Part shown: piece by piece, positions 1 through 64,000 of the stretch | Layout of the letters: each line of letters begins with the position of its first letter | Position numbering within the stretch: the stretch's first letter is position 1 | NCBI GenBank assembly: GCA_041653835.1 | Contig: JBAZEP010000001.1 | Location: 19,082-83,081 of the forward strand | Length of the DNA stretch: 64,000 nucleotides | Direction: 5' to 3' | From: Candidatus Omnitrophota bacterium | GTDB taxonomy: Bacteria; Omnitrophota; Gorgyraeia; Gorgyraeales; Gorgyraeaceae | Program-made: the position numbers and the translations under genes | The notes under the pieces: generated by a model | What the model was told of the DNA's origin: nothing | What the model saw: the letters and a program-made list of their open reading frames with translations, nothing else | Databases searched by the model: none

Positions 1-214
1 TTCCCATTTTCTCAAAACTCTCCCTGGAAGGTACCGTACCCGTGAGAGTAATAAATTTTTTCATGTCGCTTATTTTCCGCTCAAGCTCTTCGTCAATTAT
101 CGAATTGCCCTCTTTAAGGAACGGGCTGAGGAAGAATATGTATATTCCCGCCAACGCGGCAAGGATTATAAGCCCCTGCTTCAGCATATTCTTTTCTTTC
201 GGCATTTTTGCCAT
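1..214 (-). CDS. PilO-like pilus assembly protein, N-terminal part (gene continues beyond the window start)
   Basis: Minus-strand ORF has ATG at 214..212, 3 nt downstream of the pilM-pilN stop, and is not in the ORF track because it runs off the window. Own translation gives MAKMPKEKNMLKQGLIILAALAGIYIFFLSPFLKEGNSIIDEELERKISD..., a single TM helix followed by a coiled-coil-like segment, as in PilO/PilN. Confidence 0.35.
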   Translation of the reverse strand, partial: MAKMPKEKNMLKQGLIILAALAGIYIFFLSPFLKEGNSIIDEELERKISDMKKFITLTGTVPSRESFEKMG

Positions 215-215
215 A

Positions 216-1739
216 CTAACTCCCCGTCAGGACAACATCCATAGTAATGCTGAACTTCACTATCTCTTCGCCCGTATTCCTGTCGTTCTCCACCGAAGAC
301 GATACCGGCCGCACATCCCCAAAGCCCGGCAGTCCTTTAAGGTTAGACACGAAATTATTTACCGATTGATAAGAAAGCGCCTTTCCGTTAACGTCCATAC
401 GGCCGACCCCGTCTTTTTCCAGCGATATAACGCCCGACAGGTCCGTGATCCAGACGTCTTTCGGAAGTATCTCCGCGACAGCGCCGAATATGCCCAGCCA
501 GACAGCCCGTGAAGAAGCTGTCTGGTATAGCGATCGCATCTTGCTCCTCAGGACACTCTCTTCTTCTCGTATATCCTTTATCCTGGGCTCATATACCCTG
601 TACGTCTCTATCATCTCCTCTATCTTGTCCAGCCTGCTCTTCTTTATATAATAATCCTGCCTCGCGAATATAGAAAGGCTGATGACTATCATCGCGGCCG
701 CTGCTATCGAAAATCCGGAATAAAGGCGTTTTTGAAAAACCGATTTTTTCTCAAGAAGCGTTTCTTTGAGGAAATTGACTTCTATCCTAAGGCCGGTCAT
801 GCCCCTGAGCGCGGCGCCAACGGCAACGGAAAACTGGCTCTTGAGCCCGCTTGCCTGAAGTTTCTGGAACACGTCTTTGGATATCCTGAGTTTCCTGAAG
901 GGATCCATGATCCTGGGTTTTACATTAAACCTGGAGGTAAAAGCGGATTCCACTCCCTCCATAGTGCTTCCTCCCCCTGTCAGGAAAAACTGTTCTATCC
1001 TCTTATCCTGCGGTGCCTCTTCCCCCGCCTGCATGAAATAATATTCCAAAGACCTTTCCACTTCCGCGATAAGTTCATCCACGCCCTGGCCCTTGGCCTC
1101 CTCTATACGTTCGCCCGCTATAGGAAAACTCCTCAGCCATACGTTACCTTTATTGGATATGATAAGATTGGTGGACTTCGCGCCTATATCGAGTATCGCC
1201 CCGGGAGCTTCATCGTTGAAATCCTCATTGAACAGCATGCAGTTATAAACGCTTATCGGCGCCACATCTATCAATTCCGCGGACAGCCTGACGGAATCAA
1301 GCTTTAAGACTATTTCTTCCACAATATTCTTTTTTATAGCCACTATAACGGCCTTTTTGGAGGTCTCCTTGCTTTTATTCAAAAAAGACCAGTCCCACAT
1401 AACCTCGTTAAGATTAAAAGGGATCTGGTTCTGGGCTTCGAATTTCATTGTTTGTTTTAATTTGTCTTCCTTTATATTAAGGAGCTTTATGAACCTCACG
1501 AAAACCGACTGGCCGCTTACGGATATGTTTACACTACCGGCCTTTATGCCGTTCTCCGATAATAATTCGGAAATAAGCTGTACAGTAACCTTGTCTTTGT
1601 CAAGCTTCGGGTCTTTAGGTATCTCTTTTATGCCCGCCCTGGTAAGCAGAATGCTATCCTTGTCTTTTTTGAGTTCGACGAGCTTTATGAAACGCGAGCC
1701 TATATCCAGGGCTATAGAACTTGTCTTGAATACAGCCAT
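216..1739 (-). CDS. pilM: Type IV pilus assembly protein PilM fused to a PilN-like membrane/coiled-coil domain
   Basis: 507 aa. The N-terminal ~340 aa is an actin-like ATPase fold of PilM type (ALDIGSRFIKLVEL..., ILDIGAKSTNLII). It is followed by a TM helix (FSIAAAAMIVISLSIF) and a coiled-coil C-terminus typical of PilN/PilO. Confidence 0.7.
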   Translation of the reverse strand: MAVFKTSSIALDIGSRFIKLVELKKDKDSILLTRAGIKEIPKDPKLDKDKVTVQLISELLSENGIKAGSVNISVSGQSVFVRFIKLLNIKEDKLKQTMKFEAQNQIPFNLNEVMWDWSFLNKSKETSKKAVIVAIKKNIVEEIVLKLDSVRLSAELIDVAPISVYNCMLFNEDFNDEAPGAILDIGAKSTNLIISNKGNVWLRSFPIAGERIEEAKGQGVDELIAEVERSLEYYFMQAGEEAPQDKRIEQFFLTGGGSTMEGVESAFTSRFNVKPRIMDPFRKLRISKDVFQKLQASGLKSQFSVAVGAALRGMTGLRIEVNFLKETLLEKKSVFQKRLYSGFSIAAAAMIVISLSIFARQDYYIKKSRLDKIEEMIETYRVYEPRIKDIREEESVLRSKMRSLYQTASSRAVWLGIFGAVAEILPKDVWITDLSGVISLEKDGVGRMDVNGKALSYQSVNNFVSNLKGLPGFGDVRPVSSSVENDRNTGEEIVKFSITMDVVLTGS

Positions 1740-1925
1740 CTATTTTGTCCTTCCCATTATGGCCCTCAATCTCTTTATATCATCTTCTGTATATTCCCTC
1801 CACCCGTTAAGCGCGTTCCTCCTGGCAGGCGGGAATAACTTTCTGTTCTCATATCTTACGAGCGTCTGTTTCGATATGCCCAGAAGCTGGGCGGTCTGGG
1901 TAACAGAATAATATTTTTCTTTCAT
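1740..1925 (-). CDS. Small HTH DNA-binding protein (MerR/excisionase-type helix-turn-helix), 61 aa
   Basis: Sequence MKEKYYSVTQTAQLLGISKQTLVRYENRKLF... has an HTH_17/MerR-like N-terminal helix-turn-helix. An SD GAGGTGG lies 7 nt upstream of ATG 1925..1923. The ORF track starts further upstream at 1997 but no RBS supports that start. Its stop abuts the pilM start, so the two are translationally coupled. Confidence 0.6.
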   Translation of the reverse strand: MKEKYYSVTQTAQLLGISKQTLVRYENRKLFPPARRNALNGWREYTEDDIKRLRAIMGRTK

Positions 1926-1974
1926 ATATGCCACCTCGCTATTTAATAACATGTTTAGCTCCATAGACAATTCA

Positions 1975-2029
1975 CCCCATTCCAAATCTGATAGCAAGTT
2001 TCCGGCTATCTATTAGATTTGGAACGGGG
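1975..2029. repeat. 55-bp palindromic leader element with terminal inverted repeats CCCCATTCCAAATC...GATTTGGAACGGGG (copy A)
   Basis: Arms CCCCATTCCAAATCTGATAG / CTATCTATTAGATTTGGAACGGGG form a ~20-bp stem. It lies in the 5' leader of the HTH-pilMN operon and shares its termini with the element at 7197-7252. Confidence 0.6.
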
Positions 2030-2082
2030 ATTTTCTATATCAAAAACCTAAAAACAGCATGTATCCTGATACAGAGTGATAC

Positions 2083-2111
2083 AACTATATACTATCTGAT
2101 AGTATTTGTCA
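2083..2111 (-). promoter_or_regulatory. Sigma70-type promoter TTGACA-N17-TATAGT with a perfect 13-bp palindrome ACTATCAGATAGT in the spacer (candidate operator)
   Basis: Minus strand reads TTGACAaatactatcagatagtaTATAGT. The -35 box is at 2106-2111 and the -10 box at 2083-2088 in plus coordinates. The palindrome at 2091-2103 shares the CTATC(A/T)GATAG motif with the leader hairpin at 1975-2029. Confidence 0.45.
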
Positions 2112-2130
2112 AGATAACGGGGTAAAAATA

Positions 2131-2167
2131 GTGACTAGTGACTAGTGATTAGTAGCTGGTAAGTGGT
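2131..2167. repeat. Tandem degenerate heptamer repeat (GTGACTAGT GACTAGT GATTAGT AGCTGGT AAGTGGT)
   Basis: Five consecutive 7-mers with the pattern RNYWRGT lie between the stop of the 615-aa gene and the HTH promoter. Confidence 0.4.
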
Positions 2168-2186
2168 TTGAAATAAATGGGTTGAG

Positions 2187-4034
2187 TTATTCTTCTTTCC
2201 AGAACCTGAAAGGCTTCTTTTTTTCCGGAACAGGCTTTACAGCTCCTTTTTCGCTTATGGTCCAGGTCCTTTCCGCTGGAGAAGGATCCATTTCATCGAG
2301 ATCTATCTTAGTGTTCTTGTTGACATCCTTGGCGGATTGGACCTTAAAATAGTGGTTGCCTTCTTTCAGATCCTTTCTTGTGACAGAGGTATCTTTGACC
2401 CAGCCGGACCATTCCTCATCGTCAAACTTCCACCTGAACAGGCAGTCTTCAACGCTCCCTTTGAACGTAAAAAGGGCTTCTTTGGATTTTGTCCATAAGC
2501 TCGGCCCGCTTGTAATTATGGTATCGGGCGCTATTATTATAAGCTCTATAGTATCGCTGTATATCTCGGATTCGTTCCCCGCCATATCCTTGAATTTTAT
2601 ATATACCCTGCGGGTACCGCTTATAGGTGTAAGCGTCCAGTTTTCTTTCCTGGTCTTAAATGATTCCCATTGCTCGGTATCGAACACGCCGTCGTTTGAA
2701 AGCACCATACCCTGGACCTCTGTAGTAGAATCAGTGGCGCCAAGCATAAGATTGACATATACGGAATTCGTGACGGCATCCTGATTATTTATTATAAGAT
2801 ACCCCGCGGGGCCTTTCGTATCGACCGTGAAGCTCCACACTACTTGGGATGCCTTATTGCCTACAAAATCAGCGACTTCCAGGGAGATCACGTTCTCGCC
2901 TTCGCTAAGCGGTACAGAGGGGATATATACCACGCTCTGCGCTTCATCATCATACGCGGCGTTTACATTGGATTTATTTACCTTCATATTTATGGCGTCC
3001 GGATTCACGCCGCTCTTGTCATCCGTGGCGCTAATGGTAACGGTCGGCTTATCATCAGCCAGGATCGAGCCCCTGGAAGGAGAATAGCTGCCTATGACAG
3101 GGCTGCCCCTGTCTATCCATAATTCAAAAGAGGCTATATCTCCCCAGTTACCGGCTGAATTCTCGGCCTTGATGCTGAATACCCTTACCCCGTCCCCGAG
3201 AAGGTCCTGGGGAGTCTGATAAAAATACCCGGTTGTATCTATCTCATTATCCGGGATATCGCCCCACGCGTAACTATAGCCTACGGGCTGGGCGCCTTCC
3301 GTAGGATATTCCCAATATATGTACGGATCCCCGCAGTCCTGCCATAATTTAGCTGGTATGTTTTGCCCGCCGGGCGCGGTCTGCGCCCATACCACAGGCA
3401 CCTCGATCTGGCCTGACGCTATCTTGAACCCGTTTACGGCGGTTTCCCAGCCTGAATAGTCATACCCATCGCTTACCCTCACCCGCCATTTGTAATCCAC
3501 ATAACCTTCCGTGGTAGGAAGTATGGGCGTGGTATATTCCTGGGAACCGGATTTGATTATGCCGGAATCAACTTCTATTGTCTGAAAATTATTCTTGGAT
3601 AGCTGGACATGGTAATAACGCTGGGGGTCTTCATCCTTATCCGCGACAGCCCATTTAAGCGTCGGGGGGTTGTTAAGCGTAGGCTGTCCGTCGTTATACG
3701 CGGTTATGGTCAAGCGGGGTATGGCATTTTTGGTGGAAAGCAGCCCGCCGTATATCTTGTAGCTGGTGCCCGCGACAGCCCCGGTAGCCAGGGCGGAACC
3801 AACGCTGTTCTCGGCGTTATAACTTTTCGAAACCACGCTCGCGCCTCCGCTGTCCGCCACGCCGGTATGCAGCTTATAATTTTTACTGCTGGATACGCTG
3901 GCCGTTACTATGCCGGAAAAAATAAAAAAGACCGCTGTTAAGAACACAACGGCCTTCAATATAAGGTATCTCTCTGGTTTAAATCGGCTCATATTTAAAT
4001 CAATTATATTCTCACAATATAAAAAATCAAGCAA
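2187..4034 (-). CDS. Membrane-anchored cell-surface protein, Thr/Ser/Gly-rich beta-rich repeats, function unknown (pilus-locus associated)
   Basis: 615 aa with an N-terminal TM/signal anchor (LILKAVVFLTAVFFIFSGIVTA) and a long extracellular region with Ig-like/beta-sandwich character. No catalytic motif was recognised. It is co-oriented with and 9 nt downstream of the GspK-like gene. Confidence 0.45.
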   Translation of the reverse strand: MLDFLYCENIIDLNMSRFKPERYLILKAVVFLTAVFFIFSGIVTASVSSSKNYKLHTGVADSGGASVVSKSYNAENSVGSALATGAVAGTSYKIYGGLLSTKNAIPRLTITAYNDGQPTLNNPPTLKWAVADKDEDPQRYYHVQLSKNNFQTIEVDSGIIKSGSQEYTTPILPTTEGYVDYKWRVRVSDGYDYSGWETAVNGFKIASGQIEVPVVWAQTAPGGQNIPAKLWQDCGDPYIYWEYPTEGAQPVGYSYAWGDIPDNEIDTTGYFYQTPQDLLGDGVRVFSIKAENSAGNWGDIASFELWIDRGSPVIGSYSPSRGSILADDKPTVTISATDDKSGVNPDAINMKVNKSNVNAAYDDEAQSVVYIPSVPLSEGENVISLEVADFVGNKASQVVWSFTVDTKGPAGYLIINNQDAVTNSVYVNLMLGATDSTTEVQGMVLSNDGVFDTEQWESFKTRKENWTLTPISGTRRVYIKFKDMAGNESEIYSDTIELIIIAPDTIITSGPSLWTKSKEALFTFKGSVEDCLFRWKFDDEEWSGWVKDTSVTRKDLKEGNHYFKVQSAKDVNKNTKIDLDEMDPSPAERTWTISEKGAVKPVPEKKKPFRFWKEE

Positions 4035-4043
4035 AATGTGGCA

Positions 4044-7000
4044 TTAACGTTCAAAGACCACCCAGATTTTCTTTTCGGAAAGGACCTTGCTTCCTTCCAG
4101 CACCTGGCCCGTCACTATGATCCTGTAGCAATCCGAATGCACCGTGACAAGGTTCGATATCTGCTTGAACCTGTTCTTTTTATCAGCGTCATTGGAGCCT
4201 AACGCGTGCGTGGAAATAAGGTCGCCTATGCCTAAATTAAGGCCGTTCTTATTGCCGAACACCCTGTTATTGATGATATTATCCGCCGCGGCGTCATCTA
4301 TGCCAGGCAGCGAGTTTAGAACATTTTTGGAGGCTGTATTCACGTTTATCCTGCCGTATAAATTATTAACGGGATCCAGCCTTATGAAATCGAAATGCGC
4401 CGCGCCTGTCTCGGACGCGTTCCTTACCTTTATTTCCAGGACATTTTCCGGAGTGGAAACAGCGCTGCCGGTGCCTATCTCTACATTCCCGAATGTTATC
4501 CCGTTATCGGGCCCGGGCGTGAGAGCGGGGGTAAAATCAGTCCACGTCTCATCCGCGAGGCGCATCGATACGGCTACAGCCTCGCCCTCTTCACCGAATA
4601 TTTTCAGCCTGTAATGCCCGTTTTCCAAACCGTCCCCGGCATCCCACTTCCATGTACCTGTGGAATCTTTTTTTCCGCTTTCGCACCGGTCCGTAAAAGG
4701 CTCGGCCCTCTGGACCACCTTCCATCCGCCTTCGGAACCTTCGACAAGATTGTTTTCCGCTTCCAGCCTGGCCCCGAACACCGTAAGCCTGTCCGCTATC
4801 TTGGCGATATCCTCCAGTGATAACATTTTCCATGGCTCCATCCCGAGCGATATAAAAGCGATCTCGCCGATCGACGAAAAATTCTTATTCTTTACGCTGG
4901 TCTCGGTATCATAGTGCTCGATGATCTCCTCGCCTATCTTTTCTTTCATCCCGTCATTGTTGTTGGCAAGCCCGGGCGTACCTCCTTTTTTAGCCAGGCA
5001 GGCGTACCAGTTATCCGGTATGCCGTTACTATTCGAATCTACGGCGTAAGCCGGATCTGATTTTTCCAGCGCTTTATAATCCGCCACATTGCCTGAGAAA
5101 TATTCCTGCTTGTCCACTATATGGCCCATGGGGTCTTTGAGGGTTATAAAATTCCCTCCCATGAAAGAGCTGTCGCCCAATAGATCAGAGCCCGGGGAAA
5201 CAGCTCTTAAAAAATGCAGCGCCGCGGATTTTTCTTTGCCCCATATTGAAACAAACGATATGCCGTTACCGTTTATGCCTCCCTGCGTATCATCCTTATC
5301 CACACAAAGAACAAGATGTTCATGCGGCCCTATGACTGTCCCGAGAGGGACGGTCGCGGGCCAGCCTTCCTTGCTCGGGCCCTCTACGGTCCACCCGTCA
5401 ATAGAAACCTCTTTCGGCGTCAGGTTTATCAACTCTATATATTCCGCGTCGGGCGCCTGGCTGAGTTCTATGGCCCTGAAATATGTAGAGCCCGTCTCCC
5501 TGTTATTCTGTATCCTTACCGTAAGCTTTCCGCTCGAAACAACCGCCGCTTTCCCGCCCCCGAACAAATCCCCGTCCATGACATTGGAAGAACGGCTGCC
5601 CCCTATCTCCACATCGCCTATTTCCTGGCCGCCTGAACCGCTGAACAATTTTATGTAATATTTTCCATCGGGCAGGTCCTTCCATGTCCATTCGCCTTCC
5701 CCTGTCTTGCCGCCTCCATGCTCATCGTTCTGATAGAATCCGTTCTGCCATACCCAATCCCCGCCCGGGTCCTGGCCGCTAAAAACACTCCTGGAAATAG
5801 CCGGCCTTATCATTACCTCATTTATCCTTATACCTTCCACGCCCCTTATTTCAGCCACGCTGAAATTCTGCTGGCCCATCCTGGGATATAATTCGAGATA
5901 GGAAAAATAGGACGGGTTCCCGGAACTGTTCTTGACGGAGAGGTTCAATATCTTGTTTTCGAACGAAATAGTCCCTATCCTCAATATCTCGCCGTGCCTT
6001 ACTGAATTCTGGGTCATGCCGTTTACGGTAATGTCGCCTACTGCCTCATCTTTGACACCGAACACACCTATATAGTATTCGCCTTCCGGCAGGTTGACCC
6101 AGGTAATGGCATAAGGCTGGCCGTCTTTCACATCGCTTTGATAACAACTGCCTTTCCAGAGCCAATCGCCTACCGGACCCCTGTTCACGGCAGCGAGCCT
6201 GTTATATAATTTAGGTATCAGGCTCTGGCTGAAATCGCTGTCGCAGGCGTCTATTATGTTTACCGCTTTCTGGAAAGGGTCGCTCACGCCCGCGTCCTGA
6301 AGCAATATGGCGAGCGCCTGGCTGTCCATCGAATTTATATTATTTTTCAACCTGCCTTCCACGTCCAGATTTTTGTCGAGCGAATAAGTAGTTATATAAG
6401 CGTATATTTTCGTCAAATCCTCCCTGGAGATGGATTTTATCTTGCTTATCTCAAAAGGCGTTTCAAACGCCCTGTCATCGCCATAAAGATCCAGAGGGTT
6501 ATATTCCAGGGGCTCGTCTATACCCTCGCCCGCCTCGTCCACTATGCCGTCCGAATTATTATCTATGCCGTCGGAATCTAGTATCCGCTGGTTCCGGTTA
6601 TCATCCACATCCGCCTCGCCCGGCTGGCCGTCAGGCCCATACCTGAAACCAACGATATCTTCATAAATAACTTCGGGTTCTTTTAACCCAAGGGAGGCTA
6701 TAAACTCTTTCAAGTCCAATTCATGAGGCATCCATCCTTCCGTGACCTTCAGGGGAGAAAGATTATGCTTATAAGCGAGGTTTATGTCCAGGAAAGCGGT
6801 CTCATCCTTGACTAAAACAGCGTATCTGCCCGTAACCTCGCCTTCCTCATCGTACACGTTCAGCCATTTCGAATCAGCGGTGCCATCGCCGTCATTATCG
6901 ACATCGCTTCCGGCAAAAACCGTATGCCATTTGTCCTCAAAACTGTCTATATCCCTGCCATCTTCTTTCAGGACCTGCCGGGCATATGTAACGCCTGCCT

Positions 7001-7154
7001 GCGCGAGGTATGACGCCCTCGTAGCTTCCAGGTAGTTGCCGGCAGCCTTGAGGTCGAGTCTCATCGTAAACGCGAAAGATACTGCCATTATACCCGCTAC
7101 AGCCAGAATGCTGATAACAAGTATAAGCGCGATCCCTTTATTTTGCTTGATCAT
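4044..7154 (-). CDS. Giant GspK/PilX-like minor pseudopilin with inserted lamin-tail-like domains and a C-terminal helix-hairpin-helix
   Basis: The N-terminus MIKQNKGIALILVISILAVAGIMAVSFAFTMRL is a GspK-type pseudopilin helix. The C-terminus RINVNTASKNVLNSLPGIDDAAADNIINNR matches the GspK HhH motif. The middle holds repeated IRINEVM.../EYIELINLTPKEV lamin-tail-domain-like segments. Start was moved from the ORF-track 7217 to ATG 7154. Confidence 0.6.
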   Translation of the reverse strand: MIKQNKGIALILVISILAVAGIMAVSFAFTMRLDLKAAGNYLEATRASYLAQAGVTYARQVLKEDGRDIDSFEDKWHTVFAGSDVDNDGDGTADSKWLNVYDEEGEVTGRYAVLVKDETAFLDINLAYKHNLSPLKVTEGWMPHELDLKEFIASLGLKEPEVIYEDIVGFRYGPDGQPGEADVDDNRNQRILDSDGIDNNSDGIVDEAGEGIDEPLEYNPLDLYGDDRAFETPFEISKIKSISREDLTKIYAYITTYSLDKNLDVEGRLKNNINSMDSQALAILLQDAGVSDPFQKAVNIIDACDSDFSQSLIPKLYNRLAAVNRGPVGDWLWKGSCYQSDVKDGQPYAITWVNLPEGEYYIGVFGVKDEAVGDITVNGMTQNSVRHGEILRIGTISFENKILNLSVKNSSGNPSYFSYLELYPRMGQQNFSVAEIRGVEGIRINEVMIRPAISRSVFSGQDPGGDWVWQNGFYQNDEHGGGKTGEGEWTWKDLPDGKYYIKLFSGSGGQEIGDVEIGGSRSSNVMDGDLFGGGKAAVVSSGKLTVRIQNNRETGSTYFRAIELSQAPDAEYIELINLTPKEVSIDGWTVEGPSKEGWPATVPLGTVIGPHEHLVLCVDKDDTQGGINGNGISFVSIWGKEKSAALHFLRAVSPGSDLLGDSSFMGGNFITLKDPMGHIVDKQEYFSGNVADYKALEKSDPAYAVDSNSNGIPDNWYACLAKKGGTPGLANNNDGMKEKIGEEIIEHYDTETSVKNKNFSSIGEIAFISLGMEPWKMLSLEDIAKIADRLTVFGARLEAENNLVEGSEGGWKVVQRAEPFTDRCESGKKDSTGTWKWDAGDGLENGHYRLKIFGEEGEAVAVSMRLADETWTDFTPALTPGPDNGITFGNVEIGTGSAVSTPENVLEIKVRNASETGAAHFDFIRLDPVNNLYGRINVNTASKNVLNSLPGIDDAAADNIINNRVFGNKNGLNLGIGDLISTHALGSNDADKKNRFKQISNLVTVHSDCYRIIVTGQVLEGSKVLSEKKIWVVFER

Positions 7155-7196
7155 GTTTTCATTATACAAAGCGGGCACAAGATTTGCAAACAAAAA

Positions 7197-7252
7197 CCCC
7201 GTTCCAAACCTATGCAAATCTCTTAGAGCTTACATCCAGGCTTGGAACGGGG
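7197..7252. repeat. 56-bp palindromic leader element CCCCGTTCCAAACC...GGCTTGGAACGGGG (copy B)
   Basis: It has the same terminal 12-14 bp as copy A at 1975-2029. It lies 43-98 nt upstream of the GspK-like start codon, an equivalent position to copy A. Confidence 0.6.
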
Positions 7253-7279
7253 CACATTGCTTACATGAAACTGGTTTAT

Positions 7280-7954
7280 CTATTTTCCTTTTAACTTATC
7301 CACTAATTCCTGTATCAATTTTCCGGCTATATCTTTTGAACCTATCCCGACAGCGAGCGCGAATGCCAGGCCTATGCTCCCGAGCAAAACCGTAATAGTA
7401 GTGTTCAGTATAGCGGTCGCTATGCTCAACTGCTCCAGCGTCATGATAACCGCGAATATGACTATCACGGTCTGCGTTACCTGGCTGAGCAATTTCGCCT
7501 GTTTTATGCCGGCGTTCATGGAAGCGGTCATGACTATCGAGCCTACAATACTCGCGAAAAATATACCGAGCGAGATTATGAAAATAGCCGCGATGACATT
7601 AGGTATGTATAATATGACCTTATCCAGCAGGGACGCGACTACCGTCATGCCGAGCGCATTCAGGGCCGTCATGAATACAAGAAGCATCACTATCCAATAT
7701 ACAAGCCCGCCCATTAATTCCGAAAGCGTGTTTTTTATTCCGCCTCTTCTCAATACGTCCGCGAGCCCTGATTTTTCGCTGGCGGTGTCAAACTGTATCA
7801 TCTTCAGCAGTTTGACCACTACATTCTTTAATACAGCCGCGATAATCCAACCTACCACAAGTATTACAAGTATCCCTATCAAGGTAGGTAAAAATGTGGC
7901 TGCCCTCACCAACATAGCCTTAACAGGCTCAATCACTATCATATTCCAATCCAT
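7280..7954 (-). CDS. Polytopic membrane protein with repeated conserved TM helices (MscS-associated TM_helix-like)
   Basis: 224 aa with about 6 predicted TM helices and repeated motifs (LLDKVILYIPNVIAAIFIISLG..., LEQLSIATAILNTTITVLLGS...). The family assignment is tentative. Confidence 0.35.
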   Translation of the reverse strand: MDWNMIVIEPVKAMLVRAATFLPTLIGILVILVVGWIIAAVLKNVVVKLLKMIQFDTASEKSGLADVLRRGGIKNTLSELMGGLVYWIVMLLVFMTALNALGMTVVASLLDKVILYIPNVIAAIFIISLGIFFASIVGSIVMTASMNAGIKQAKLLSQVTQTVIVIFAVIMTLEQLSIATAILNTTITVLLGSIGLAFALAVGIGSKDIAGKLIQELVDKLKGK

Positions 7955-7987
7955 ACACTACCCCCCTTTCTGTTCTTTAATGAGCAC

Positions 7988-8134
7988 GTCACTTATGGAA
8001 CGAACGAAGCGAGTGAACATAAGTGACTGCGCGAATTAAATACTTGACATTTTTCTATTGTTTTAACCGCTGGAAAAATGTCAAGTATCAAATTCAGCCA
8101 TATGACTTACGTCGTTTCACTCCGTAAGTCATGG
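7988..8134. repeat. Cluster of three perfect intergenic hairpins between gpmA and the membrane-protein gene
   Basis: H2 is GTCACTTATG/CATAAGTGAC at 7988-8027. H1 is ATACTTGACATTTTTC/GAAAAATGTCAAGTAT at 8040-8088, a 16-bp stem. H3 is CATATGACTTACG/CGTAAGTCATGG at 8098-8134. H3 contains the 14-mer CTCCGTAAGTCATG that recurs at 27048-27061. Confidence 0.55.
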
Positions 8135-8172
8135 CTTTATTTGATAAAGTATATCCTACGTTTTTATAATCG

Positions 8173-8931
8173 TCAAGGGCGGCCGGATTTTCCCTGGTTC
8201 GCGACAGACGCTATCGCGGAATTTATTTTTTCCTGGTCTCCCAGATAATAATGCTTTACAGGAGCGAGATCCTTGGTAAGTTCATAAACAAGCGGGATGC
8301 CTGTAGGGATGTTTAGTTTCACTATTTCTTCTTCGGATATATTGTCTAAATATTTTACAAGCGCCCTTAAACTGTTCCCATGCGCGGCTATAATGATCTT
8401 TTTCCCGGATCTCAGCGCGGGCGCGATAGTTTCTTTCCAGTATGGAACCACCCTGGCAACCGTCTCTTTCAAGCTCTCCGTAAGGGGAATGTCCTTCTCG
8501 GGGATATCTTTATACCTGGGATCGTTACCGGGATACCTTGGATCTTTTCTTTCAAGAGGTTCGGGCGGGATATCATAACTTCTCCGCCATATAAGCACCT
8601 GCTCTTCCCCGAATTTCCTGGCCATCTCGGATTTATTAAGACCCTGCAATCCGCCATAATGCCTTTCATTCAGGCGCCACGAGTTATATATAGATATCCA
8701 CATGAGGTCCATCTCATCCAGGGCAAACCACAATGTCCTGATGGCTCTTTTAAGGACAGAGGTATAGGCGGTATCGAATATATAACCTTCTTTTTTTAAA
8801 ACCCTTCCCGCATCCCTGGCCTCTAACATGCCTTTCTCGGACAGGTCGACATCGGTCCAGCCGGTAAATTTATTCTCTTTGTTCCAGACGCTCTCTCCAT
8901 GCCTTAAAAGGACCAGGCGTATATTTGCCAT
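8173..8931 (-). CDS. gpmA: 2,3-bisphosphoglycerate-dependent phosphoglycerate mutase
   Basis: The N-terminus carries the [12 protein letters not shown] histidine phosphatase signature. The protein is 252 aa, typical of dPGM, and carries the C-terminal histidine-phosphatase motif (AHGNSLRAL). Confidence 0.93.
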
Positions 8932-9019
8932 ATCTCAATTCTCCTCTTCTATTTGATTTAATATACAACAGTTGGCTTGAAAAATCAACTATTTCGGCGG
9001 GATTTCGCTATTTTAAAAA

Positions 9020-12000
9020 TTATAAATCAGTCGCGCGGTGCTTACCGTTCAATCCATTGTGGTTCTTGAGTATCGCGTTGGTACTGGGGTTTCCAAGCCA
9101 TATATCTCCTACCTTCCACGTAAGAGCGCAATCCTCTCTTTTAATTCCTTTCAATCTTACAAGATATACAGCTTGCCCATTATAAAAATGGGTCAATTCC
9201 AAAGGGATAGTCATCCATGCCGCGTTATCCGGGGTATCAGGAGAGGACAAGGCATTGGTCCTCACATACACCCTTGGCGGCTCTATGCCTGGGGCTATGC
9301 GCAGGTTAATGGATATATCTTCATAGCCGTCACTCAGATCCACCAGCATAGTATCTCCCAAAGAAGGGCTTACGCCGGAGATCTGAATGCCATAGACAGA
9401 AAGATTCACATTTGCGGCTGTCATAGCGTTATTGCGGGGCGCAAGTTCTATATCAAAGGTATCTTTTCCTTTTATTTCATCGCTCCACCACGCAAGATAC
9501 GCGGCCATTTCATTGAGAACATTCAGTTTCCGGCTTAATGGTATGGAATTCACTTCGGTCAAGGCATAAGCATTACGATCTCTATAATATAAGTCTATAT
9601 CTTTTTCCATCGCTTCCCAAAACGCCTGTTCTGTATTATCATAAGGCACTATCACATTGACGCCTACCTTGCCGTGAAGCTGGGTGCCGCCTTCTATCCA
9701 TGGAGCCGCCAGCTGTTTTCCGCCGTTGTCAGTAACAGCGGATTCTTTATATTCTTCCGCGCCTGTTCTTCTTCTTGAAACCTGGACCTGCAACTGTGTA
9801 GCCGCGAGAAGCACTCTTTGTTCATCCGGGGTAAACTTATCAACCAGGATAAACGTGCCCTTATAAACTGAATTATTTCCGTTTTTATTCTTGTCGTTTT
9901 CTATCTCTTCTGCCAATTCTTTCAGTTCTTTATAAACACGGATGCTCGGTTCATAAGGCTGAACATTGCCGAATATTATTACCTGGGCGCCTTCTTTTAC
10001 AGACCTTCTTATATTCTCTTTGGTAAATGCCTTTAGGTCTTCGGTGCCGCCTTGCTCAGGGTTGCCCTCTCCGATACCCAACTTCTCAGGAACACACCTC
10101 CCGCTATATGATATGATGAATTTTTCTGGGTCAATATCCAGATATCCTGAAATAATCAATGGCTTACCCCTCTTTTCTTTCAGCATATTTAACAGGCTTT
10201 CTTTCGCCTTCTTATCAGCGGATATCATTTGACCCACAGTAGGATGTTCTACATCCGCGCCAGGATACAATTCCAGCAATATTTTACGGAATTCTTTCGC
10301 CGATAGTTCCCGTAAGTCCCCGTTCGCTAGGCCGCGTAAAGGCCGCGCGTCAATATAACTCATTTCAAATGCCTGTATGCGTGAAACACCGCTGGGCATA
10401 TGGGATGTCCTTAACCCAACACTGCTGTCATCTACGATAATCTCTCCATTATCAAGTTTTCTTAGATAAAGGTAATGATATGCATCATCGATATACCTTT
10501 TATTTTTTAAGAATTCCCTCACCTCTTCGATAGACTTAAAATGTTTGAGCACCCTGTTATTATAAGTATGCGTGAAACCGGACACCGGTATTTTGGCCAA
10601 AGTTTTGTATTTCCCCGGATCTTTTTGATATAAAAATCTCCTGTAAAATGCGGCAGGAAGCACCTGGCCGTCGTGCAGGCTCAGTAAAACATCTTTCCAG
10701 CCTTTCTTCCCCATGGTTTTATCCGCCATTTCAGCCATCCTGTTTGTCAAAACAATGACCGCCGATGAGAAAAAATCCGTAAACTCATCCTGCGCAACCC
10801 TGCTGTCTTCCTGATCATATTTATAGAGCTTGCCCACATAATATCCATCTTTGTCGCGGACTAAATAATCCTCTATCTCAAATATCTCTATGTCTCCCTT
10901 TTCATTCGGCACTTCTATTTGTTTGATGCGCATATAAACTTCGCACTGAAGAGTTCTACCTCTAAATTCGACTTCCAGATCATCCATTATCTTTTTTCCT
11001 GGATCCTCATTAAAATCATTATAATAAGGCTCTGCCCACACCAATCTCGCTTTATCTTTTACAAAACGTTTTATGGCTACACTCTTGAAAACCGTAACCC
11101 TGCCAAGGCCTCCTGCCATGCGGGAAATCTCGGGCGCGGCAATAACAATGGTCTTTCCTATGATATTCTTCGCGTATTTCTCGAGCCACTCATCCGGTAT
11201 TTCGGACGACGGCTGTAAGGTAAGCCTGATAGTGTTAAATATAGGGTGGTTATAAAATTCTCCGGCCTTATTTCCAAGGCCATAATCTTTTTCAATATCA
11301 GAAATGTCTTCTATAAGTTTATTTTCCGAAGATTTGTCCATTGTGGAAATAGCGTCCCATATAGGATAATACGCCTCGACAGGATAATAAGACCAGAGTT
11401 TCTGGGCATGTTCTTCATAACCTAAAAGTATGGCCATAAGCTGGGACGGGCGGCCAAGCTTAGACATTATCTCTTTTCTTATATAGTCATAGTCATTACA
11501 CCATAGCGCCGCCTTTTGTTTTTGCGCTTTATTAAAAATCCCGTAAGACCCATTATCCTTTGTAACCAGGCCTGCCGCCGAGAGCTCATCCAGTAACCCC
11601 GCGACATATTCCGCGGAAAGCTTTACATCTTGTTTTAAAATTCCCAGGGCCTTCATCTCAGACTCAAGTTTTTCCTTTATCCCTTCGGCTGTCACAGAAC
11701 CTTTTCCTTTTAAAACCATATTTAAAGCCGCCTGGAGTTTTGACCACTTCGGCTCTGTCACGACCTGCCCGCTCCTGAGGAATAAAAGCGCGGCAGGGTC
11801 CATCATGCCCCTGGATAGTTTATCTTTTTCAATTACCCGGATATCCGCCCTGTAACGATTTTCCTTCAAATCAACGCAGAACGTATACATCTTCATGCTG
11901 TTACTGCCCGTCTCATCCTTCAGGTCGATCTCTATGATTTTCTCATACTCATCGACCACAGACTGCAGCTTCACCTCGACCTTCCCTTTATGATCTAAAA

Positions 12001-13876
12001 TTTCTTTTACCGTCTCTCTTACTTTTTTTGAGAATTCCGAAAAACCAGGAAAAAGTTTTTCACCTTCTTTCGCTAAATCCACATATTCCTGGCTTGCGTA
12101 CATAAAAGAAAGCGGATTCGGATACCCCTCTGCGGTCCCTGAATATTCCATAATGGAAATCCTTGACCTGTCTTTTTCCGGCAGGCTGAGCCACGCCATA
12201 TATACACCGAGATAATACGCCTTTAATTTATCTGGATTCCACTCCCCATTACTGTCTTTCCCTATGGCATTTATAATGGGCGCATACTGGCCTTCATCGT
12301 GGTCATCAAAAATTACCCATGAGGACTGATACTCCGGCAAACTCCATACCCTGGACCTGAGTAAATTCTGCAGCGTCTCAAAAGAAGTCTTGCCTCCATT
12401 CCCATTTCCGTATTTTTTCAATTCTTCATAAATCCCTGACGCGTCTTTTTTCGATTTTGAATATACAAAGTCCGCCTGAGGCACATGAGGAAAATATTCC
12501 CATTCCCCGATAATTCCAAGGCCAAGCATATGGGCGTTTTCCCAGACCTTATGTCCCTTATCGCCCAATCCTCCCATCTGATCGCACCTTATCCATTTGA
12601 CACCCAGATTCCTGAGCCTCCTCAAAAACCACGTCGCTAACGCAACTGTTTCATCCTTGGAGTAATCAAGTTTATTCGTCCATAGCCCTGCCTTATCGGC
12701 ATAGCACATATCCGGGAATGGGCGGCCTGCTGAGTCGCTTACCCCGGTATGCTCAAATACTACATCTACTATTATTTCTATACCGTTCTTCCTGGCCGCT
12801 TTTAGAAGTGATCTAAAATCCTCGTCAGTTCCATACCGCGGTTCAAAATATAAACCCGCGTACTCATACGGGCTTAACAAGGGCCCCATCACCTGCAGGC
12901 TTCCGGTAAGCTGTATGGCGTCATAACCCTTATACCTCGCGATATTATCCGCCAGCCATCTGAATTTATTCGTCCCGGATTCTGACTCCGCGTCGAGGTT
13001 TATCTGTCTTGTGATCTTTGGTTTTTTCTCAGGCGATTTTCCTTCTTCCAAAAATTCAGATTTATCCGCGATATGTTTTTTGACTCTTTTGATAAAAGCC
13101 GTCATCCTCCCATCCGCGCTTTTAATGCTTTCCAGGTACTCTATAAATTTCGCGGGTGACCCTATCATTGTGATATCCCCGCCGATTTCCGAGCCATCCT
13201 CCGGGATCTGATCTATGTACGCGATAAGATGCCTTACCAGGTCATAACGTAACGGGAATTCCTTCTGGAGTTCCATTTTTAATCCCCCGGCATTTTTCAA
13301 GGTTTTGGCCGCGGCTTTTAACTTATGGATATCACTGCCTTTCGCCGTATTGAATTTATTTATAAAAATCTTCAAATACCTGTCCGCGGACCTGTCATGC
13401 GTATCTTTCCCAGGTTTCAGTCTCGCGGCATGCTGCGCGATCTGATAAGCCTGCTGATGATTGTTATGGAAGTAGATGTATGCCGCGTAACTCATCAGCA
13501 GCCTGTAGAGCTGATCTTTGCTTGTCCCGATATTTTTCCCAAACGTGTCCACCAGGCCCGCGCTGAACGCGACAGGCTCTGCGCCTGCTGCCTCGCGCGC
13601 TTCTTCCATTTTCTTTCCCTGCTCTTCATAATTAACAGAAAAAATATCCTGGGCAAGGGCAAAGGCGGAATTTGGAACTGATAAGCCTCGCGCCGCGTTC
13701 AGCTGCCTGTCATAATTACTGCTTGAAGCAAGAGGCACTCTGAGAGCCTTGCCGTAAATATATACGCTATGAATACTTTTGTTGGAAATAGACCCAGGCC
13801 AAATCGCGAGAAAGGATGCCTGGATTAATACAGAGATGACTAACTTATTGAATATTTTATTCTTGCAAGCTGTCAT
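9020..13876 (-). CDS. Giant secreted multidomain alpha-glucan enzyme: GH13 alpha-amylase-family domain fused to an alpha-glucan phosphorylase/glycosyltransferase-like domain plus a C-terminal beta-rich module
   Basis: 1618 aa with an N-terminal signal peptide. GH13 regions are present: I DVVFEH, II GVKWIRCDQMG, III GEWEY, IV FDDHDE. Downstream lies a GGLGR motif (ISRMAGGLGRV) and ESAVTDNGGK, which resembles the EASGTxxMK PLP-lysine motif of GT35 glucan phosphorylases. The last ~150 aa look like a carbohydrate-binding module. Confidence 0.55.
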   Translation of the reverse strand: MTACKNKIFNKLVISVLIQASFLAIWPGSISNKSIHSVYIYGKALRVPLASSSNYDRQLNAARGLSVPNSAFALAQDIFSVNYEEQGKKMEEAREAAGAEPVAFSAGLVDTFGKNIGTSKDQLYRLLMSYAAYIYFHNNHQQAYQIAQHAARLKPGKDTHDRSADRYLKIFINKFNTAKGSDIHKLKAAAKTLKNAGGLKMELQKEFPLRYDLVRHLIAYIDQIPEDGSEIGGDITMIGSPAKFIEYLESIKSADGRMTAFIKRVKKHIADKSEFLEEGKSPEKKPKITRQINLDAESESGTNKFRWLADNIARYKGYDAIQLTGSLQVMGPLLSPYEYAGLYFEPRYGTDEDFRSLLKAARKNGIEIIVDVVFEHTGVSDSAGRPFPDMCYADKAGLWTNKLDYSKDETVALATWFLRRLRNLGVKWIRCDQMGGLGDKGHKVWENAHMLGLGIIGEWEYFPHVPQADFVYSKSKKDASGIYEELKKYGNGNGGKTSFETLQNLLRSRVWSLPEYQSSWVIFDDHDEGQYAPIINAIGKDSNGEWNPDKLKAYYLGVYMAWLSLPEKDRSRISIMEYSGTAEGYPNPLSFMYASQEYVDLAKEGEKLFPGFSEFSKKVRETVKEILDHKGKVEVKLQSVVDEYEKIIEIDLKDETGSNSMKMYTFCVDLKENRYRADIRVIEKDKLSRGMMDPAALLFLRSGQVVTEPKWSKLQAALNMVLKGKGSVTAEGIKEKLESEMKALGILKQDVKLSAEYVAGLLDELSAAGLVTKDNGSYGIFNKAQKQKAALWCNDYDYIRKEIMSKLGRPSQLMAILLGYEEHAQKLWSYYPVEAYYPIWDAISTMDKSSENKLIEDISDIEKDYGLGNKAGEFYNHPIFNTIRLTLQPSSEIPDEWLEKYAKNIIGKTIVIAAPEISRMAGGLGRVTVFKSVAIKRFVKDKARLVWAEPYYNDFNEDPGKKIMDDLEVEFRGRTLQCEVYMRIKQIEVPNEKGDIEIFEIEDYLVRDKDGYYVGKLYKYDQEDSRVAQDEFTDFFSSAVIVLTNRMAEMADKTMGKKGWKDVLLSLHDGQVLPAAFYRRFLYQKDPGKYKTLAKIPVSGFTHTYNNRVLKHFKSIEEVREFLKNKRYIDDAYHYLYLRKLDNGEIIVDDSSVGLRTSHMPSGVSRIQAFEMSYIDARPLRGLANGDLRELSAKEFRKILLELYPGADVEHPTVGQMISADKKAKESLLNMLKEKRGKPLIISGYLDIDPEKFIISYSGRCVPEKLGIGEGNPEQGGTEDLKAFTKENIRRSVKEGAQVIIFGNVQPYEPSIRVYKELKELAEEIENDKNKNGNNSVYKGTFILVDKFTPDEQRVLLAATQLQVQVSRRRTGAEEYKESAVTDNGGKQLAAPWIEGGTQLHGKVGVNVIVPYDNTEQAFWEAMEKDIDLYYRDRNAYALTEVNSIPLSRKLNVLNEMAAYLAWWSDEIKGKDTFDIELAPRNNAMTAANVNLSVYGIQISGVSPSLGDTMLVDLSDGYEDISINLRIAPGIEPPRVYVRTNALSSPDTPDNAAWMTIPLELTHFYNGQAVYLVRLKGIKREDCALTWKVGDIWLGNPSTNAILKNHNGLNGKHRATDL

Positions 13877-13957
13877 ATTAAAAATACCGGTGTGCCCTCT
13901 TTAGATAGGCTATATTATATGAAATCCATTGTAAAAGTAAAGGTTAAATATTGCCGA

Positions 13958-14884
13958 TTAGATGGCCTCCCTGAATCCCTTACCGCTTATATTAAACATA
14001 TCCTTTTTCTTTATAACTAGCCCTATCACATAACCTGATTCCGCGTCTATTATTTTGGTGATAGAAGCTATATTATTTAATTTTAAGCTCTTTACAAATT
14101 CCATTACCTTTAAAACTATTTCCTGGCTTTTTTCCAAATCGCGCTGTTCCGGAGGCATATAATCCATAAAAACCAGGTCGCCTCCGCCCGGCAGGATATC
14201 ATTCCATATCCTGCCGAAATGATAACCGAAAGAAACTTTTTCTCTTTCGCTATCATTCAATGCCATAAGGCTTTCATGGATATATATGGAAGTAATATAA
14301 AGCCACGTATTGTACAACAAAACGCCTGTTATTTTTTCCCCTGGTTTTAACTCTTCGTCCATGATCCTGCCTAAAAAATCATGCTTCAGGTAATTCCCTT
14401 TAAAAAACCTGCCGCCTGACGCGCCAAGAGGAGCATCATCCACATTAATAAAATTCCCCGCCATTACAGGATTGCCGCCGGAACCTAAATTCAGCACTAC
14501 ACTGCCTTTTCTCCACTCCGATCCATACCCTATTGAATTAAACATAGCCGCGGCATTATGAGATATTTCATCTTTATAAATATGGTCATTATGTTTCAAC
14601 AGGCTTATCCTGATACTCTTTGCCCCGGGATCAGACTTTTCCTGCTCAGATAAAACCAGGCGCATTTCATTATAATTGGAAGGATTTATCGGCACCCTTA
14701 AAGACATATCTTCTATATGTATGCTAAATATATTTTTATTGGAAGTGGCTACGGGATAGATCTGCCCGGAAAACAGGAACATCTGGGCTAATATAAGGGA
14801 TATTAATTTGACAAAGGTTTTATATTTATCATTCGTCATATTAAAAAACCCGGGCAAGTCTCTTGATTTAATATCCTCTGCCAT
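13958..14884 (-). CDS. Hypothetical protein, with a Gly-rich VLNLGSGGNP motif of possible methyltransferase type
   Basis: 308 aa with an N-terminal hydrophobic segment. The only motif is weak similarity to class I SAM-binding motif I, so there is no confident family. Confidence 0.3.
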   Translation of the reverse strand: MAEDIKSRDLPGFFNMTNDKYKTFVKLISLILAQMFLFSGQIYPVATSNKNIFSIHIEDMSLRVPINPSNYNEMRLVLSEQEKSDPGAKSIRISLLKHNDHIYKDEISHNAAAMFNSIGYGSEWRKGSVVLNLGSGGNPVMAGNFINVDDAPLGASGGRFFKGNYLKHDFLGRIMDEELKPGEKITGVLLYNTWLYITSIYIHESLMALNDSEREKVSFGYHFGRIWNDILPGGGDLVFMDYMPPEQRDLEKSQEIVLKVMEFVKSLKLNNIASITKIIDAESGYVIGLVIKKKDMFNISGKGFREAI

Positions 14885-15050
14885 GGGAGAGAGGCCTTAT
14901 TTAATAAGAGGCATTGCCCGAGAAATAGTGTTTTATATAGGTCCATGGCTTTTCCTATAATTAATACTTTTAAAAACTCTATTATTAGTATACCCAATAA
15001 ACCCTTTTGTGTCAATATTTGGAGTTAAATTTTTATACTACTGGGTGGCG

Positions 15051-15599
15051 TTATTTGGAAAGTGTTATGGACTGCTGAGATTGATATTTGCCTTTACGAT
15101 CAGCGTAAGTAACATCGCATTGCTCGTCTGATTCAAAAAAAACTACCTGGCCAATGCCTTCATTGGCGTAAAGCTTCGCGGAAGCGGCTGATGTATTGCT
15201 TATGGCTATGGTCAGATACCCTTCCCAGGACGGCTCGAGAGGAGTAACATTCACTATCACGCCGAGCCTGGCATATGTGCTCTTGCCGGTACATAGCGCC
15301 AGAACATTCGGCGGCATTTTAAAATATTCCAGCGACCTGGCAAGGATAAAAGAATTCGGGGGGATCGCGCATACAGCGCCTTTAAAATCTTCGAACAACC
15401 CGGGATTGATATTTTTGGGATCGGTTATGTCTTTACCCGAGCCTTTGAATATCTTAAATTCATCGGCTATCCTTATGTCATAGCCGTAACTGGAAAGGCC
15501 GAATGAAATATTGTTTTTCTTGACCTGGTCCGGCTCGAACGGCTTTATCATGTCATATTCCAAAGCCATTTTTTTGATCCAGGAGTCAGCTTTCAGCAT
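15051..15599 (-). CDS. dcd: dCTP deaminase
   Basis: Carries the [10 protein letters not shown] motif and a Dcd/dUTPase-fold C-terminus. Start was chosen at [10 protein letters not shown] (15599) instead of the ORF-track 15662, which would run into nrdJ. Confidence 0.88.
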
Positions 15600-17905
15600 T
15601 TGGAATATCCGCAGGAACGGCAGACCACACAGCCTTCTTCGTGCCTGAGCGCGGCGCCGCAATCAGGGCACACGCCGACTACGGTACCGAGTTTATCCTC
15701 TATCATAGTATGGGGGGAATGCTTTTCCATATCCTCTTCCACGTGATGCATCTTGCCGTTGCCAAGCCTTAATTCCAGGACCCTGGCTATGGCGTCCGAG
15801 CACGAAAAAATCCTTCCGCTTTTCTCCCACGACGGGGACGGGCATCTTATGCCCCTTAGCTGTTCTATTATTTTACTATTTTCCACCCCGGAGCGGAGCG
15901 CCAGGGATACGAGCCTCCCTATGGCCTCAAGCTGGCTCGCCGCGCATCCGCCTGCCTTACCCATCTGTATGAAGACCTCGAAAGGCAAAGACCTGTCATC
16001 CACATTTATGGTGATATAAAGATTGCCGCACCCTGTCGCGACTTTCGTGGTGGTACCGTTGGTAACGACAGGCCTCGGACGAGGCGCCACGCTTTTCTTT
16101 TCCGCGGTATCGGCCGCCGCGGACGCCGCCCTTGTCTCTTTCTTCGTAGAATCACTGGAATTGATATTAAGCACTTGTTCCTCCCTGCTCTTGTCCCTGT
16201 ATATGGTCACACCTTTGCATCCTAATTTGAAAGCCAGCATATACACCTCTTTCACGTCGTCTTTAGAGGCGTCATGCGGGAAATTAACGGTCTTGGATAC
16301 CGCGTTATCGGTATATTTCTGGAACACGGCCTGCATCCTTATGTGCCAGAGAGGCGCTATGTCATGGGAAGTAACGAATATCTTTTTATATTTTTCCGGT
16401 ACCGCGTCTATGTCCCTGATCGACCCTTTTTCAGCGATCTCTTCCATAAGTTTCCTGGAATAAAATCCTTCTTTCCTGGCAATCTCCTCAAACAATCCGT
16501 TGACCTCGATAAGTTTGTCATTGTCCATCACGTTCCTGTAATACGACAACGCGAATAACGGTTCTATCCCGCTCGAGGAATTGGAGATTATCGATATCGT
16601 GCCTGTAGGCGCGATCGTCGTAAGAGTGGCGTTCCTTAATCCTTCCGCGCCTTTTTTGCCGTATATGCTTTCTTTGAATCCGGTAAAAGCGCCTCTTTTT
16701 TTGGAAAGCTCCTCCGATTTTACCCTGGCTTCATCCAATACGAATTTCATTATTTTTTCACCGAGCCGGACAGCCTCCTCGCTATTATAAGGTATCTCGA
16801 GTTTTATAAGCATATCCGCCCATCCCATTACCCCAAGCCCTATCTTCCTGTTGGTCCTGGTCATCTTTTCTATTTCCGGCAGGGGGAATTTATTCATATC
16901 TATAACATTGTCTAGAAAATGGACTCCCGAATGAACAAGTCCCTTTAACGCCGCCCAATCAACTTCTTTTTTGCCGTCTTCCCCGCGCACAGCCCTGGCT
17001 AAATTCACAGATCCGAGATTACAGCTTTCGAAAGGTAAAAGAGGCTGTTCGCCGCATGGGTTCGTGCTTTCTATTTCCCCAAGCGCCGGGGTAGGATTGT
17101 CTTTGTTTATCCTGTCGACGAACACGATCCCGGGTTCCCCGTTCTTCCAGGATAATTCCACTATCAGGTCAAAGACCTCCCTGGCATTCATCTTCCTGAC
17201 CTCTTTTTTATTGTGGGGGTCTACCAACGAATATTCCTCGCCGGCTATGACCTTGTTCATGAAATCTTCGGTAATAGCTATCGAGATATTGAAATTCGTT
17301 ATTTCCTTGTCATTCTCTTTGCACCTGATAAATTCCATTATATCAGGATGGTCGACGCGCAGGATGCCCATATTGGCGCCGCGCCTGGTCCCGCCCTGCT
17401 TGACCGCCTGCGTAGCGGCGTTGAACACCTTCATGAAAGATACAGGCCCGCTCGAAACCCCGCCCGTGGACCGCACAACACTGTTTTTGGGCCTGAGCCT
17501 CGAAAAACTAAAACCTGTGCCGCCGCCGCTTTTGTGGATCATCGCGGTATTTTTTATCGCGTCAAAAATGGATTCCATGGAATCGCCCACGGGAAGGACA
17601 AAACACGCGGAGAGCTGGCCCAGCTCTTTTCCCGCGTTCATAAGCGTGGGTGAGTTGGGCATAAATTCGAAACTCGACATGATCTCATAAAATCTATTCT
17701 CCGTCTCTTTTATTTCCTGGCTGGAGGCGCCGTACGCTTTGTCCGCCTTCGCTATATATCGGCTCACTCTCCTGAACATGCCCTCGGGTGTCTCGATGAC
17801 TTTTCCGTCCTTGTCTTTCATGAGATATCTTCTTTCCAAAACCTTGAGGCAATTCTCCGAGATGTTCAGTTTCTTTTCGACCTTGGTCTTCAATTCCATT
17901 ATCAA
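15593..17905 (-). CDS. nrdJ: Adenosylcobalamin-dependent ribonucleotide reductase, class II, with C-terminal zinc ribbon
   Basis: 770 aa. The active-site region reads NPCGEQPL...CNLGSVNL. The C-terminus carries CPDCG...CVVCRSCG. Confidence 0.9.
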
Positions 17906-17957
17906 CTCCTCCGAATTTTACGCGCTAAAATTTTACAACTCCAACAAGAAATAAGTA

Positions 17958-17995
17958 TAGCACTTGTCAATTAGATGTCAAGTTAAAAAAACACA
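17958..17995 (-). promoter_or_regulatory. Putative sigma70 promoter (TTGACA-N16-TATACT) for nrdJ, followed by a ~55-nt leader with an AT-rich hairpin before the SD
   Basis: Minus strand reads aacTTGACAtctaattgacaagtgcTATACTtatt. The leader contains GTAAAATTTTAGCGCGTAAAATTCGGAGG, a P3-like hairpin followed by the same AAAATTCGGAGG 12-mer that ends the leader element upstream of moxR. Confidence 0.4.
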
Positions 17996-18058
17996 ACCTA
18001 TTGATATTTTTTTATAGACGATGTCTATATGTGGTATTTAGACAAACTCCTTGTCCGG

Positions 18059-18817
18059 TCAAATTATATCGACGCTGGTATCGGGGATCCAGCCTTTTAA
18101 ATCTCCGGAAAGATCGATTTCATACCATCCCTGGGCCTTTTCCAGGACAACAATCTTCGCACCTTCATGAAGCGTAAATTGCACAAGATAATCTTCTTTT
18201 GGCCCGCTGCGCGCGTCTACCTTTTCAGCCGTTATGATCCCCTTTTTTATGAAATCCTCATCCCTGATCTTGGCGGCTAAAAATATAAGGGCGGCAAATA
18301 ATACAACTCCGAGAGAACCGGCAGCATAAAGCATGCCTTTTCTTCTCGCAACAAAAAAAATGGAAAGGATCAAAAGCAGTATTACGGCAAGATAAAAAAA
18401 TGAGCACGCCGCAGTCAATTCGTCCAGAGATACCCTGTCATAAAGGAAAGCCGCGGCGTCAAGGATCAGCCCCCTCTCTCCGGCGCTTATTTTATCTACG
18501 GCCGCAGAGCGGGCGATCTCCAGGTTGAACCTGATATTCCTGTCACGCGGCGCTTCTCTCAACGCCCTCTCATAATTCAAGATGGCTTTGCCTGTCTTTT
18601 TTAATTTATAATAACTGTTGCCTAAATTGTAAAATACCTCCGGGCTGACCCTGTCCATTTTTATGAGCTGTTCGTAAAAAGAAACGGCCTTGTCATAATC
18701 CCCGTCTTCATAACACGCGTTCCCTTTTTCATACAACCCTTCCGGACTGTCCGCCGCCTTCAAGCTCCCGGAAAACGCGAAAAACATCAAAAGACAAAGA
18801 AGCGGTATATTCCTCAT
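18059..18817 (-). CDS. batE: BatE-like aerotolerance protein (TPR repeats + TM + C-terminal SH3b domain)
   Basis: Signal peptide and TPR repeats (YYNLGNSYYKLKK) are followed by a TM helix and a C-terminal SH3-like domain. It is the last gene of the Bat operon, with a 4-nt overlap with batD. Confidence 0.7.
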   Translation of the reverse strand: MRNIPLLCLLMFFAFSGSLKAADSPEGLYEKGNACYEDGDYDKAVSFYEQLIKMDRVSPEVFYNLGNSYYKLKKTGKAILNYERALREAPRDRNIRFNLEIARSAAVDKISAGERGLILDAAAFLYDRVSLDELTAACSFFYLAVILLLILSIFFVARRKGMLYAAGSLGVVLFAALIFLAAKIRDEDFIKKGIITAEKVDARSGPKEDYLVQFTLHEGAKIVVLEKAQGWYEIDLSGDLKGWIPDTSVDII

Positions 18818-20622
18818 ATGATCCTCTCCAGGTCCATTATTATCCCCTCCGCCTCTTTAAGCGTGTTCTCCATATCTTCCCTGGAAAACTTTACCGGCGC
18901 GAACCGGGCCATATCGCAATCATCGAATAATATCTTTACCTTCGCGATGACATCATCTCTTACCCCGGAACCTTTTAATCTATACTCCAGCAGGTCTTTT
19001 GTGATAGACGGATGCGGGATGTTCAATTTATCGGCAATATATTCTATTACCGCCCTGTATATCTCGGTATAAAATTCCCCGGCCGCGTTCCCCGCCATTA
19101 TTTTTTTTGCTCCTTTGAGCCTTTTGGAGGCGGAACCTCGTGCCCGCAGCGACCTCGCGTAGCCTATATCAGTCTTCAACCTGTTTACATACAGGGTATA
19201 TAAATAAAGCGCGATGAGGATAAAAAGCGGGAATATATTAAGCGATAAAAATATTTTATTTTTGTATAGAAATCTATTTTTAGATTTAAGCGCCGTAGGA
19301 AAAAGTTTTATATGCGCTATGTCTTTTTTCAGAAGACGCACTTCTTCCGGGGCAGAGCGCATAATAGCAGCGGGTTCTTCTTTTGATCCCGTGACATTTA
19401 CGGCCATGGCTTCGACCCGTTTATTTACATAGTCTTTCAGGGCGGGGTCGAAATAGCTGTATTCTATGGGGCCTATCGACAACTCCTCTTCCTTGCCGGG
19501 GATTATCATCTTTTCAAATATCTTCTCTCCCTGGACCACATAGTTATCCTTCGAGATATTTTCGGAACTTCCGGCTTCGTAAAATTTAGCGTCCGGGATA
19601 TCCGGGATCGCGGGTGATGATATTGTTTTTATATTGCCTTTTCCTTTTATGCCGATCTTCAGGTTTACAGGCTGGTTTTCTTCCACTGAATTTTTATCGA
19701 CGCTTACGGAGATATCAAAACTTCCCACGTCTCCCTTGAAATTCAGCGGCCTGCCCTGGTCAGGCAAAGGCATTATTTCCACTTTTATAGGTTCCGTCAT
19801 GAGGATCACGGGTTTTCCCCTTTTTAACATTCCGAACGGGTCGCGGTCAAATATATCAAAAGGATTTTTTGAGAAAAACCTGTCTATGTCTTCCACGCTG
19901 GCTTCTAATCTCGCCTGCCCTATCGTGAATTCTCCCGGGCCCGTGGCGAAAAGCGCGGTCTTGATCTCCGTCACAAGATATCTCGTACCGTTTATGATTT
20001 TATAATATTTTTTCTGGGGAGGCATATCTTCCGTCCAAAAACCCGTGGTGGAAGGCGGATTATATACAGGATTATCAAATAAATTAACCGCCTGGTACAC
20101 CGCGAAAGTAAGGGTTATCTGTTCATTCACATATGCCCTGAGCTTATCTACATATGCTTCTATGAAGAGCTCTTTCCCTTGCTCGGGCCTGGCGCCTTCT
20201 TCTCCGGATTGAGCGGGGAGCGGCTGGTTTTGTTGTTGGGCGCCCGGCGGCAATACCTTGATATTTATAGGGCCTGCTGAATATACCTTACCTTTGTAAT
20301 CTATGGTAAAAGGCCCTAACTCGTGATCCCCCGCGCTATTAGGCACCAGTATATAATTAAATGATATCGAACTAGAAATCTTATTGTTTATAATAGACAG
20401 GTTCTGGGATCTTCCTGAAGAATAAGCTGTAAAACCTTTCAACTCCGGGATATCCGGCTGTGGGATATCGGATGCGCTGCCGGTCACGGTTATGGTAAGG
20501 GACAATTGGCTGTCTATGGTGATTTCCCGCTTGTCTGTATCCGCGGAAATACTTATATCATCGGCGTAACAAACCGGGGCTATTAAAAAACCTAATAAAA
20601 AAATGCTTATAATATATCTCAT
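18814..20622 (-). CDS. batD: BatD-like oxygen-tolerance protein
   Basis: 602 aa with a signal peptide, a large beta-rich periplasmic region and a C-terminal TM plus cytoplasmic tail. Its position after batC matches the Bacteroides/Leptospira Bat operon order. Confidence 0.7.
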   Translation of the reverse strand: MRYIISIFLLGFLIAPVCYADDISISADTDKREITIDSQLSLTITVTGSASDIPQPDIPELKGFTAYSSGRSQNLSIINNKISSSISFNYILVPNSAGDHELGPFTIDYKGKVYSAGPINIKVLPPGAQQQNQPLPAQSGEEGARPEQGKELFIEAYVDKLRAYVNEQITLTFAVYQAVNLFDNPVYNPPSTTGFWTEDMPPQKKYYKIINGTRYLVTEIKTALFATGPGEFTIGQARLEASVEDIDRFFSKNPFDIFDRDPFGMLKRGKPVILMTEPIKVEIMPLPDQGRPLNFKGDVGSFDISVSVDKNSVEENQPVNLKIGIKGKGNIKTISSPAIPDIPDAKFYEAGSSENISKDNYVVQGEKIFEKMIIPGKEEELSIGPIEYSYFDPALKDYVNKRVEAMAVNVTGSKEEPAAIMRSAPEEVRLLKKDIAHIKLFPTALKSKNRFLYKNKIFLSLNIFPLFILIALYLYTLYVNRLKTDIGYARSLRARGSASKRLKGAKKIMAGNAAGEFYTEIYRAVIEYIADKLNIPHPSITKDLLEYRLKGSGVRDDVIAKVKILFDDCDMARFAPVKFSREDMENTLKEAEGIIMDLERII

Positions 20623-20628
20623 ATCCCA

Positions 20629-20665
20629 AAGGCGACAAAAATGACACTGTCACTTTTGTCGCCTT
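20629..20665. repeat. Core-palindrome element copy 1: 12-bp perfect stem AAGGCGACAAAA/TTTTGTCGCCTT around TGACACTGTCA
   Basis: Intergenic between batC and batD. Sequence is aaggcgacaaaa-aTGACACTGTCAc-ttttgtcgcctt. The same 11-nt core recurs at 36827-36837 and 49265-49275 inside different perfect stems. Confidence 0.7.
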
Positions 20666-20676
20666 ACGTAGTGTCG

Positions 20677-21441
20677 TTACCAGTCTTTATCCACTCTATA
20701 CCGGCCTTCCGCAGGCCTCTTCCTTAACTCTTCCTGTAAATCTTTTTCGTCATCCTTTACCGCGTCCAGGAGCCTGACCGCGTCTTCTCTGGACATCTGC
20801 TCTTCGCGCTCTGCTGTAGAAGGCTTTTTCTCGGCACCCTCAGTCTCAGGCTTTTCTTCCCCGGCGGACTTCTGTTTATTTTCCTGCATCCCGTTCCCTT
20901 CTTCGGGTTTTTCCTGTTCCGCTTTCTGCCCCTGTGCTTCCTGCTGTTCAGCGCTTTTCTGTTCTTGTTTTTCCTCTTCCCCTTTGCCTTGTTCCTGCTT
21001 AGATTCCTGTTCCTTCTGTTCTTCCAGCTTCTTTTTTATGAACTCTATATTATATTTAGCGTCTTCGTCATCCGGATTTATCTCAAGGCTTTTTTTATAA
21101 TCCTCTATCGCCTCGGGTAATTTTCCCATCCTGTAATGCGTATTGCCCATATTATAATACGCCTTTTGCCGGAGTTCACTATCTTTTGAATCAAGTGTTC
21201 TTTGGTATTGGTTGAACGCGTCTTCATATTTCTCCAGCTCGTACAGGCCGTTGCCTATATTATAACGGAGCTTCCCGTTCTCCGGATTTTCCGTCTGCGC
21301 CTCGCGCCATTTGGACAGCGCCTCGTCGATCTTCCCTTCTTTATAGAGCCTGCCCGCCTCTTTATTCTTCGAGACAAGGGAATCGCCCCAAGTCCAGCCA
21401 AGAGTTGAAACACAGAATAAAAATATCAGCGCGAGTCTCAT
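20677..21441 (-). CDS. batC: BatC-like TPR-repeat protein with Glu/Lys/Gln-rich low-complexity C-terminus
   Basis: Signal peptide and TPR repeats (YYNMGNTHYRMGKLPEAIEDYKKSLEINP) are followed by an acidic low-complexity tail. Confidence 0.7.
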   Translation of the reverse strand: MRLALIFLFCVSTLGWTWGDSLVSKNKEAGRLYKEGKIDEALSKWREAQTENPENGKLRYNIGNGLYELEKYEDAFNQYQRTLDSKDSELRQKAYYNMGNTHYRMGKLPEAIEDYKKSLEINPDDEDAKYNIEFIKKKLEEQKEQESKQEQGKGEEEKQEQKSAEQQEAQGQKAEQEKPEEGNGMQENKQKSAGEEKPETEGAEKKPSTAEREEQMSREDAVRLLDAVKDDEKDLQEELRKRPAEGRYRVDKDW

Positions 21442-22439
21442 TTCTTTTTCTTATCTCCTATTATAAACTCCACGCACAATAATATCAAAGCTATCCCGAG
21501 AAAATACTGGAACCTGTCTTCATATCGCGTAAACAGCCTGCTCGAAAGTTCTTTCTTTTCCATTTTGCTTATATCGCCATAAATCCTGTCAAGCTCCAAC
21601 CCGCCGGCCGTAGCGCGATAATATTTACCGTCCGTAACAAGCGCTATCTTCCGGAGCGTCTCCTCATCCAGCCTGCTCATTACAACCTCTCCCCTCTTGT
21701 CTTTTTTATATCCGCTTGTCTGGCCGGACTGATCCACGACAGGGATAGGCTCGCCTTTTGATGTGCCTATACCTATTGTATATACAACGATGCCCGCTTT
21801 TTTAGCCTCATTGGCGGCCCCTATCGGGTCTGTGTCATGGTCTTCACCGTCCGTTAGAAGCACCAGCACCTTATGTTTTCTCTCTTTTTTCGCGAACCCT
21901 TTCACGGCATTTTTGATCGCGTCCCCTATGGCTGTTCCGGGCTTAGGCATCATGCCCGGCGATATCACGCTCAAAAACATTTTCGCCGCGTTATAATCCA
22001 GCGTCAATGGGCATTGCATAAAACTATTTCCCTCGAAGGTAAGGATACCTATCCTGTCGCCTTTTAATTTATCGATAAGAGACCTGATCTCCAGTTTGGC
22101 CTTTTCCAGCCTGTCCGGCTTTATGTCCCGGGCCCGCATGCTCAAAGACGTGTCTATGGCTATTATGATATCAACCCCGTAACGTTTCGCCATGGTAAGG
22201 CTGGCGCCGAGCTGGGGCATGGCCAAAGAAAAAATTAAGAAGATCACGGTTATTGTTATTAAAATTTTTTTCGCTTTTTCCTTGGCCGGGCTTTTTGATA
22301 AAAAAAGCTTTTCTATCAAAACCGGGTCCCCGAATTTTTCTATCTTCCTCCTTCTATCTATCGCGATAAATATGTAAAACACCGCCAATAGCGGTATCAA
22401 TAAAAAAAGGTTAAGGTATGCGGGCGAGCCCCAATGCAT
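21438..22439 (-). CDS. batB: BatB-like von Willebrand factor A domain membrane protein
   Basis: Carries two N-terminal TM helices and a VWA MIDAS motif DTSLSM ... LLTDGEDHD. Confidence 0.8.
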   Translation of the reverse strand: MHWGSPAYLNLFLLIPLLAVFYIFIAIDRRRKIEKFGDPVLIEKLFLSKSPAKEKAKKILITITVIFLIFSLAMPQLGASLTMAKRYGVDIIIAIDTSLSMRARDIKPDRLEKAKLEIRSLIDKLKGDRIGILTFEGNSFMQCPLTLDYNAAKMFLSVISPGMMPKPGTAIGDAIKNAVKGFAKKERKHKVLVLLTDGEDHDTDPIGAANEAKKAGIVVYTIGIGTSKGEPIPVVDQSGQTSGYKKDKRGEVVMSRLDEETLRKIALVTDGKYYRATAGGLELDRIYGDISKMEKKELSSRLFTRYEDRFQYFLGIALILLCVEFIIGDKKKK

Positions 22440-22447
22440 AAAAACTC

Positions 22448-23455
22448 CTAAGGTATTTTTCTGAACATGGTGTTGGCCAGCGCTGTCTCCGCGAGAAGCA
22501 GTATGAAACCGGGCAATATGAAAAACCCCGCTAACTCGGTATAGTCCGCGTATTCCTTTGTCTCTATCTTTGTTTTTTCAAGCTTGCCTATCGTATCGTA
22601 AATCTCCCTCAATCCGTCTTTATCCTTTGCCCTGAAATACAACCCGCCCGTATCGGCGGCTATAGTTTTAAGGAGTGCTTCGTCTATTTCTGTTTCCACG
22701 CGCACATATCTTTTTCCGAAAAAAGGATCATCCATCGGATACATGGCGCCGCCCGGTTTTCCCGCGCCTATTGTATATATCTTTATCCCGAGCGCCTTTG
22801 CCGCCCTGGCCGCGGTCAGGGGATCTATGGTGCCGGTGTTATTGATGCCATCCGTCAAAAGTATGATTATCCTGCTTTTCGCGCCGGAATCCCTGAGCCT
22901 GTTTACGGCATTGGCGATCGCCATGCCTATGGCGGTCCCGTCTTCTATCATGCCTATATCCACTTTATCCAGGAGCTCCAGGAGCGTCCCATAGTCGATA
23001 GTGAGGGGGCACTGGGTCATGCTGTATCTTGAAAAAATAACCAGGCCAATCCTGTCATTCTGCCTGGATATTATGAACTCTCTTAAAGCATCTTTTGCCG
23101 CGCCCAATCTGTTCTGCGGGACAAAATCTTCGGCTTTCATACTGCCCGAGATATCCAGAGTAAGCATAATATCGATGCCCTCGGTTATTATCTCTTCCTC
23201 CTTTTGCCCTGCCTGGGGCCTGGCGAGCGCCAGGATAAAAATAAATACAGCGGCCATCCTCAATATCATAGGCAGATGCCTGTATCTGACGCGCATCCCG
23301 GGAGTTATATTCTTGGGAATGGCTATGTCTGAAAATATGATCCCTGCTTCGCGCAATTTAGCCCGCCTGAAATAATACCAGATAAGCAACGGGATGACAC
23401 CGAGCAATAATAAAAATAAAGGATTGGCGAATCTCATTAAAACCTCAAAACCCAA
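22448..23455 (-). CDS. batA: BatA-like von Willebrand factor A domain membrane protein
   Basis: Carries N-terminal TM helices and a VWA MIDAS motif DISGSM ... LLTDGINN. Confidence 0.8.
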   Translation of the reverse strand: MGFEVLMRFANPLFLLLLGVIPLLIWYYFRRAKLREAGIIFSDIAIPKNITPGMRVRYRHLPMILRMAAVFIFILALARPQAGQKEEEIITEGIDIMLTLDISGSMKAEDFVPQNRLGAAKDALREFIISRQNDRIGLVIFSRYSMTQCPLTIDYGTLLELLDKVDIGMIEDGTAIGMAIANAVNRLRDSGAKSRIIILLTDGINNTGTIDPLTAARAAKALGIKIYTIGAGKPGGAMYPMDDPFFGKRYVRVETEIDEALLKTIAADTGGLYFRAKDKDGLREIYDTIGKLEKTKIETKEYADYTELAGFFILPGFILLLAETALANTMFRKIP

Positions 23456-23467
23456 ACCCGCATTGGG

Positions 23468-23980
23468 TCACCCCAATGCGGGTTTGGGGGTGGTCACATC
23501 TACAATCTCTTCCGCTTTTTTATATGCCTCTTCTGTTTCTTCCACGGCAGGCGTATATTTCGCGAATTTAACCATATCGCAGTCTTCAAGAAAACTATTT
23601 ATCGTGTCCGCGTGCCGGCGTTCCATGCCTGTAGACCTCATCTCCTGAAAAAGCTCCCACGTAGTCCTGTCCATGGCGGATATGACAAACCTGTTTTCTA
23701 TATATGCCCTGATTATATCCGAAAGCCTTATATAATATTCTTTGATCATTCCTTTTTCCGCGAGCCGCATGCCTTTAAGGGCATTTAAAGCATCCCTGGC
23801 TATCTCATCCGCCGGCCTCGGGGACAGGGAAGGCCCCTCTTTTTTCCTTTTTTTAATCCTAAAGTACATAATGACTGCTGTTATGATAAGTAACGCTAAA
23901 AGCAAAGCAAGAAGCCGGGCAAGCGGAAATTTCCCGGCTATATCCACAATGTCTTTTAACGGCCTTATATCATCATTCAT
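23468..23980 (-). CDS. Small membrane protein of MoxR-VWA operons (DUF4381-like)
   Basis: 170 aa with one N-terminal TM helix and a cytoplasmic helical domain. It sits between the DUF58 and VWA genes, as in described Bat operons. Confidence 0.45.
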   Translation of the reverse strand: MNDDIRPLKDIVDIAGKFPLARLLALLLALLIITAVIMYFRIKKRKKEGPSLSPRPADEIARDALNALKGMRLAEKGMIKEYYIRLSDIIRAYIENRFVISAMDRTTWELFQEMRSTGMERRHADTINSFLEDCDMVKFAKYTPAVEETEEAYKKAEEIVDVTTPKPALG

Positions 23981-24198
23981 CCGCTGATCTCCGCTATTTT
24001 TTTATTGCTTGTCCCGCCCGATACTATCCTGATATCGCGTTCCCTGACGCCGAATTTCACCGAAAGAAGTTCTATTACCCTTTTATTCGCCTTCCCTCTT
24101 TCCGGCGGAGGGGATACCTTTACCTTGTAATTATTTTCCGATATCTTTTCAACACCCTCTCTTTTAGCTCCCGCTATAACCTTTAAATTTATTTTCAT
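23977..24198 (-). CDS. DUF167 / YggU-family small protein
   Basis: 73 aa. The stretch VKVSPPPERGKANKRVIELLSVKFGVRERDIRIVSGGTSNKKIAEI matches the YggU pattern (..apP.dGkAN..l...L...f.v....v.i..G..sr.K.v.i). It has 4-nt overlaps with both neighbouring genes. Confidence 0.6.
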   Translation of the reverse strand: MKINLKVIAGAKREGVEKISENNYKVKVSPPPERGKANKRVIELLSVKFGVRERDIRIVSGGTSNKKIAEISG

Positions 24199-24208
24199 AA
24201 TATCACCT

Positions 24209-25087
24209 CTACCGGAATCTTCTAGCGCGCATCTTGAAAAAACGTATCAACGGCTGTATATAAGGTTTATCCGTGGAGATGTCTATTGAATCGATGCCGA
24301 TGGACCTGAATGCCTTATTCCTGGCGTCCACGGAAAAATCCTTTTTCTTCGCGAACTCCTTTTTTAGGGAACTATCCCCTGTATCAACGAATAAAATCTC
24401 CCCGGTTTCCGCGTCCTCGAATTCCACAAGGCCTATATCTGGAAGTATTTTTTCCGCGGGATCGGATATGGAGATAGCCGTGATATCATGCCGTTTATTG
24501 ATTATCCTCAGGAGTTTCTCGTAACCGGAATCCATAAAATCCGAGATAAGGAATACGACCGAACGTTTATTCAGGACTCTGCCAAGATATTCAAGCGCGG
24601 AATTTATGGATGTTTTCCTGGACCCGGGCTTATAATACAGGAGTTCCCTTATCACCCTCAATACATGCGGCCTGCCTTTTTGGGGGGGGATGAATTTTTC
24701 CACTTTATCCGTGAATAACAAGAGCCCTATCTTGTCGTTATTTTTTATAGCGCTGAGAGAAAGCACCGCCCCTATCTCCGCCATCAATTCCGTCTTCATC
24801 TTGTTCCTGGTGCCGAAACCCCCGGAACCGCTGATGTCAGCCATTATTATTACGGTAAGTTCCCTTTCTTCTACGAATTTTTTGACGTATGGATGGCCTG
24901 TCCTGGCGGTGACGTTCCAGTCTATCGAACGTATGTCGTCGCCCGGCACATATTCCCGGACCTCGTGGAACTCCATGCCCCTGCCTTTGAATACAGACTC
25001 GTATTCTCCGGCAAAGACATCGTTCACGAGCCTCCCGGTCATTATCTCTATCTGCCTGACTTTCTTTAGGATTTCCTTCGGGATCAT
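24209..25087 (-). CDS. DUF58 protein (VWA-like, MoxR partner)
   Basis: 292 aa with a DUF58-type motif around ELTVIIMADISGSGGFG and DKIGLLLFTD. It overlaps moxR by 4 nt. Confidence 0.8.
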   Translation of the reverse strand: MIPKEILKKVRQIEIMTGRLVNDVFAGEYESVFKGRGMEFHEVREYVPGDDIRSIDWNVTARTGHPYVKKFVEERELTVIIMADISGSGGFGTRNKMKTELMAEIGAVLSLSAIKNNDKIGLLLFTDKVEKFIPPQKGRPHVLRVIRELLYYKPGSRKTSINSALEYLGRVLNKRSVVFLISDFMDSGYEKLLRIINKRHDITAISISDPAEKILPDIGLVEFEDAETGEILFVDTGDSSLKKEFAKKKDFSVDARNKAFRSIGIDSIDISTDKPYIQPLIRFFKMRARRFR

Positions 25088-26091
25088 GGAACTTCTATTT
25101 CATCAAAAATTTTCTTTACTATATCCTCGCTCGTCATCTCTTCGGCCTCCGCTTCGTAGGTAACGATAACGCGGTGCCTGAGGATATCCATGCCCACCGC
25201 CTTTATATCCTCGGGGATCACATAACCCCTGCCGCGTATAAAGGCATGCGCCTTACTGGCTATATTAAGGTATATCGATGCCCTCGGGGACGCCCCATAG
25301 GCGATGAAATTTTTTATGTTCAGTTTATAGTCTTCGGGTAAACGCGTCGCGTAAACTATATTCACTATGTAATCTTTTATTTTTTCATCCATATATATCT
25401 CATTCACTATCTCCCTGGCCTTCAGGATATCCTGCGGAGAGACTATCGCCTTTACTTCTTCCGGGTTATGCCCTGCCATGCGCTCCATAATTTCCTTTTC
25501 TTCTTTCTTATCCGGATATACTACCTTTATTTTCAGCATGAACCTGTCTATCTGCGCCTCGGGCAGGGGATATGTCCCCTCCTGCTCTATGGGGTTCTGC
25601 GTAGCGAGTACCAGGAATGGCTCTTCCAGCGGAAAGGTTTTTTCTCCTATGGTAACCTGCCTTTCCTGCATAGCTTCAAGAAGCGCGCTCTGCACCTTCG
25701 CGGGTGCCCTGTTGATCTCATCCGCGAGTATAAGATTCGAGAATATAGGGCCTTTTTTTGTAGTGAAAGTTCCGTCTTTAGGATTATATATAGGCGTCCC
25801 TATTAAGTCCGCTGGTAATAGATCAGGCGTGAATTGAATTCGCTGGAATTTAGTCTGGATACATCTGGCAAGCGTTTTGACCGCGAGCGTCTTGGCTAAG
25901 CCGGGTACTCCTTCTATCAATATATGGCCGTTCGCCAGGATGGCTATAAGGAGCCTGTCCACAAGATAACGCTGTCCTACTATCACCTTTGATAACTCCC
26001 GCGTTATTTCCTGGATAAACAGGCTTGAGCCTTTGACCTTCTCGTTGATTTGTCTGATGTCCTGGCCGTACTTTGGGTTGAAATCGGTCAT
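25084..26091 (-). CDS. moxR: MoxR-family AAA+ ATPase
   Basis: Walker A reads ILIEGVPGLAKT, with Walker B/sensor in the MoxR arrangement. It is the first gene of the Bat operon. Confidence 0.9.
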   Translation of the reverse strand: MTDFNPKYGQDIRQINEKVKGSSLFIQEITRELSKVIVGQRYLVDRLLIAILANGHILIEGVPGLAKTLAVKTLARCIQTKFQRIQFTPDLLPADLIGTPIYNPKDGTFTTKKGPIFSNLILADEINRAPAKVQSALLEAMQERQVTIGEKTFPLEEPFLVLATQNPIEQEGTYPLPEAQIDRFMLKIKVVYPDKKEEKEIMERMAGHNPEEVKAIVSPQDILKAREIVNEIYMDEKIKDYIVNIVYATRLPEDYKLNIKNFIAYGASPRASIYLNIASKAHAFIRGRGYVIPEDIKAVGMDILRHRVIVTYEAEAEEMTSEDIVKKIFDEIEVP

Positions 26092-26096
26092 ATTTA

Positions 26097-26169
26097 CCTC
26101 CGAATTTTGTGAAACAAAATTCGTCCCGAGTCCGCCCCGCCACCAAAGATGGCGGTCGAGACGAGGGAC
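26097..26169 (-). ncRNA. Structured 5' leader element copy 1: P1 GUCCC/GGGAC enclosing a CGCCA/UGGCG hairpin, then an AU-rich hairpin, then SD GGAGG and the moxR ATG
   Basis: Minus strand reads GTCCCTCGTCTCGACCGCCATCTTTGGTGGCGGGGCGGACTCGGGACGAATTTTGTTTCACAAAATTCGGAGGtaaatATG. Two further copies, with compensatory stem substitutions, are at 53859-53924 and 43683-43757. Confidence 0.6.
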
Positions 26170-26177
26170 TTTTTCCT

Positions 26178-27011
26178 TTATATTTGCATATTCTCCAATC
26201 TTTTTACCCTCTCCCTTATAGGCGGGTGCGTGCTGAAAAGCGCGGCTATGGCGCTGGCGCTCAAAGGATTTACTATAAATAAATGCGCTGTTGCCTGGTT
26301 TGCGGCCATTGGATAAACCTTATTGCCTTTTTCTAATTTTAAAAGCGCGCGGCTTAACCCTGAAGTATTACCCGCTATCCTCGCGCCTTTTGTGTCCGCG
26401 GCGTATTCCCTGGTCCTGGAAATCGCTAGTTGTATCAGCATAGCGGCTATGGGCGCCACTATCAGCATGACCAGCACCCCTATTCCGTTCCTGTCCCTCG
26501 AGGACCTGCCTCCGAATATAGCCGCCCACCTTGCCCAGTTGGCTATCATGGTGATCGCGCCCGCGATAGTAGCTGTTACGGTCATTATCAGGGTGTCCCT
26601 GTTCTTTATATGCGAAAGTTCATGCGCTATTACGCCTTTCAATTCTTCCCTGTCCAGGAGATTCAATATACCCTGGGTAACGCACACAGCCGCGTGTTTG
26701 GGTGAACGGCCCGTGGCAAAGGCATTAGGGGTGTCCTGCGGGGCTATGTATATTTTAGGCATAGGCATATCAGCTGACATCACAAGGGTTTTGACTATAT
26801 TATAAAGTTCAGGCACTTCTTTTATGTCCGCTTCCTTGGCCCTGTACATCTTAAGCACTATCTTATCGCTTAGCCAATACGACACCATATTCATCATAAA
26901 AGCGAATATAAACGCGTAGATAGCGCCTGCTTGTCCCCCGAAATACCCGCCTATTAATACAAAAATCATGGTCAGGATGACCAGCAATAGGCCTGTTTTG
27001 ATATAATTCAT
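26178..27011 (-). CDS. htpX: Zinc metalloprotease HtpX (M48 family)
   Basis: Carries the HELSH zinc motif, 4 TM helices and the typical 277-aa length. SD GAGGAGG lies upstream of its ATG. Confidence 0.9.
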   Translation of the reverse strand: MNYIKTGLLLVILTMIFVLIGGYFGGQAGAIYAFIFAFMMNMVSYWLSDKIVLKMYRAKEADIKEVPELYNIVKTLVMSADMPMPKIYIAPQDTPNAFATGRSPKHAAVCVTQGILNLLDREELKGVIAHELSHIKNRDTLIMTVTATIAGAITMIANWARWAAIFGGRSSRDRNGIGVLVMLIVAPIAAMLIQLAISRTREYAADTKGARIAGNTSGLSRALLKLEKGNKVYPMAANQATAHLFIVNPLSASAIAALFSTHPPIRERVKRLENMQI

Positions 27012-27070
27012 AAATCCTCCTCAAATGAGCAGGCAACTTACATCGCGCCAATGTGCTCCGTAAGTCATGT

Positions 27071-27101
27071 CCTCACTTAAATGAAGAGAGCCCTCATGCC
27101 G
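27071..27101 (-). terminator. Rho-independent terminator downstream of the small membrane protein gene
   Basis: Hairpin GAGCCCT-catgccgc-AGGGCTC is followed on the minus strand by the U-rich run TCTTCATTT. Confidence 0.5.
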
Positions 27102-27139
27102 CAGGGCTCATCTTCGATTAATCATATTTTATAACAACC

Positions 27140-27364
27140 TTATTTCTTCTCTTCTGTCTTGGGTTTCGCTTCTTCTTTCTTCGCCTGCATACAGTCTTTT
27201 ACTTCGCTTATGCCGGCAAAAAGAGCCGCGAGGCCGCCTAAGATCAATATAGGTGGAACCGAACCTTTAAGCAGTGTCACAAAACTATACCACCATGTCG
27301 CGAGGCCCCATATACCTAATATAATGCTTATTAGTCCGCCAAGTACTGTTATATATTTACCCAT
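27140..27364 (-). CDS. Small two-TM membrane protein with Lys/Glu-rich tail
   Basis: 74 aa with two hydrophobic helices and a charged KKEEAKPKTEEKK tail. It has a strong SD AAGGAGGAG, its own consensus promoter and its own terminator. Confidence 0.45.
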   Translation of the reverse strand: MGKYITVLGGLISIILGIWGLATWWYSFVTLLKGSVPPILILGGLAALFAGISEVKDCMQAKKEEAKPKTEEKK

Positions 27365-27400
27365 TTTTACTCCTCCTTTTACTATTTTAACGATATCAAT

Positions 27401-27444
27401 TTATACCATTTAAAGGCGGGATTGTCAATACCTTTATAGGTATT
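27401..27444 (-). promoter_or_regulatory. Sigma70 promoter TTGACA-N17-TATAAA with an overlapping 18-bp palindrome AATACCTTTATAGGTATT (candidate operator)
   Basis: In plus coordinates the -35 box is at 27424-27429 and the -10 box at 27401-27406. The palindrome at 27427-27444 overlaps the -35 box and the stop codon of the upstream lipoprotein gene. Confidence 0.45.
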
Positions 27445-28018
27445 TACCCAGGCTTGTCCATGTCTTGGGGCCCACGACACCGTCCGGGACAAGGCCTTTT
27501 GACTTTTGAAAGTCTTTTATCGCCTGCCTTGTCCTGGGACCTATTTTACCGTCGATCGATCCTGGATCGAAACCCGCGTTTTTCAAAGCGGTCTGGATCT
27601 CTTTGGTGGTAGGCCTGAACTCGGAAACAGAAGCCTCTTTCTGTCTCGCCCCTTTTGTTTTAGGCGAATAGCCTTTCCTGGATTCGAGTATTTCTTTTGC
27701 CCTTCTTGAATCCTCAAGCTGGGTCAGGGTGGTCTTATCTATATAACCCGTGCTCTTGAGGCCTATGGATTCCTGGTACGCCTTTATGGCGTCGCGGGTC
27801 TCTTTACCCATCCTGCCGTCTGTATTGCCCGGCTCATAACCCTCGCTTTTCAATATGACCTGGACTTCTTCTATCTTCGGATTGATAATGTCAGTGCTTC
27901 CCACGAGTTTTTCCTCTTCCCGCTGGTACTGGACCGATTTAGGCACAATATTGCATCCATAGAAAGACAATGCCATCAATATGGCCGCAATAATATAACC
28001 TCTGTTCCTCATATTCAT
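27434..28018 (-). CDS. Lipoprotein with two peptidoglycan-binding (PG_binding_1-like) repeats
   Basis: Lipobox SFYGC. Two repeats of the form GxxDGxxGxxTRxAIKxFQxxxGL ... G.VGP.T. Confidence 0.6.
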   Translation of the reverse strand: MNMRNRGYIIAAILMALSFYGCNIVPKSVQYQREEEKLVGSTDIINPKIEEVQVILKSEGYEPGNTDGRMGKETRDAIKAYQESIGLKSTGYIDKTTLTQLEDSRRAKEILESRKGYSPKTKGARQKEASVSEFRPTTKEIQTALKNAGFDPGSIDGKIGPRTRQAIKDFQKSKGLVPDGVVGPKTWTSLGKYL

Positions 28019-28086
28019 TCCCCCTTTGTGATTTTTGGTTATTATAGCAAAAAATCCATGTAAAGTGAAGGGTTTAATGATAAAAT

Positions 28087-29334
28087 ATGCTTATGTTAAA
28101 ACAAATTATTTCATCCAAGTTTTGTCTTTCATGCGACGTGTGCTGCAGGTTCCTGGATATAAAAGCGCAACTGAGGCCTGTTTTTCTCCCGTTTGAAATA
28201 ACTTCCAGGATAAAGCCGCATCTGGACGAGACGCGCCGCGTAAAGTTAAAACCTTTCAAAAATATGTACACCTGCCGGTTTTTCGGCAAAACAGGCAATA
28301 AATGTTCTATTTACGCGAAAAGGCCTTTTGATTGCAGGCTTTACCCGTTTGCGATAATGTTCGATGAGAAAAGAGAAAACATCATCCTCGGCATAGATAA
28401 AAAATGCCCGTTTGCCGTAGAGCCCGGTAACGAAAGAACGATAAAAAACTATTTTCACTATCTCGTGGAGTTACTGGAAAGAAAAGATATCGCGTCTTCA
28501 ATAGCCGAGAATCCGGCATTCATAGGCGATTTTCAGGAAGACGTACTGCAATTCTCTTCCCTGGATACCCTTAAAAAACTCATCATCGATAATCCCGAAA
28601 AAAAAGGTTTTAAGGAAATTTCGCTGAAGGATAAAGCGCTGTTCGATGACTTTTTTAAAAAAACCGGGCGGATTGACTCTAGCAGGAATTTCGTAAGCCT
28701 CTACATCTGGAAAGAGAAAAACCCGGTCTGGTGGAAGATGAAAGACAAAAGCCCGGAGATACTGCTTGAGACAGAGTCCGGCTATATAGATTTCAATTCC
28801 CTGGAAAAATTCCAGGACTATATATACCTTAGAGAAGACCTGTCAAGCCTTAAAGGTAATAAATATAAACACAAAAGATCGGCGTGCAATTATTTCTCGA
28901 AAAATTATAAATTTAAATATCTCCCTTATAAACAAAGTATGAAGAATGACTGTTTTAAATTATTTTCAAAATGGGCTTCCGCCAGAAAACAAAAATTTCC
29001 GGATCTTTATTACTATAAACTTCTCGAGGATAGTTTTTCCGCTCATAAACTGGCGATAGAAAATTATAAAGCCCTAGGATTGACAGGCAGGGTCATAAAG
29101 ATAAGGGGAAAGATAGCCGCCTATACCTTTGGGTTTGAACTGAAGGAAGATATGTTCTGCATCCTGCTGGAAGTCTGCGATTTGAAATTCAAAGGCATCT
29201 CGGAATTTATTTTCAGGGAGTTCTGCGGGGAAATGGCTCAATATAAATACATCAACACCATGGACGACTCAGGCCTTGAAAACCTGCGTATATCAAAACT
29301 ATCTTACCATCCTGTTTATCCCCAGCAGATATGA
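28087..29334 (+). CDS. Fusion protein: YkgJ-type CxxCxxCC Fe-S/Zn-binding domain + C-terminal DUF2156-like (acyltransferase-fold) domain
   Basis: The N-terminus has CLSCDVCC ... C..C...RP.DCRLYP, the UPF0153/YkgJ signature. The C-terminal ~250 aa resemble the LPG-synthase C-terminal domain family; this assignment is tentative. Confidence 0.45.
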   Translation: MLMLKQIISSKFCLSCDVCCRFLDIKAQLRPVFLPFEITSRIKPHLDETRRVKLKPFKNMYTCRFFGKTGNKCSIYAKRPFDCRLYPFAIMFDEKRENIILGIDKKCPFAVEPGNERTIKNYFHYLVELLERKDIASSIAENPAFIGDFQEDVLQFSSLDTLKKLIIDNPEKKGFKEISLKDKALFDDFFKKTGRIDSSRNFVSLYIWKEKNPVWWKMKDKSPEILLETESGYIDFNSLEKFQDYIYLREDLSSLKGNKYKHKRSACNYFSKNYKFKYLPYKQSMKNDCFKLFSKWASARKQKFPDLYYYKLLEDSFSAHKLAIENYKALGLTGRVIKIRGKIAAYTFGFELKEDMFCILLEVCDLKFKGISEFIFREFCGEMAQYKYINTMDDSGLENLRISKLSYHPVYPQQI

Positions 29335-32300
29335 TCGAAATCGCAGTTACCGCACTTGTCTTTATCCCGGCAAGGAAGCTTCTCAAAACGCCGGTCCTGG
29401 ATATTTTTCCACGCGTTCTTTATAATAGCCGTCATCTCGTCCACCATGTCTTCCGTGAGCGCTACCCGGAATTCAGTGGGCTCAGCTTCCTTGATGCCGT
29501 ATTTTATCAGATTGGCTTTCGCGGGTTCCACAAATACAAGGACGCCGTGGCTTACAAGCGTATCCTTATCCTGCCTGGTCTTGTCCCTTTCGTACAAAAG
29601 TTTATAGCACACAAGCTGCCTCAGGTAGCCGTCACACTCCTCGCTTTCCAGGCCCTTGACCCCGAATATGCCTCTGGCGTGTTTATTGGGCTGGCCTGTT
29701 TTATAATCCACCACCCTTACACACTTATTTTTTTCGTCTTCCATCTCCAGTTTATCGTACTTACCCGTAAAAATTATACCATCTATATTGACAGGCATTT
29801 TATTCTCCAGGCCGATAGGCTTTACAGGCGACTTGGAAATCTTACTGTAATATTTCCTTAAGCCTTCGAACCTTTCTATGCAGTTCAGTTCTATTGCCTT
29901 TTCAGGGCCCTGGTATTTTAAAGTTTCTATGAACCTCTCCTTGAAAAATTGGAAATTCGGGAACTTTTTTGTCCTGATATATTCCCTGTACAGGTTTTCC
30001 AGGCCCGCATGCACCGCGTTTCCGAAAATAAGGCTTCGTTTTTTAGCCGAAGGCAGCATTAAGACATTGTCATAAAGGAACTTTCTCCTGCACCTGAGAT
30101 AGTTATCCAGACTTGTGGGGTTTAACGCCATGTCCCTGACCAGGTCGCTTAAAACCTTTTCTGTTCCGATAAATGGCTCCATGAGATCTGTTTTTTCAAG
30201 AAAACTTACCAGGATGTCTTCTTCTTTAAAGCCGGCCTCTTCGGACACTATGCCGAGTTTATGCAGGAATACGCTGGGAACGGAATTTTCCTCGGGACTC
30301 GCGGTAAAAACAATATTACTCCTTGCCCGCGATACAGCCACGTAAAAAAGCCTGGTCTCGTCATGAGCGCTCAATTCTTTGAGCCTTTCCCTGCTGTCAA
30401 CCTTTTCGACGGTTTTCATCAGGCCCCTGGGAAGCGGGATAGTGTCCGGCCTTGGTTTTATGGGCCAGCTTTTATCCTGGAGGCAGAACGGGATTATGAC
30501 ACTATGGAATTCCTGGCCTTTGGAACCATGCGCTGTAAAGATCCTTACTCCGTTTTGCGTCATTGTCACGAGTTCCCCCTGTAGCGCCATGCCATGTTCA
30601 TTCCTTGTCCTTATTTCCTCCACAAAATCCTTTAAAGTCATGCCGGGCTTTGACAGGTCCGAACTCTTTACCATATTTATAAAAGACGAAAGCGCCCTGA
30701 GTTCCCTGATCCTCATAACATCTTCTTTATCGTATTTCTCCAGGATATGCTTATAGATCCCTGCATCCTCTATATATTCCATCAGGATCGTATGCGCCGG
30801 CTTGAACGGGGAATTCTCAATAAGTTTTTTTATTATGTCCCTCGCGTTTTTCAGATTTTTTGAGAGCTCCTCAGAATTTAAAAGCTCCGATAATATCTTA
30901 GCGTCTTCTTTATTTCTCTTTTTTTTGTTGACCTTGGCTATCAGGCCCAGCGTATCCTCAAGCGGAATTTTAAAATAATCCGCCGTCAGGATCCTGTACA
31001 GGATCCTATCCCTGTCTTCATAATTCTCCGGCTCCAGGCCCGCGAGCTCCAATACATCCAGCATCTGCCTGACCCTGGGCTCTGGTCTTATGTCCTCTTT
31101 TCCGTCTGTCGCGTACGGGATGCCCGCCTGCAGAAATTTATCTATTACCCTTAATATCAGATCCCTTTTTCTGACCAGGACCGCTATATTATTGTAAGGA
31201 TTATTCCTGTCTTCGGGGCCCAGGTCTTTCGAGGATTCGATCTCAGCCTTGAACTCTTTTACTTTTTTCACGATAAAATTCAGCTCTTCGGCCTCCCGGG
31301 TAAACTCGTGATAGCTTATCGACTTTTTCCTGAAATCCACTATGTTTATGAGCTCTTTATCGCCTGTCCGTTCCGCTTCCGGCACCTCTTTTATTAATGT
31401 CCGGGCAAGTCCTATTATCTCTTTTGTCGATCGGTAGTTATTTTTCAAAGATATTGTCTCTATGTTTTTGAATTTCTTTTTCAGTTCCCTGAAATTACCT
31501 ACACTGGCGCCTTGGAACCTGTATATGGACTGGTCATCGTCTCCCACACAGCATATGTTCGGGCCGGCGCCTTTCAGCACGGAAAATAATAATTTAAGCT
31601 GGGCGCCATTCGTATCCTGGAACTCGTCCACCATAAAAAACTTATACTGGTCCTGGTATTTTTTCTTTAAAATCGGCTCGCTGTCCAGCGCGCGGATAGC
31701 CATCATTATCATATCGTCATAATCATATCTGCCCCGCTCGTCAAAAACCTCTTTATTGCCTTTGGATTTAAGTTTCTCGTACTGGTCATAGACAATAGCC
31801 AGCGCCTTTATCCTTGGTATATGTTTTTCCTCTATATGCACGCCGTCGGGTTTTATCGTCTTTACATATTCCAGGAATTCCTTCGGGTCCACGCCCTCCC
31901 TTTTAAGGTCGCTTATCTTTTTCTGTATCTCTTTCTCGTAACTATACGGCGCGTTGAAAGGCCTTATTTCAGAGATGCCCTGGGCGTGATCCAGGATATA
32001 CTCTATTGCCCTCACCTGCTCGATATCCTCTATCTGTATCCTCTCCTGGATATAATTAGCCGCTTCCTCGGAATCCAGCAGAATCGAATTCGCGAAACTA
32101 TGGAATGTCGCGACATATATGTCATAACCCTTAAATCCTATGATCTTCGCGAGCCGCTCTTTCATTGCCTTGGCTGCTGCGTTCGTGTAAGTAAGTATCA
32201 GGATATTTTCCGGAAGGGCTTTTTCAAGACGTATTATATTCGCGGCGCGCACCGAGAGTATCTGGGTCTTGCCTGTCCCTGGCCCAGCGAGCACCAGCAC

Positions 32301-32375
32301 CGGGCCTTCAACAGCATCCACCGCTTTTTTCTGCTCTATATTCAATTCTTTATAGAATTTTTCAAAATTTTTCAT
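29316..32375 (-). CDS. UvrD/PcrA-family SF1 helicase fused to a C-terminal Cas4/AddB-type PD-(D/E)XK nuclease with a 4-Cys Fe-S cluster
   Basis: The N-terminal Walker A is AGPGTGKT. The C-terminal domain has an early Cys (YLRCRRKF), DYK and QLVCY motifs, and a CRDKDKCGNCDFDHIC triad, which is the Cas4/AddB iron-sulfur nuclease signature. Confidence 0.75.
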   Translation of the reverse strand: MKNFEKFYKELNIEQKKAVDAVEGPVLVLAGPGTGKTQILSVRAANIIRLEKALPENILILTYTNAAAKAMKERLAKIIGFKGYDIYVATFHSFANSILLDSEEAANYIQERIQIEDIEQVRAIEYILDHAQGISEIRPFNAPYSYEKEIQKKISDLKREGVDPKEFLEYVKTIKPDGVHIEEKHIPRIKALAIVYDQYEKLKSKGNKEVFDERGRYDYDDMIMMAIRALDSEPILKKKYQDQYKFFMVDEFQDTNGAQLKLLFSVLKGAGPNICCVGDDDQSIYRFQGASVGNFRELKKKFKNIETISLKNNYRSTKEIIGLARTLIKEVPEAERTGDKELINIVDFRKKSISYHEFTREAEELNFIVKKVKEFKAEIESSKDLGPEDRNNPYNNIAVLVRKRDLILRVIDKFLQAGIPYATDGKEDIRPEPRVRQMLDVLELAGLEPENYEDRDRILYRILTADYFKIPLEDTLGLIAKVNKKKRNKEDAKILSELLNSEELSKNLKNARDIIKKLIENSPFKPAHTILMEYIEDAGIYKHILEKYDKEDVMRIRELRALSSFINMVKSSDLSKPGMTLKDFVEEIRTRNEHGMALQGELVTMTQNGVRIFTAHGSKGQEFHSVIIPFCLQDKSWPIKPRPDTIPLPRGLMKTVEKVDSRERLKELSAHDETRLFYVAVSRARSNIVFTASPEENSVPSVFLHKLGIVSEEAGFKEEDILVSFLEKTDLMEPFIGTEKVLSDLVRDMALNPTSLDNYLRCRRKFLYDNVLMLPSAKKRSLIFGNAVHAGLENLYREYIRTKKFPNFQFFKERFIETLKYQGPEKAIELNCIERFEGLRKYYSKISKSPVKPIGLENKMPVNIDGIIFTGKYDKLEMEDEKNKCVRVVDYKTGQPNKHARGIFGVKGLESEECDGYLRQLVCYKLLYERDKTRQDKDTLVSHGVLVFVEPAKANLIKYGIKEAEPTEFRVALTEDMVDEMTAIIKNAWKNIQDRRFEKLPCRDKDKCGNCDFDHICWG

Positions 32376-32387
32376 ATCAAAACGCCT

Positions 32388-32428
32388 AAGGGAACATTTA
32401 AGACATTGTCTTAAATGTTCCCTTAGAG
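32388..32428. repeat. 41-bp perfect palindrome (20-bp arms CTAAGGGAACATTTAAGACA / TGTCTTAAATGTTCCCTTAG)
   Basis: Lies between the helicase-nuclease start and the flavin reductase stop. Its centre is GACAtTGTC. Confidence 0.6.
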
Positions 32429-32989
32429 CTGTTTGCCGATGGAAAAGGCGGAACCCAGGCGTTTGCCCACACCGTGATAAGTATAAACTTCCGGATCGTA
32501 TAGAAAAGGCTTTACTTTCTCGATATCGGGCAAGCCGTCTTTCCCCAGTATATCTTCCTCTGCTTTAATATCCAATATCTCTCCTATAAACTGCGTGTGG
32601 AGGCCTATTTCCACGGTATTAATGACCCTGCATTCCAAAATAAGTGGAAATTCTTTTATATACGGCGCGTCTACCAGCTCGCTTTTTACCGGGGTCAATT
32701 TTGTCCTCGCGAATTTATCCTCATTCTTCCCGGACACAAGCCCGAAATAATCAGCCTCTTTCACGTATTTTTCAGAAGGGACATTGACTGTAAAGGCTTT
32801 TTTATCCATGATATTTCCGTAAGAATATGTAGCCTTGCGCAGGGATATCCCAACGCATGGAGGCCTTGAACAGCAAACTCCGCCCCACGCCACAGCAGCC
32901 GCGTTCGCCTTCCCGCTTTTATCGTAACTTCCTATGATCCAGACAGGGGTCGGGAAAACAAGGGCCTTAGCACCTAATGATTTTTTCAT
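32423..32989 (-). CDS. Flavin reductase-like FMN-binding protein
   Basis: 188 aa with a flavin_reduct fold (FPTPVWIIGSYD...NAAAVAWGGVC). Confidence 0.7.
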   Translation of the reverse strand: MKKSLGAKALVFPTPVWIIGSYDKSGKANAAAVAWGGVCCSRPPCVGISLRKATYSYGNIMDKKAFTVNVPSEKYVKEADYFGLVSGKNEDKFARTKLTPVKSELVDAPYIKEFPLILECRVINTVEIGLHTQFIGEILDIKAEEDILGKDGLPDIEKVKPFLYDPEVYTYHGVGKRLGSAFSIGKQL

Positions 32990-33035
32990 AACGCACCTCT
33001 CTATTTTGGAGCTATATTATAACACTCTTATTTAA

Positions 33036-33096
33036 AGACGTCTACCTAACTGATGGGAGTCGGACTCCCTATGGGAGTCCGACTCCCATAGTCTAC
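33036..33096. promoter_or_regulatory. Tandem twin 15-bp perfect palindromes GGGAGTCGGACTCCC and GGGAGTCCGACTCCC, flanked by direct GTCTAC repeats (candidate operator pair)
   Basis: The palindromes lie at 33055-33069 and 33073-33087, 18 bp centre to centre. GTCTAC occurs at 33040-45 and 33091-96. They sit in the divergent region between the flavin reductase gene and the NSS transporter, directly upstream of the -35 box. Confidence 0.5.
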
Positions 33097-33101
33097 AGCG
33101 A

Positions 33102-33130
33102 TTGACAGATGCGCTGCTATTGAGTATAAT
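33102..33130 (+). promoter_or_regulatory. Perfect-consensus sigma70 promoter TTGACA-N17-TATAAT giving a (near-)leaderless transporter mRNA
   Basis: The -35 box is at 33102-33107 and the -10 box at 33125-33130. ATG at 33141 lies only ~10 nt after the -10 box and no SD is present. Confidence 0.55.
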
Positions 33131-33140
33131 TTTCTATAGC

Positions 33141-34694
33141 ATGAAAAAACGAGATAGCTGGAAATCAAGGCTCGGGATAATCATGGCTGTCGCGGGCAGC
33201 GCCATAGGCCTGGGGAATTTCCTGCGTTTCCCTGTCCAGGCCGGCCAGAACGGCGGCGGGGCATTCATGATCCCGTATTTCATATCCATTATCCTCCTGG
33301 GCATACCCCTAATGTGGATTGAATGGACCATTGGCAGGTTCGGCGGAGGTTTCGGCCACGGAACCGCGCCCGGGATATTCCACAACATGTGGACAAAGAA
33401 CAGGTTCATAAAATATTTCGGGGTAATAGGCATATTCGGGCCTCTTGTAATTTTCATATATTACACCTACATAGAATCATGGACGCTTGCGTACGCGTTT
33501 TTTTCCCTGACCGAAAAATACGGGCAGGTCGCCGGCCAGGATACAATGGTATCCCTTTTAAAAGGGTTTCAGGGCCTTGAGAAAAATCAGTTTTTCTCGG
33601 ATATGCGATATGCGTATGTATTCTTCCTTATAACTTTCTGCGTCAACACCTGGATTATCTATAAGGGCATATCGGGCGGCATAGAAAAGATCTGTAAAAT
33701 AGCCCTGCCCGTACTTTTTATATTCGGCGTGATACTGGCAATAAGGGTATTGACCCTGGGCGCGCCGGATCCTTTGAAACCCGATTGGAATATACTGAAC
33801 GGGTTAGGATGGCTTTGGAACCCTGATTTCTCTTCACTTAAAGACGCTAAGGTATGGCTGGCGGCCGCGGGCCAGGTACTCTTTACGCTGAGCGTCGGCA
33901 TCGGAGTTATACTTACCTACGCGAGTTACCTCAAAAAAACAGACGATATCGTGCTTTCCGGCCTCACAGCCGCGAGCACGAATGAATTCGCTGAGGTTAT
34001 ATTAGGATCATCGATAATAATACCGGCGGCGTTCGCGTTCTTCGGGCCCGTAGACATAACGAATATAGCCAAGAGCGGAGCGTTCAACCTCGGGTTCGTG
34101 ACAATGCCTCTTATATTTGACAAGGTATCTCTCGGCGCGTTTTTCGGATGCCTATGGTTCCTGCTGCTGTTCCTGGCTGGGATAACCTCATCCATATCCT
34201 TGGCCCAACCCGCGGTAACATTCCTTGAGGATGAATTCAATATCTCTAAGAAAAAAGCTGTTATTATTTTCGGAGCCGCCTCTTTTATATTATGCCAGCC
34301 CGCCATATTCTTCCTTAAAAACGGGGTCGTGAACGAACTGGATTTCTGGGGCGGGACATTCTGCCTCGTATTATTCGCCGCGGTAGAGGTCATACTTTTC
34401 GGATGGATCTTCGGCATGGAAAAAGCATGGGAGGAGATACATCACGGCGCGGACATGAAACTTCCTCGCGTATATAAGTTCATAATGAAATACATAACTC
34501 CTTTATTCCTTATATTCATACTCATCGCGTGGTTTTATCAGCAGGCTATACCGATTCTCTTCATGAGAGGAATAGAACAAAGCGATAAGCCTTATATATT
34601 AGGTATAAGGCTTATGCTTTTGGGGATTTTTTTCACCCTGGCGGTCCTCGTAAAAATCGCCTGGCAAAAAAGAAAAACCAAGGTTAAGACATGA
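33141..34694 (+). CDS. Sodium-dependent transporter, SNF/NSS (neurotransmitter:sodium symporter) family
   Basis: N-terminus WKSRLGIIMAVAGSAIGLGNFLRFPVQAGQNGGGAFMIPY plus 11-12 TM helices. Start was moved to ATG 33141; the ORF-track start at 33102 is a TTG inside the -35 box. Confidence 0.9.
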   Translation: MKKRDSWKSRLGIIMAVAGSAIGLGNFLRFPVQAGQNGGGAFMIPYFISIILLGIPLMWIEWTIGRFGGGFGHGTAPGIFHNMWTKNRFIKYFGVIGIFGPLVIFIYYTYIESWTLAYAFFSLTEKYGQVAGQDTMVSLLKGFQGLEKNQFFSDMRYAYVFFLITFCVNTWIIYKGISGGIEKICKIALPVLFIFGVILAIRVLTLGAPDPLKPDWNILNGLGWLWNPDFSSLKDAKVWLAAAGQVLFTLSVGIGVILTYASYLKKTDDIVLSGLTAASTNEFAEVILGSSIIIPAAFAFFGPVDITNIAKSGAFNLGFVTMPLIFDKVSLGAFFGCLWFLLLFLAGITSSISLAQPAVTFLEDEFNISKKKAVIIFGAASFILCQPAIFFLKNGVVNELDFWGGTFCLVLFAAVEVILFGWIFGMEKAWEEIHHGADMKLPRVYKFIMKYITPLFLIFILIAWFYQQAIPILFMRGIEQSDKPYILGIRLMLLGIFFTLAVLVKIAWQKRKTKVKT

Positions 34695-34786
34695 ACACAT
34701 CCGGCTGGCTGTTCCTGATTACATCGTGGGGGATCATTATAACTCTTGCCGTATATTGCTTCAGCAAGGTCCTGTCCAAAAAATAA
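34691..34786 (+). CDS. Possible 31-aa single-TM peptide translationally coupled to the transporter (ATGA overlap)
   Basis: Sequence MNTSGWLFLITSWGIIITLAVYCFSKVLSKK. Its ATG overlaps the transporter stop codon TGA. It is below the ORF-track size cutoff. Small hydrophobic subunits downstream of Na+ symporters are known. Confidence 0.3.
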   Translation: MNTSGWLFLITSWGIIITLAVYCFSKVLSKK

Positions 34787-34794
34787 CTGCTTCC

Positions 34795-34980
34795 TTATTC
34801 TATGATTATCGCCTCGACAGGGCATTCGTCTTTGGCCTGTTTGGCGCAATCCTCGCTCGCGGGAGGAACTACCGCTGCCTTTACAACCGCTTTATCATCT
34901 TTCATTTCAAAAACATCCGCGCATGTATTGACGCACAACCCGCATCCAACGCATAGCTCCTGGTCGACTTTTGCTTTCAT
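34795..34980 (-). CDS. 4Fe-4S ferredoxin
   Basis: MKAKVDQELCVGCGLCVNTCADVF...CAKQAKDECPVEAIII carries the CxxCxxCxxxC...C cluster motif. Start was chosen at MKAK; the ORF track starts 10 aa upstream. Confidence 0.7.
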   Translation of the reverse strand: MKAKVDQELCVGCGLCVNTCADVFEMKDDKAVVKAAVVPPASEDCAKQAKDECPVEAIIIE

Positions 34981-35046
34981 TTTATTCTCCTCTCGGTTAA
35001 AATTACCCACATATGATATATTTGAGCTTTTCTATTGTCAATAAAA

Positions 35047-36171
35047 TTATTCCGGGGAAAGACGAGTGATAAACTCCGCGAACATCATGTCCTGGATGTA
35101 AAAACCGTTTTTATCCGCTCTTTTGACAAGCCCCTTCTCTTCCAGGCGATAAAGAAAATTTTTTATGTTGGCTATGGGAAATTTCCTGGCGTGGCTGCCC
35201 ACGATCATCATGGTGGTAAAATCTTTTATGGTCAGGGGCCTTTTTTCTTCGGCGAGTATTTTCAACAGGTCTTTTTCCCTGTCACTGGCCTTTGACAAAA
35301 GGAAATCAAAATAATCTTTCCCTAATTCCTTCAGCGTCCTCGTAAGAGCGCTGTCCCATACACCGGCCTCTACCTTGCCCTCTATCTGACTGTCGTAGAG
35401 ATGGCTCGCCAGAAGTTGGACTTCATACGGATGACCAAGGGTATATTCGAAAATGTACTTTTTTACCTTATCTTCGAACGCAACGCCCGTGCCTTTCAGG
35501 GTCATGTCTATGGTAGCTGAGACTTCTTTTTCTTTTAAATTTTCCACGTTCAGTCTCTTCCTGAAGAACCTCCCGACAGGGTCATGTTTATCGATAAACG
35601 CGGCCCAGCCAGCGGGCGTGGAAGAAAGTATAAACATAAATCTTGTCTCTTTGACTATATCATCACTGCTTAAAACCGCTCTTAAAATATCTATTGTATT
35701 CGATACCTCCATAAGATTCTGCGCGTCATCCAGCAAAATAATCGCCAGTTTCGCGTCCAGCGCCTTCCACAACCCGAGCAGAAATTTCGTAAATTGGACC
35801 TGGGGATTGGATAGGGACTTTTTTTTGGAAAACAGCTCCGGGATTTTTTCCTGGAAACTCCCGGCTTCGGGAAAACCCATCACCATCTCCTCGGCTATCA
35901 GATGGACCGCGTCGAGCGCGTTATTCTTAGCGGTAAACCTCGAAAGCCCGCAGAAAGCCGCGGGCATGCCTTTTTCCCTGGCCACCCTCCTGAATTGCTT
36001 TAAAAGCGATGTCTTTCCCGCGCCCCACTCTCCCAGCACTACCAGATGACTTGGCCGTGACCTTGCGGCTTCTTCCAGGTTTGACCTGAATTCTTCTAAT
36101 TCACTGTTCCTGCCGCCGAATATCTTCGGCTCCCAGCCTGATTGAGGGGTAAAAGGGTTTGGAGATATCAT
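35047..36171 (-). CDS. AAA ATPase of the archaeal-type ATPase family (PF01637-like) with C-terminal winged-helix domain
   Basis: NPFTPQSGW...FGGRNSELEEF precedes Walker A GEWGAGKTS. Walker B is IILLDDAQ. The C-terminus has a wHTH (LYRLEEKGLVKR). Confidence 0.6.
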   Translation of the reverse strand: MISPNPFTPQSGWEPKIFGGRNSELEEFRSNLEEAARSRPSHLVVLGEWGAGKTSLLKQFRRVAREKGMPAAFCGLSRFTAKNNALDAVHLIAEEMVMGFPEAGSFQEKIPELFSKKKSLSNPQVQFTKFLLGLWKALDAKLAIILLDDAQNLMEVSNTIDILRAVLSSDDIVKETRFMFILSSTPAGWAAFIDKHDPVGRFFRKRLNVENLKEKEVSATIDMTLKGTGVAFEDKVKKYIFEYTLGHPYEVQLLASHLYDSQIEGKVEAGVWDSALTRTLKELGKDYFDFLLSKASDREKDLLKILAEEKRPLTIKDFTTMMIVGSHARKFPIANIKNFLYRLEEKGLVKRADKNGFYIQDMMFAEFITRLSPE

Positions 36172-36803
36172 ATAGTAAAAGCAGACGGACACAATTTATT
36201 TATCTTGCATTCGCCGCATAATGGTTTTCTCGCGTTACAAATCTTTCTTCCATGTAATATCAATAGATGGGAAAAGACCCTCCAGCCCCTGCGCGGTACT
36301 ATTTTCATCAGGTCTTCTTCTATCTTTTCGGCATTAGAATTTCCCGTCAGACCAAGCCTTCCGGATAACCTTATCACATGGGTATCTACCACTATCCCGG
36401 CTGTTATACCGAACCCTGAAGAAAGGATCACATTCGCCGTCTTCCTGCCTATGCCGGGCAGGGACGTCAAACTATCCATACTATCCGGCACTCTGCCTTT
36501 AAAATCGCTCAATATCTTTTTCGCGGAACCGATTATTCCCTTTGCTTTATTCTTATAAAAACCTGTAGAATGTATATCTTTTTCAAATTCTTTAACATCT
36601 GCTCTCGCGAAATCAGCTACCGTTTTATATTTCTTAAATAACCCCGGCGTCACCTGGTTCACTCTTACATCCGTGCACTGCGCGGAAAGTATAGTGGCTA
36701 CCAAAAGCTGCCAGGGATCTTTAAATTTGAGCGCTATCCTGGCGTTGGGATATTCTTTTTTCAAAATTGCTATTATCTTTTTAACTCTTTTTAATGCTTT
36801 CAT
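36168..36803 (-). CDS. nth: Endonuclease III (DNA glycosylase/AP lyase, HhH-GPD with 4Fe-4S)
   Basis: HhH motif LPGIGRKTANVIL. Catalytic Lys/Asp context. C-terminal CxxxxxxCxxCxxxxxC (CNARKPLCGECKINKLC). Confidence 0.9.
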   Translation of the reverse strand: MKALKRVKKIIAILKKEYPNARIALKFKDPWQLLVATILSAQCTDVRVNQVTPGLFKKYKTVADFARADVKEFEKDIHSTGFYKNKAKGIIGSAKKILSDFKGRVPDSMDSLTSLPGIGRKTANVILSSGFGITAGIVVDTHVIRLSGRLGLTGNSNAEKIEEDLMKIVPRRGWRVFSHLLILHGRKICNARKPLCGECKINKLCPSAFTI

Positions 36804-36814
36804 CAACCTATCGC

Positions 36815-36849
36815 AATGTTATATTCTGACACTGTCAGAATATAACATT
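36815..36849. repeat. Core-palindrome element copy 2: stem AATGTTATATTC/GAATATAACATT around TGACACTGTCA
   Basis: It fills almost the whole 48-nt gap between the tauE-like stop and the nth start. The 11-nt core is identical to that at 20641-20653 and 49265-49275, but the stem sequence is completely different. Confidence 0.7.
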
Positions 36850-36851
36850 AG

Positions 36852-37211
36852 CTATTTGCCGAAGAACATATATATAGAAATAAATAGAAGCAGACATGCA
36901 AAAAGCCTCTTCAGCATGAGATTAGGCACTAACTGAACAACCGAAGCGCCTATAAAGCCTCCTATAATGAACCCTAAAGCCACGAATGCCGCTACCTTTA
37001 TATTTATATTCCCTGCCTTATAATATGTTATTACAGCCAGTATCCCTACCGGCAATAGAAGCGCGGCGAGTGCCGTGCCCTGGCTAAGGTGCTGGGAAAA
37101 TTTAAAAATGTAAATAAGAGCAGGGATCAATATTACAGCCCCTCCTATGCCGAAGAAGCCCGAGAATACCCCCGTTACAAGCCCTATTAATATGCTAAAA
37201 AAAGTGTTCAT
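36852..37211 (-). CDS. Half-size TauE/SafE (TSUP) family membrane protein (4 TM)
   Basis: 119 aa with a GIGGAVILIPAL motif. This is one repeat unit of the usually duplicated TSUP fold. Confidence 0.55.
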   Translation of the reverse strand: MNTFFSILIGLVTGVFSGFFGIGGAVILIPALIYIFKFSQHLSQGTALAALLLPVGILAVITYYKAGNINIKVAAFVALGFIIGGFIGASVVQLVPNLMLKRLFACLLLFISIYMFFGK

Positions 37212-37247
37212 GTTTACTTTATTTACCGTGTATGGTAGATTATATCT

Positions 37248-38696
37248 ATGATTATAAAGACAGACCCTGACATTATCAAGGGATATTTTGAGGACTATTC
37301 AGGCCTTCTCGGAGGATACGCGGACAAAGTTATATTGCCCGGCGACGAAAAAGAAGCCCGCGATATATTGCTCGAGGCGGCCTCAAAAAATATACCTGTT
37401 ACGATATCCGGAGGCGGAACAGGCGTTACAGGCGGCCGCATACCATTCGGCGGGTGGGTAATTTCCACCGAACGCCTGGATAAAATAATAGAAATAGACA
37501 CCTCTTCTCTTACCGCGGCCCTTCAGCCCGGGGTAAGGCTTTCGGACCTTGAGAAAGAGTTGTCAAAAAAAGGCCTCGCGTATCTCCCTGACCCCACGGA
37601 GCCCAACGCGTTCCTCGGAGGCACTATATCCACGAACGCGTCCGGCGCGAAAGGTTTCAAATACGGGCCTACGCGCAACTATATAAACAGGCTGAAGGTC
37701 CTTTTTTCCACCGGGGACATCATAGATATAAAACGCGGGGATTATTTTATAAAAAAAGGCGGGCAATTCCCGCTCAAACTGAAATCCGGGGAGATAAAGA
37801 TCAATATCCCTGATTATTCTATGCCGGATGTAAAAACAGCGGCTGGTTATTACATCAAGGACAACATGGACCTCCTGGACTTATTCATCGGGCATGAAGG
37901 CACGCTGGGCATCATACTCGAGGCGGGCATCGCGCTCGGAAAAAGGCCCGAGGCGGTAATGAGTTTTTTCAGTTTTTTTCCTTCGGAAAACGACGCTATA
38001 AGTTTTGTAAGGGACGCGAAGGCTTATGACGCCATGTCGCTGGAATATATGGACACGAATTCCCTCGCGCTATTGCGCGAGAAATACCCGTCCATCCCTT
38101 CGTCCGCGAAAGGGCTTATATATTTCGAGCAGGATTATAAAAAAGAGAGTGAGTCGGAGAAAACAGACAGCTGGATGAAACTGCTTGAAAAACACAGGGC
38201 GATGACCGAAGATTCGTATTTCGCGGATTCGGACAAAGAAAGAGCGAAACTGAAAGAACTGAGGCACGCGCTCCCGGACGCCGTAAATGAGATCGTGAAA
38301 AAAAATAAAATGCCCAAGGTCGGGACTGATATAGCGGTGCCGGACGCGAGATTCGGGGAGATGCTGGGATTTTATAAAGAAAAACTGTCTTCTTCCAATA
38401 TAGATTATCTTATATTCGGGCATATAGGCGAAAGCCATATGCATGTAAATATGCTCCCACGCACAGAAGAGGAATTCAAAAAAAGCAGGCTTGTTTATAC
38501 CGAATTCGTTAAAAAGGCGGTGGCTATGGGCGGAACAGCGTCCGCGGAACACGGCATAGGAAAATTGAAACACCCGTTCCTGGAAATAATGTACGGCAGG
38601 GATAATTTAAAGCAGATGGCGCTTCTCAAAAAATCCCTGGATCCCGCCTGCATATTGGGGCTCGACAACATATTCCCGAAAGAATACTTAAAATGA
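37248..38696 (+). CDS. FAD-linked oxidase of the GlcD / D-lactate dehydrogenase family
   Basis: FAD_binding_4 N-domain (TISGGGTGVTGG) and FAD-oxidase C-domain (HIGESHMHVN...EHGIGKLK). Confidence 0.8.
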   Translation: MIIKTDPDIIKGYFEDYSGLLGGYADKVILPGDEKEARDILLEAASKNIPVTISGGGTGVTGGRIPFGGWVISTERLDKIIEIDTSSLTAALQPGVRLSDLEKELSKKGLAYLPDPTEPNAFLGGTISTNASGAKGFKYGPTRNYINRLKVLFSTGDIIDIKRGDYFIKKGGQFPLKLKSGEIKINIPDYSMPDVKTAAGYYIKDNMDLLDLFIGHEGTLGIILEAGIALGKRPEAVMSFFSFFPSENDAISFVRDAKAYDAMSLEYMDTNSLALLREKYPSIPSSAKGLIYFEQDYKKESESEKTDSWMKLLEKHRAMTEDSYFADSDKERAKLKELRHALPDAVNEIVKKNKMPKVGTDIAVPDARFGEMLGFYKEKLSSSNIDYLIFGHIGESHMHVNMLPRTEEEFKKSRLVYTEFVKKAVAMGGTASAEHGIGKLKHPFLEIMYGRDNLKQMALLKKSLDPACILGLDNIFPKEYLK

Positions 38697-39763
38697 AGAC
38701 TATTATAGCTGTCCCGGATTTTACGCGTGAGGCGCATCTTAAAAAAATCCTCCCTCCTGTCTTGAAAGATAACGCCGGAGCGGAGATAATAATCGCCACC
38801 GGCCTCCACAGGTCCCCCACTAAAAAAGAGATCAGGAAGAATTTGGGCGCTATCACGGATAAAATAAATATATCTGTCCATAACCACAGGGATGCCCTGT
38901 ATTTCGGAAGATCAAAGGCCGGCGTGCCTGTCTGGCTGAATAAAAAACTAAAAGAAGCTGACCGCGTAATAACAGTTGGTGTCGTGGAACCCCATCTATA
39001 CGCGGGCTACAGCGGAGGCGTAAAGGTAGTCGCGATAGGCCTGGCAGGAGAAAAGACAATAAACTATACCCATCACCCGAGATTTCTGGATTCCAGCGGC
39101 ACAAAAATAACAAATCTGCGGAATAACCCATTTCAAGACTATATACAGGAAATTATTTCCATCATACCTATAAAATATTCCATAAATATAGTAAATGATA
39201 ACAAAGGCGATATCCTGAAAATATTTAAAGGGGCGCCGGAAAACTCCTTCAGGAATGCCGTGAAATATTCCAAGAAGATTTTTGAAAAAAAGGTATACGG
39301 TTGTTTCGATATCGTAATATGCGGTACGCCTGCCGGAAAGGGCATTAATATGTACCAGGCATCCCGCGCCTTCAATTACATCGCGAATACAAAAAAACCA
39401 GCTATAAAAAAGAATTCCCTTCTACTTGTAAAGGCCGGCCTGGAAGAAGGTTTCGGAAGAGGCCTTGGCGAAAAACGTTTTATGAAAAAGCTGCTGGAGA
39501 TGAAGGATCCGGATAAACTTATAGATAAGATAAAGAAAGGCGGCTGTCTCGCCGGTGAACACAGGGCTTATATGGTGGCGAAGGCGCTCAAAAAAGCGAA
39601 ACTTGGTTTTATATCAAAAAACGCGCGTTTATATAAAAATAAAGTCCTGCCGTTTTTATTTTTCGGGAGTCTTAAAGAAACCGGGCAATATATAAGAAAG
39701 AATTTCAGGAACCCGCGGATATGCCGCGTTAAAAACGCGTTTACCAACATACTGACCAATTAA
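38693..39763 (+). CDS. LarA-like (lactate racemase domain, DUF2088) protein
   Basis: ATGLHRSPTKKE ... ITVGVVEPHLYAGYSGGVKVVAIGLAG matches the LarA N-domain motifs. It overlaps the GlcD-like gene by 4 nt, suggesting a lactate-utilisation pair. Confidence 0.55.
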   Translation: MKTIIAVPDFTREAHLKKILPPVLKDNAGAEIIIATGLHRSPTKKEIRKNLGAITDKINISVHNHRDALYFGRSKAGVPVWLNKKLKEADRVITVGVVEPHLYAGYSGGVKVVAIGLAGEKTINYTHHPRFLDSSGTKITNLRNNPFQDYIQEIISIIPIKYSINIVNDNKGDILKIFKGAPENSFRNAVKYSKKIFEKKVYGCFDIVICGTPAGKGINMYQASRAFNYIANTKKPAIKKNSLLLVKAGLEEGFGRGLGEKRFMKKLLEMKDPDKLIDKIKKGGCLAGEHRAYMVAKALKKAKLGFISKNARLYKNKVLPFLFFGSLKETGQYIRKNFRNPRICRVKNAFTNILTN

Positions 39764-40449
39764 AAATCCCTGCTGACAGCCAGGGAAACTTTTTCCCCGT
39801 CAAAAAAAGCGGTTTCCACGTTCAATCTTATATTCCTGGTTATAATATAATCTACCCCCGCGACAATGCCAACTTTTTTTTCAGATTTAATCCGCTGCCG
39901 GTCATGGTCATTTACCCATTTTATGAAATCCAGGCTTCCGTACCTCGGGCCTGAATAAGGCTCGAACCTGCCTATGCGCCTGGAGACAAGCAGCGAGCCC
40001 TGCCATTCGTCCACGATGGCTTTATAGTTATCGCTGGCGACGGACGCGGCGTGCGGATGAACGCTTATATGCTGGAAACCCGCGACAGCCTTGAGCCCGC
40101 TATCCTTGTCGTCGTACAGCTTTACCCTGAATCCATACGCCCCCGCGAAGCCGGTATCGAACGCCAGGTTTCCGGGATCGCTGTTTTCCCAGCGCACATT
40201 CCCTACCCCTATCTTGCCGTCAAGCGACAGCCAGTCGAACAAGGCGTATGAACCAGTGATAAAATACCTGTTCCCGCTCACGCCTCCCTCGCTATTATCA
40301 AGATTCCTGTCCAGGAGCATGTCCGCCTGGACACCCCATACCCAGTGCTTTTTTTCAGGCATATGAGTGCCATAACAGGGCGCGGCAAAAGAAACCGCCT
40401 GGCACACCACCATAAGGTTTATAACAAAAAATAAAAATACTTTTAACAT
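39760..40449 (-). CDS. Outer-membrane beta-barrel protein
   Basis: Signal peptide, alternating amphipathic beta strands and a C-terminal aromatic residue (…SRDF). Confidence 0.45.
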   Translation of the reverse strand: MLKVFLFFVINLMVVCQAVSFAAPCYGTHMPEKKHWVWGVQADMLLDRNLDNSEGGVSGNRYFITGSYALFDWLSLDGKIGVGNVRWENSDPGNLAFDTGFAGAYGFRVKLYDDKDSGLKAVAGFQHISVHPHAASVASDNYKAIVDEWQGSLLVSRRIGRFEPYSGPRYGSLDFIKWVNDHDRQRIKSEKKVGIVAGVDYIITRNIRLNVETAFFDGEKVSLAVSRDF

Positions 40450-40458
40450 GACTGCCCC

Positions 40459-41259
40459 CTAAAGCATTTTCCTGCCTTTTTCCGCAAGCTCTTTCAGGTC
40501 AGGCCATAATTTTTTCCCCTTCATGACAACCACTATCAGATCACGCCTTTTATCATATTTTATATACCCTAGAAAACACTGCCCCGCCTTGATCGTGTAT
40601 CCCGTCTTTCCAAGCATGGAATAAGGGGTATCTTTCCATAAACTCTTATTATGGTTCCTTAATTTTATCCGCCTGCCGGTATTCAACTCCGTTATCTCCG
40701 CGTTTTTTATCCGCAGGATATCGAGAAGCCTCTTATCTTTTATGGCCTCGCGCATTATAAGCGCCAGGTCATAAGCGGTGGAATATTGCCCTTTGGCGGG
40801 CAAGCCGTTGGATGTCTCGAAATTGGTATTGCGGCAGCCTATTTTCCGGGCAGCCTCGTTCATCAGTTTGGTGAAAGCCTTTTCCGTGCCTGCCACGCTT
40901 TCGGCGAGGGCTATGCTCGCGTCATTCCCGGAGTTCAGCAAGAGCGCCTTGAGCATGTCTTCCGTGGAATACCGCTCCCCTTTTTTAATGTCCACCTTGC
41001 TCGGCGGGGCGAATGCCGCGTTCCTTGAAACAACCACTTTTTTATTAAGGGGTGACCTTCTCAAAACCACCAGCGCCGTCATTATCTTCGTGGTGGATGC
41101 GGGCGCGAGTTTAGTATGGGGATTTTTGGAATAAACAAGCTTCTTATTCCAGATCTTCATCAGGACCGCTGAACGGGCGGTGACATAGACCGTTTCTTTC
41201 GCTAAAAGATTAGAACTTAAAAATATTATGAATAGGGGGATGAGGATTTTTCGGAACAT
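40459..41259 (-). CDS. dacA: D-alanyl-D-alanine carboxypeptidase (PBP5/6-type serine peptidase S11)
   Basis: SxxK motif (ASTTKIMT), SGN motif (LLNSGNDAS), KTG motif (GKTGYT) and a signal peptide. Confidence 0.85.
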   Translation of the reverse strand: MFRKILIPLFIIFLSSNLLAKETVYVTARSAVLMKIWNKKLVYSKNPHTKLAPASTTKIMTALVVLRRSPLNKKVVVSRNAAFAPPSKVDIKKGERYSTEDMLKALLLNSGNDASIALAESVAGTEKAFTKLMNEAARKIGCRNTNFETSNGLPAKGQYSTAYDLALIMREAIKDKRLLDILRIKNAEITELNTGRRIKLRNHNKSLWKDTPYSMLGKTGYTIKAGQCFLGYIKYDKRRDLIVVVMKGKKLWPDLKELAEKGRKML

Positions 41260-41532
41260 TTAACCTTGATGCATTTCGCGGGTTTCTTTGGATACGTCTT
41301 TGAGCGCCGCCTTGGCGCGCTCGAGCTCCGCGTTAAGCCTGTTCGTGACAAGCAGGTGTTTATACGAAAGCAGGCTGAACGACAGGTTAAAAAAAGCGAG
41401 CAGCAGCAGATATATATTTACCTTGTTGTTGAGCAGGAAATACACGAAAAAAAATATCCCGAGTATGATAAGGAGCCTGTTAATCCTGGCTACCGCCTCG
41501 ATAAATATTTCCGCGCTTGTAAATTTTGCCAT
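41260..41532 (-). CDS. Small membrane protein, hypothetical
   Basis: 90 aa with two TM helices. It lies immediately upstream of dacA and has no recognisable family. Confidence 0.3.
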   Translation of the reverse strand: MAKFTSAEIFIEAVARINRLLIILGIFFFVYFLLNNKVNIYLLLLAFFNLSFSLLSYKHLLVTNRLNAELERAKAALKDVSKETREMHQG

Positions 41533-41568
41533 ATGCGCCCTTTTCTATTAATAATAGTATATACTAAA

Positions 41569-43194
41569 TTAACGCGGTGTAAATTTATTTGTTATAGGCA
41601 TGCGCCTGTCTTTCCCGAACGCCATGGGCGTAATCTTTATGCCGGGGGGGGCCTGTCGCCTTTTATATTCGCTCCGGTCTATCATATTCAATATCTTCTT
41701 CACGATTTCTACATGTCCCAGCTCTTCCGCTATATCCTCAAACCCTTTATTTTTTTCTATATAAAGGTCTATGACGCTGTCCAAAAAATCATAAGGCGGC
41801 AGGGTATCCTGGTCTTTCTGGTTCGGCCTTAATTCAGCGGTAGGCGCTCTCTTAAAAACACTTTCGGGTATGATCGTCCTTCCTTCTTTTTTATTCCTGT
41901 ATTGTGTCAGTTCGTAAACAAGTTTTTTCGGCACATCCTTTATCACACTGAACCCGCCTGCCATATCGCCATAAAGGGTGCAGTATCCGGCGCTTACCTC
42001 GCTCTTATTGCCTGTATTGAGCACCAGGTACCCGAATTTATTGGAAAATGCCATAAGTATATTGCCCCGTATCCTGGCCTGGATATTTTCCTCGGCTATA
42101 TTCGGCTCTATGCCTTTGAAATGAGGCCTTAATGTATCGAGATAAGAACCGAATATATTATCTATAGGTATCACGCGTAATTTTATATCCAAATTATCCG
42201 CTATTGTCTTCGCGTCTTCCTGCGTGCCTTCCGAAGAATACCTGGACGGCATGCTGAGCGCCAGCACATTTGCCCTGCCGAGCGCGTCGGCCGCGATATA
42301 CGCCACCAGCGCGGAATCTATCCCTCCGCTCAGGCCTAACGCGACCTTATTGAAATTATTTTTGCGCACGTAATCCTTTAAGCCCAGTACAAGCGCGGAA
42401 TATACCTCTTCTTCCCCGGAAACCTGGCTGAATTTCCGATCTGCTTTTTCCGCTCCTTTGCCGATAGCGAGATCCAATACCAGCAGGTCCTCCTGGAAAG
42501 CCCTTGCCTCCGCAATGACCCCGCCATTCCTTCCGAATAAAGCGCTCCTGCCGTCGAATACCAGTTCATCCTGCCCGCCTATAAGATTGCAATATACGAC
42601 AGGCATGCCCAATCTTTTTGCTTTTGCCCCGATTATTTTCCTGCGCTCCCCGATCTTATCAATATGATATGGCGAAGCGGATATATTCACCAGGAAATCC
42701 GCCTTTTTAAAAATCTTGTTTTCCGCGGCCGTGTCCTTTGCCCAGATATCCTCGCATATATTTACCGCGAAAGAAAAACCCTTTATTTTCAGCAGGGCAT
42801 TTCCGGAACCCGGCGTAAAATACCGCTTCTCGTCAAAAACGCCGTAATTGGGCAGGTGTTTCTTGTGATAGACATAGGTTATTTTTTTATCGCGCACTAC
42901 CGCGGCGCTATTATAGACATTCCCGTTTTTCCTGTCCGCGAATCCTATTACCGCGGTTATGCCGCCTGTCTCCCTGGATATTTTTTCCAGATACCTTATA
43001 TTATCTTTTATAAAATGCGGCTTTAAAAGCAGGTCTTCGGCCGGATAACCGGTTATACTGAGTTCCGGGAACACAATCAGGTCTACATGGCGGGACGCCG
43101 CCTGTCTTACGCAGCACGATATCCTGTTCGAGTTGCCTTCCATGTCCCCGACTGTGGTATTTATCTGGCCTATCGCTATTTTTACGGTTTTCAT
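41569..43194 (-). CDS. nadE: Glutamine-dependent NAD+ synthetase (N-terminal CN-hydrolase + NAD synthase domains)
   Basis: Nitrilase-fold N-domain (IAIGQIN..., FPELSITGYP) and PP-loop SGGIDS in the C-domain. 541 aa. Confidence 0.9.
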   Translation of the reverse strand: MKTVKIAIGQINTTVGDMEGNSNRISCCVRQAASRHVDLIVFPELSITGYPAEDLLLKPHFIKDNIRYLEKISRETGGITAVIGFADRKNGNVYNSAAVVRDKKITYVYHKKHLPNYGVFDEKRYFTPGSGNALLKIKGFSFAVNICEDIWAKDTAAENKIFKKADFLVNISASPYHIDKIGERRKIIGAKAKRLGMPVVYCNLIGGQDELVFDGRSALFGRNGGVIAEARAFQEDLLVLDLAIGKGAEKADRKFSQVSGEEEVYSALVLGLKDYVRKNNFNKVALGLSGGIDSALVAYIAADALGRANVLALSMPSRYSSEGTQEDAKTIADNLDIKLRVIPIDNIFGSYLDTLRPHFKGIEPNIAEENIQARIRGNILMAFSNKFGYLVLNTGNKSEVSAGYCTLYGDMAGGFSVIKDVPKKLVYELTQYRNKKEGRTIIPESVFKRAPTAELRPNQKDQDTLPPYDFLDSVIDLYIEKNKGFEDIAEELGHVEIVKKILNMIDRSEYKRRQAPPGIKITPMAFGKDRRMPITNKFTPR

Positions 43195-43262
43195 ATGTTA
43201 TAATACAATATTAGCATAACCCGGAGAAATACGCAAATATGTACAGCTAAGCCGGCAGGTAC

Positions 43263-43682
43263 TCATCTCAACAGAAAGACACCGAGTATCACGAAACCCA
43301 TCCCCAGGGCCTTGACAAAGGTAAAACTCTCCCCGAAAAACAAAAGACCCAATAAAAAGGAAACCAGGGGATAAGTCCCGGCTATCGGGACCATCTTGGA
43401 CGCCTCTCCTTCTTTCAGCGCATTATAAAAAAATATCTGCCCGAGGATACTGGCTATAATACCTCCCATAGCCAGCAATATCATGGTCTTGGGGTCGGCT
43501 TTAAAAACCGATTTCAGCAGGCCGCTGTTGAATGCCACCAGGATAACCGCTCCTATAAGCACACCGAACGAGCGTATTACCACACCTGATAAAGGCGCTA
43601 TGTTCGCAAGCCCTGTTTTTTCCACTATTGGCGCTATCCCCCACGTCAGCGCCGCCAGTATCGCGAAATAAAAAGGTTTCAT
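43263..43682 (-). CDS. Small EamA-domain (DMT superfamily) membrane protein
   Basis: 139 aa with 4 TM helices and a single EamA-like repeat. Confidence 0.5.
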   Translation of the reverse strand: MKPFYFAILAALTWGIAPIVEKTGLANIAPLSGVVIRSFGVLIGAVILVAFNSGLLKSVFKADPKTMILLAMGGIIASILGQIFFYNALKEGEASKMVPIAGTYPLVSFLLGLLFFGESFTFVKALGMGFVILGVFLLR

Positions 43683-43757
43683 CCTGCCCTCTCAAATTTT
43701 ACGAAGTAAAATTTGATCCCGAGCGATCATATCCATTCCTATCGAGCCGCGAGGGAC
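43683..43757 (-). ncRNA. Structured 5' leader element copy 3 (upstream of the EamA-like gene)
   Basis: Minus strand reads GGTCCCTCGCGGCTCGATAGGAATGGATATGATCGCTCGGGATCAAATTTTACTTCGTAAAATTTGAGAGGGCAGGATG. It has the same P1 (GUCCC/GGGAU) and UC/UC internal loop as copies 1 and 2. P1b is GCG/CGC where copy 1 has GUC/GAC. The AU hairpin has two compensated changes relative to copy 1. Confidence 0.55.
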
Positions 43758-43832
43758 CTCCTACTTCAAGTTTAAATATAAGATAACATATCTAATTTGC
43801 AAATGGAATAAAATAATAAACTCGTATATAAT

Positions 43833-44720
43833 ATGATTATGTTCAAAGCGGGCAGGGTAGCCATAATCGGAAGGCCGAATGTAGGGAAGTCCACACTTCT
43901 TAATGTGCTTGTCAGGGAAAAGGTCTGCATCGTATCGGACAAGCCCGAGACCACGCGCGACAATATCCAGGGAATAATATCCGGCGAAGATTTCCAGATC
44001 GTGCTTGTCGATACCCCGGGCATGCACCGGCCCAAAAACCTCCTTGGAAAATTGATGGTACGCAAGGCGCAGGCCTCTGTCATGGAAACGGATCTGAACC
44101 TCATCCTTATAGATGCCGCGAGCGGCATCACAAAAGAGGACATAGAGATATTCGGGCTCATGCCGGGAAAATCCAATATCCTTATCATAAATAAGATAGA
44201 CAAGATTGACAGGCGCCGCCTGCTCCCTCTTATCGAAAAAGCCGTAAAATTCAATTTCAAGGAAATCATACCTGTCTCCGCGATCAAAAAAGACGGGACA
44301 GATATAGTATTCAATAAAATACTGGAATACCTGCCTGAAGGCTATGCCTTATTCCCGGAAGACCAGTTGAGTGATAAAAGCGAAAGATTTATCGTGCAGG
44401 AGATAATACGGGAAAAGACCCTAGAAACCACATACCAGGAAGTACCTCATTCCGTAGCTGTCACCGTAGAGGAGATGAAAGAAAAAAAAGACAGGGACAA
44501 TAACGACATAGTCTATATAAGGGCTAATATATATTGTGAAAAGGACAGCCAAAAAAGCATCATTATCGGCAAGGATGGCAAGATGCTCAAAAGAATAGGC
44601 GAGACTTCGCGAAAAGATATAGAGAATTTCCTGCGGAAAAAGGTTTTCCTCGACCTGTGGGTCAAGGTCTATGAGAACTGGCGCAAGGATCCTTTTGCCC
44701 TGAAAAATCTGGGCTATTGA
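43833..44720 (+). CDS. era: GTPase Era
   Basis: G1 GRPNVGKST, G3 DTPG, G4 NKID and a C-terminal KH domain. Start may instead be the ATG at 43839. Confidence 0.92.
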   Translation: MIMFKAGRVAIIGRPNVGKSTLLNVLVREKVCIVSDKPETTRDNIQGIISGEDFQIVLVDTPGMHRPKNLLGKLMVRKAQASVMETDLNLILIDAASGITKEDIEIFGLMPGKSNILIINKIDKIDRRRLLPLIEKAVKFNFKEIIPVSAIKKDGTDIVFNKILEYLPEGYALFPEDQLSDKSERFIVQEIIREKTLETTYQEVPHSVAVTVEEMKEKKDRDNNDIVYIRANIYCEKDSQKSIIIGKDGKMLKRIGETSRKDIENFLRKKVFLDLWVKVYENWRKDPFALKNLGY

Positions 44721-45529
44721 TGAGTGTGGTGGTCAAGGTGCTGGTGAGGATGGGCATGCACCTTACCTTCGTGCTTGTGGCTGTGGATATGCACGAGATT
44801 ATTGTCCTGGAGTAACTGCATGTCATTCAATACCTCGTCCGGCCTGCCTGATCCCACTATTTTTTTATCCTGGCTGAATACATAAACAACGTCCGATATT
44901 TCCTCCACGATATGCAGGTCATGAGTAGCCGTAATAATAGTTTTGCCTGATATATTCGCTTTTATAAGAAGGTCTATAATATGCCTGGTGGTCAGCGGGT
45001 CGAGGCCGGCAGTCGGTTCATCCAGTATCAGGACATCCGGATCTATCACCAATACGGAAGCGATACTTACCTTGCGTTTTTCCCCTATGCTCAATTGATG
45101 AGGCGCCCTGTCCATCAACCCTTTTATATTCAATATCCCGCATATCTCGTCCAGGCGCCTTATAGACTCTTCTCTTGGAAGCCCTAACTGTAAAGGCCCG
45201 AACATAATATCCTCCCCGACGGTAGGGCAGAATAACTGGACATCCGGATTCTGGAAAACAAGCCCTATTTTTTTTCTGAAGTTTACCGAGTATTTTTCGT
45301 CATTGAAAGAACTCTCTTTCAGCTCAGCCCCGAATATTTTGACAATACCTTTGTCAGGAAAAATAAGCCCGTCCAGCATCTGCAGGAGAGTGGACTTGCC
45401 TGACCCGTTAGCGCCTATAATAGTTATCTTCTCTCCCTGTTTTATGTCCATATCTATGCCCCGCAGCGCAGGATACTTGCCAAGATAAGAACACCAGACA
45501 TCTCTCAATTCAAATATTATACCGCTCAT
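44714..45529 (-). CDS. cbiO: ECF transporter ATPase (CbiO/NikO-type) with histidine-rich C-terminal tail
   Basis: Walker A GANGSGKST and ABC signature LSIGEKRKV. The C-terminus HIHSHKHEGKVHAHPHQHLDHHTHQ is a His-rich metal-binding-like extension. Confidence 0.85.
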   Translation of the reverse strand: MSGIIFELRDVWCSYLGKYPALRGIDMDIKQGEKITIIGANGSGKSTLLQMLDGLIFPDKGIVKIFGAELKESSFNDEKYSVNFRKKIGLVFQNPDVQLFCPTVGEDIMFGPLQLGLPREESIRRLDEICGILNIKGLMDRAPHQLSIGEKRKVSIASVLVIDPDVLILDEPTAGLDPLTTRHIIDLLIKANISGKTIITATHDLHIVEEISDVVYVFSQDKKIVGSGRPDEVLNDMQLLQDNNLVHIHSHKHEGKVHAHPHQHLDHHTHQ

Positions 45530-46266
45530 GCCTCTCCTTTATATCCTCTCGAAAGCATAGCCTTATATACATCCTGATTAAGTTTGCAGGAACGGACCCA
45601 CAGGCAGGCTATATTCCACGATACTATGCGCTGCCCTTTTTTGTAATGCATCCTTGACCCCGTCCTGCTTTTTATGGCAAGGTACATGTTTTCTACGATT
45701 TCCACAAACAAAAATATATACCTGTAACACATACCAAGCGTCATTACGAATACCTGCGGTATTTTGAAAACGCGCAGCGCCCTGAGTAATTCGAAATGCC
45801 TTGTCGTAATGCTCAAAAGTGCCGCGAACGATACGGAATCCGTGACGCGCATAATAAACAAACCTGCCCCATGCAGGCCCTGGCGCGTGATAACCATGTT
45901 TAAACCCGCTATCTTAAAAGCAACCAGCGCTTCCCCCGGTGTCGCGAAACTGAATAAAGCCGGCATGGCGATAAATAGCGAGAATAAGGGTATAAATACC
46001 AATGTCCTTTTGAGGAAAAACCCTAAATTTATTTTAGAAAAATATGCCAGGACAAGAGACGCTATATATAAATACAATAAAATAATTATGTCCTTTGCCA
46101 ATAATATCTGAATTATAAATAACAGGAATAACGCCAGTTTGATTTTCGGGCTAATCCGCTGTAAAAGGCCTTTTTTCAAGGCGTATTCATCGCTAAAAAC
46201 GGATTCCTTCAGAAGAGACAAAACTCTTAAAATAGAACGCTCTATGAAATTATTATTCTTCGGCAC
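45526..46266 (-). CDS. cbiQ: ECF transporter transmembrane (T) component CbiQ/NikQ
   Basis: 246 aa with 5-6 TM helices. The CbiQ-like topology and its position between cbiN and cbiO fit the assignment. Confidence 0.7.
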   Translation of the reverse strand: MPKNNNFIERSILRVLSLLKESVFSDEYALKKGLLQRISPKIKLALFLLFIIQILLAKDIIILLYLYIASLVLAYFSKINLGFFLKRTLVFIPLFSLFIAMPALFSFATPGEALVAFKIAGLNMVITRQGLHGAGLFIMRVTDSVSFAALLSITTRHFELLRALRVFKIPQVFVMTLGMCYRYIFLFVEIVENMYLAIKSRTGSRMHYKKGQRIVSWNIACLWVRSCKLNQDVYKAMLSRGYKGEA

Positions 46267-46269
46267 GGC

Positions 46270-46605
46270 TTATTTGCCTTTCTTTGTAAGAATCTTTCCT
46301 ATAATCAATACCACTGCCGCCACTGCCGCTATGCCGATTACCGCTGACATTATATAAGCAATGCTCAGCGACGGCAATCCTTTTTCTTCCCAGCCTTTGA
46401 AAGCATAATCAGGAATGGGCGCGCTCCAGAGGCTGGAAAGTTTTTCCAGGCCTTGGGGAATATATCCGGTTAATTCTTTGATCATGTCCGCTCCCCATTC
46501 GCCCCACGCATCGCCTGCTTTAAAATGTTCCGGCAATAATAATCCCAAAGGCGACAGAGCTATAAGCACAGCCATGCCTATCCATAATTTGGTTATAAGT
46601 TTCAT
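46270..46605 (-). CDS. PDGLE-domain small membrane protein (CbiN/NikN-like accessory component)
   Basis: 111 aa from MKLITKLWIGMAVLIAL, with two TM helices flanking IPQGLEKL, a PDGLE-like motif. Start was moved from the ORF-track 46755 to ATG 46605, which overlaps the cbiM stop. Confidence 0.55.
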   Translation of the reverse strand: MKLITKLWIGMAVLIALSPLGLLLPEHFKAGDAWGEWGADMIKELTGYIPQGLEKLSSLWSAPIPDYAFKGWEEKGLPSLSIAYIMSAVIGIAAVAAVVLIIGKILTKKGK

Positions 46606-47288
46606 TACGCCACCTCCCCTTTCTCCAGGAATTCCGGAGATTGCTTCTGCAGATATTTCACGACCAACGCTGTCACAACAGCCTCTATCCACCCGAACAC
46701 CAGAAGATGCTCGCCTGCCATAGCCGGTATGGCTATATTCAATCCATACGGGCAATAAAGGGCCTGGCCCTCCGCTGTATGATGCAATAACGGCTGTAAT
46801 CCGAATTCTATGCCGGTCAATAGCGCAGCTATATTTAAAGCTATATAACCTGCTATGCCCGCGGCAATTATCCTCCTGTTAGAACCAATAGGGGCATTAT
46901 AACTGACTGCTTTGTAAATATAGTACCCGGTAAAAGGCAGGATAAACGCCATATTAAAACAGTTAGCGCCTATCGCTGTAATGCCGCCGTCCCCAAATAA
47001 TAAGGCCTGGATAACAAGCGCAACTGTGATAGCGATGCAGGCTGCCCATGGGCCCAGCAGTATAGCTACTAAAACTCCGCCTACGGCATGGCCCGTGGTG
47101 CCCCCCGGAATAGGCACATTGAACATCATTATCACAAAACTGAAAGCCGCACCAATAGCCAAAAACGGTACCTGAGCCGTTTTAAGGCTCTTTTTTACTA
47201 TCTTAGAAGCAAGCGCCCATATAGGCACCATCACGGCATACATTAAGCCGCTGGTTACAGGACCCAAATACCCGTCCGGTATATGCAT
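46605..47288 (-). CDS. cbiM: ECF transporter substrate-capture component CbiM/NikM
   Basis: The N-terminus MHIPDGYL is the hallmark metal-binding N-terminus of the family. 227 aa with 7 TM helices. Confidence 0.9.
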   Translation of the reverse strand: MHIPDGYLGPVTSGLMYAVMVPIWALASKIVKKSLKTAQVPFLAIGAAFSFVIMMFNVPIPGGTTGHAVGGVLVAILLGPWAACIAITVALVIQALLFGDGGITAIGANCFNMAFILPFTGYYIYKAVSYNAPIGSNRRIIAAGIAGYIALNIAALLTGIEFGLQPLLHHTAEGQALYCPYGLNIAIPAMAGEHLLVFGWIEAVVTALVVKYLQKQSPEFLEKGEVA

Positions 47289-47304
47289 ATTCTCCTCCTT
47301 TTAT

Positions 47305-48690
47305 TTAGAAGTCTATTTGCGCCCTCATGCCGCCGATAAATATACTGCTTGTATCATCTTCGACATCCTTTCCAAACGGATTCCATATATACTGGACATC
47401 CGGGCTGACGGATAGATGATTATTGACGTATATCCTGTAATACGTTTCCAGATGGCCCTCTGCCGCAGCCCTTGGGCTGGCAACGGAAGATGTGCCGATT
47501 TTTTTATAGTCATTGGATGGATATACCTGGCCTGCCGCGAAACCAAGAACATCTTTTTCCCTGCCCCATGATTTACCTTCCAATTGCAACCCGGCACTCC
47601 ATGACTGTTCCAGTGAGTATTCAAAACTATCCGCCGCAGCTTTGGTATTCGGGTTATATACTTTCGGATTCTGCCAGCCGTAACGGCAGAATAACGTAGC
47701 GATATCATTAGCCTTCTGGTCGAAACTTAAACCAAAACCATAGCTGTCTTCTTTCTGAGCGGAGGAGTCGTGCCATTTAGTATGAGCGGCGCTGTTGTTC
47801 CAGCCATATAACCTGTAGTTCCCCGGCTGGTTAAACAAGTTTGCCTTAAAAGTAACCTGGGCTATATTAAAAAGATTATCCCCTATCTTTTCCCAGTCGC
47901 CGTCCGCGTCTAAAATGCCGTATCCTAATTCAATGCACCCGTCCGGTATATAAGCTATGCGGATACCCGCTGTATTGTCCGGAAATTCCACCACAGGGGA
48001 ATTTCTGAATATCCTGCCAAGAAACTGGGTTGTCTCGTCATTGGCTATTTCGTTATTGTCAAAATAAATTGTGGGGTCTATTTTCCCGAAAACCGCCGCT
48101 GCTTTATCATTGAGTAAAACCTGTTCATACCAGAGTTCCGTAACCTGCACGTTTTCCGAGTCGCTCGCATCACGGTTAACATCACTATATAGGGTCAGGT
48201 TGTCTTCCAGGCCCGCGCCCTTACCCGCTTCAAGATGTAAAAAAGCTTTTCCGCCGGTTTCTTCGAATTCTTTACCTATAGTAATGTCTGTTGAATAGGA
48301 CGCGTCGGTCCTGGATTCTTTTTTGGTCACCCCGCTTGTAGCGTCATTGGTATTATTCGTTCCCTGGACTACCATAGTGGCGCCGACGCCTATTTCAAGG
48401 CCTTCCGCGATAGGTATGGGGACGCCTTCCTGCCTGTGCAAAGCCGTGCCAAACTCGCTTAGCTTTGATTCATACTCGGCGATTTTTTTATCCTGTTCAA
48501 GGATACATCTTTGCTGGTCCTCCATACATTTATCCTGTTTATTTAATCTTTCCTCCAAAATCTGGATGCGTGTCTTCAGTTTATCAATCTCATTCCTTAT
48601 GGGATTATCCTCAGCGAAAGAATTATTCCCAGCTAAAAATAAAAACACAATGGCAGTTAGGGCAATTTTTTTAAAACCCATCTTGAACAT
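47305..48690 (-). CDS. Outer-membrane porin with N-terminal coiled coil (OprB/carbohydrate-porin-like), candidate nickel/cobalt uptake porin
   Basis: Signal peptide MFKMGFKKIALTAIVFLFLAGNNSFA, then a ~70-aa coiled coil, then a beta-barrel ending in Phe. Start was moved to MFKM. It lies between nikR and cbiM. Confidence 0.5.
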   Translation of the reverse strand: MFKMGFKKIALTAIVFLFLAGNNSFAEDNPIRNEIDKLKTRIQILEERLNKQDKCMEDQQRCILEQDKKIAEYESKLSEFGTALHRQEGVPIPIAEGLEIGVGATMVVQGTNNTNDATSGVTKKESRTDASYSTDITIGKEFEETGGKAFLHLEAGKGAGLEDNLTLYSDVNRDASDSENVQVTELWYEQVLLNDKAAAVFGKIDPTIYFDNNEIANDETTQFLGRIFRNSPVVEFPDNTAGIRIAYIPDGCIELGYGILDADGDWEKIGDNLFNIAQVTFKANLFNQPGNYRLYGWNNSAAHTKWHDSSAQKEDSYGFGLSFDQKANDIATLFCRYGWQNPKVYNPNTKAAADSFEYSLEQSWSAGLQLEGKSWGREKDVLGFAAGQVYPSNDYKKIGTSSVASPRAAAEGHLETYYRIYVNNHLSVSPDVQYIWNPFGKDVEDDTSSIFIGGMRAQIDF

Positions 48691-48760
48691 TATCTTCCTC
48701 CTTTCCACTTTTATTGCTACTTTTTTTAAATTCGTGCCACCATAGTACAAAAAAATAATA

Positions 48761-49174
48761 TTAAAAATCCTTACCTAACGTCGTGACGCTGAGCGTCCCG
48801 TGTTTTACGCCCTTTACAACGCGTAATTTATCCGAGAGTTCCCTGATCTTGTTCGATTTTCCTTTTACGATAATTACTTCCAGGCAGTTATGGTGGTCCA
48901 AGTGGGCATGCTGGCTCGCCACTATCATGTCCTGGTACTCATGCTGTATGTCCACTATCACGTCCATCAATTCTCTTTTGTGGTGGTCGTACACGATGGA
49001 TATGGCGCCCGCGACTTCCTCGCCTTTATCCCACTCCTCTTTTACAAAGCTGTCTCGTATAAGGTCCCTTATCGCCTCAGAGCGGTTGGAATATTTCCTG
49101 CGGCCTATGAACCTGTCGAAATCTTCCAATAATCTCCTTTCCAGCGATACGCCGAACCTCACCAGTCCTGCCAT
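48761..49174 (-). CDS. nikR: Nickel-responsive regulator NikR (ribbon-helix-helix + nickel-binding domain)
   Basis: N-terminal RHH (RFGVSLERRLLEDFD...YSNRSEAIRDLIR). C-terminal His/Cys nickel-site residues (DHH...HEY...HAHLDHHNC). Confidence 0.85.
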   Translation of the reverse strand: MAGLVRFGVSLERRLLEDFDRFIGRRKYSNRSEAIRDLIRDSFVKEEWDKGEEVAGAISIVYDHHKRELMDVIVDIQHEYQDMIVASQHAHLDHHNCLEVIIVKGKSNKIRELSDKLRVVKGVKHGTLSVTTLGKDF

Positions 49175-49252
49175 ATAATCTATCCTCTTTTTAGCATGCC
49201 CGTGCTACTTATTTTAAAATTATAGCACTATTTTCCGCAAAGTCAAGCACAA

Positions 49253-49287
49253 AAGTTACATTTGTGACACTGTCACAAATGTAACTT
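49253..49287. repeat. Core-palindrome element copy 3: stem AAGTTACATTTG/CAAATGTAACTT around TGACACTGTCA
   Basis: Lies between the large glycoside-phosphorylase-like gene (stop overlapped) and nikR. It is the third occurrence of the identical 11-nt core inside an unrelated perfect 12-bp stem. Confidence 0.7.
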
Positions 49288-52200
49288 AGGAGAGATGGGC
49301 GTCTATTCTTTTTATTTTTCGGGTTCTTATGTCCAGGGCGTACGGCGGGTTTATTATGTCTCCCTGGATGTCTATTTTTCTTCCATCGTCGTATTCCAAT
49401 GTCATGGAAGTTATCCTCGCGGAATTTTTACCTGCGGTATTTTTCATTTCGGGATTGTGGTAAACTACGAGGGTTTTACCTAAAAATTTGAACGCGTATG
49501 TATTTTTTGGAAAGCCTTTGGAGGCCTTTTTCGTAAAAAGCCTTGACGGCAGCGCCGGGCTGAACCTCAGGCTTAACCCGTGTTTTTCATTTACGAAAAA
49601 CGGATTCCTGCCAGCGCTCATGACCAGCCATATATTCAGCATTTCCGCGGTAGAACCGCTCAGGCGCGCGACAAAACCCCTGCCGTGCATCTCAGGCTCG
49701 GGAAAAGCGCTGGAAACTATAAAAGAAGAATTCTCGAAGACGCTTCTCCCATATCTCCCGGGCTTTTGGAACGGGATCAGGACATTTTCGAACTCCGCGA
49801 AAAAGTCCTCATAAAGCCCTTTTTTCAATATCTCGAGCAGGTATTTATATTCCATGTGGAGCCATATTGATTCGTTTTCCAGCCAGCCCGGGGTAAATAT
49901 GGTGGAGCGGCCCGCTTCTTTGGATACATCTTCCAGGGATTCATTGATCCTGTACATCTTTAATTTGACGTCGTACAATCCGGTCTTTTTGAGAGAGTCA
50001 TACAATGCCTTTGCTTTTCCGGCGTCAGATTCGGTCTTCAACGCCCTTACGGGCCCTTCCAGGAACAGGGGCAGCCTTATACTCTTGAATTCCGTCGGCC
50101 TTACCAGGGGAAGGCCTTTTACGGGATCCTGCCTGCCCAATAACTCATATTTCACGACCTCATTTATAAAATATGTGGTGTACGCTTTTTTAGCCGGGTC
50201 ATACGCCTTCGCGGCCGCGCTGTCCGCCTTCAAAAGGAACCTGTCCAGCGCGGTCCTCAATTCCCCGGCGTTCATGGTTTTTTCTCTTCCGCTGAATCCG
50301 AGTTTTGTTCTATGCCTGTATTCTTCTTTGGCGGAATTGGACTTGTCCCAATAATTAAAATCGCTGCCGTCTTCTTTTATCGCATCCTCCAGATTTTTTA
50401 TGAACTCATGCAGTTCTTCCGGGAGATTAATGGTCAAACAATCATCTATATCGAGCTTTTTAAAGGCATTCAGTATGAATACAAGCTGGCGTTTCAATTC
50501 AAAGACCTCGGGAACCGAGGAACCGCAAAGCCCGGGCAGGCCGTTCATGGAATCGCACCAGCCCGGCTTATCAGCCTCCATTTCAATGCCTATGCCGGAC
50601 GGGTCGAGCGAAGATATCTTGTTTGCCGCGACGCAAAGCATCTTTACCAGGAGCGAAACCTTGTAAATATCCCCTTCCCCGTTATTCATCCGCATCGCGT
50701 GGGGATCGACAACGCGCTGTTTTATCAGATGGGTCTTTTTGGCGTCATGCTCCAGCGAATGGTATTGCCTTACAACACCCTCGCTCTTTAGAAGATATCT
50801 CCCTGAACGAGGTTTCACACAGAACATGTTGTCATAAAAGGTAAATTCTTTCTTATCCAGGAATATTTCTTTTAACTTATCGGGGTATACCCCCAGATAA
50901 CTTTCTACCAGATCCAGATTATAAGTCCAATGATCCACCCAATACCCTTCCCCGTGTTCCGCATCATAGATAATAACACAGTTTTTTGACAGGATATCGA
51001 GTAATTCGCGCCAGGATATTTTTAATTTTATGCCTTGCTTCTCTATTTCCATAAATAAGCTGCCGGGCGTAAACTCCGCGGACAGGGCAGGCTCTAATTT
51101 TTCGATATCAGCCGCGCTCATACTGTCTTTAAGCGCTGCCCTTAACGCCCCGGGGTCTTTCAACTTGAACTTTACCCCCCTTAAGACCAGCGGGTTATAT
51201 CCGTCCGACTGTATAAGGTTATAGAAATACAGTATATTGAAGTCCTTTATATCCGGGTCAAAGAATACATCGCTCCTGCGGTTCTGGTTTATATCCCTGT
51301 AGTTGCCGTCGCCCTGCGAAAAATAAGCCGGCTCTATCGAAAACTTATTGTAATCCCTTTCTAGATCCCCGTGTTTGCGCGAATACACATAAAACGCGTA
51401 GGTGTGGGCATTGGAACATGTCAGGGGTATCCCGCCCCTTATCACGTTGTCCAGGAATGCCTGGCCGCAATATGTATCGTACCTTTCATCCGCGCTCGCG
51501 GTAAAGATATTACCCCGGATCTCATTTATTATATTTTTATTCTCTTCTCTTTTCTCCGAGAAAAACTGTTCCGTTGACAGGATAGGGAGGAAAGAATTCA
51601 ATTTATCCTTCGAGCTCATGTGGCCCGATATGGCGTTGACTTTGATCTCTTCGCCCTTCCCGAGCTTAAAAGCCGCGTAAGCCATGGCGCTGGGCAATTT
51701 ATTCCGGTTCATCTGGTTCTTTGGTATCTTGAACCTGGCGGCGTCAACAAAATTAACAGGGTATGAAAAATCCGTTATATTATCGAATATCGCTTCCGGA
51801 TCTACCACGACAGGGAGCGGCCTTCCTGAAACAGAAGAGAGATAAAAATTCCCCTCTTCCACGAACTTGACCTCTGAGGCATCCTTGGGATCGACCTTTA
51901 ACCTGTAAAAAGGCGCGTTGCGCTCCAGGTTCTCCACCACCATCCATGCCTCGATAGTGCGCCTCATTTTTTGCAGAAAGAAATTGGAAGTGCCGTAAGG
52001 GATTATAAGAGGGGCACCGTCCAGCATTTCGCAGGAGATATCTTTTTTGGAGATATTCCTGATGGTAACTATCCTGGCAAGCCCGGCGAAAGGCTGGTTC
52101 GGTATCGTAAAATATTTTACCTCCACGCTCAAACCCAGAGTGGAGTTTATTTCCTCGATCCTCAGCTCATGCCCGCTGACGAACATGCGCTGTTTTATGA

Positions 52201-52528
52201 CGGCGTCTGTCTCACCCGAATAGGATTTGAAAGGCTCGTAGAAAATCCCGGCCTTACCCTTTTTGAGCTTCAAAAATGTGCGAAAACCCTGCGACGAGAC
52301 CAGCTGGTACGCCCTGTTCGCCGGGAAAAATTCCATTATCGAGCTGTCTTTGCCTTTTATCCCGAAACTACAGACAGCCTGCCCGCGGTTCACGTAGAAA
52401 ACCCACATGGGTATGCCGAATAACCCGGCTATCCCCGGAAGGAAATTGGAAAAAGTCCCTGCTAAATTATAATTCTCTATAACAAATTCGTTATTCGAAT
52501 CTATATAATATTTTACCTTTTTGTCCAT
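49286..52528 (-). CDS. Large (~1080 aa) glycoside hydrolase/phosphorylase-like protein, family unassigned (possibly GH94-type beta-glucan phosphorylase)
   Basis: Size and N-terminal beta-sandwich-like region followed by a long helical region are consistent with (alpha/alpha)6-barrel glycoside phosphorylases, and it is adjacent to GH5. No catalytic motif could be verified by eye. Start was moved to MDKKVKYY to remove the overlap with GH5. Confidence 0.35.
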   Translation of the reverse strand: MDKKVKYYIDSNNEFVIENYNLAGTFSNFLPGIAGLFGIPMWVFYVNRGQAVCSFGIKGKDSSIMEFFPANRAYQLVSSQGFRTFLKLKKGKAGIFYEPFKSYSGETDAVIKQRMFVSGHELRIEEINSTLGLSVEVKYFTIPNQPFAGLARIVTIRNISKKDISCEMLDGAPLIIPYGTSNFFLQKMRRTIEAWMVVENLERNAPFYRLKVDPKDASEVKFVEEGNFYLSSVSGRPLPVVVDPEAIFDNITDFSYPVNFVDAARFKIPKNQMNRNKLPSAMAYAAFKLGKGEEIKVNAISGHMSSKDKLNSFLPILSTEQFFSEKREENKNIINEIRGNIFTASADERYDTYCGQAFLDNVIRGGIPLTCSNAHTYAFYVYSRKHGDLERDYNKFSIEPAYFSQGDGNYRDINQNRRSDVFFDPDIKDFNILYFYNLIQSDGYNPLVLRGVKFKLKDPGALRAALKDSMSAADIEKLEPALSAEFTPGSLFMEIEKQGIKLKISWRELLDILSKNCVIIYDAEHGEGYWVDHWTYNLDLVESYLGVYPDKLKEIFLDKKEFTFYDNMFCVKPRSGRYLLKSEGVVRQYHSLEHDAKKTHLIKQRVVDPHAMRMNNGEGDIYKVSLLVKMLCVAANKISSLDPSGIGIEMEADKPGWCDSMNGLPGLCGSSVPEVFELKRQLVFILNAFKKLDIDDCLTINLPEELHEFIKNLEDAIKEDGSDFNYWDKSNSAKEEYRHRTKLGFSGREKTMNAGELRTALDRFLLKADSAAAKAYDPAKKAYTTYFINEVVKYELLGRQDPVKGLPLVRPTEFKSIRLPLFLEGPVRALKTESDAGKAKALYDSLKKTGLYDVKLKMYRINESLEDVSKEAGRSTIFTPGWLENESIWLHMEYKYLLEILKKGLYEDFFAEFENVLIPFQKPGRYGRSVFENSSFIVSSAFPEPEMHGRGFVARLSGSTAEMLNIWLVMSAGRNPFFVNEKHGLSLRFSPALPSRLFTKKASKGFPKNTYAFKFLGKTLVVYHNPEMKNTAGKNSARITSMTLEYDDGRKIDIQGDIINPPYALDIRTRKIKRIDAHLS

Positions 52529-52541
52529 TGGGGTAATTTTA

Positions 52542-53753
52542 TCAGATACGCCCGAAACTGGCAAGTAAATTAGCAAGAGGCTCGTTCTTTTTGAAGCCTT
52601 CGGTCTTCCATGACCCTATTATGGCGTTTTTATGCCCTTTCCAGAGAGTATAAAAATTCTCAAAACCGTAAACAGGCCCCTGGCGGCTGATCCATGGCGG
52701 ATTTGCCGTATATTGGTATATGCCGTCCGGAAATACGCTGTTGGAGACTGCCTTATATGTCCAATATGTCCAATGAAATCCGAACTCCTTAAAGCATTCC
52801 AGCGTATCCCTGACCCATTCGAGCTCACCGGAGCATTTTCCGCATCTCGAGTTCACTCCGAACTCGCCCGCGAAAACCGGCACATTCCATTTCTTGGAAT
52901 AACCGTGGTATGTTCCAAGTATCTCTTTTATTTTTTTAAAATTCCATGTTTCGCCGTTAATCCTGCCCGGGTAGCTGAGGTCCCTGTGAAAATTAAAAGT
53001 AAACTCCAAGGGATGATAAAAATGGATGCTGTAAGAAAGATTATCCGCGAACGGCTCGCCTATGTCTTCCAGGCGTTGTGACCATATATTGCCTTCCAGG
53101 AATATGATGTGCCCGCTATCCACCGCCCTTATCCGTTTTACAGCCTCTTTATAGAACGGCCTCAGTATTCCAGCGCCGCCTTTTTTTATGACAGGCTCAT
53201 TCAATATATTGTAACCCGCAACACCCTCTTCGCCTTTAAAATTCTCCGCCAACTCTTCCCATAACCTGTAATAACGTTCGCGGCATTTTTTATCTTTCCA
53301 TAAGGACATTTCGCCGTCGCTGTCCGCGTGCCAATCCTGGTTCTGCGAGCCAGGCGCGGCGTGCATGTCCAGGATACAGTAAATATCACGTTTCTTGCAC
53401 CATGAAACAGCTTTTTTCAAGAGGCCGATGCCGTTCTTATTTATAGAATGATTTTTGTCCTGATTCTCTATGAGTTTATGATTAAAGGGGAGGCGGACGC
53501 AGTTAAAACCAAGATTCGCTATATTTTTAAAATCCTCTTCTTTTATAAAATTATTCCTGAACTCTCTGGTAAAATTCTCCAGTTCTTTACCGCCCCAGCG
53601 CCTTGCCATCTCAGCTTTGAACGATTTCTCGGATATATTCCTGCCGTAAAGTATATACCCCTCCATCATAAGCCATCCGCCAAGGTTCACGCCGCGGAGA
53701 ATGATCTTTTTGCCCATAGAATCTATTATGGCGCTATCTTTTGTCTTTAACAT
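52542..53753 (-). CDS. Glycoside hydrolase family 5 (beta-glycanase/cellulase-like)
   Basis: The GH5 acid/base motif NILNEP is present, together with a second conserved glutamate region (FAGEFG) and GVNLGGWL near the N-terminus. Confidence 0.7.
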   Translation of the reverse strand: MLKTKDSAIIDSMGKKIILRGVNLGGWLMMEGYILYGRNISEKSFKAEMARRWGGKELENFTREFRNNFIKEEDFKNIANLGFNCVRLPFNHKLIENQDKNHSINKNGIGLLKKAVSWCKKRDIYCILDMHAAPGSQNQDWHADSDGEMSLWKDKKCRERYYRLWEELAENFKGEEGVAGYNILNEPVIKKGGAGILRPFYKEAVKRIRAVDSGHIIFLEGNIWSQRLEDIGEPFADNLSYSIHFYHPLEFTFNFHRDLSYPGRINGETWNFKKIKEILGTYHGYSKKWNVPVFAGEFGVNSRCGKCSGELEWVRDTLECFKEFGFHWTYWTYKAVSNSVFPDGIYQYTANPPWISRQGPVYGFENFYTLWKGHKNAIIGSWKTEGFKKNEPLANLLASFGRI

Positions 53754-53775
53754 TAAAAGGTTGGGCAGTTTAAGC

Positions 53776-53853
53776 TCATGCCCGGGAGCAAGTACTGCAG
53801 CCTTCTTTACAATGCGCCACAGGTCTTAACATATAATGTATCGTGACCTTCAT
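53776..53853 (-). CDS. Possible 25-aa upstream ORF (MKVTIHYMLRPVAHCKEGCSTCSRA) with strong SD, between leader element copy 2 and GH5
   Basis: GGAGG lies 5 nt upstream of ATG 53853..53851. The ORF ends 22 nt before the GH5 start. It is below the ORF-track size cutoff and whether it is coding is uncertain. Confidence 0.3.
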   Translation of the reverse strand: MKVTIHYMLRPVAHCKEGCSTCSRA

Positions 53854-53858
53854 GACAG

Positions 53859-53924
53859 CCTCCGAATTTTGTGGAACAAAATTCGTCCCGAGTCTCGCCA
53901 TCTACAGGTGGCGGAACGAGGGAC
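53859..53924 (-). ncRNA. Structured 5' leader element copy 2 (starts at the ogg stop codon, ends in the SD of the small ORF)
   Basis: Minus strand reads GTCCCTCGTTCCGCCACCTGTAGATGGCGAGACTCGGGACGAATTTTGTTCCACAAAATTCGGAGGctgtcATG. It is ~90% identical to copy 1 outside the loops. The P2 loop and the P3 loop (UCC vs UUC) differ. Confidence 0.6.
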
Positions 53925-53925
53925 C

Positions 53926-54555
53926 TCACTTGAATACAAACCCGGTCTCCCTGGACCAAAACAATAGGTCCAGTTCGTCCATGGGTATCCTGATATTCCT
54001 GCAAAAATCCCTGACCCTGTCCTCTACCCTGAGATATTCTTTTTTAGTCAATGATTTTGGGATCCTTTCTATAACCCCATAATCCTTCAGGTTTTTGAGT
54101 ATATGCACGTCCAGTATCGCCAGGTCCTCCCCGAAACCTATATTCCTTAAAAAATGGCTCGCCTCTTTATAGCCTATGCCTTTGACGTTTTCGACGAGCC
54201 ATTCCCTGGTCTTGAGTATATCCTTTTCGTCTATACAGCCCCTTATGGCAAAATGCCCGTTCTTTTTAAATAATCCCCTGGCGTTCACGATAAACTCGGC
54301 TTTCTTATTCAGGAACCTTGCCGCTTTCAGGTACGGGCTTATGGCCTTTGGACTGCCGCTGAATAGCAGGCCTTTCTTTTTCAGTTCCTTTATCGCCTTG
54401 TCGCACTCGATCGCTTCAGCCTGGGGCGTCAATATGCAGAAACACAACTCAGAAAAGACATGCCTATCGCCTTTTTTATAACTATCCTTAAAATCGTTAA
54501 GCCTTTTTTTAATCTCTTTTTTTCTTCTTCTGTACTCTTTCAAAAGTTTTTTCAT
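53926..54555 (-). CDS. ogg: 8-oxoguanine DNA glycosylase / N-glycosylase-DNA lyase (Ogg2/archaeal-type HhH-GPD)
   Basis: 209 aa with HhH-GPD motif VKGIGYKEASHFLRNIG and catalytic D in LDVHI. Confidence 0.65.
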   Translation of the reverse strand: MKKLLKEYRRRKKEIKKRLNDFKDSYKKGDRHVFSELCFCILTPQAEAIECDKAIKELKKKGLLFSGSPKAISPYLKAARFLNKKAEFIVNARGLFKKNGHFAIRGCIDEKDILKTREWLVENVKGIGYKEASHFLRNIGFGEDLAILDVHILKNLKDYGVIERIPKSLTKKEYLRVEDRVRDFCRNIRIPMDELDLLFWSRETGFVFK

Positions 54556-54572
54556 AGCTTCCGCTGTTAATG

Positions 54573-54809
54573 TCAGGTTATGCCGAGGGCGCGGGAGATA
54601 GCGTCCTTGTCAAAGCCCACTATTATAGTACCGTCTATATCCAGGACAGGCACTCCCATCTGGCCGGACTTTTCCATCATCTCGCTGCCCGCCTGGGGAT
54701 CGGCGCCCACGTCTATATTTTCGAACGGGATGTTGTTTTTCCTCAAAAAATCCTTTGTCATCATGCAATAAGAACACGTGGATGTGGAATATAGTTTAAC
54801 GTTAGGCAT
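54573..54809 (-). CDS. Glutaredoxin-like protein (CxxC thioredoxin fold)
   Basis: 78 aa with the CSYC active site in a thioredoxin-fold context (VKLYSTSTCSYCMMTKDFL), of Grx/NrdH type. Confidence 0.75.
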   Translation of the reverse strand: MPNVKLYSTSTCSYCMMTKDFLRKNNIPFENIDVGADPQAGSEMMEKSGQMGVPVLDIDGTIIVGFDKDAISRALGIT

Positions 54810-55284
54810 AACACCTCCTCCTTAATAACGACAGTTTAACGACATGCCTCTGTTCTTCTTTTATCAAACCTTCTATTATCCCGCGTTCCGCTTCCGGGAC
54901 AAAATTCTTCATCTCGTAATAAAATAATATGGAATCCCTTTCGAAACTCAACCCGAGCTCCACCGCCCGCTTCCCGTCCCTGACAGTCTCCGCCATGGCC
55001 TTGCCTTTTTTCTTTTTTGTGAAAATATACCCCTCGGATAACGCCTTTATATAACCGAAATAATCATCCGTATACGCCCCGGGCAGCTCGTATTTTTTAA
55101 CCGCCGAAACCATCTTCCTAAACACCTCCATATGCTTTTTTTCCTGGCCCGCCAGGTAGTTGAAGATATTCTTCGCGGCCTTTGTTTTCGACCTCGCCGC
55201 CACCGCCTTATAAAAATCAAAACCGTTCTTTTCTATCTGGATAGCCATTTCAGCTATCTCACTCCCGGAAAATATAACGTTCAT
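54802..55284 (-). CDS. Ferritin-like diiron protein (rubrerythrin family without rubredoxin domain)
   Basis: Two E-x-x-H motifs (QEKKHMEVF and EEQRHVVKL) in a four-helix-bundle-length protein of 160 aa. Confidence 0.6.
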   Translation of the reverse strand: MNVIFSGSEIAEMAIQIEKNGFDFYKAVAARSKTKAAKNIFNYLAGQEKKHMEVFRKMVSAVKKYELPGAYTDDYFGYIKALSEGYIFTKKKKGKAMAETVRDGKRAVELGLSFERDSILFYYEMKNFVPEAERGIIEGLIKEEQRHVVKLSLLRRRCYA

Positions 55285-55853
55285 GCTCCCTCCCCGGCTA
55301 TTTTAGCCCCGATATTAAAAGCCTCCTCCAGGCAGGCTGGGTATTTGGCTATGCCGCCTTTCTTGTCCGCGCCCGGGCAAAAAAGTTCATATTTATACGC
55401 CGCGTTTATGACGGCGAAAAAATTCCTGACCACCGCTCTGGCGTTCTCAAAAAAATCCTTCCTGCCGCTGCCTTCCACGGATATAAAAACGCCCGGGATC
55501 TTCTTATAGCCGGCGTCTTTTTTCAACACGTATTTAGCCCGCCACGCGCACTGAAACCTGTCTATCATCATCTTGGATTGGGCGCTTATAGAACCGAAGA
55601 ATATCGGCGACGCGAACACTATGGCGTCCGCCTCTTTTATCTTTTTATATACCGCGCCCATATCATCATTTATGAGGCAGGAGCCATCGTCCGGCATTTC
55701 TTCGCATTCCTGGCACGGGACAAATTCCAGGCTGTTCAGGATAATCTTCTCCGTATCAGCGCCTTTACTCCTGGCGCCTTCGAGAAGTTTATCCAGCAAT
55801 ATCTCAGTATTTCCGGCCGGCCTTGGACTGCCGTTTATGCCTAATATTTTCAT
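55281..55853 (-). CDS. NADPH-dependent FMN reductase family flavoprotein with Cys cluster (iron-sulfur-flavoprotein-like)
   Basis: Flavodoxin-like fold from MKILGINGSPRPAGNT, plus a compact CQEC...C motif. Start was set at MKIL (55853), 1 nt overlap with the rubrerythrin stop. Confidence 0.7.
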   Translation of the reverse strand: MKILGINGSPRPAGNTEILLDKLLEGARSKGADTEKIILNSLEFVPCQECEEMPDDGSCLINDDMGAVYKKIKEADAIVFASPIFFGSISAQSKMMIDRFQCAWRAKYVLKKDAGYKKIPGVFISVEGSGRKDFFENARAVVRNFFAVINAAYKYELFCPGADKKGGIAKYPACLEEAFNIGAKIAGEGA

Positions 55854-55854
55854 A

Positions 55855-56427
55855 TCAATAGTTTTCCGCCATGACCTCGTAATACGCCCTGGGGTGCGCG
55901 CACGCGGGACACTTATCCGGCGCTTCAGCCCCTTCATGGACATAACCGCAGTTGCGGCATTTCCATTTGACCGCTTTATCTTTTTTAAATACGGTGTTGT
56001 CTTTTATGTTTTTCCAGAGTTTTCTATACCTGGCTTCGTGCTGTTCTTCCACCTCCGCGATTTCCTTGAACTGGACAGCCACTTCCTCAAAACCCTCTTT
56101 GCGGGCAATCGCTTCGGCGTCTTTGTATAACATTGTCCATTCCAGTTTCTCGCCGTCCGCGGCCGCTTTCAGGTTATCCAGCGTATTCCCTATTACGCCC
56201 GCCGGGTAAGACGCGGTAATCTCCACATCGCCGCCTTCCAGCAATTTGAAAAATCTCTTGGCATGCTCTTTCTCGTTATCGGCTGTTTCCAGGAATATGC
56301 CTGATATTTGCTCATAGCCTTCCCTCTTAGCCGCAGCCGCGAAATAAGTATAACGGTTCCTTGCCTGCGATTCCCCCGCGAACGCCGCCAGGAGATTTTT
56401 TTCCGTCTGACTGCCTTTAAGTGTCAT
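55855..56427 (-). CDS. rbr: Rubrerythrin (diiron domain + C-terminal rubredoxin-like domain)
   Basis: The N-terminus TEKNLLAAFAGESQARNRY and the ExxH motifs define the diiron domain. The C-terminal CRNCGY...CPAC is a rubredoxin-like FeS4 site. Confidence 0.9.
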   Translation of the reverse strand: MTLKGSQTEKNLLAAFAGESQARNRYTYFAAAAKREGYEQISGIFLETADNEKEHAKRFFKLLEGGDVEITASYPAGVIGNTLDNLKAAADGEKLEWTMLYKDAEAIARKEGFEEVAVQFKEIAEVEEQHEARYRKLWKNIKDNTVFKKDKAVKWKCRNCGYVHEGAEAPDKCPACAHPRAYYEVMAENY

Positions 56428-57590
56428 TGCACTACCCCCCTTACCTTGTTTTTCAGTTCTGTTAATTCGTTATCATCGGGTATCCACTGTATCTTCAGCC
56501 CTTTTACCGGCAATTCAAATTTAGCCGCTTCCAGGATATTCTCTATATCGCCCACGCTCTGGCCGCCCCAGCCGTAAGAACCGAACGCGATCCCGGTCCT
56601 GTTTTTAGGGGCGAGCCCTTTCATATAGGTAAGGAATGCCGAGACCGTGGGCAGCATGCCGTTATTCAATGTCGAAGAACCTACGCATATATATTTAGCT
56701 TCCAGGAGAGATGCCATTACATCCGATATATGGTTTGTCTGTAAGTTCTTTATCTCACACGGGATATTTTTTTCCTCGAAAACATCCATTATAGAATAAG
56801 CCATTTTTTCCGTGCTATGCCACATGGTGTCGTATATAACGATTGCTTTTTCTTTGCATATATTATCCGCCCATTTTTTGTAGCAGTCTATTATATCTTT
56901 CATATGGGTCCGCCATATCAACCCGTGGCTGGGCGCGATCATGGAAATGTCAACAGCCGAAAGGGCGTCCAACGCCTTATTCACCTGGCTGCCGTATGGT
57001 AAAACTATATTGGCGTAATATTTCGCCGCTTCTTCTTTAGCCCTGTCCCAGCCAAACTCATCTTCAAACCTCTCGCTGGACGCCACGTGCTGGCCGAACG
57101 CGTCATTGGGCAAAAGAAGCCTGTCCTCCGGGATATAGGTAGCCATGGAATCAGGCCAGTGGACCATGGGCATAAGGATAAATTTCAGGTTCCTCGCTCC
57201 TATATTGATGGAGTCTCCTGTATTAACTACCTTTAATTTCAGGTTTTCCTTGAAATGCTTTTTTAATTCTTTTTCGCCGTTAGGAGAACATACGATAACG
57301 GCGTTCTTCGCGATACCGGCCATGGCTGGGATACACCCCGAATGGTCCATTTCGGTATGACTGGATATTATATAGTCTATCCTGGAAGGGTCTATTACGC
57401 CTTTTATCCTCTCGAGCATCTCGTCAAACAAGTAATGTTTGACCGTATCCACGAGTACAATTTTCTCGTCTATTATCAGATAGGCATTATAAGTAGAGCC
57501 GAGACGCGTGGAATAACCATGAAAATTCCTCAACTCCCAATCTATACCGCCGACCCAATATACGCCTTTTTTGATCTCTAACGGTTTCAT
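56424..57590 (-). CDS. fprA: Flavodiiron protein (FprA / rubredoxin:oxygen oxidoreductase; NO/O2 reductase)
   Basis: Metallo-beta-lactamase-like diiron motif HTEMDH followed by a C-terminal flavodoxin domain. 388 aa. Confidence 0.9.
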   Translation of the reverse strand: MKPLEIKKGVYWVGGIDWELRNFHGYSTRLGSTYNAYLIIDEKIVLVDTVKHYLFDEMLERIKGVIDPSRIDYIISSHTEMDHSGCIPAMAGIAKNAVIVCSPNGEKELKKHFKENLKLKVVNTGDSINIGARNLKFILMPMVHWPDSMATYIPEDRLLLPNDAFGQHVASSERFEDEFGWDRAKEEAAKYYANIVLPYGSQVNKALDALSAVDISMIAPSHGLIWRTHMKDIIDCYKKWADNICKEKAIVIYDTMWHSTEKMAYSIMDVFEEKNIPCEIKNLQTNHISDVMASLLEAKYICVGSSTLNNGMLPTVSAFLTYMKGLAPKNRTGIAFGSYGWGGQSVGDIENILEAAKFELPVKGLKIQWIPDDNELTELKNKVRGVVQ

Positions 57591-57593
57591 GTT

Positions 57594-58286
57594 TTACACC
57601 TCTTTTATAAATTTGCTCTTTGACGCCCCGCACACTGGACAGACCCATGAATCAGGGATATCTTCGAAGGCCGTGCCGGGCTGGACACCGCCATCCGGGT
57701 CTCCCGCGTCCGGGTCGTATATATAACCGCACACAGTACATTTATATTTTTGCATGCTTCCTCCTTCGCGCCTGACACCTTCTTTTTTAATAAAGGTGGG
57801 CGCTGTATCGGGTGTAGTGCCGCGCTTTACCTGGTGGTAATAATCATACGTCATGGGTTTCCCTATCTTCAATACCTTCGAATCCGTCATCCTGCCTAGA
57901 AATAGCGTATGTGTAGCGCAATCAAGCCTGCCCATGACCTCCGCCTCGAGATAGCAGAGCGCGTTGTCCAGCGCCACAGGGCACCCTGAAGCCAGCTTTA
58001 TAAATTTAATGTCTTTGAATTTATCTTCCGACCTGCCTGACCTGAACCCGAACTTGCCTATAAAGCTCAGTGGTGTTTCCTCGGAAAGCATGGATACCGT
58101 AAACCTCTTACTGGATTCGATGTACTCATGCGTAAGGTTCTTTTTGTTGATGCTTGCGGCAATGGTTATGGGCTCGCTGGTAACCTGAAAAACAGTGTTC
58201 GCTATCTGGCCGTTAAGGAGCTCTTTCTTGTTCGAACTCACCACATACATGCCGTAACCTATATTGTGCAGGACATTTGGGTCCAT
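57594..58286 (-). CDS. Flavin reductase domain fused to C-terminal rubredoxin (high-molecular-weight rubredoxin, Hrb-like; FprA electron donor)
   Basis: N-terminal flavin_reduct fold. The C-terminal [10 protein letters not shown]...[10 protein letters not shown] is a classic rubredoxin CxxCG...CPxCG. Confidence 0.8.
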
Positions 58287-58295
58287 AAGGTTCCT

Positions 58296-59588
58296 TTATT
58301 TCTTTAATATCCTCTCAAGATCGTCTTTCGGGTTCGCTGTCAACCTCAGGTCAAATTTTTTCTGAAGCAGGGCAAATACATTCTTTGACAGAAAAGCCGG
58401 CGGGGTAGGCCCTATATACATGCCCCTGATATCAAGATACAACAAACTCAAAAGAATCGCAACCGCTTTTTGCTCGAACCATGACAATACCAGCGTCAAT
58501 GGCAGGCTGTTAAGATCTGTCTTAAACGCGCCTGCCAGCGCTTGGGCGATCTTGACCGCGGAATAAGCGTTATTACACTGGCCCACGTCGAGCAACCGCG
58601 GTATGCCTCCTATATCGCCGAAATCGAGCTTATTGAACCGGTATTTTCCGCAGGCAAGAGTGAGTATGACACAATCCTTGGGGACCATCTCGGCAAATTC
58701 TGTGTAATAATTCCTGCCGGGTTTCGCGCCATCACACCCGCCTATCAAAAAGAAATGTTTTATCTTCCCGGTTTTTACCGCGTCGATGATCTTATCAGCG
58801 AGAGCCAAAACCGCGGTATGGTGGAAACCTGTCATTATTTTCTTTCCCGGTTCGTCTTTCAGTGAAGGCAGGCCCTTTGCCTTTTCTATCAATTCGCTGA
58901 AATCCTTCCTGTCTTTTACGCGCCTTGACCCGGACACGCCTGTTATACCTATAGTAAACAACCTGTCCAGGTAACTGTTCTCAGGCGGTATTAAAACGCA
59001 GTTCGTCGTGACTAAAATAGCCCCGGGGAATTCCCTGAATTCTTTTTTCTGTTCCTGCCATGCCCCGCCGTAATTACCCGCGAGGTGCTTGAATTTTTTA
59101 AGCTCGGGATAACCGTGCGCGGGCAACATCTCCCCGTGCGTATAGACATTGATGCCCGTTCCTTCGGTTTGTCTCAACAATTCATACAGGTCCAGGAGGT
59201 CATGGCCTGTCACTAGTATTGCCGGGCCTTTTCTTGTGCCTGTCTCAACCGCTGTAGGCACAGGATTACCGAATCTTTGGGTATGCGCCTTGTCCAGGAG
59301 TTCCATTACCTTGATATTGATATAACCGCACCTCAAAACCATCTCGATATACTGGTCAAGGTCAAAACTTACATTGGTAATGGTCTTGAATAAGGCCTCG
59401 TGCATAAACGCGTCCACCTCTTCATCTATCGCGCCCAGTTCTCTGGCGTGATAAGCGTACGCGGCAATGCCTTTCAGCCCGAATAACAGTGTGTCCTGTA
59501 AACTCTGGACATCCTCGTTCTTACCGCACACCCCGATCTTTGTGCATCCTGTGCCGCCCGCTGTCTGTTCACACTGATAACAAAACAT
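58296..59588 (-). CDS. hcp: Hybrid cluster protein (hydroxylamine reductase), short class
   Basis: N-terminal MFCYQCEQTAGGTGCTKIGVCGK cubane-cluster motif. 430 aa, consistent with the short (class 3) Hcp. Confidence 0.9.
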   Translation of the reverse strand: MFCYQCEQTAGGTGCTKIGVCGKNEDVQSLQDTLLFGLKGIAAYAYHARELGAIDEEVDAFMHEALFKTITNVSFDLDQYIEMVLRCGYINIKVMELLDKAHTQRFGNPVPTAVETGTRKGPAILVTGHDLLDLYELLRQTEGTGINVYTHGEMLPAHGYPELKKFKHLAGNYGGAWQEQKKEFREFPGAILVTTNCVLIPPENSYLDRLFTIGITGVSGSRRVKDRKDFSELIEKAKGLPSLKDEPGKKIMTGFHHTAVLALADKIIDAVKTGKIKHFFLIGGCDGAKPGRNYYTEFAEMVPKDCVILTLACGKYRFNKLDFGDIGGIPRLLDVGQCNNAYSAVKIAQALAGAFKTDLNSLPLTLVLSWFEQKAVAILLSLLYLDIRGMYIGPTPPAFLSKNVFALLQKKFDLRLTANPKDDLERILKK

Positions 59589-59591
59589 TTT

Positions 59592-59843
59592 TTATCCTCC
59601 GGGTTTTATATTTCTGTTCTTGTATTTATTATATTTTTCTTCGCCTACGCATTCTTTCGCCATGCTGCACCAGTCAAGGCAGGAACCCGGCAGGCACCTG
59701 GCCGCCTTTTTCCCGCAATGGGGACATGTTGTTTCCACTTCATCAGACCATATCTCTATCTCTTTCCCGCATGAACATTTTATGTTTTCGGGAAAGGGTT
59801 CTTTTATCCTTTTGGAACCCGGGCACGTGTCGAAGAAACTCAT
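59592..59843 (-). CDS. Small Cys-rich protein (9 Cys, zinc-ribbon-like CSCG...CPHCG plus CxxxxC/CxxxC)
   Basis: 83 aa between hcp and the Fe-S protein gene, with 4-nt overlaps on both sides. No family was recognised. Confidence 0.4.
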   Translation of the reverse strand: MSFFDTCPGSKRIKEPFPENIKCSCGKEIEIWSDEVETTCPHCGKKAARCLPGSCLDWCSMAKECVGEEKYNKYKNRNIKPGG

Positions 59844-60553
59844 TTTACACCGCCCTGGATGCCTATTGTGATCTCTTTAAGCGCCGGTTTTTTGCCGGAT
59901 AATCTTACCGCCTCATCCACTACGCGGTTCAAGCCGAAACAACACGGCACTTCCATGTGCGCTATTGTCACGCTCTTTATGTCGTTGGCCTTAAATATCC
60001 CTGCCAGTTTCTCGATGTATAGCCCGGCGTCATCAAGCTTTGGACAGCAGATGATAAGCGCCTTTCCTTTCAGTATATCGCGGTGGAAATCCGGATAGGA
60101 AAATCCAACGCAATCAGCCGCTATAAGTAAGTCCGCGCTTTTAAGATACGGCGCCTCCGCAGGGACCAGCATCAGCTGGACCGGCCAGTTCGCGAGCTCG
60201 GAAAGGGTTTTTTCCGTTTTCGCGGCATTAGCGCCCGCGCCACCGGCTTTCAGCGTCCTGACCATTGTCCCGGGACATCCGAAAACTGGTTTTTTATCTT
60301 CCCGCTTTTTTATCTCCGCCAGATGCCTCTTCGTCTCTTTCTCATCAAACACAGCCGCGTCCCTTTCCTCTATAGTAATAGCCCCTTCCGGGCAATGGCC
60401 AAGGCACGCGCCTAATCCGTCACAATAGATATCCTTGACAAGCCTGGCCTTGCCGTCCACTATCCGGAGCGCGCCCTCGGCGCAATTCGGGACGCATAAA
60501 CCGCATCCGGTGCATTTTTCCTCGTCTATTTTTACGATCTGGCGTTTTGCCAT
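59840..60553 (-). CDS. Iron-sulfur protein: N-terminal 2x[4Fe-4S] ferredoxin domain + Cys-containing C-terminal domain
   Basis: CTGCGLCVPNC and CDGLGACLGHCP cluster motifs. The C-terminus has CCPKLDD and VPCCFG motifs. It sits in the hcp operon. Confidence 0.55.
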   Translation of the reverse strand: MAKRQIVKIDEEKCTGCGLCVPNCAEGALRIVDGKARLVKDIYCDGLGACLGHCPEGAITIEERDAAVFDEKETKRHLAEIKKREDKKPVFGCPGTMVRTLKAGGAGANAAKTEKTLSELANWPVQLMLVPAEAPYLKSADLLIAADCVGFSYPDFHRDILKGKALIICCPKLDDAGLYIEKLAGIFKANDIKSVTIAHMEVPCCFGLNRVVDEAVRLSGKKPALKEITIGIQGGVK

Positions 60554-60555
60554 AC

Positions 60556-60966
60556 CTACCTCGCCAAAGACCTTATGGTTATCCTATCCAGCTCTTTCAC
60601 TACAACCGCGTTGACCGCCTTCATCTTTTTTCTTAAAGGGCACGCGCTTCTCTCAGGGCAGATCTTTCCTTTAAGCAAACAGTTAGTAAGGTCTATCCTT
60701 CCCTGGAATATATTCATTATATCCGTTATCCTTATATTTTCCGGCCTGGACAAAAACATAAAGCCGCCCGCGTTGCCTTTATAGGAAGCCAGTACCTTCC
60801 TCTCCGCCAGCCTCTGCAGTATCCTTCTTAAAAATACCTTGGGAAGTTTTTCGGAACGCACTATATCTTCCACCGTCACTACCTTTTTGTCTTTCCGCGA
60901 CAGGGCCTTTGACATGTATATCAATGCCCTCAGCGCGTAATCCGTGTCCCTCGTCATAAATCTCAT
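60556..60966 (-). CDS. Rrf2-family transcriptional regulator (NsrR/IscR-like, 3-Cys Fe-S ligand motif)
   Basis: Winged HTH N-terminus (DYALRALIYM...). The C-terminus CLLKGKICPERSACP is the CX6CX5C cluster-ligand spacing of NsrR/IscR. It lies upstream of hcp, as in NsrR regulons. Confidence 0.8.
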   Translation of the reverse strand: MRFMTRDTDYALRALIYMSKALSRKDKKVVTVEDIVRSEKLPKVFLRRILQRLAERKVLASYKGNAGGFMFLSRPENIRITDIMNIFQGRIDLTNCLLKGKICPERSACPLRKKMKAVNAVVVKELDRITIRSLAR

Positions 60967-61037
60967 GCGGACTCCCTTTCAAATGATACTATTTTAGTAT
61001 CATATACAAGGATTGTCAAGCAAAAAATGTAAAAAGA

Positions 61038-61274
61038 TCAAACCGCCCTTACATATATGCATGACGCCAGTTCCTTGTCCACCGCGAACTGGCTCTTGTG
61101 TATCTGGAAAACAAATGAAGGAAACTTCTGTATAAGAACGATGTCGGCGTCAGGAAGAGCGCCTATGGCTATTATCCTCTGGAGCGTCGCGTTATCCTCT
61201 GTTTTTATATGCGATATCTTCGCTTTTTTATGCGGTTCCAGCTTCGTCAACGGTATTATTACGGCAGGTTTCAT
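61038..61274 (-). CDS. feoA: Ferrous iron transport protein A
   Basis: 78 aa with an SH3-like FeoA fold (LTKLEPHKKAKISHI...). It overlaps the feoB-C start by 4 nt. Confidence 0.75.
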   Translation of the reverse strand: MKPAVIIPLTKLEPHKKAKISHIKTEDNATLQRIIAIGALPDADIVLIQKFPSFVFQIHKSQFAVDKELASCIYVRAV

Positions 61275-62722
61275 AGTGTAACTCCCATACTTCTGAGGAT
61301 CATGTTCAGGGCATACGCAGCGCTGAAAGAGAAGACCAGTACGAACACCGATATCCCGATGCCCATTTTCCAGCCCCGTTCTTTTATGTTCATCAGGAAC
61401 TGCGCTATGCAGGGCAGGAATAACGTAAGCGCCACGCAGCTGACCACCAGCTGAACGCCGTCCAACTTTCCATGAGTGCTCATGTCATAAAGCCCTGCCG
61501 CGCCGTAATCACGCCTGAAAAAACCGAACAGGAATACCTTGGAGGCCTCGGAAGGTAAGCCTATGGCCTCCACCGGCCCTTTTAAAATATTTATAAGAAA
61601 ATCGAATAAATGGATAAGCCTGCCGAGCCATATCAAAAAACTTGCCCACAGGAAAAGCGGCATTATTTCCTTAAAATACCATTTTACCCTTACATAGGTT
61701 TTCACGATGACATTGGATAGATTAGGTATCCTGAGCGGGGGTATCTCCATATAAAAGGAAGGCCTTTCCCCCGGCAATATCTTCGAAGTCAGATAGCCCA
61801 CCAGCAGGAATATTGATCCTACCACAACCGCCCATAAGAGCATCGCCCTCGAATTATGCTGCAATAAAGCCATGATGACGCCGAGCTGCGCCGAGCACGG
61901 CACGGCAAGCGCGAGCAGTAACGTCGCGATAATGCGCTCCCTTTTGGTAGGCAATATACGCGTAACCATCGTAGCCATGGTAGCGCATCCGAAACCGAGA
62001 ACCATCGGTATTACCGCGCGGCCGCTAAGGCCTATCTTCTTAAAAGTCCTGTCTATAAGCATGGCTATCCTCGGCAGATAACCCGAATCCTCTATCAGCG
62101 AAAACACCAGGAAAAAGAAAGATGTTATCGGAAGTATTATAGCGAAGGCATACCTGAAAGCCATGGTAACAATGCCGTATTCGCCTATAAACAATTCATG
62201 CAAAAATTTCCACGGGATAAACCTTAACGTAACGGTTTCCGCGAAAGGCGTTATATACCTGTCAAATACACGAACCTCTATAAAATCTACCACCATGCCC
62301 GCGCCGAACTGGCCCACGAATTTATAAAGCCCTATATAAAGCGTGAGGAAAAGCAGCGGTATGCCCAGCAACGGGTTCATTACCAGCCTGCTTAACCTTT
62401 CCCCCAGGCTTATCCTGTCTTTTCCGAATTTTACCGTCTTCTTCACGATATCGCTTACCTCATCCTGCCTCCCGACAGCCAATTCATACGATATGTGGTT
62501 TTTATAATATTTCTTCGTGTCCGCGACTATTTCGCTTATACGGTTAAAATTGACAATGTCTTTTTCCCTGACCAGGCTTTTGATGCCGTCGTCTTCCTGT
62601 AAAAGAAGGATCGCGATAGAACGGGGCGAGAGATAATAGTCGTACCGTAACAGCTCCGCTATCTTTTCTATCGCCATTTCTATGGAATTTTCTATCGGGC
62701 CTTTATAGTCTCTTGTTTCCAT
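61271..62722 (-). CDS. feoB: Ferrous iron transporter FeoB, helical (GDI) + membrane permease portion (split gene, C-terminal ORF)
   Basis: The first ~110 aa match the FeoB GDI/helical domain, followed by polytopic permease domains with Gate motifs. It overlaps the G-domain ORF by 20 nt in another frame. Confidence 0.8.
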   Translation of the reverse strand: METRDYKGPIENSIEMAIEKIAELLRYDYYLSPRSIAILLLQEDDGIKSLVREKDIVNFNRISEIVADTKKYYKNHISYELAVGRQDEVSDIVKKTVKFGKDRISLGERLSRLVMNPLLGIPLLFLTLYIGLYKFVGQFGAGMVVDFIEVRVFDRYITPFAETVTLRFIPWKFLHELFIGEYGIVTMAFRYAFAIILPITSFFFLVFSLIEDSGYLPRIAMLIDRTFKKIGLSGRAVIPMVLGFGCATMATMVTRILPTKRERIIATLLLALAVPCSAQLGVIMALLQHNSRAMLLWAVVVGSIFLLVGYLTSKILPGERPSFYMEIPPLRIPNLSNVIVKTYVRVKWYFKEIMPLFLWASFLIWLGRLIHLFDFLINILKGPVEAIGLPSEASKVFLFGFFRRDYGAAGLYDMSTHGKLDGVQLVVSCVALTLFLPCIAQFLMNIKERGWKMGIGISVFVLVFSFSAAYALNMILRSMGVTL

Positions 62723-63206
62723 ACTCGCCTATCTTTTTTTTCAAATCATCCATACCCTTGCCTACTATCGAAACCGCGGGTATCACGGGTATCTTCAATT
62801 CTTTCTCGAGGACAGCCGTGTCCACCGAGATCCCTTCGTTTATCGCCTCGTCCATTATGTTCAGTACCAGTATGACATTCAAGCCCGCCTCAATAAGCTG
62901 AAGCGTCAAAATAAGCATCCTCTGGAGGTTTTTGGTGTCTATCACATGCACGATAACCCCCGGCCTCTCGTGTATCAATATATCCCTCGCCACCTTCTCC
63001 TCTTCGGTTATGCTGTATAACGAATACATGCCGGGCGTGTCTATCACCTCATATTCGACGCCGTCCAGGGTCATCTTCCCCCTGGAAACTTCCACGGTGG
63101 TGCCCGGGTAATTGGACACGACCGCGTATTGTTTCGTAAGATTATTGAACACTACGCTCTTCCCTACATTCGGATTCCCTACTATAGCTATCTTTTTAAT
63201 ATCCAT
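62703..63206 (-). CDS. feoB: Ferrous iron transporter FeoB, N-terminal G-protein domain (split gene, N-terminal ORF)
   Basis: G1 GNPNVGKS, G2 T, G3 DTPG, G4 NIMD. It ends ...DDLKKKIGEYGNKRL, just after an A8 run. Confidence 0.8.
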   Translation of the reverse strand: MDIKKIAIVGNPNVGKSVVFNNLTKQYAVVSNYPGTTVEVSRGKMTLDGVEYEVIDTPGMYSLYSITEEEKVARDILIHERPGVIVHVIDTKNLQRMLILTLQLIEAGLNVILVLNIMDEAINEGISVDTAVLEKELKIPVIPAVSIVGKGMDDLKKKIGEYGNKRL

Positions 63207-63210
63207 GCCC

Positions 63211-64000
63211 TTAAAATATCCCGTCCACGGCCGTGCCGCATTTGGGACAGCGGCCGTTATTTATATTGTTTTCTTTGATCTCGAAAACCGCTCTTTTTAT
63301 CAAACGGTTTTTACAATTATAACAATATGTGTCATTTCCTTCCAGTACATTTCCCAAATAAATATAACGCAGGCCGGCTTTTTCGCCCACAGCCTTCGCT
63401 GTCTTTAAAGTTTCCAGGGGCGTCGGGCCTGAATCCAGGTATTTATAATCGGGATGGAACCTGGAGACATGCCATGGTATATCCGTTCCTGTCCCGGCTA
63501 TAAATCCCGCGATGCCTTCCAATTCTTCCTTCGAATCGTTCTGGCCCGGGATGATCAAAGTGGTAACCTCGACCCACACGCCTGATTTTTTCATTGCCTT
63601 TATGGTCTCAAGCACGGGTTCCAGCCGGGCCTTGCAGAGTTTCGCGTAATAATCCTCGCTGAACGCCTTGAGGTCCACGTTGGCGCTGTCCAGGTAAGGC
63701 CTGATGGTATTGAGCGCCTCGGGCGTCATGTATCCGTTTGTCACGAAATTATTATAGAGCCCGCGCTCTTTCGCGAGTTTAGCCGTGTCATAAGCGTATT
63801 CAAAAAATATCGTGGGTTCCGTGTAGGTATAGGATATGCTTTTGCATCCTGCCGCTACAGCGGCCTCGACTATATCTTCAGGCTTTGTCTCTCCCTCCGA
63901 GGCTGCATTGTCCATTTTCGAAAGCTGGGATATCTCCCAGTTCTGGCAGAACGGGCACTTGAAATTACATCCTATGGTAGCTATCGAATACGACATCGAG
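63211..64000 (-). CDS. AmmeMemoRadiSam-system-type radical SAM enzyme (N-terminus truncated by window end)
   Basis: CNFKCPFCQNW, the CxxxCxxC radical SAM motif, lies 9 aa from the first Met. In this family about 70 aa precede the motif. The C-terminal CYNCKNR...CPKCG is a zinc ribbon. Confidence 0.75.
   Translation of the reverse strand, partial: SMSYSIATIGCNFKCPFCQNWEISQLSKMDNAASEGETKPEDIVEAAVAAGCKSISYTYTEPTIFFEYAYDTAKLAKERGLYNNFVTNGYMTPEALNTIRPYLDSANVDLKAFSEDYYAKLCKARLEPVLETIKAMKKSGVWVEVTTLIIPGQNDSKEELEGIAGFIAGTGTDIPWHVSRFHPDYKYLDSGPTPLETLKTAKAVGEKAGLRYIYLGNVLEGNDTYCYNCKNRLIKRAVFEIKENNINNGRCPKCGTAVDGIF

Follow-up and report, generated by a model that had tools for sequence, protein, structure and literature searches.

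Three copies of a structured element in the window

The window, by which we mean the whole 64-kb stretch of DNA that was analysed, carries three copies of one element in front of three different genes. Copy 1 separates an M48 peptidase gene from moxR and the DUF58/VWA gene behind it. Copy 2 separates Ogg from a 25-aa ORF with a GH5 gene behind it. Copy 3 precedes an EamA gene, and the era GTPase gene lies divergently upstream. Pfam agrees with these flanking genes as they were given in the preliminary description. The three downstream genes are not obviously highly expressed. The coordinates of all features are given in Table 1.

Table 1. Positions of the three element copies, of the P3-only version at nrdJ and of associated signals in the window.
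Feature	Position	Strand	Context
Copy 1, complete element	26097..26169	-	between M48 peptidase stop TAA (26180-26178) and moxR
Copy 1, P1 5' strand	26169-26165		
Copy 1, UC	26164-26163		
Copy 1, P1b/P2	26162-26130		
Copy 1, UC	26129-26128		
Copy 1, P1 3' strand	26127-26123		
Copy 1, P3	26123-26101		
Copy 1, SD GGAGG	26101-26097		
Copy 1, ATG	26091		moxR
Copy 2, complete element	53859..53924	-	between Ogg stop TGA (53928-53926) and 25-aa ORF
Copy 2, P1-P2	53924-53886		
Copy 2, P3	53885-53863		
Copy 2, SD	53863-53859		
Copy 2, ATG	53853		25-aa ORF
25-aa ORF	53853-53776		downstream of copy 2
GH5	53753		after the 25-aa ORF
Copy 3, complete element	43683..43757	-	5' UTR of EamA gene
Copy 3, P1-P2	43757-43717		
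Copy 3, P3	43716-43692		
Copy 3, GAGGG	43691-43687		
Copy 3, ATG	43682		EamA gene
Promoter-like TTTGCA-17-TATATT	43775..43803	-	era/EamA divergent spacer; element at ~+11 of predicted transcript
era GTPase gene	43833-44720	+	upstream of copy 3
P3-only version, nrdJ leader	17906..17939	-	AAUUUUA/UAAAAUU hairpin
nrdJ leader, GGAGG	17912-17908		
nrdJ leader, ATG	17899		nrdJ
TTGACA-16-TATACT site	17981-17954		upstream of nrdJ; direct reading

All three minus-strand copies are present where they had been placed, and none would be expected by chance. The pattern GTCCCTCG-N15-45-CTCGGGA has three matches in the window compared to 0.00 expected (100 shuffles). At the DNA level the copies read GTCCC-TC-G, a variable hairpin, C-TC-GGGA(C/T), an AU-rich hairpin (CGAATTTTGT-TTC-ACAAAATTCG or CAAATTTTAC-TTC-GTAAAATTTG), (G)GAGG, then 4-5 nt, then ATG. 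The architecture proposed earlier (P1, UC/UC loop, P1b-P2, P3, SD, ATG) can thus be read directly in every copy.

A covariance model of the element (see below) scores copy 3 at 77.8 bits and the other two at 51.6 and 49.7 bits. With filters off, the model finds no further full copy in the 64-kb window. Its only other match in the window is the nrdJ leader (P3 alone, 11 bits, E ~0.9). This leader was said to carry only a P3-like hairpin and an identical 12-mer, and indeed it consists of P3 and AAAATTCGGAGG and has neither P1 nor P2.

Copies 1 and 2 begin 8 nt and 1 nt, respectively, after the upstream stop codon. The proposed start within 0-8 nt of a preceding stop holds for these two copies and fails for copy 3, where era is divergent. 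The promoter-like site of copy 3 ends 18 nt upstream of the element. For the other two copies no minus-strand promoter site was found.

Folding stability is significant for copy 1 only (z of -4.5, compared to -1.3 for copy 2 and -0.05 for copy 3). It is hence the comparative data, and not the folding energy, that support a structure. Copy 1 and copy 2 both leave the SD unpaired in their minimum-free-energy folds.

Structure and covariation

The element is a two-hairpin 'dumbbell' of ~70 nt. From 5' to 3' it consists of P1 (GUCCC/GGGAC(U)), a 2x2 UC/UC loop, a closing G-C pair, a variable P1b/P2 hairpin, a linker of 0-1 nt and P3. P3 is AU-rich, has 10-11 bp and a 3-nt loop, and is followed by (G)GAGG and then ATG. 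We call the G+C-rich P1-P1b-P2 part, an imperfect hairpin of 35-70 nt, module A. The AU-rich, near-palindromic P3 is module B, whose 3' end touches the first functional nucleotide of the RNA that follows, be it the GGAGG of an SD or position +1 of a tRNA or tmRNA.

The preliminary description took compensatory changes between the three copies as the sign of a selected structure, and proposed a pattern search and a covariance model. Our covariance model contains 19 base pairs and finds 126 copies at E<1e-4 in the window and 784 kb of Omnitrophota loci that were themselves ascertained by the element. In the alignment of these copies, which is fitted to the model, consists of copies that are not independent and mostly goes back to a search pattern in which P1 and part of P3 are fixed, standard pairs fill 98.0% of the cells (81% when shuffled) and 17 of the 19 pairs change on both sides. 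The covariation score of this alignment is 0.409 compared to 0.113 for shuffled data (0 of 500 shuffles reach 0.409), and it falls to 0.05 or less when partners are slid by 1-3 columns.

Columns that the search pattern leaves free are still strongly informative, with three to four Watson-Crick pair types each at the P3 base, at the P3 apex and in P1b (columns 9-12). P1 covaries in the ~29 copies that only the model finds. Here, GUCCC/GGGAC becomes GCCCC/GGGGC, ACCCC/GGGGU, AUCCC/GGGAU or GUCCU/AGGAU, and AUCCU/AGGAU is a further pairing variant on record. The closing pair also changes, from G-C to A-U. These many compensatory changes support a structure under selection.

The UC/UC internal loop of module A is retained in 121 of the 126 copies; near-invariant and symmetric, it would be the likeliest recognition site for a conserved factor. 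P2 is free in length (15-60 nt) and comprises a few subfamilies with conserved loop sequences, among them GAUGGUAAAAACCAUGG, UCCUAUUCGUC, CUAAACGUGAUAGCNGG, CCCGAUAAAUCGGG and GCCACCUUUGGUGGC, and covarying stems. A separate insert of 45-50 nt, with an 11-bp TIR and a 7-nt direct repeat, was observed in the P3 apex.

We also considered whether the 5' strand of P1 (CCUC) could pair with the SD as a switch. We rejected this possibility: the pairing has 4 bp only, and the motif is equally conserved in front of tRNAs.

Distribution of the family

The family spans the phylum Candidatus Omnitrophota. We scanned one genome per species for the exact pattern GTCCCTCG-N15-45-CTCGGGA-N1-3-AATTTT, for which we estimate ~25 chance matches in 596 Gb. 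At least 112 contigs matched, and nearly all belong to Candidatus Omnitrophota. Among the 80 matches listed, 73 are MAGs of Candidatus Omnitrophota/Omnitrophica from more than 30 assemblies and four are MAGs of 'uncultured Planctomycetia'. The other three (Luteolibacter, Acidobacteriaceae, Zambryskibacteria) we take as chance or doubtful matches. In viral contigs the exact pattern has no match.

As a control we used 80 taxonomically unassigned MoxR loci from metagenomes (498 kb), whose MoxR proteins, except that of locus L113, are 60-73% identical to that of the window. Only L113 carries the element. Its MoxR is also the closest to that of the window (90% protein identity), and the two share 77% nucleotide identity over 3.5 kb. 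The moxR region of the window is syntenic with Omnitrophota MAGs at 71-78% nucleotide identity, which assigns the window to this phylum; its exact MoxR protein had no entry in public assemblies.

The element matches no catalogued RNA family. At gathering thresholds, Rfam 15 has no match in the window, and the best match below threshold at copy 1 is TD-2 (19 bits compared to a threshold of 48.7, E=0.78). As judged by the absence of an Rfam match, there is no ribozyme core. Our literature searches found no paper that describes the element and none on RNA elements of Omnitrophota. As a general kind, extragenic repeats that are dispersed, structured and transcribed together with genes are already known.

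Position, boundaries and orientation

The element sits between its neighbours with almost no spare sequence. When a gene follows, P3 abuts (G)GAGG-N(5-9)-ATG and the start codon lies 7-13 nt past the end of P3, so that the element ends at the SD as described for the window. When a tRNA or tmRNA follows, P3 ends on base +1 of the mature RNA, in most cases at an offset of -1. On the other side, 69 copies have the stop codon of a co-oriented ORF within 40 nt upstream, and in 55 of them the distance from this stop to the element is -1 to 10 nt. Whole spacers within operons are filled in this way (rpsL-rpsG, fusA-tuf, L2-S19).

Orientation is strongly biased. Downstream of the 126 copies we find 90 ORFs, 16 tRNAs and one tmRNA in sense. 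Between co-directional genes 94 copies are sense and nine are antisense, which extends to the family the orientation noticed in the window. Five copies lie between convergent and four between divergent genes. Some 10% of the copies run antisense to the genes beside them, and in most of these P3 abuts a tRNA at its CCA end; at least eight of the 126 copies face the 3' CCA end of an antisense tRNA. Here the CCA end is overlapped by the opposite side of P3, with offsets from 0 to -4. The element is therefore not a purely translational leader, as the 5' ends of tRNAs and tmRNA and the 3' ends of antisense tRNAs are abutted as well.

Where no gene lies close upstream, the element is preceded at 11-18 nt by the end of a consensus sigma-70 site (in locus L007 and at copy 3 of the window, with several more seen by eye). 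The element begins 5-11 nt past the predicted start sites. In L007 a canonical terminator is followed by TTGACA-17-TATATT, which ends 11 nt upstream of the element. By its position, the element is the 5' UTR or the whole intercistronic spacer, and neither a promoter nor a terminator.

These positions bear on whether the element could end transcription of the upstream gene, as an intrinsic terminator or attenuator, or start that of the downstream gene. The G+C-rich module A does follow stop codons at 0-10 nt with UUUU a few bases on, and the downstream genes would need strong transcription. However, a terminator scan calls none of the three window copies, and the U-run lies 5-6 nt past the stem and is itself paired in P3. 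The sole -10-like hexamer (TAAAAT, part of the 3' arm of P3) stops only 3 nt short of tRNA +1, which is too close for initiation at the mature end, and in L007 both canonical signals lie upstream of the element. We consider a terminator or promoter extremely unlikely. A terminator for the antisense tRNAs was rejected too: there is no U-tract on either strand and the scans are negative.

The boundaries also suggest a signal for RNA processing, a form of 'punctuation'. Here, the dumbbell would be recognised by an endonuclease that cuts at the P3 base, leaving a 3' hairpin on upstream RNAs and defining the 5' ends of mRNAs, tRNAs and tmRNA. Candidate enzymes would be RNase III, acting on a coaxially stacked P1-P3 rod, or a hairpin nuclease like Cas6/Csy4. 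In an inverted element the palindromic P3 could define tRNA 3' ends. The coincidence of the P3 end with tRNA/tmRNA +1 and with the first G of the SD fits such a signal, and so do the overlap of P3 with CCA ends in antisense copies and the completely filled operon spacers. A tRNA-Met in L044 is flanked by one sense and one antisense copy, and in L105 the spacer after a tRNA starts at the terminal A of CCA. Because P3 reads almost alike on both strands, this variant best explains why P3 always faces the tRNA in either orientation of the element.

However, RNase P RNA is present in L089, L053 and L011, so that no additional enzyme is required for tRNA 5' ends. Compact genomes may be enough to account for the tight boundaries, and a cut at the base of P3 would leave an unprotected mRNA that starts at the SD. 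A dedicated processing signal of this kind is therefore improbable in our judgement. We would say the same of its broader form, a phylum-specific punctuation system in which a protein recognises the UC/UC hairpin together with P3 and cuts or caps at the hairpin base. The element as a substitute for RNase P was rejected, given RNase P RNA in those three Omnitrophota loci.

Genes downstream of the element

The same housekeeping genes recur downstream of the element in different species. We ran Pfam on the 87 downstream ORFs that start with ATG and have at least 40 codons. Recurrent families are MoxR (five times), lumazine synthase (RibH, four), Hsp70 (three; DnaK is among the recurrent genes) and S16 (three). 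S7, L20, GroES, GAPDH, GlnA and chorismate synthase occur twice each, as does EF-Tu, of which a third copy is truncated; GreA also follows an element. N-terminus readings add S19, S21, L19, L31, L7/L12, RRF, HU, ACP, PII, NrdR and NrdJ. Altogether the downstream set spans 108 Pfam families besides the tRNAs and tmRNA.

The flanking genes belong to core operons (str, S10/spc and trmD-type). In L071 copies stand in front of rpsG and tuf, and fusA has none. The L081 locus, an S10/spc operon, has a full copy in its L2-S19 spacer. Ribosomal-protein genes make up ~12 of the 90 downstream ORFs, and tRNAs ~24 of the 126 copies. Measured against shares expected from general knowledge, both would be several-fold above a typical genome. 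Several of the genes behind the element, among them tuf (which follows fusA), rpsP and rplS of the trmD operon, rplL and rpsU, have to out-produce their operon neighbours in well-studied bacteria.

Does such a gene set point to a regulon? A global RNA-binding regulator could use the element as its operator and so switch translation of the genes behind it, or the element could itself act as a sensor (a riboswitch or thermometer). The conserved UC/UC loop and the core of P3 (AAUUUU/AAAAUU) suggest a specific partner, and the recurring genes centre on translation, chaperones and central metabolism. Yet there is no conserved multi-helix pocket, and the length of P2 varies freely. The SD lies outside the helices, untranslated tRNAs and tmRNA are preceded by the element as well, and the downstream genes are too diverse for one ligand. 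An operator or sensor is thus very unlikely. This includes the thermosensor suggested in the preliminary description, which an unsequestered SD and very diverse downstream genes speak against, as they do for a ligand sensor.

Behaviour as a DNA repeat

At the DNA level the family behaves in many ways like a mobile repeat. Its helices are almost perfect palindromes, with 36 G.U/U.G pairs compared to 32 A.C/C.A pairs. The two strands fold equally well: sense and antisense stand at 62 versus 54 (p=0.41), and for P3 at 19 versus 25. Such symmetry is uninformative for RNA and mildly favours a palindrome at the DNA level. Strand-symmetric folding is unusual for an old structure that exists only as RNA and typical of DNA palindromes.

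Module A is also found alone, nested, inverted and repeated. In six loci (L033, L046, L067, L069, L097, L108) P2 is replaced by an inverted module A, and the predicted transcript bears UC/UC and then GA/GA loops. Two loci (L060, L078) contain triple nests. Module A occurs without P3 in BIME-like inverted pairs 16 nt apart in the ribosomal-protein operon of L081 (L23-L2, L5-S14, S14-S8) and also in L046. L011 has a tandem array of four in front of a tRNA. In one RNase P RNA, module A replaces P9.

P2 subfamilies are enriched in particular lineages, for example CUAAACGUGAUAG in CG02/CG12 MAGs. The moxR site illustrates how they change. The element precedes moxR in five genomes at 71-78% nucleotide identity (the window and its orthologues L047, L066, L106 and L113). 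All five sites keep P1, the UC/UC loop, P3 and the SD, and P2 is entirely different in each. Related genomes thus carry different P2 subfamilies at an orthologous site, which points to copying or replacement and not to slow compensatory drift.

A serious rival to an RNA function is an essentially selfish, REP- or MITE-like DNA palindrome without a dedicated role as RNA. A HUH/RAYT-type enzyme or gene conversion, for instance, would move or homogenise it as DNA, and it would be tolerated upstream of genes for carrying or preserving an SD. In favour of such a repeat are the strand-symmetric palindromes, the nests, inverted pairs and tandem array, the insertion at P9, and the lineage-specific subfamilies with replacement at moxR. 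Furthermore, module A, missing from the nrdJ leader of the window, is present in L103, where a nrdJ-like gene carries the full element. The preliminary description had left it to copies elsewhere to tell a selfish repeat from a leader RNA, and on these points they partly resemble a repeat.

Other observations speak against it. Between co-directional genes the ratio of sense to antisense copies is 94:9, and only five copies have convergent genes on both sides. No spacing separates the element from the SD or from tRNA +1. The element is kept at the same gene in species that are only 71-78% identical in nucleotide sequence. An unpaired GTAG or CGTC tag is absent; the element starts with the paired GTCCC, and its 5' flank is A-rich. 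As for MITE features, the ends (GTCCC... and ...AAAATTTGG) are not inverted repeats, and no flanking target-site duplication was seen. A tblastn search of the loci for an IS200-like transposase, a weak test with an IS200 TnpA sequence as query, found nothing below E=0.8. Taken together, we regard a purely selfish repeat as rather unlikely, though it is to be taken seriously.

An integron attC site was a further candidate. The attC consensus has R''/R' boxes (RYYYAAC...GTTRRRY) and follows promoterless cassettes. The P1 arms of the element are GTCCC/GGGAC, not AAC/GTT, and the flanks are core operons, so we rejected it.

Comparison with known elements

REPs and BIMEs, the repetitive extragenic palindromes of Proteobacteria and other phyla, are the closest relatives in kind; malE-malF is an example of a REP effect on segmental mRNA stability. 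Like them, the Omnitrophota element is a short, imperfect, G+C-rich palindrome with an internal mismatch that is extragenic, present in high copy number, divided into subfamilies and found in inverted pairs. Published REPs lie mainly downstream of coding regions, between unidirectional and convergent ORFs and often as inverted pairs, and are recognised by an unpaired GTAG or CGTC tag at one end (PMC3733652). In contrast, the Omnitrophota element lies upstream of genes, including in 5' UTRs, lacks the tag, and no RAYT was seen in the loci. About 90% of copies are orientation-locked to the downstream gene and fused to an AU-rich hairpin that abuts the SD or tRNA +1. One sequence motif is conserved across a whole phylum, and inverted dimers as in REPs are a minority (L081, L046). 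REPs transcribed within operons can alter segmental mRNA stability (PMC3733652), and the Omnitrophota element would be transcribed within operons as well.

Other dispersed elements share single traits with the family. The Omnitrophota element is dispersed, gene-adjacent and hairpin-forming like Correia elements (CREE), but none of their size, terminal inverted repeats, TA duplication, free orientation or restriction to a genus was seen in it. Correia elements are co-transcribed repeats of Neisseria, 100-155 bp long, with terminal inverted repeats and a TA target duplication; they are genus-specific and occur in either orientation, and their hairpins are RNase III substrates that alter the expression of neighbouring genes. 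The MIRUs of mycobacteria are intercistronic, have the orientation of the operon and are proposed to affect the downstream cistron. They consist of tandem units of 40-100 bp with small ORFs that overlap the flanking stop and start codons. The Omnitrophota element is likewise intercistronic and operon-oriented, but its unit is an untranslated two-hairpin structure that also occurs in front of tRNAs.

For a possible working mode, systems without any relationship to the family are instructive. The intercistronic RNase III sites of phage T7 are hairpins with an internal loop between cistrons. T7 sites, ompA-type 5' stem-loops that stabilise mRNA, and the synthetic insulators RiboJ and Csy4 hairpin resemble our element in placing a structured module upstream of the RBS, with the SD exposed and the context uncoupled. 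There is no homology in sequence or structure, and the comparison concerns how the element might work, not where it belongs.

Proposed function

To explain both sides of the data, we propose a REP-like hairpin repeat that has become fixed as an orientation-locked leader or intercistronic RNA module with an insulating or stabilising effect. We hold this explanation with moderate confidence. One option of the preliminary description, a co-opted REP-like element, comes close to what we see in the wider data. At the DNA level the family would spread and exchange like REP elements, which explains the subfamilies and the nested, inverted and tandem copies. The sense bias, the position upstream of genes with zero-spacing junctions and the retention in front of the same housekeeping genes argue that the composite form of modules A and B is selected as a leader or intercistronic module.

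In the RNA, the element would be transcribed on the sense strand as the entire 5' UTR or the entire intercistronic spacer. We infer a post-transcriptional role, that of an insulating or 'punctuation' leader, in which a binding factor may take part. The spacer would fold into a closed structure beside which the SD stays single-stranded. The downstream cistron would gain a structured 5' end, either as the primary end or after an endonucleolytic cut, with likely consequences for stability, processing or translation. Hence, it could be expressed independently of its upstream neighbour, and often more strongly.

Significance

Omnitrophota are an uncultivated phylum, and to our knowledge nothing is known about how they organise gene expression. 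One structured module appears to tag about one gene in 20 and is conserved in dozens of species. It would be an expression signal at the level of a phylum, of a kind that is absent from Rfam. For annotation the module is a handle, as it marks true start codons and the sub-structure of operons. It is also a test case for how a selfish palindrome turns into a fixed cis-element, and a compact natural 'insulator plus RBS' part.

If a dedicated factor binds or cleaves the element, then it would represent a new RNA-processing system. If the punctuation reading is true, then the element sets the ends of mRNAs, tRNAs and tmRNA and allows cistron-specific expression within operons. A domesticated repeat would then have given bacteria their own version of mitochondrial tRNA punctuation or of Csy4-type processing.

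Copies around tRNA genes and in tandem

Several copies of the element lie antisense to tRNA genes, with the AU-rich P3 hairpin overlapping the CCA end (L044, L102, L042 and L037; see table). The tRNA-Met gene of L044 is bracketed by two copies, the upstream one sense and the downstream one antisense. The same arrangement is found at a tRNA-Cys-Leu-Val cluster in two species. Elsewhere copies accumulate in tandem: at L011:4359-4686 four diverged copies lie directly 5' of a tRNA gene, and a tRNA-like remnant (GGCCCATAG...) sits between tandem copies. Short tandem repeats, consisting of GGTCCTTTGCGTTT units and of repeated GTCCCTCGGCGCGTTCGCTTCGCTCAC units, adjoin element copies at the contig ends of L072 and L089. 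These repeats may be arrays of degenerate halves of module A (the P1-P1b-P2 hairpin with its UC/UC internal loop).

Features associated with the element, by locus
Feature	Locus	Position	Strand	Remark
Putative 25-codon Cys-rich ORF, MKVTIHYMLRPVAHCKEGCSTCSRA	window	53776-53853	minus	directly served by copy 2
Antisense element at tRNA	L044	3196-3406		
Antisense element at tRNA	L102	3683-4122		
Antisense element at tRNA	L042	3816-4144		
Antisense element at tRNA	L037	3644-3778		
Inverted module-A pairs	L081	1230-1764, 6331-6469		
Inverted module-A pairs	L046	6418-6600		
P3-apex insert	L073	5580-5705		
P3-apex insert	L074	5246-5373		
P3-apex inserts	L090	3036-3173, 4789-4918, 5104-5244		

In the window, 22 nt separate the end of the putative Cys-rich ORF that follows copy 2 (the element between Ogg and GH5) from the start codon of GH5.

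One pattern match, L013:4775-4850, falls on a Zambryskibacteria MAG contig, which is assigned to a different phylum. Its P1 and P3 are good, its P2 is poor and a Shine-Dalgarno sequence is absent; chance, mis-binning of the contig or horizontal transfer could each account for it.

Inserts and separate modules

The P3 apex can carry an insert of 45-50 nt whose ends form an 11-bp terminal inverted repeat, CCCGCTCTTTT...AAAAGAGCGGG (L073, L074, L090). The insert is bounded by a direct repeat of 7 nt (GTTTCAC), and this heptamer is itself the apex of P3. The insert looks like a tiny MITE targeting the hairpin tip, or else a propagated P3 extension. Insert remnants were also seen upstream of L005:2754 and of L073:689.

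Module A occurs within RNase P RNA. The 549-nt class A RNA at L011:6164-6712 (134 bits) has ~100 nt in place of the P9 hairpin. In this stretch lies a module-A hairpin (6306-6345, ATCCCTCG...CTCGGGAT) that carries the UC/UC loop.

In the S10/spc operon of L081, each of the spacers L23-L2, L5-S14 and S14-S8 holds an antisense and a sense module-A hairpin. The two hairpins of each pair lie 16 nt apart around TATAAAAT, and a CGAATTT/AATTCG helix encloses them. Ahead of S14, GAGGAGG is followed by a perfect 12-bp hairpin and then ATG, an arrangement that amounts to a 'split' ribosome-binding site.
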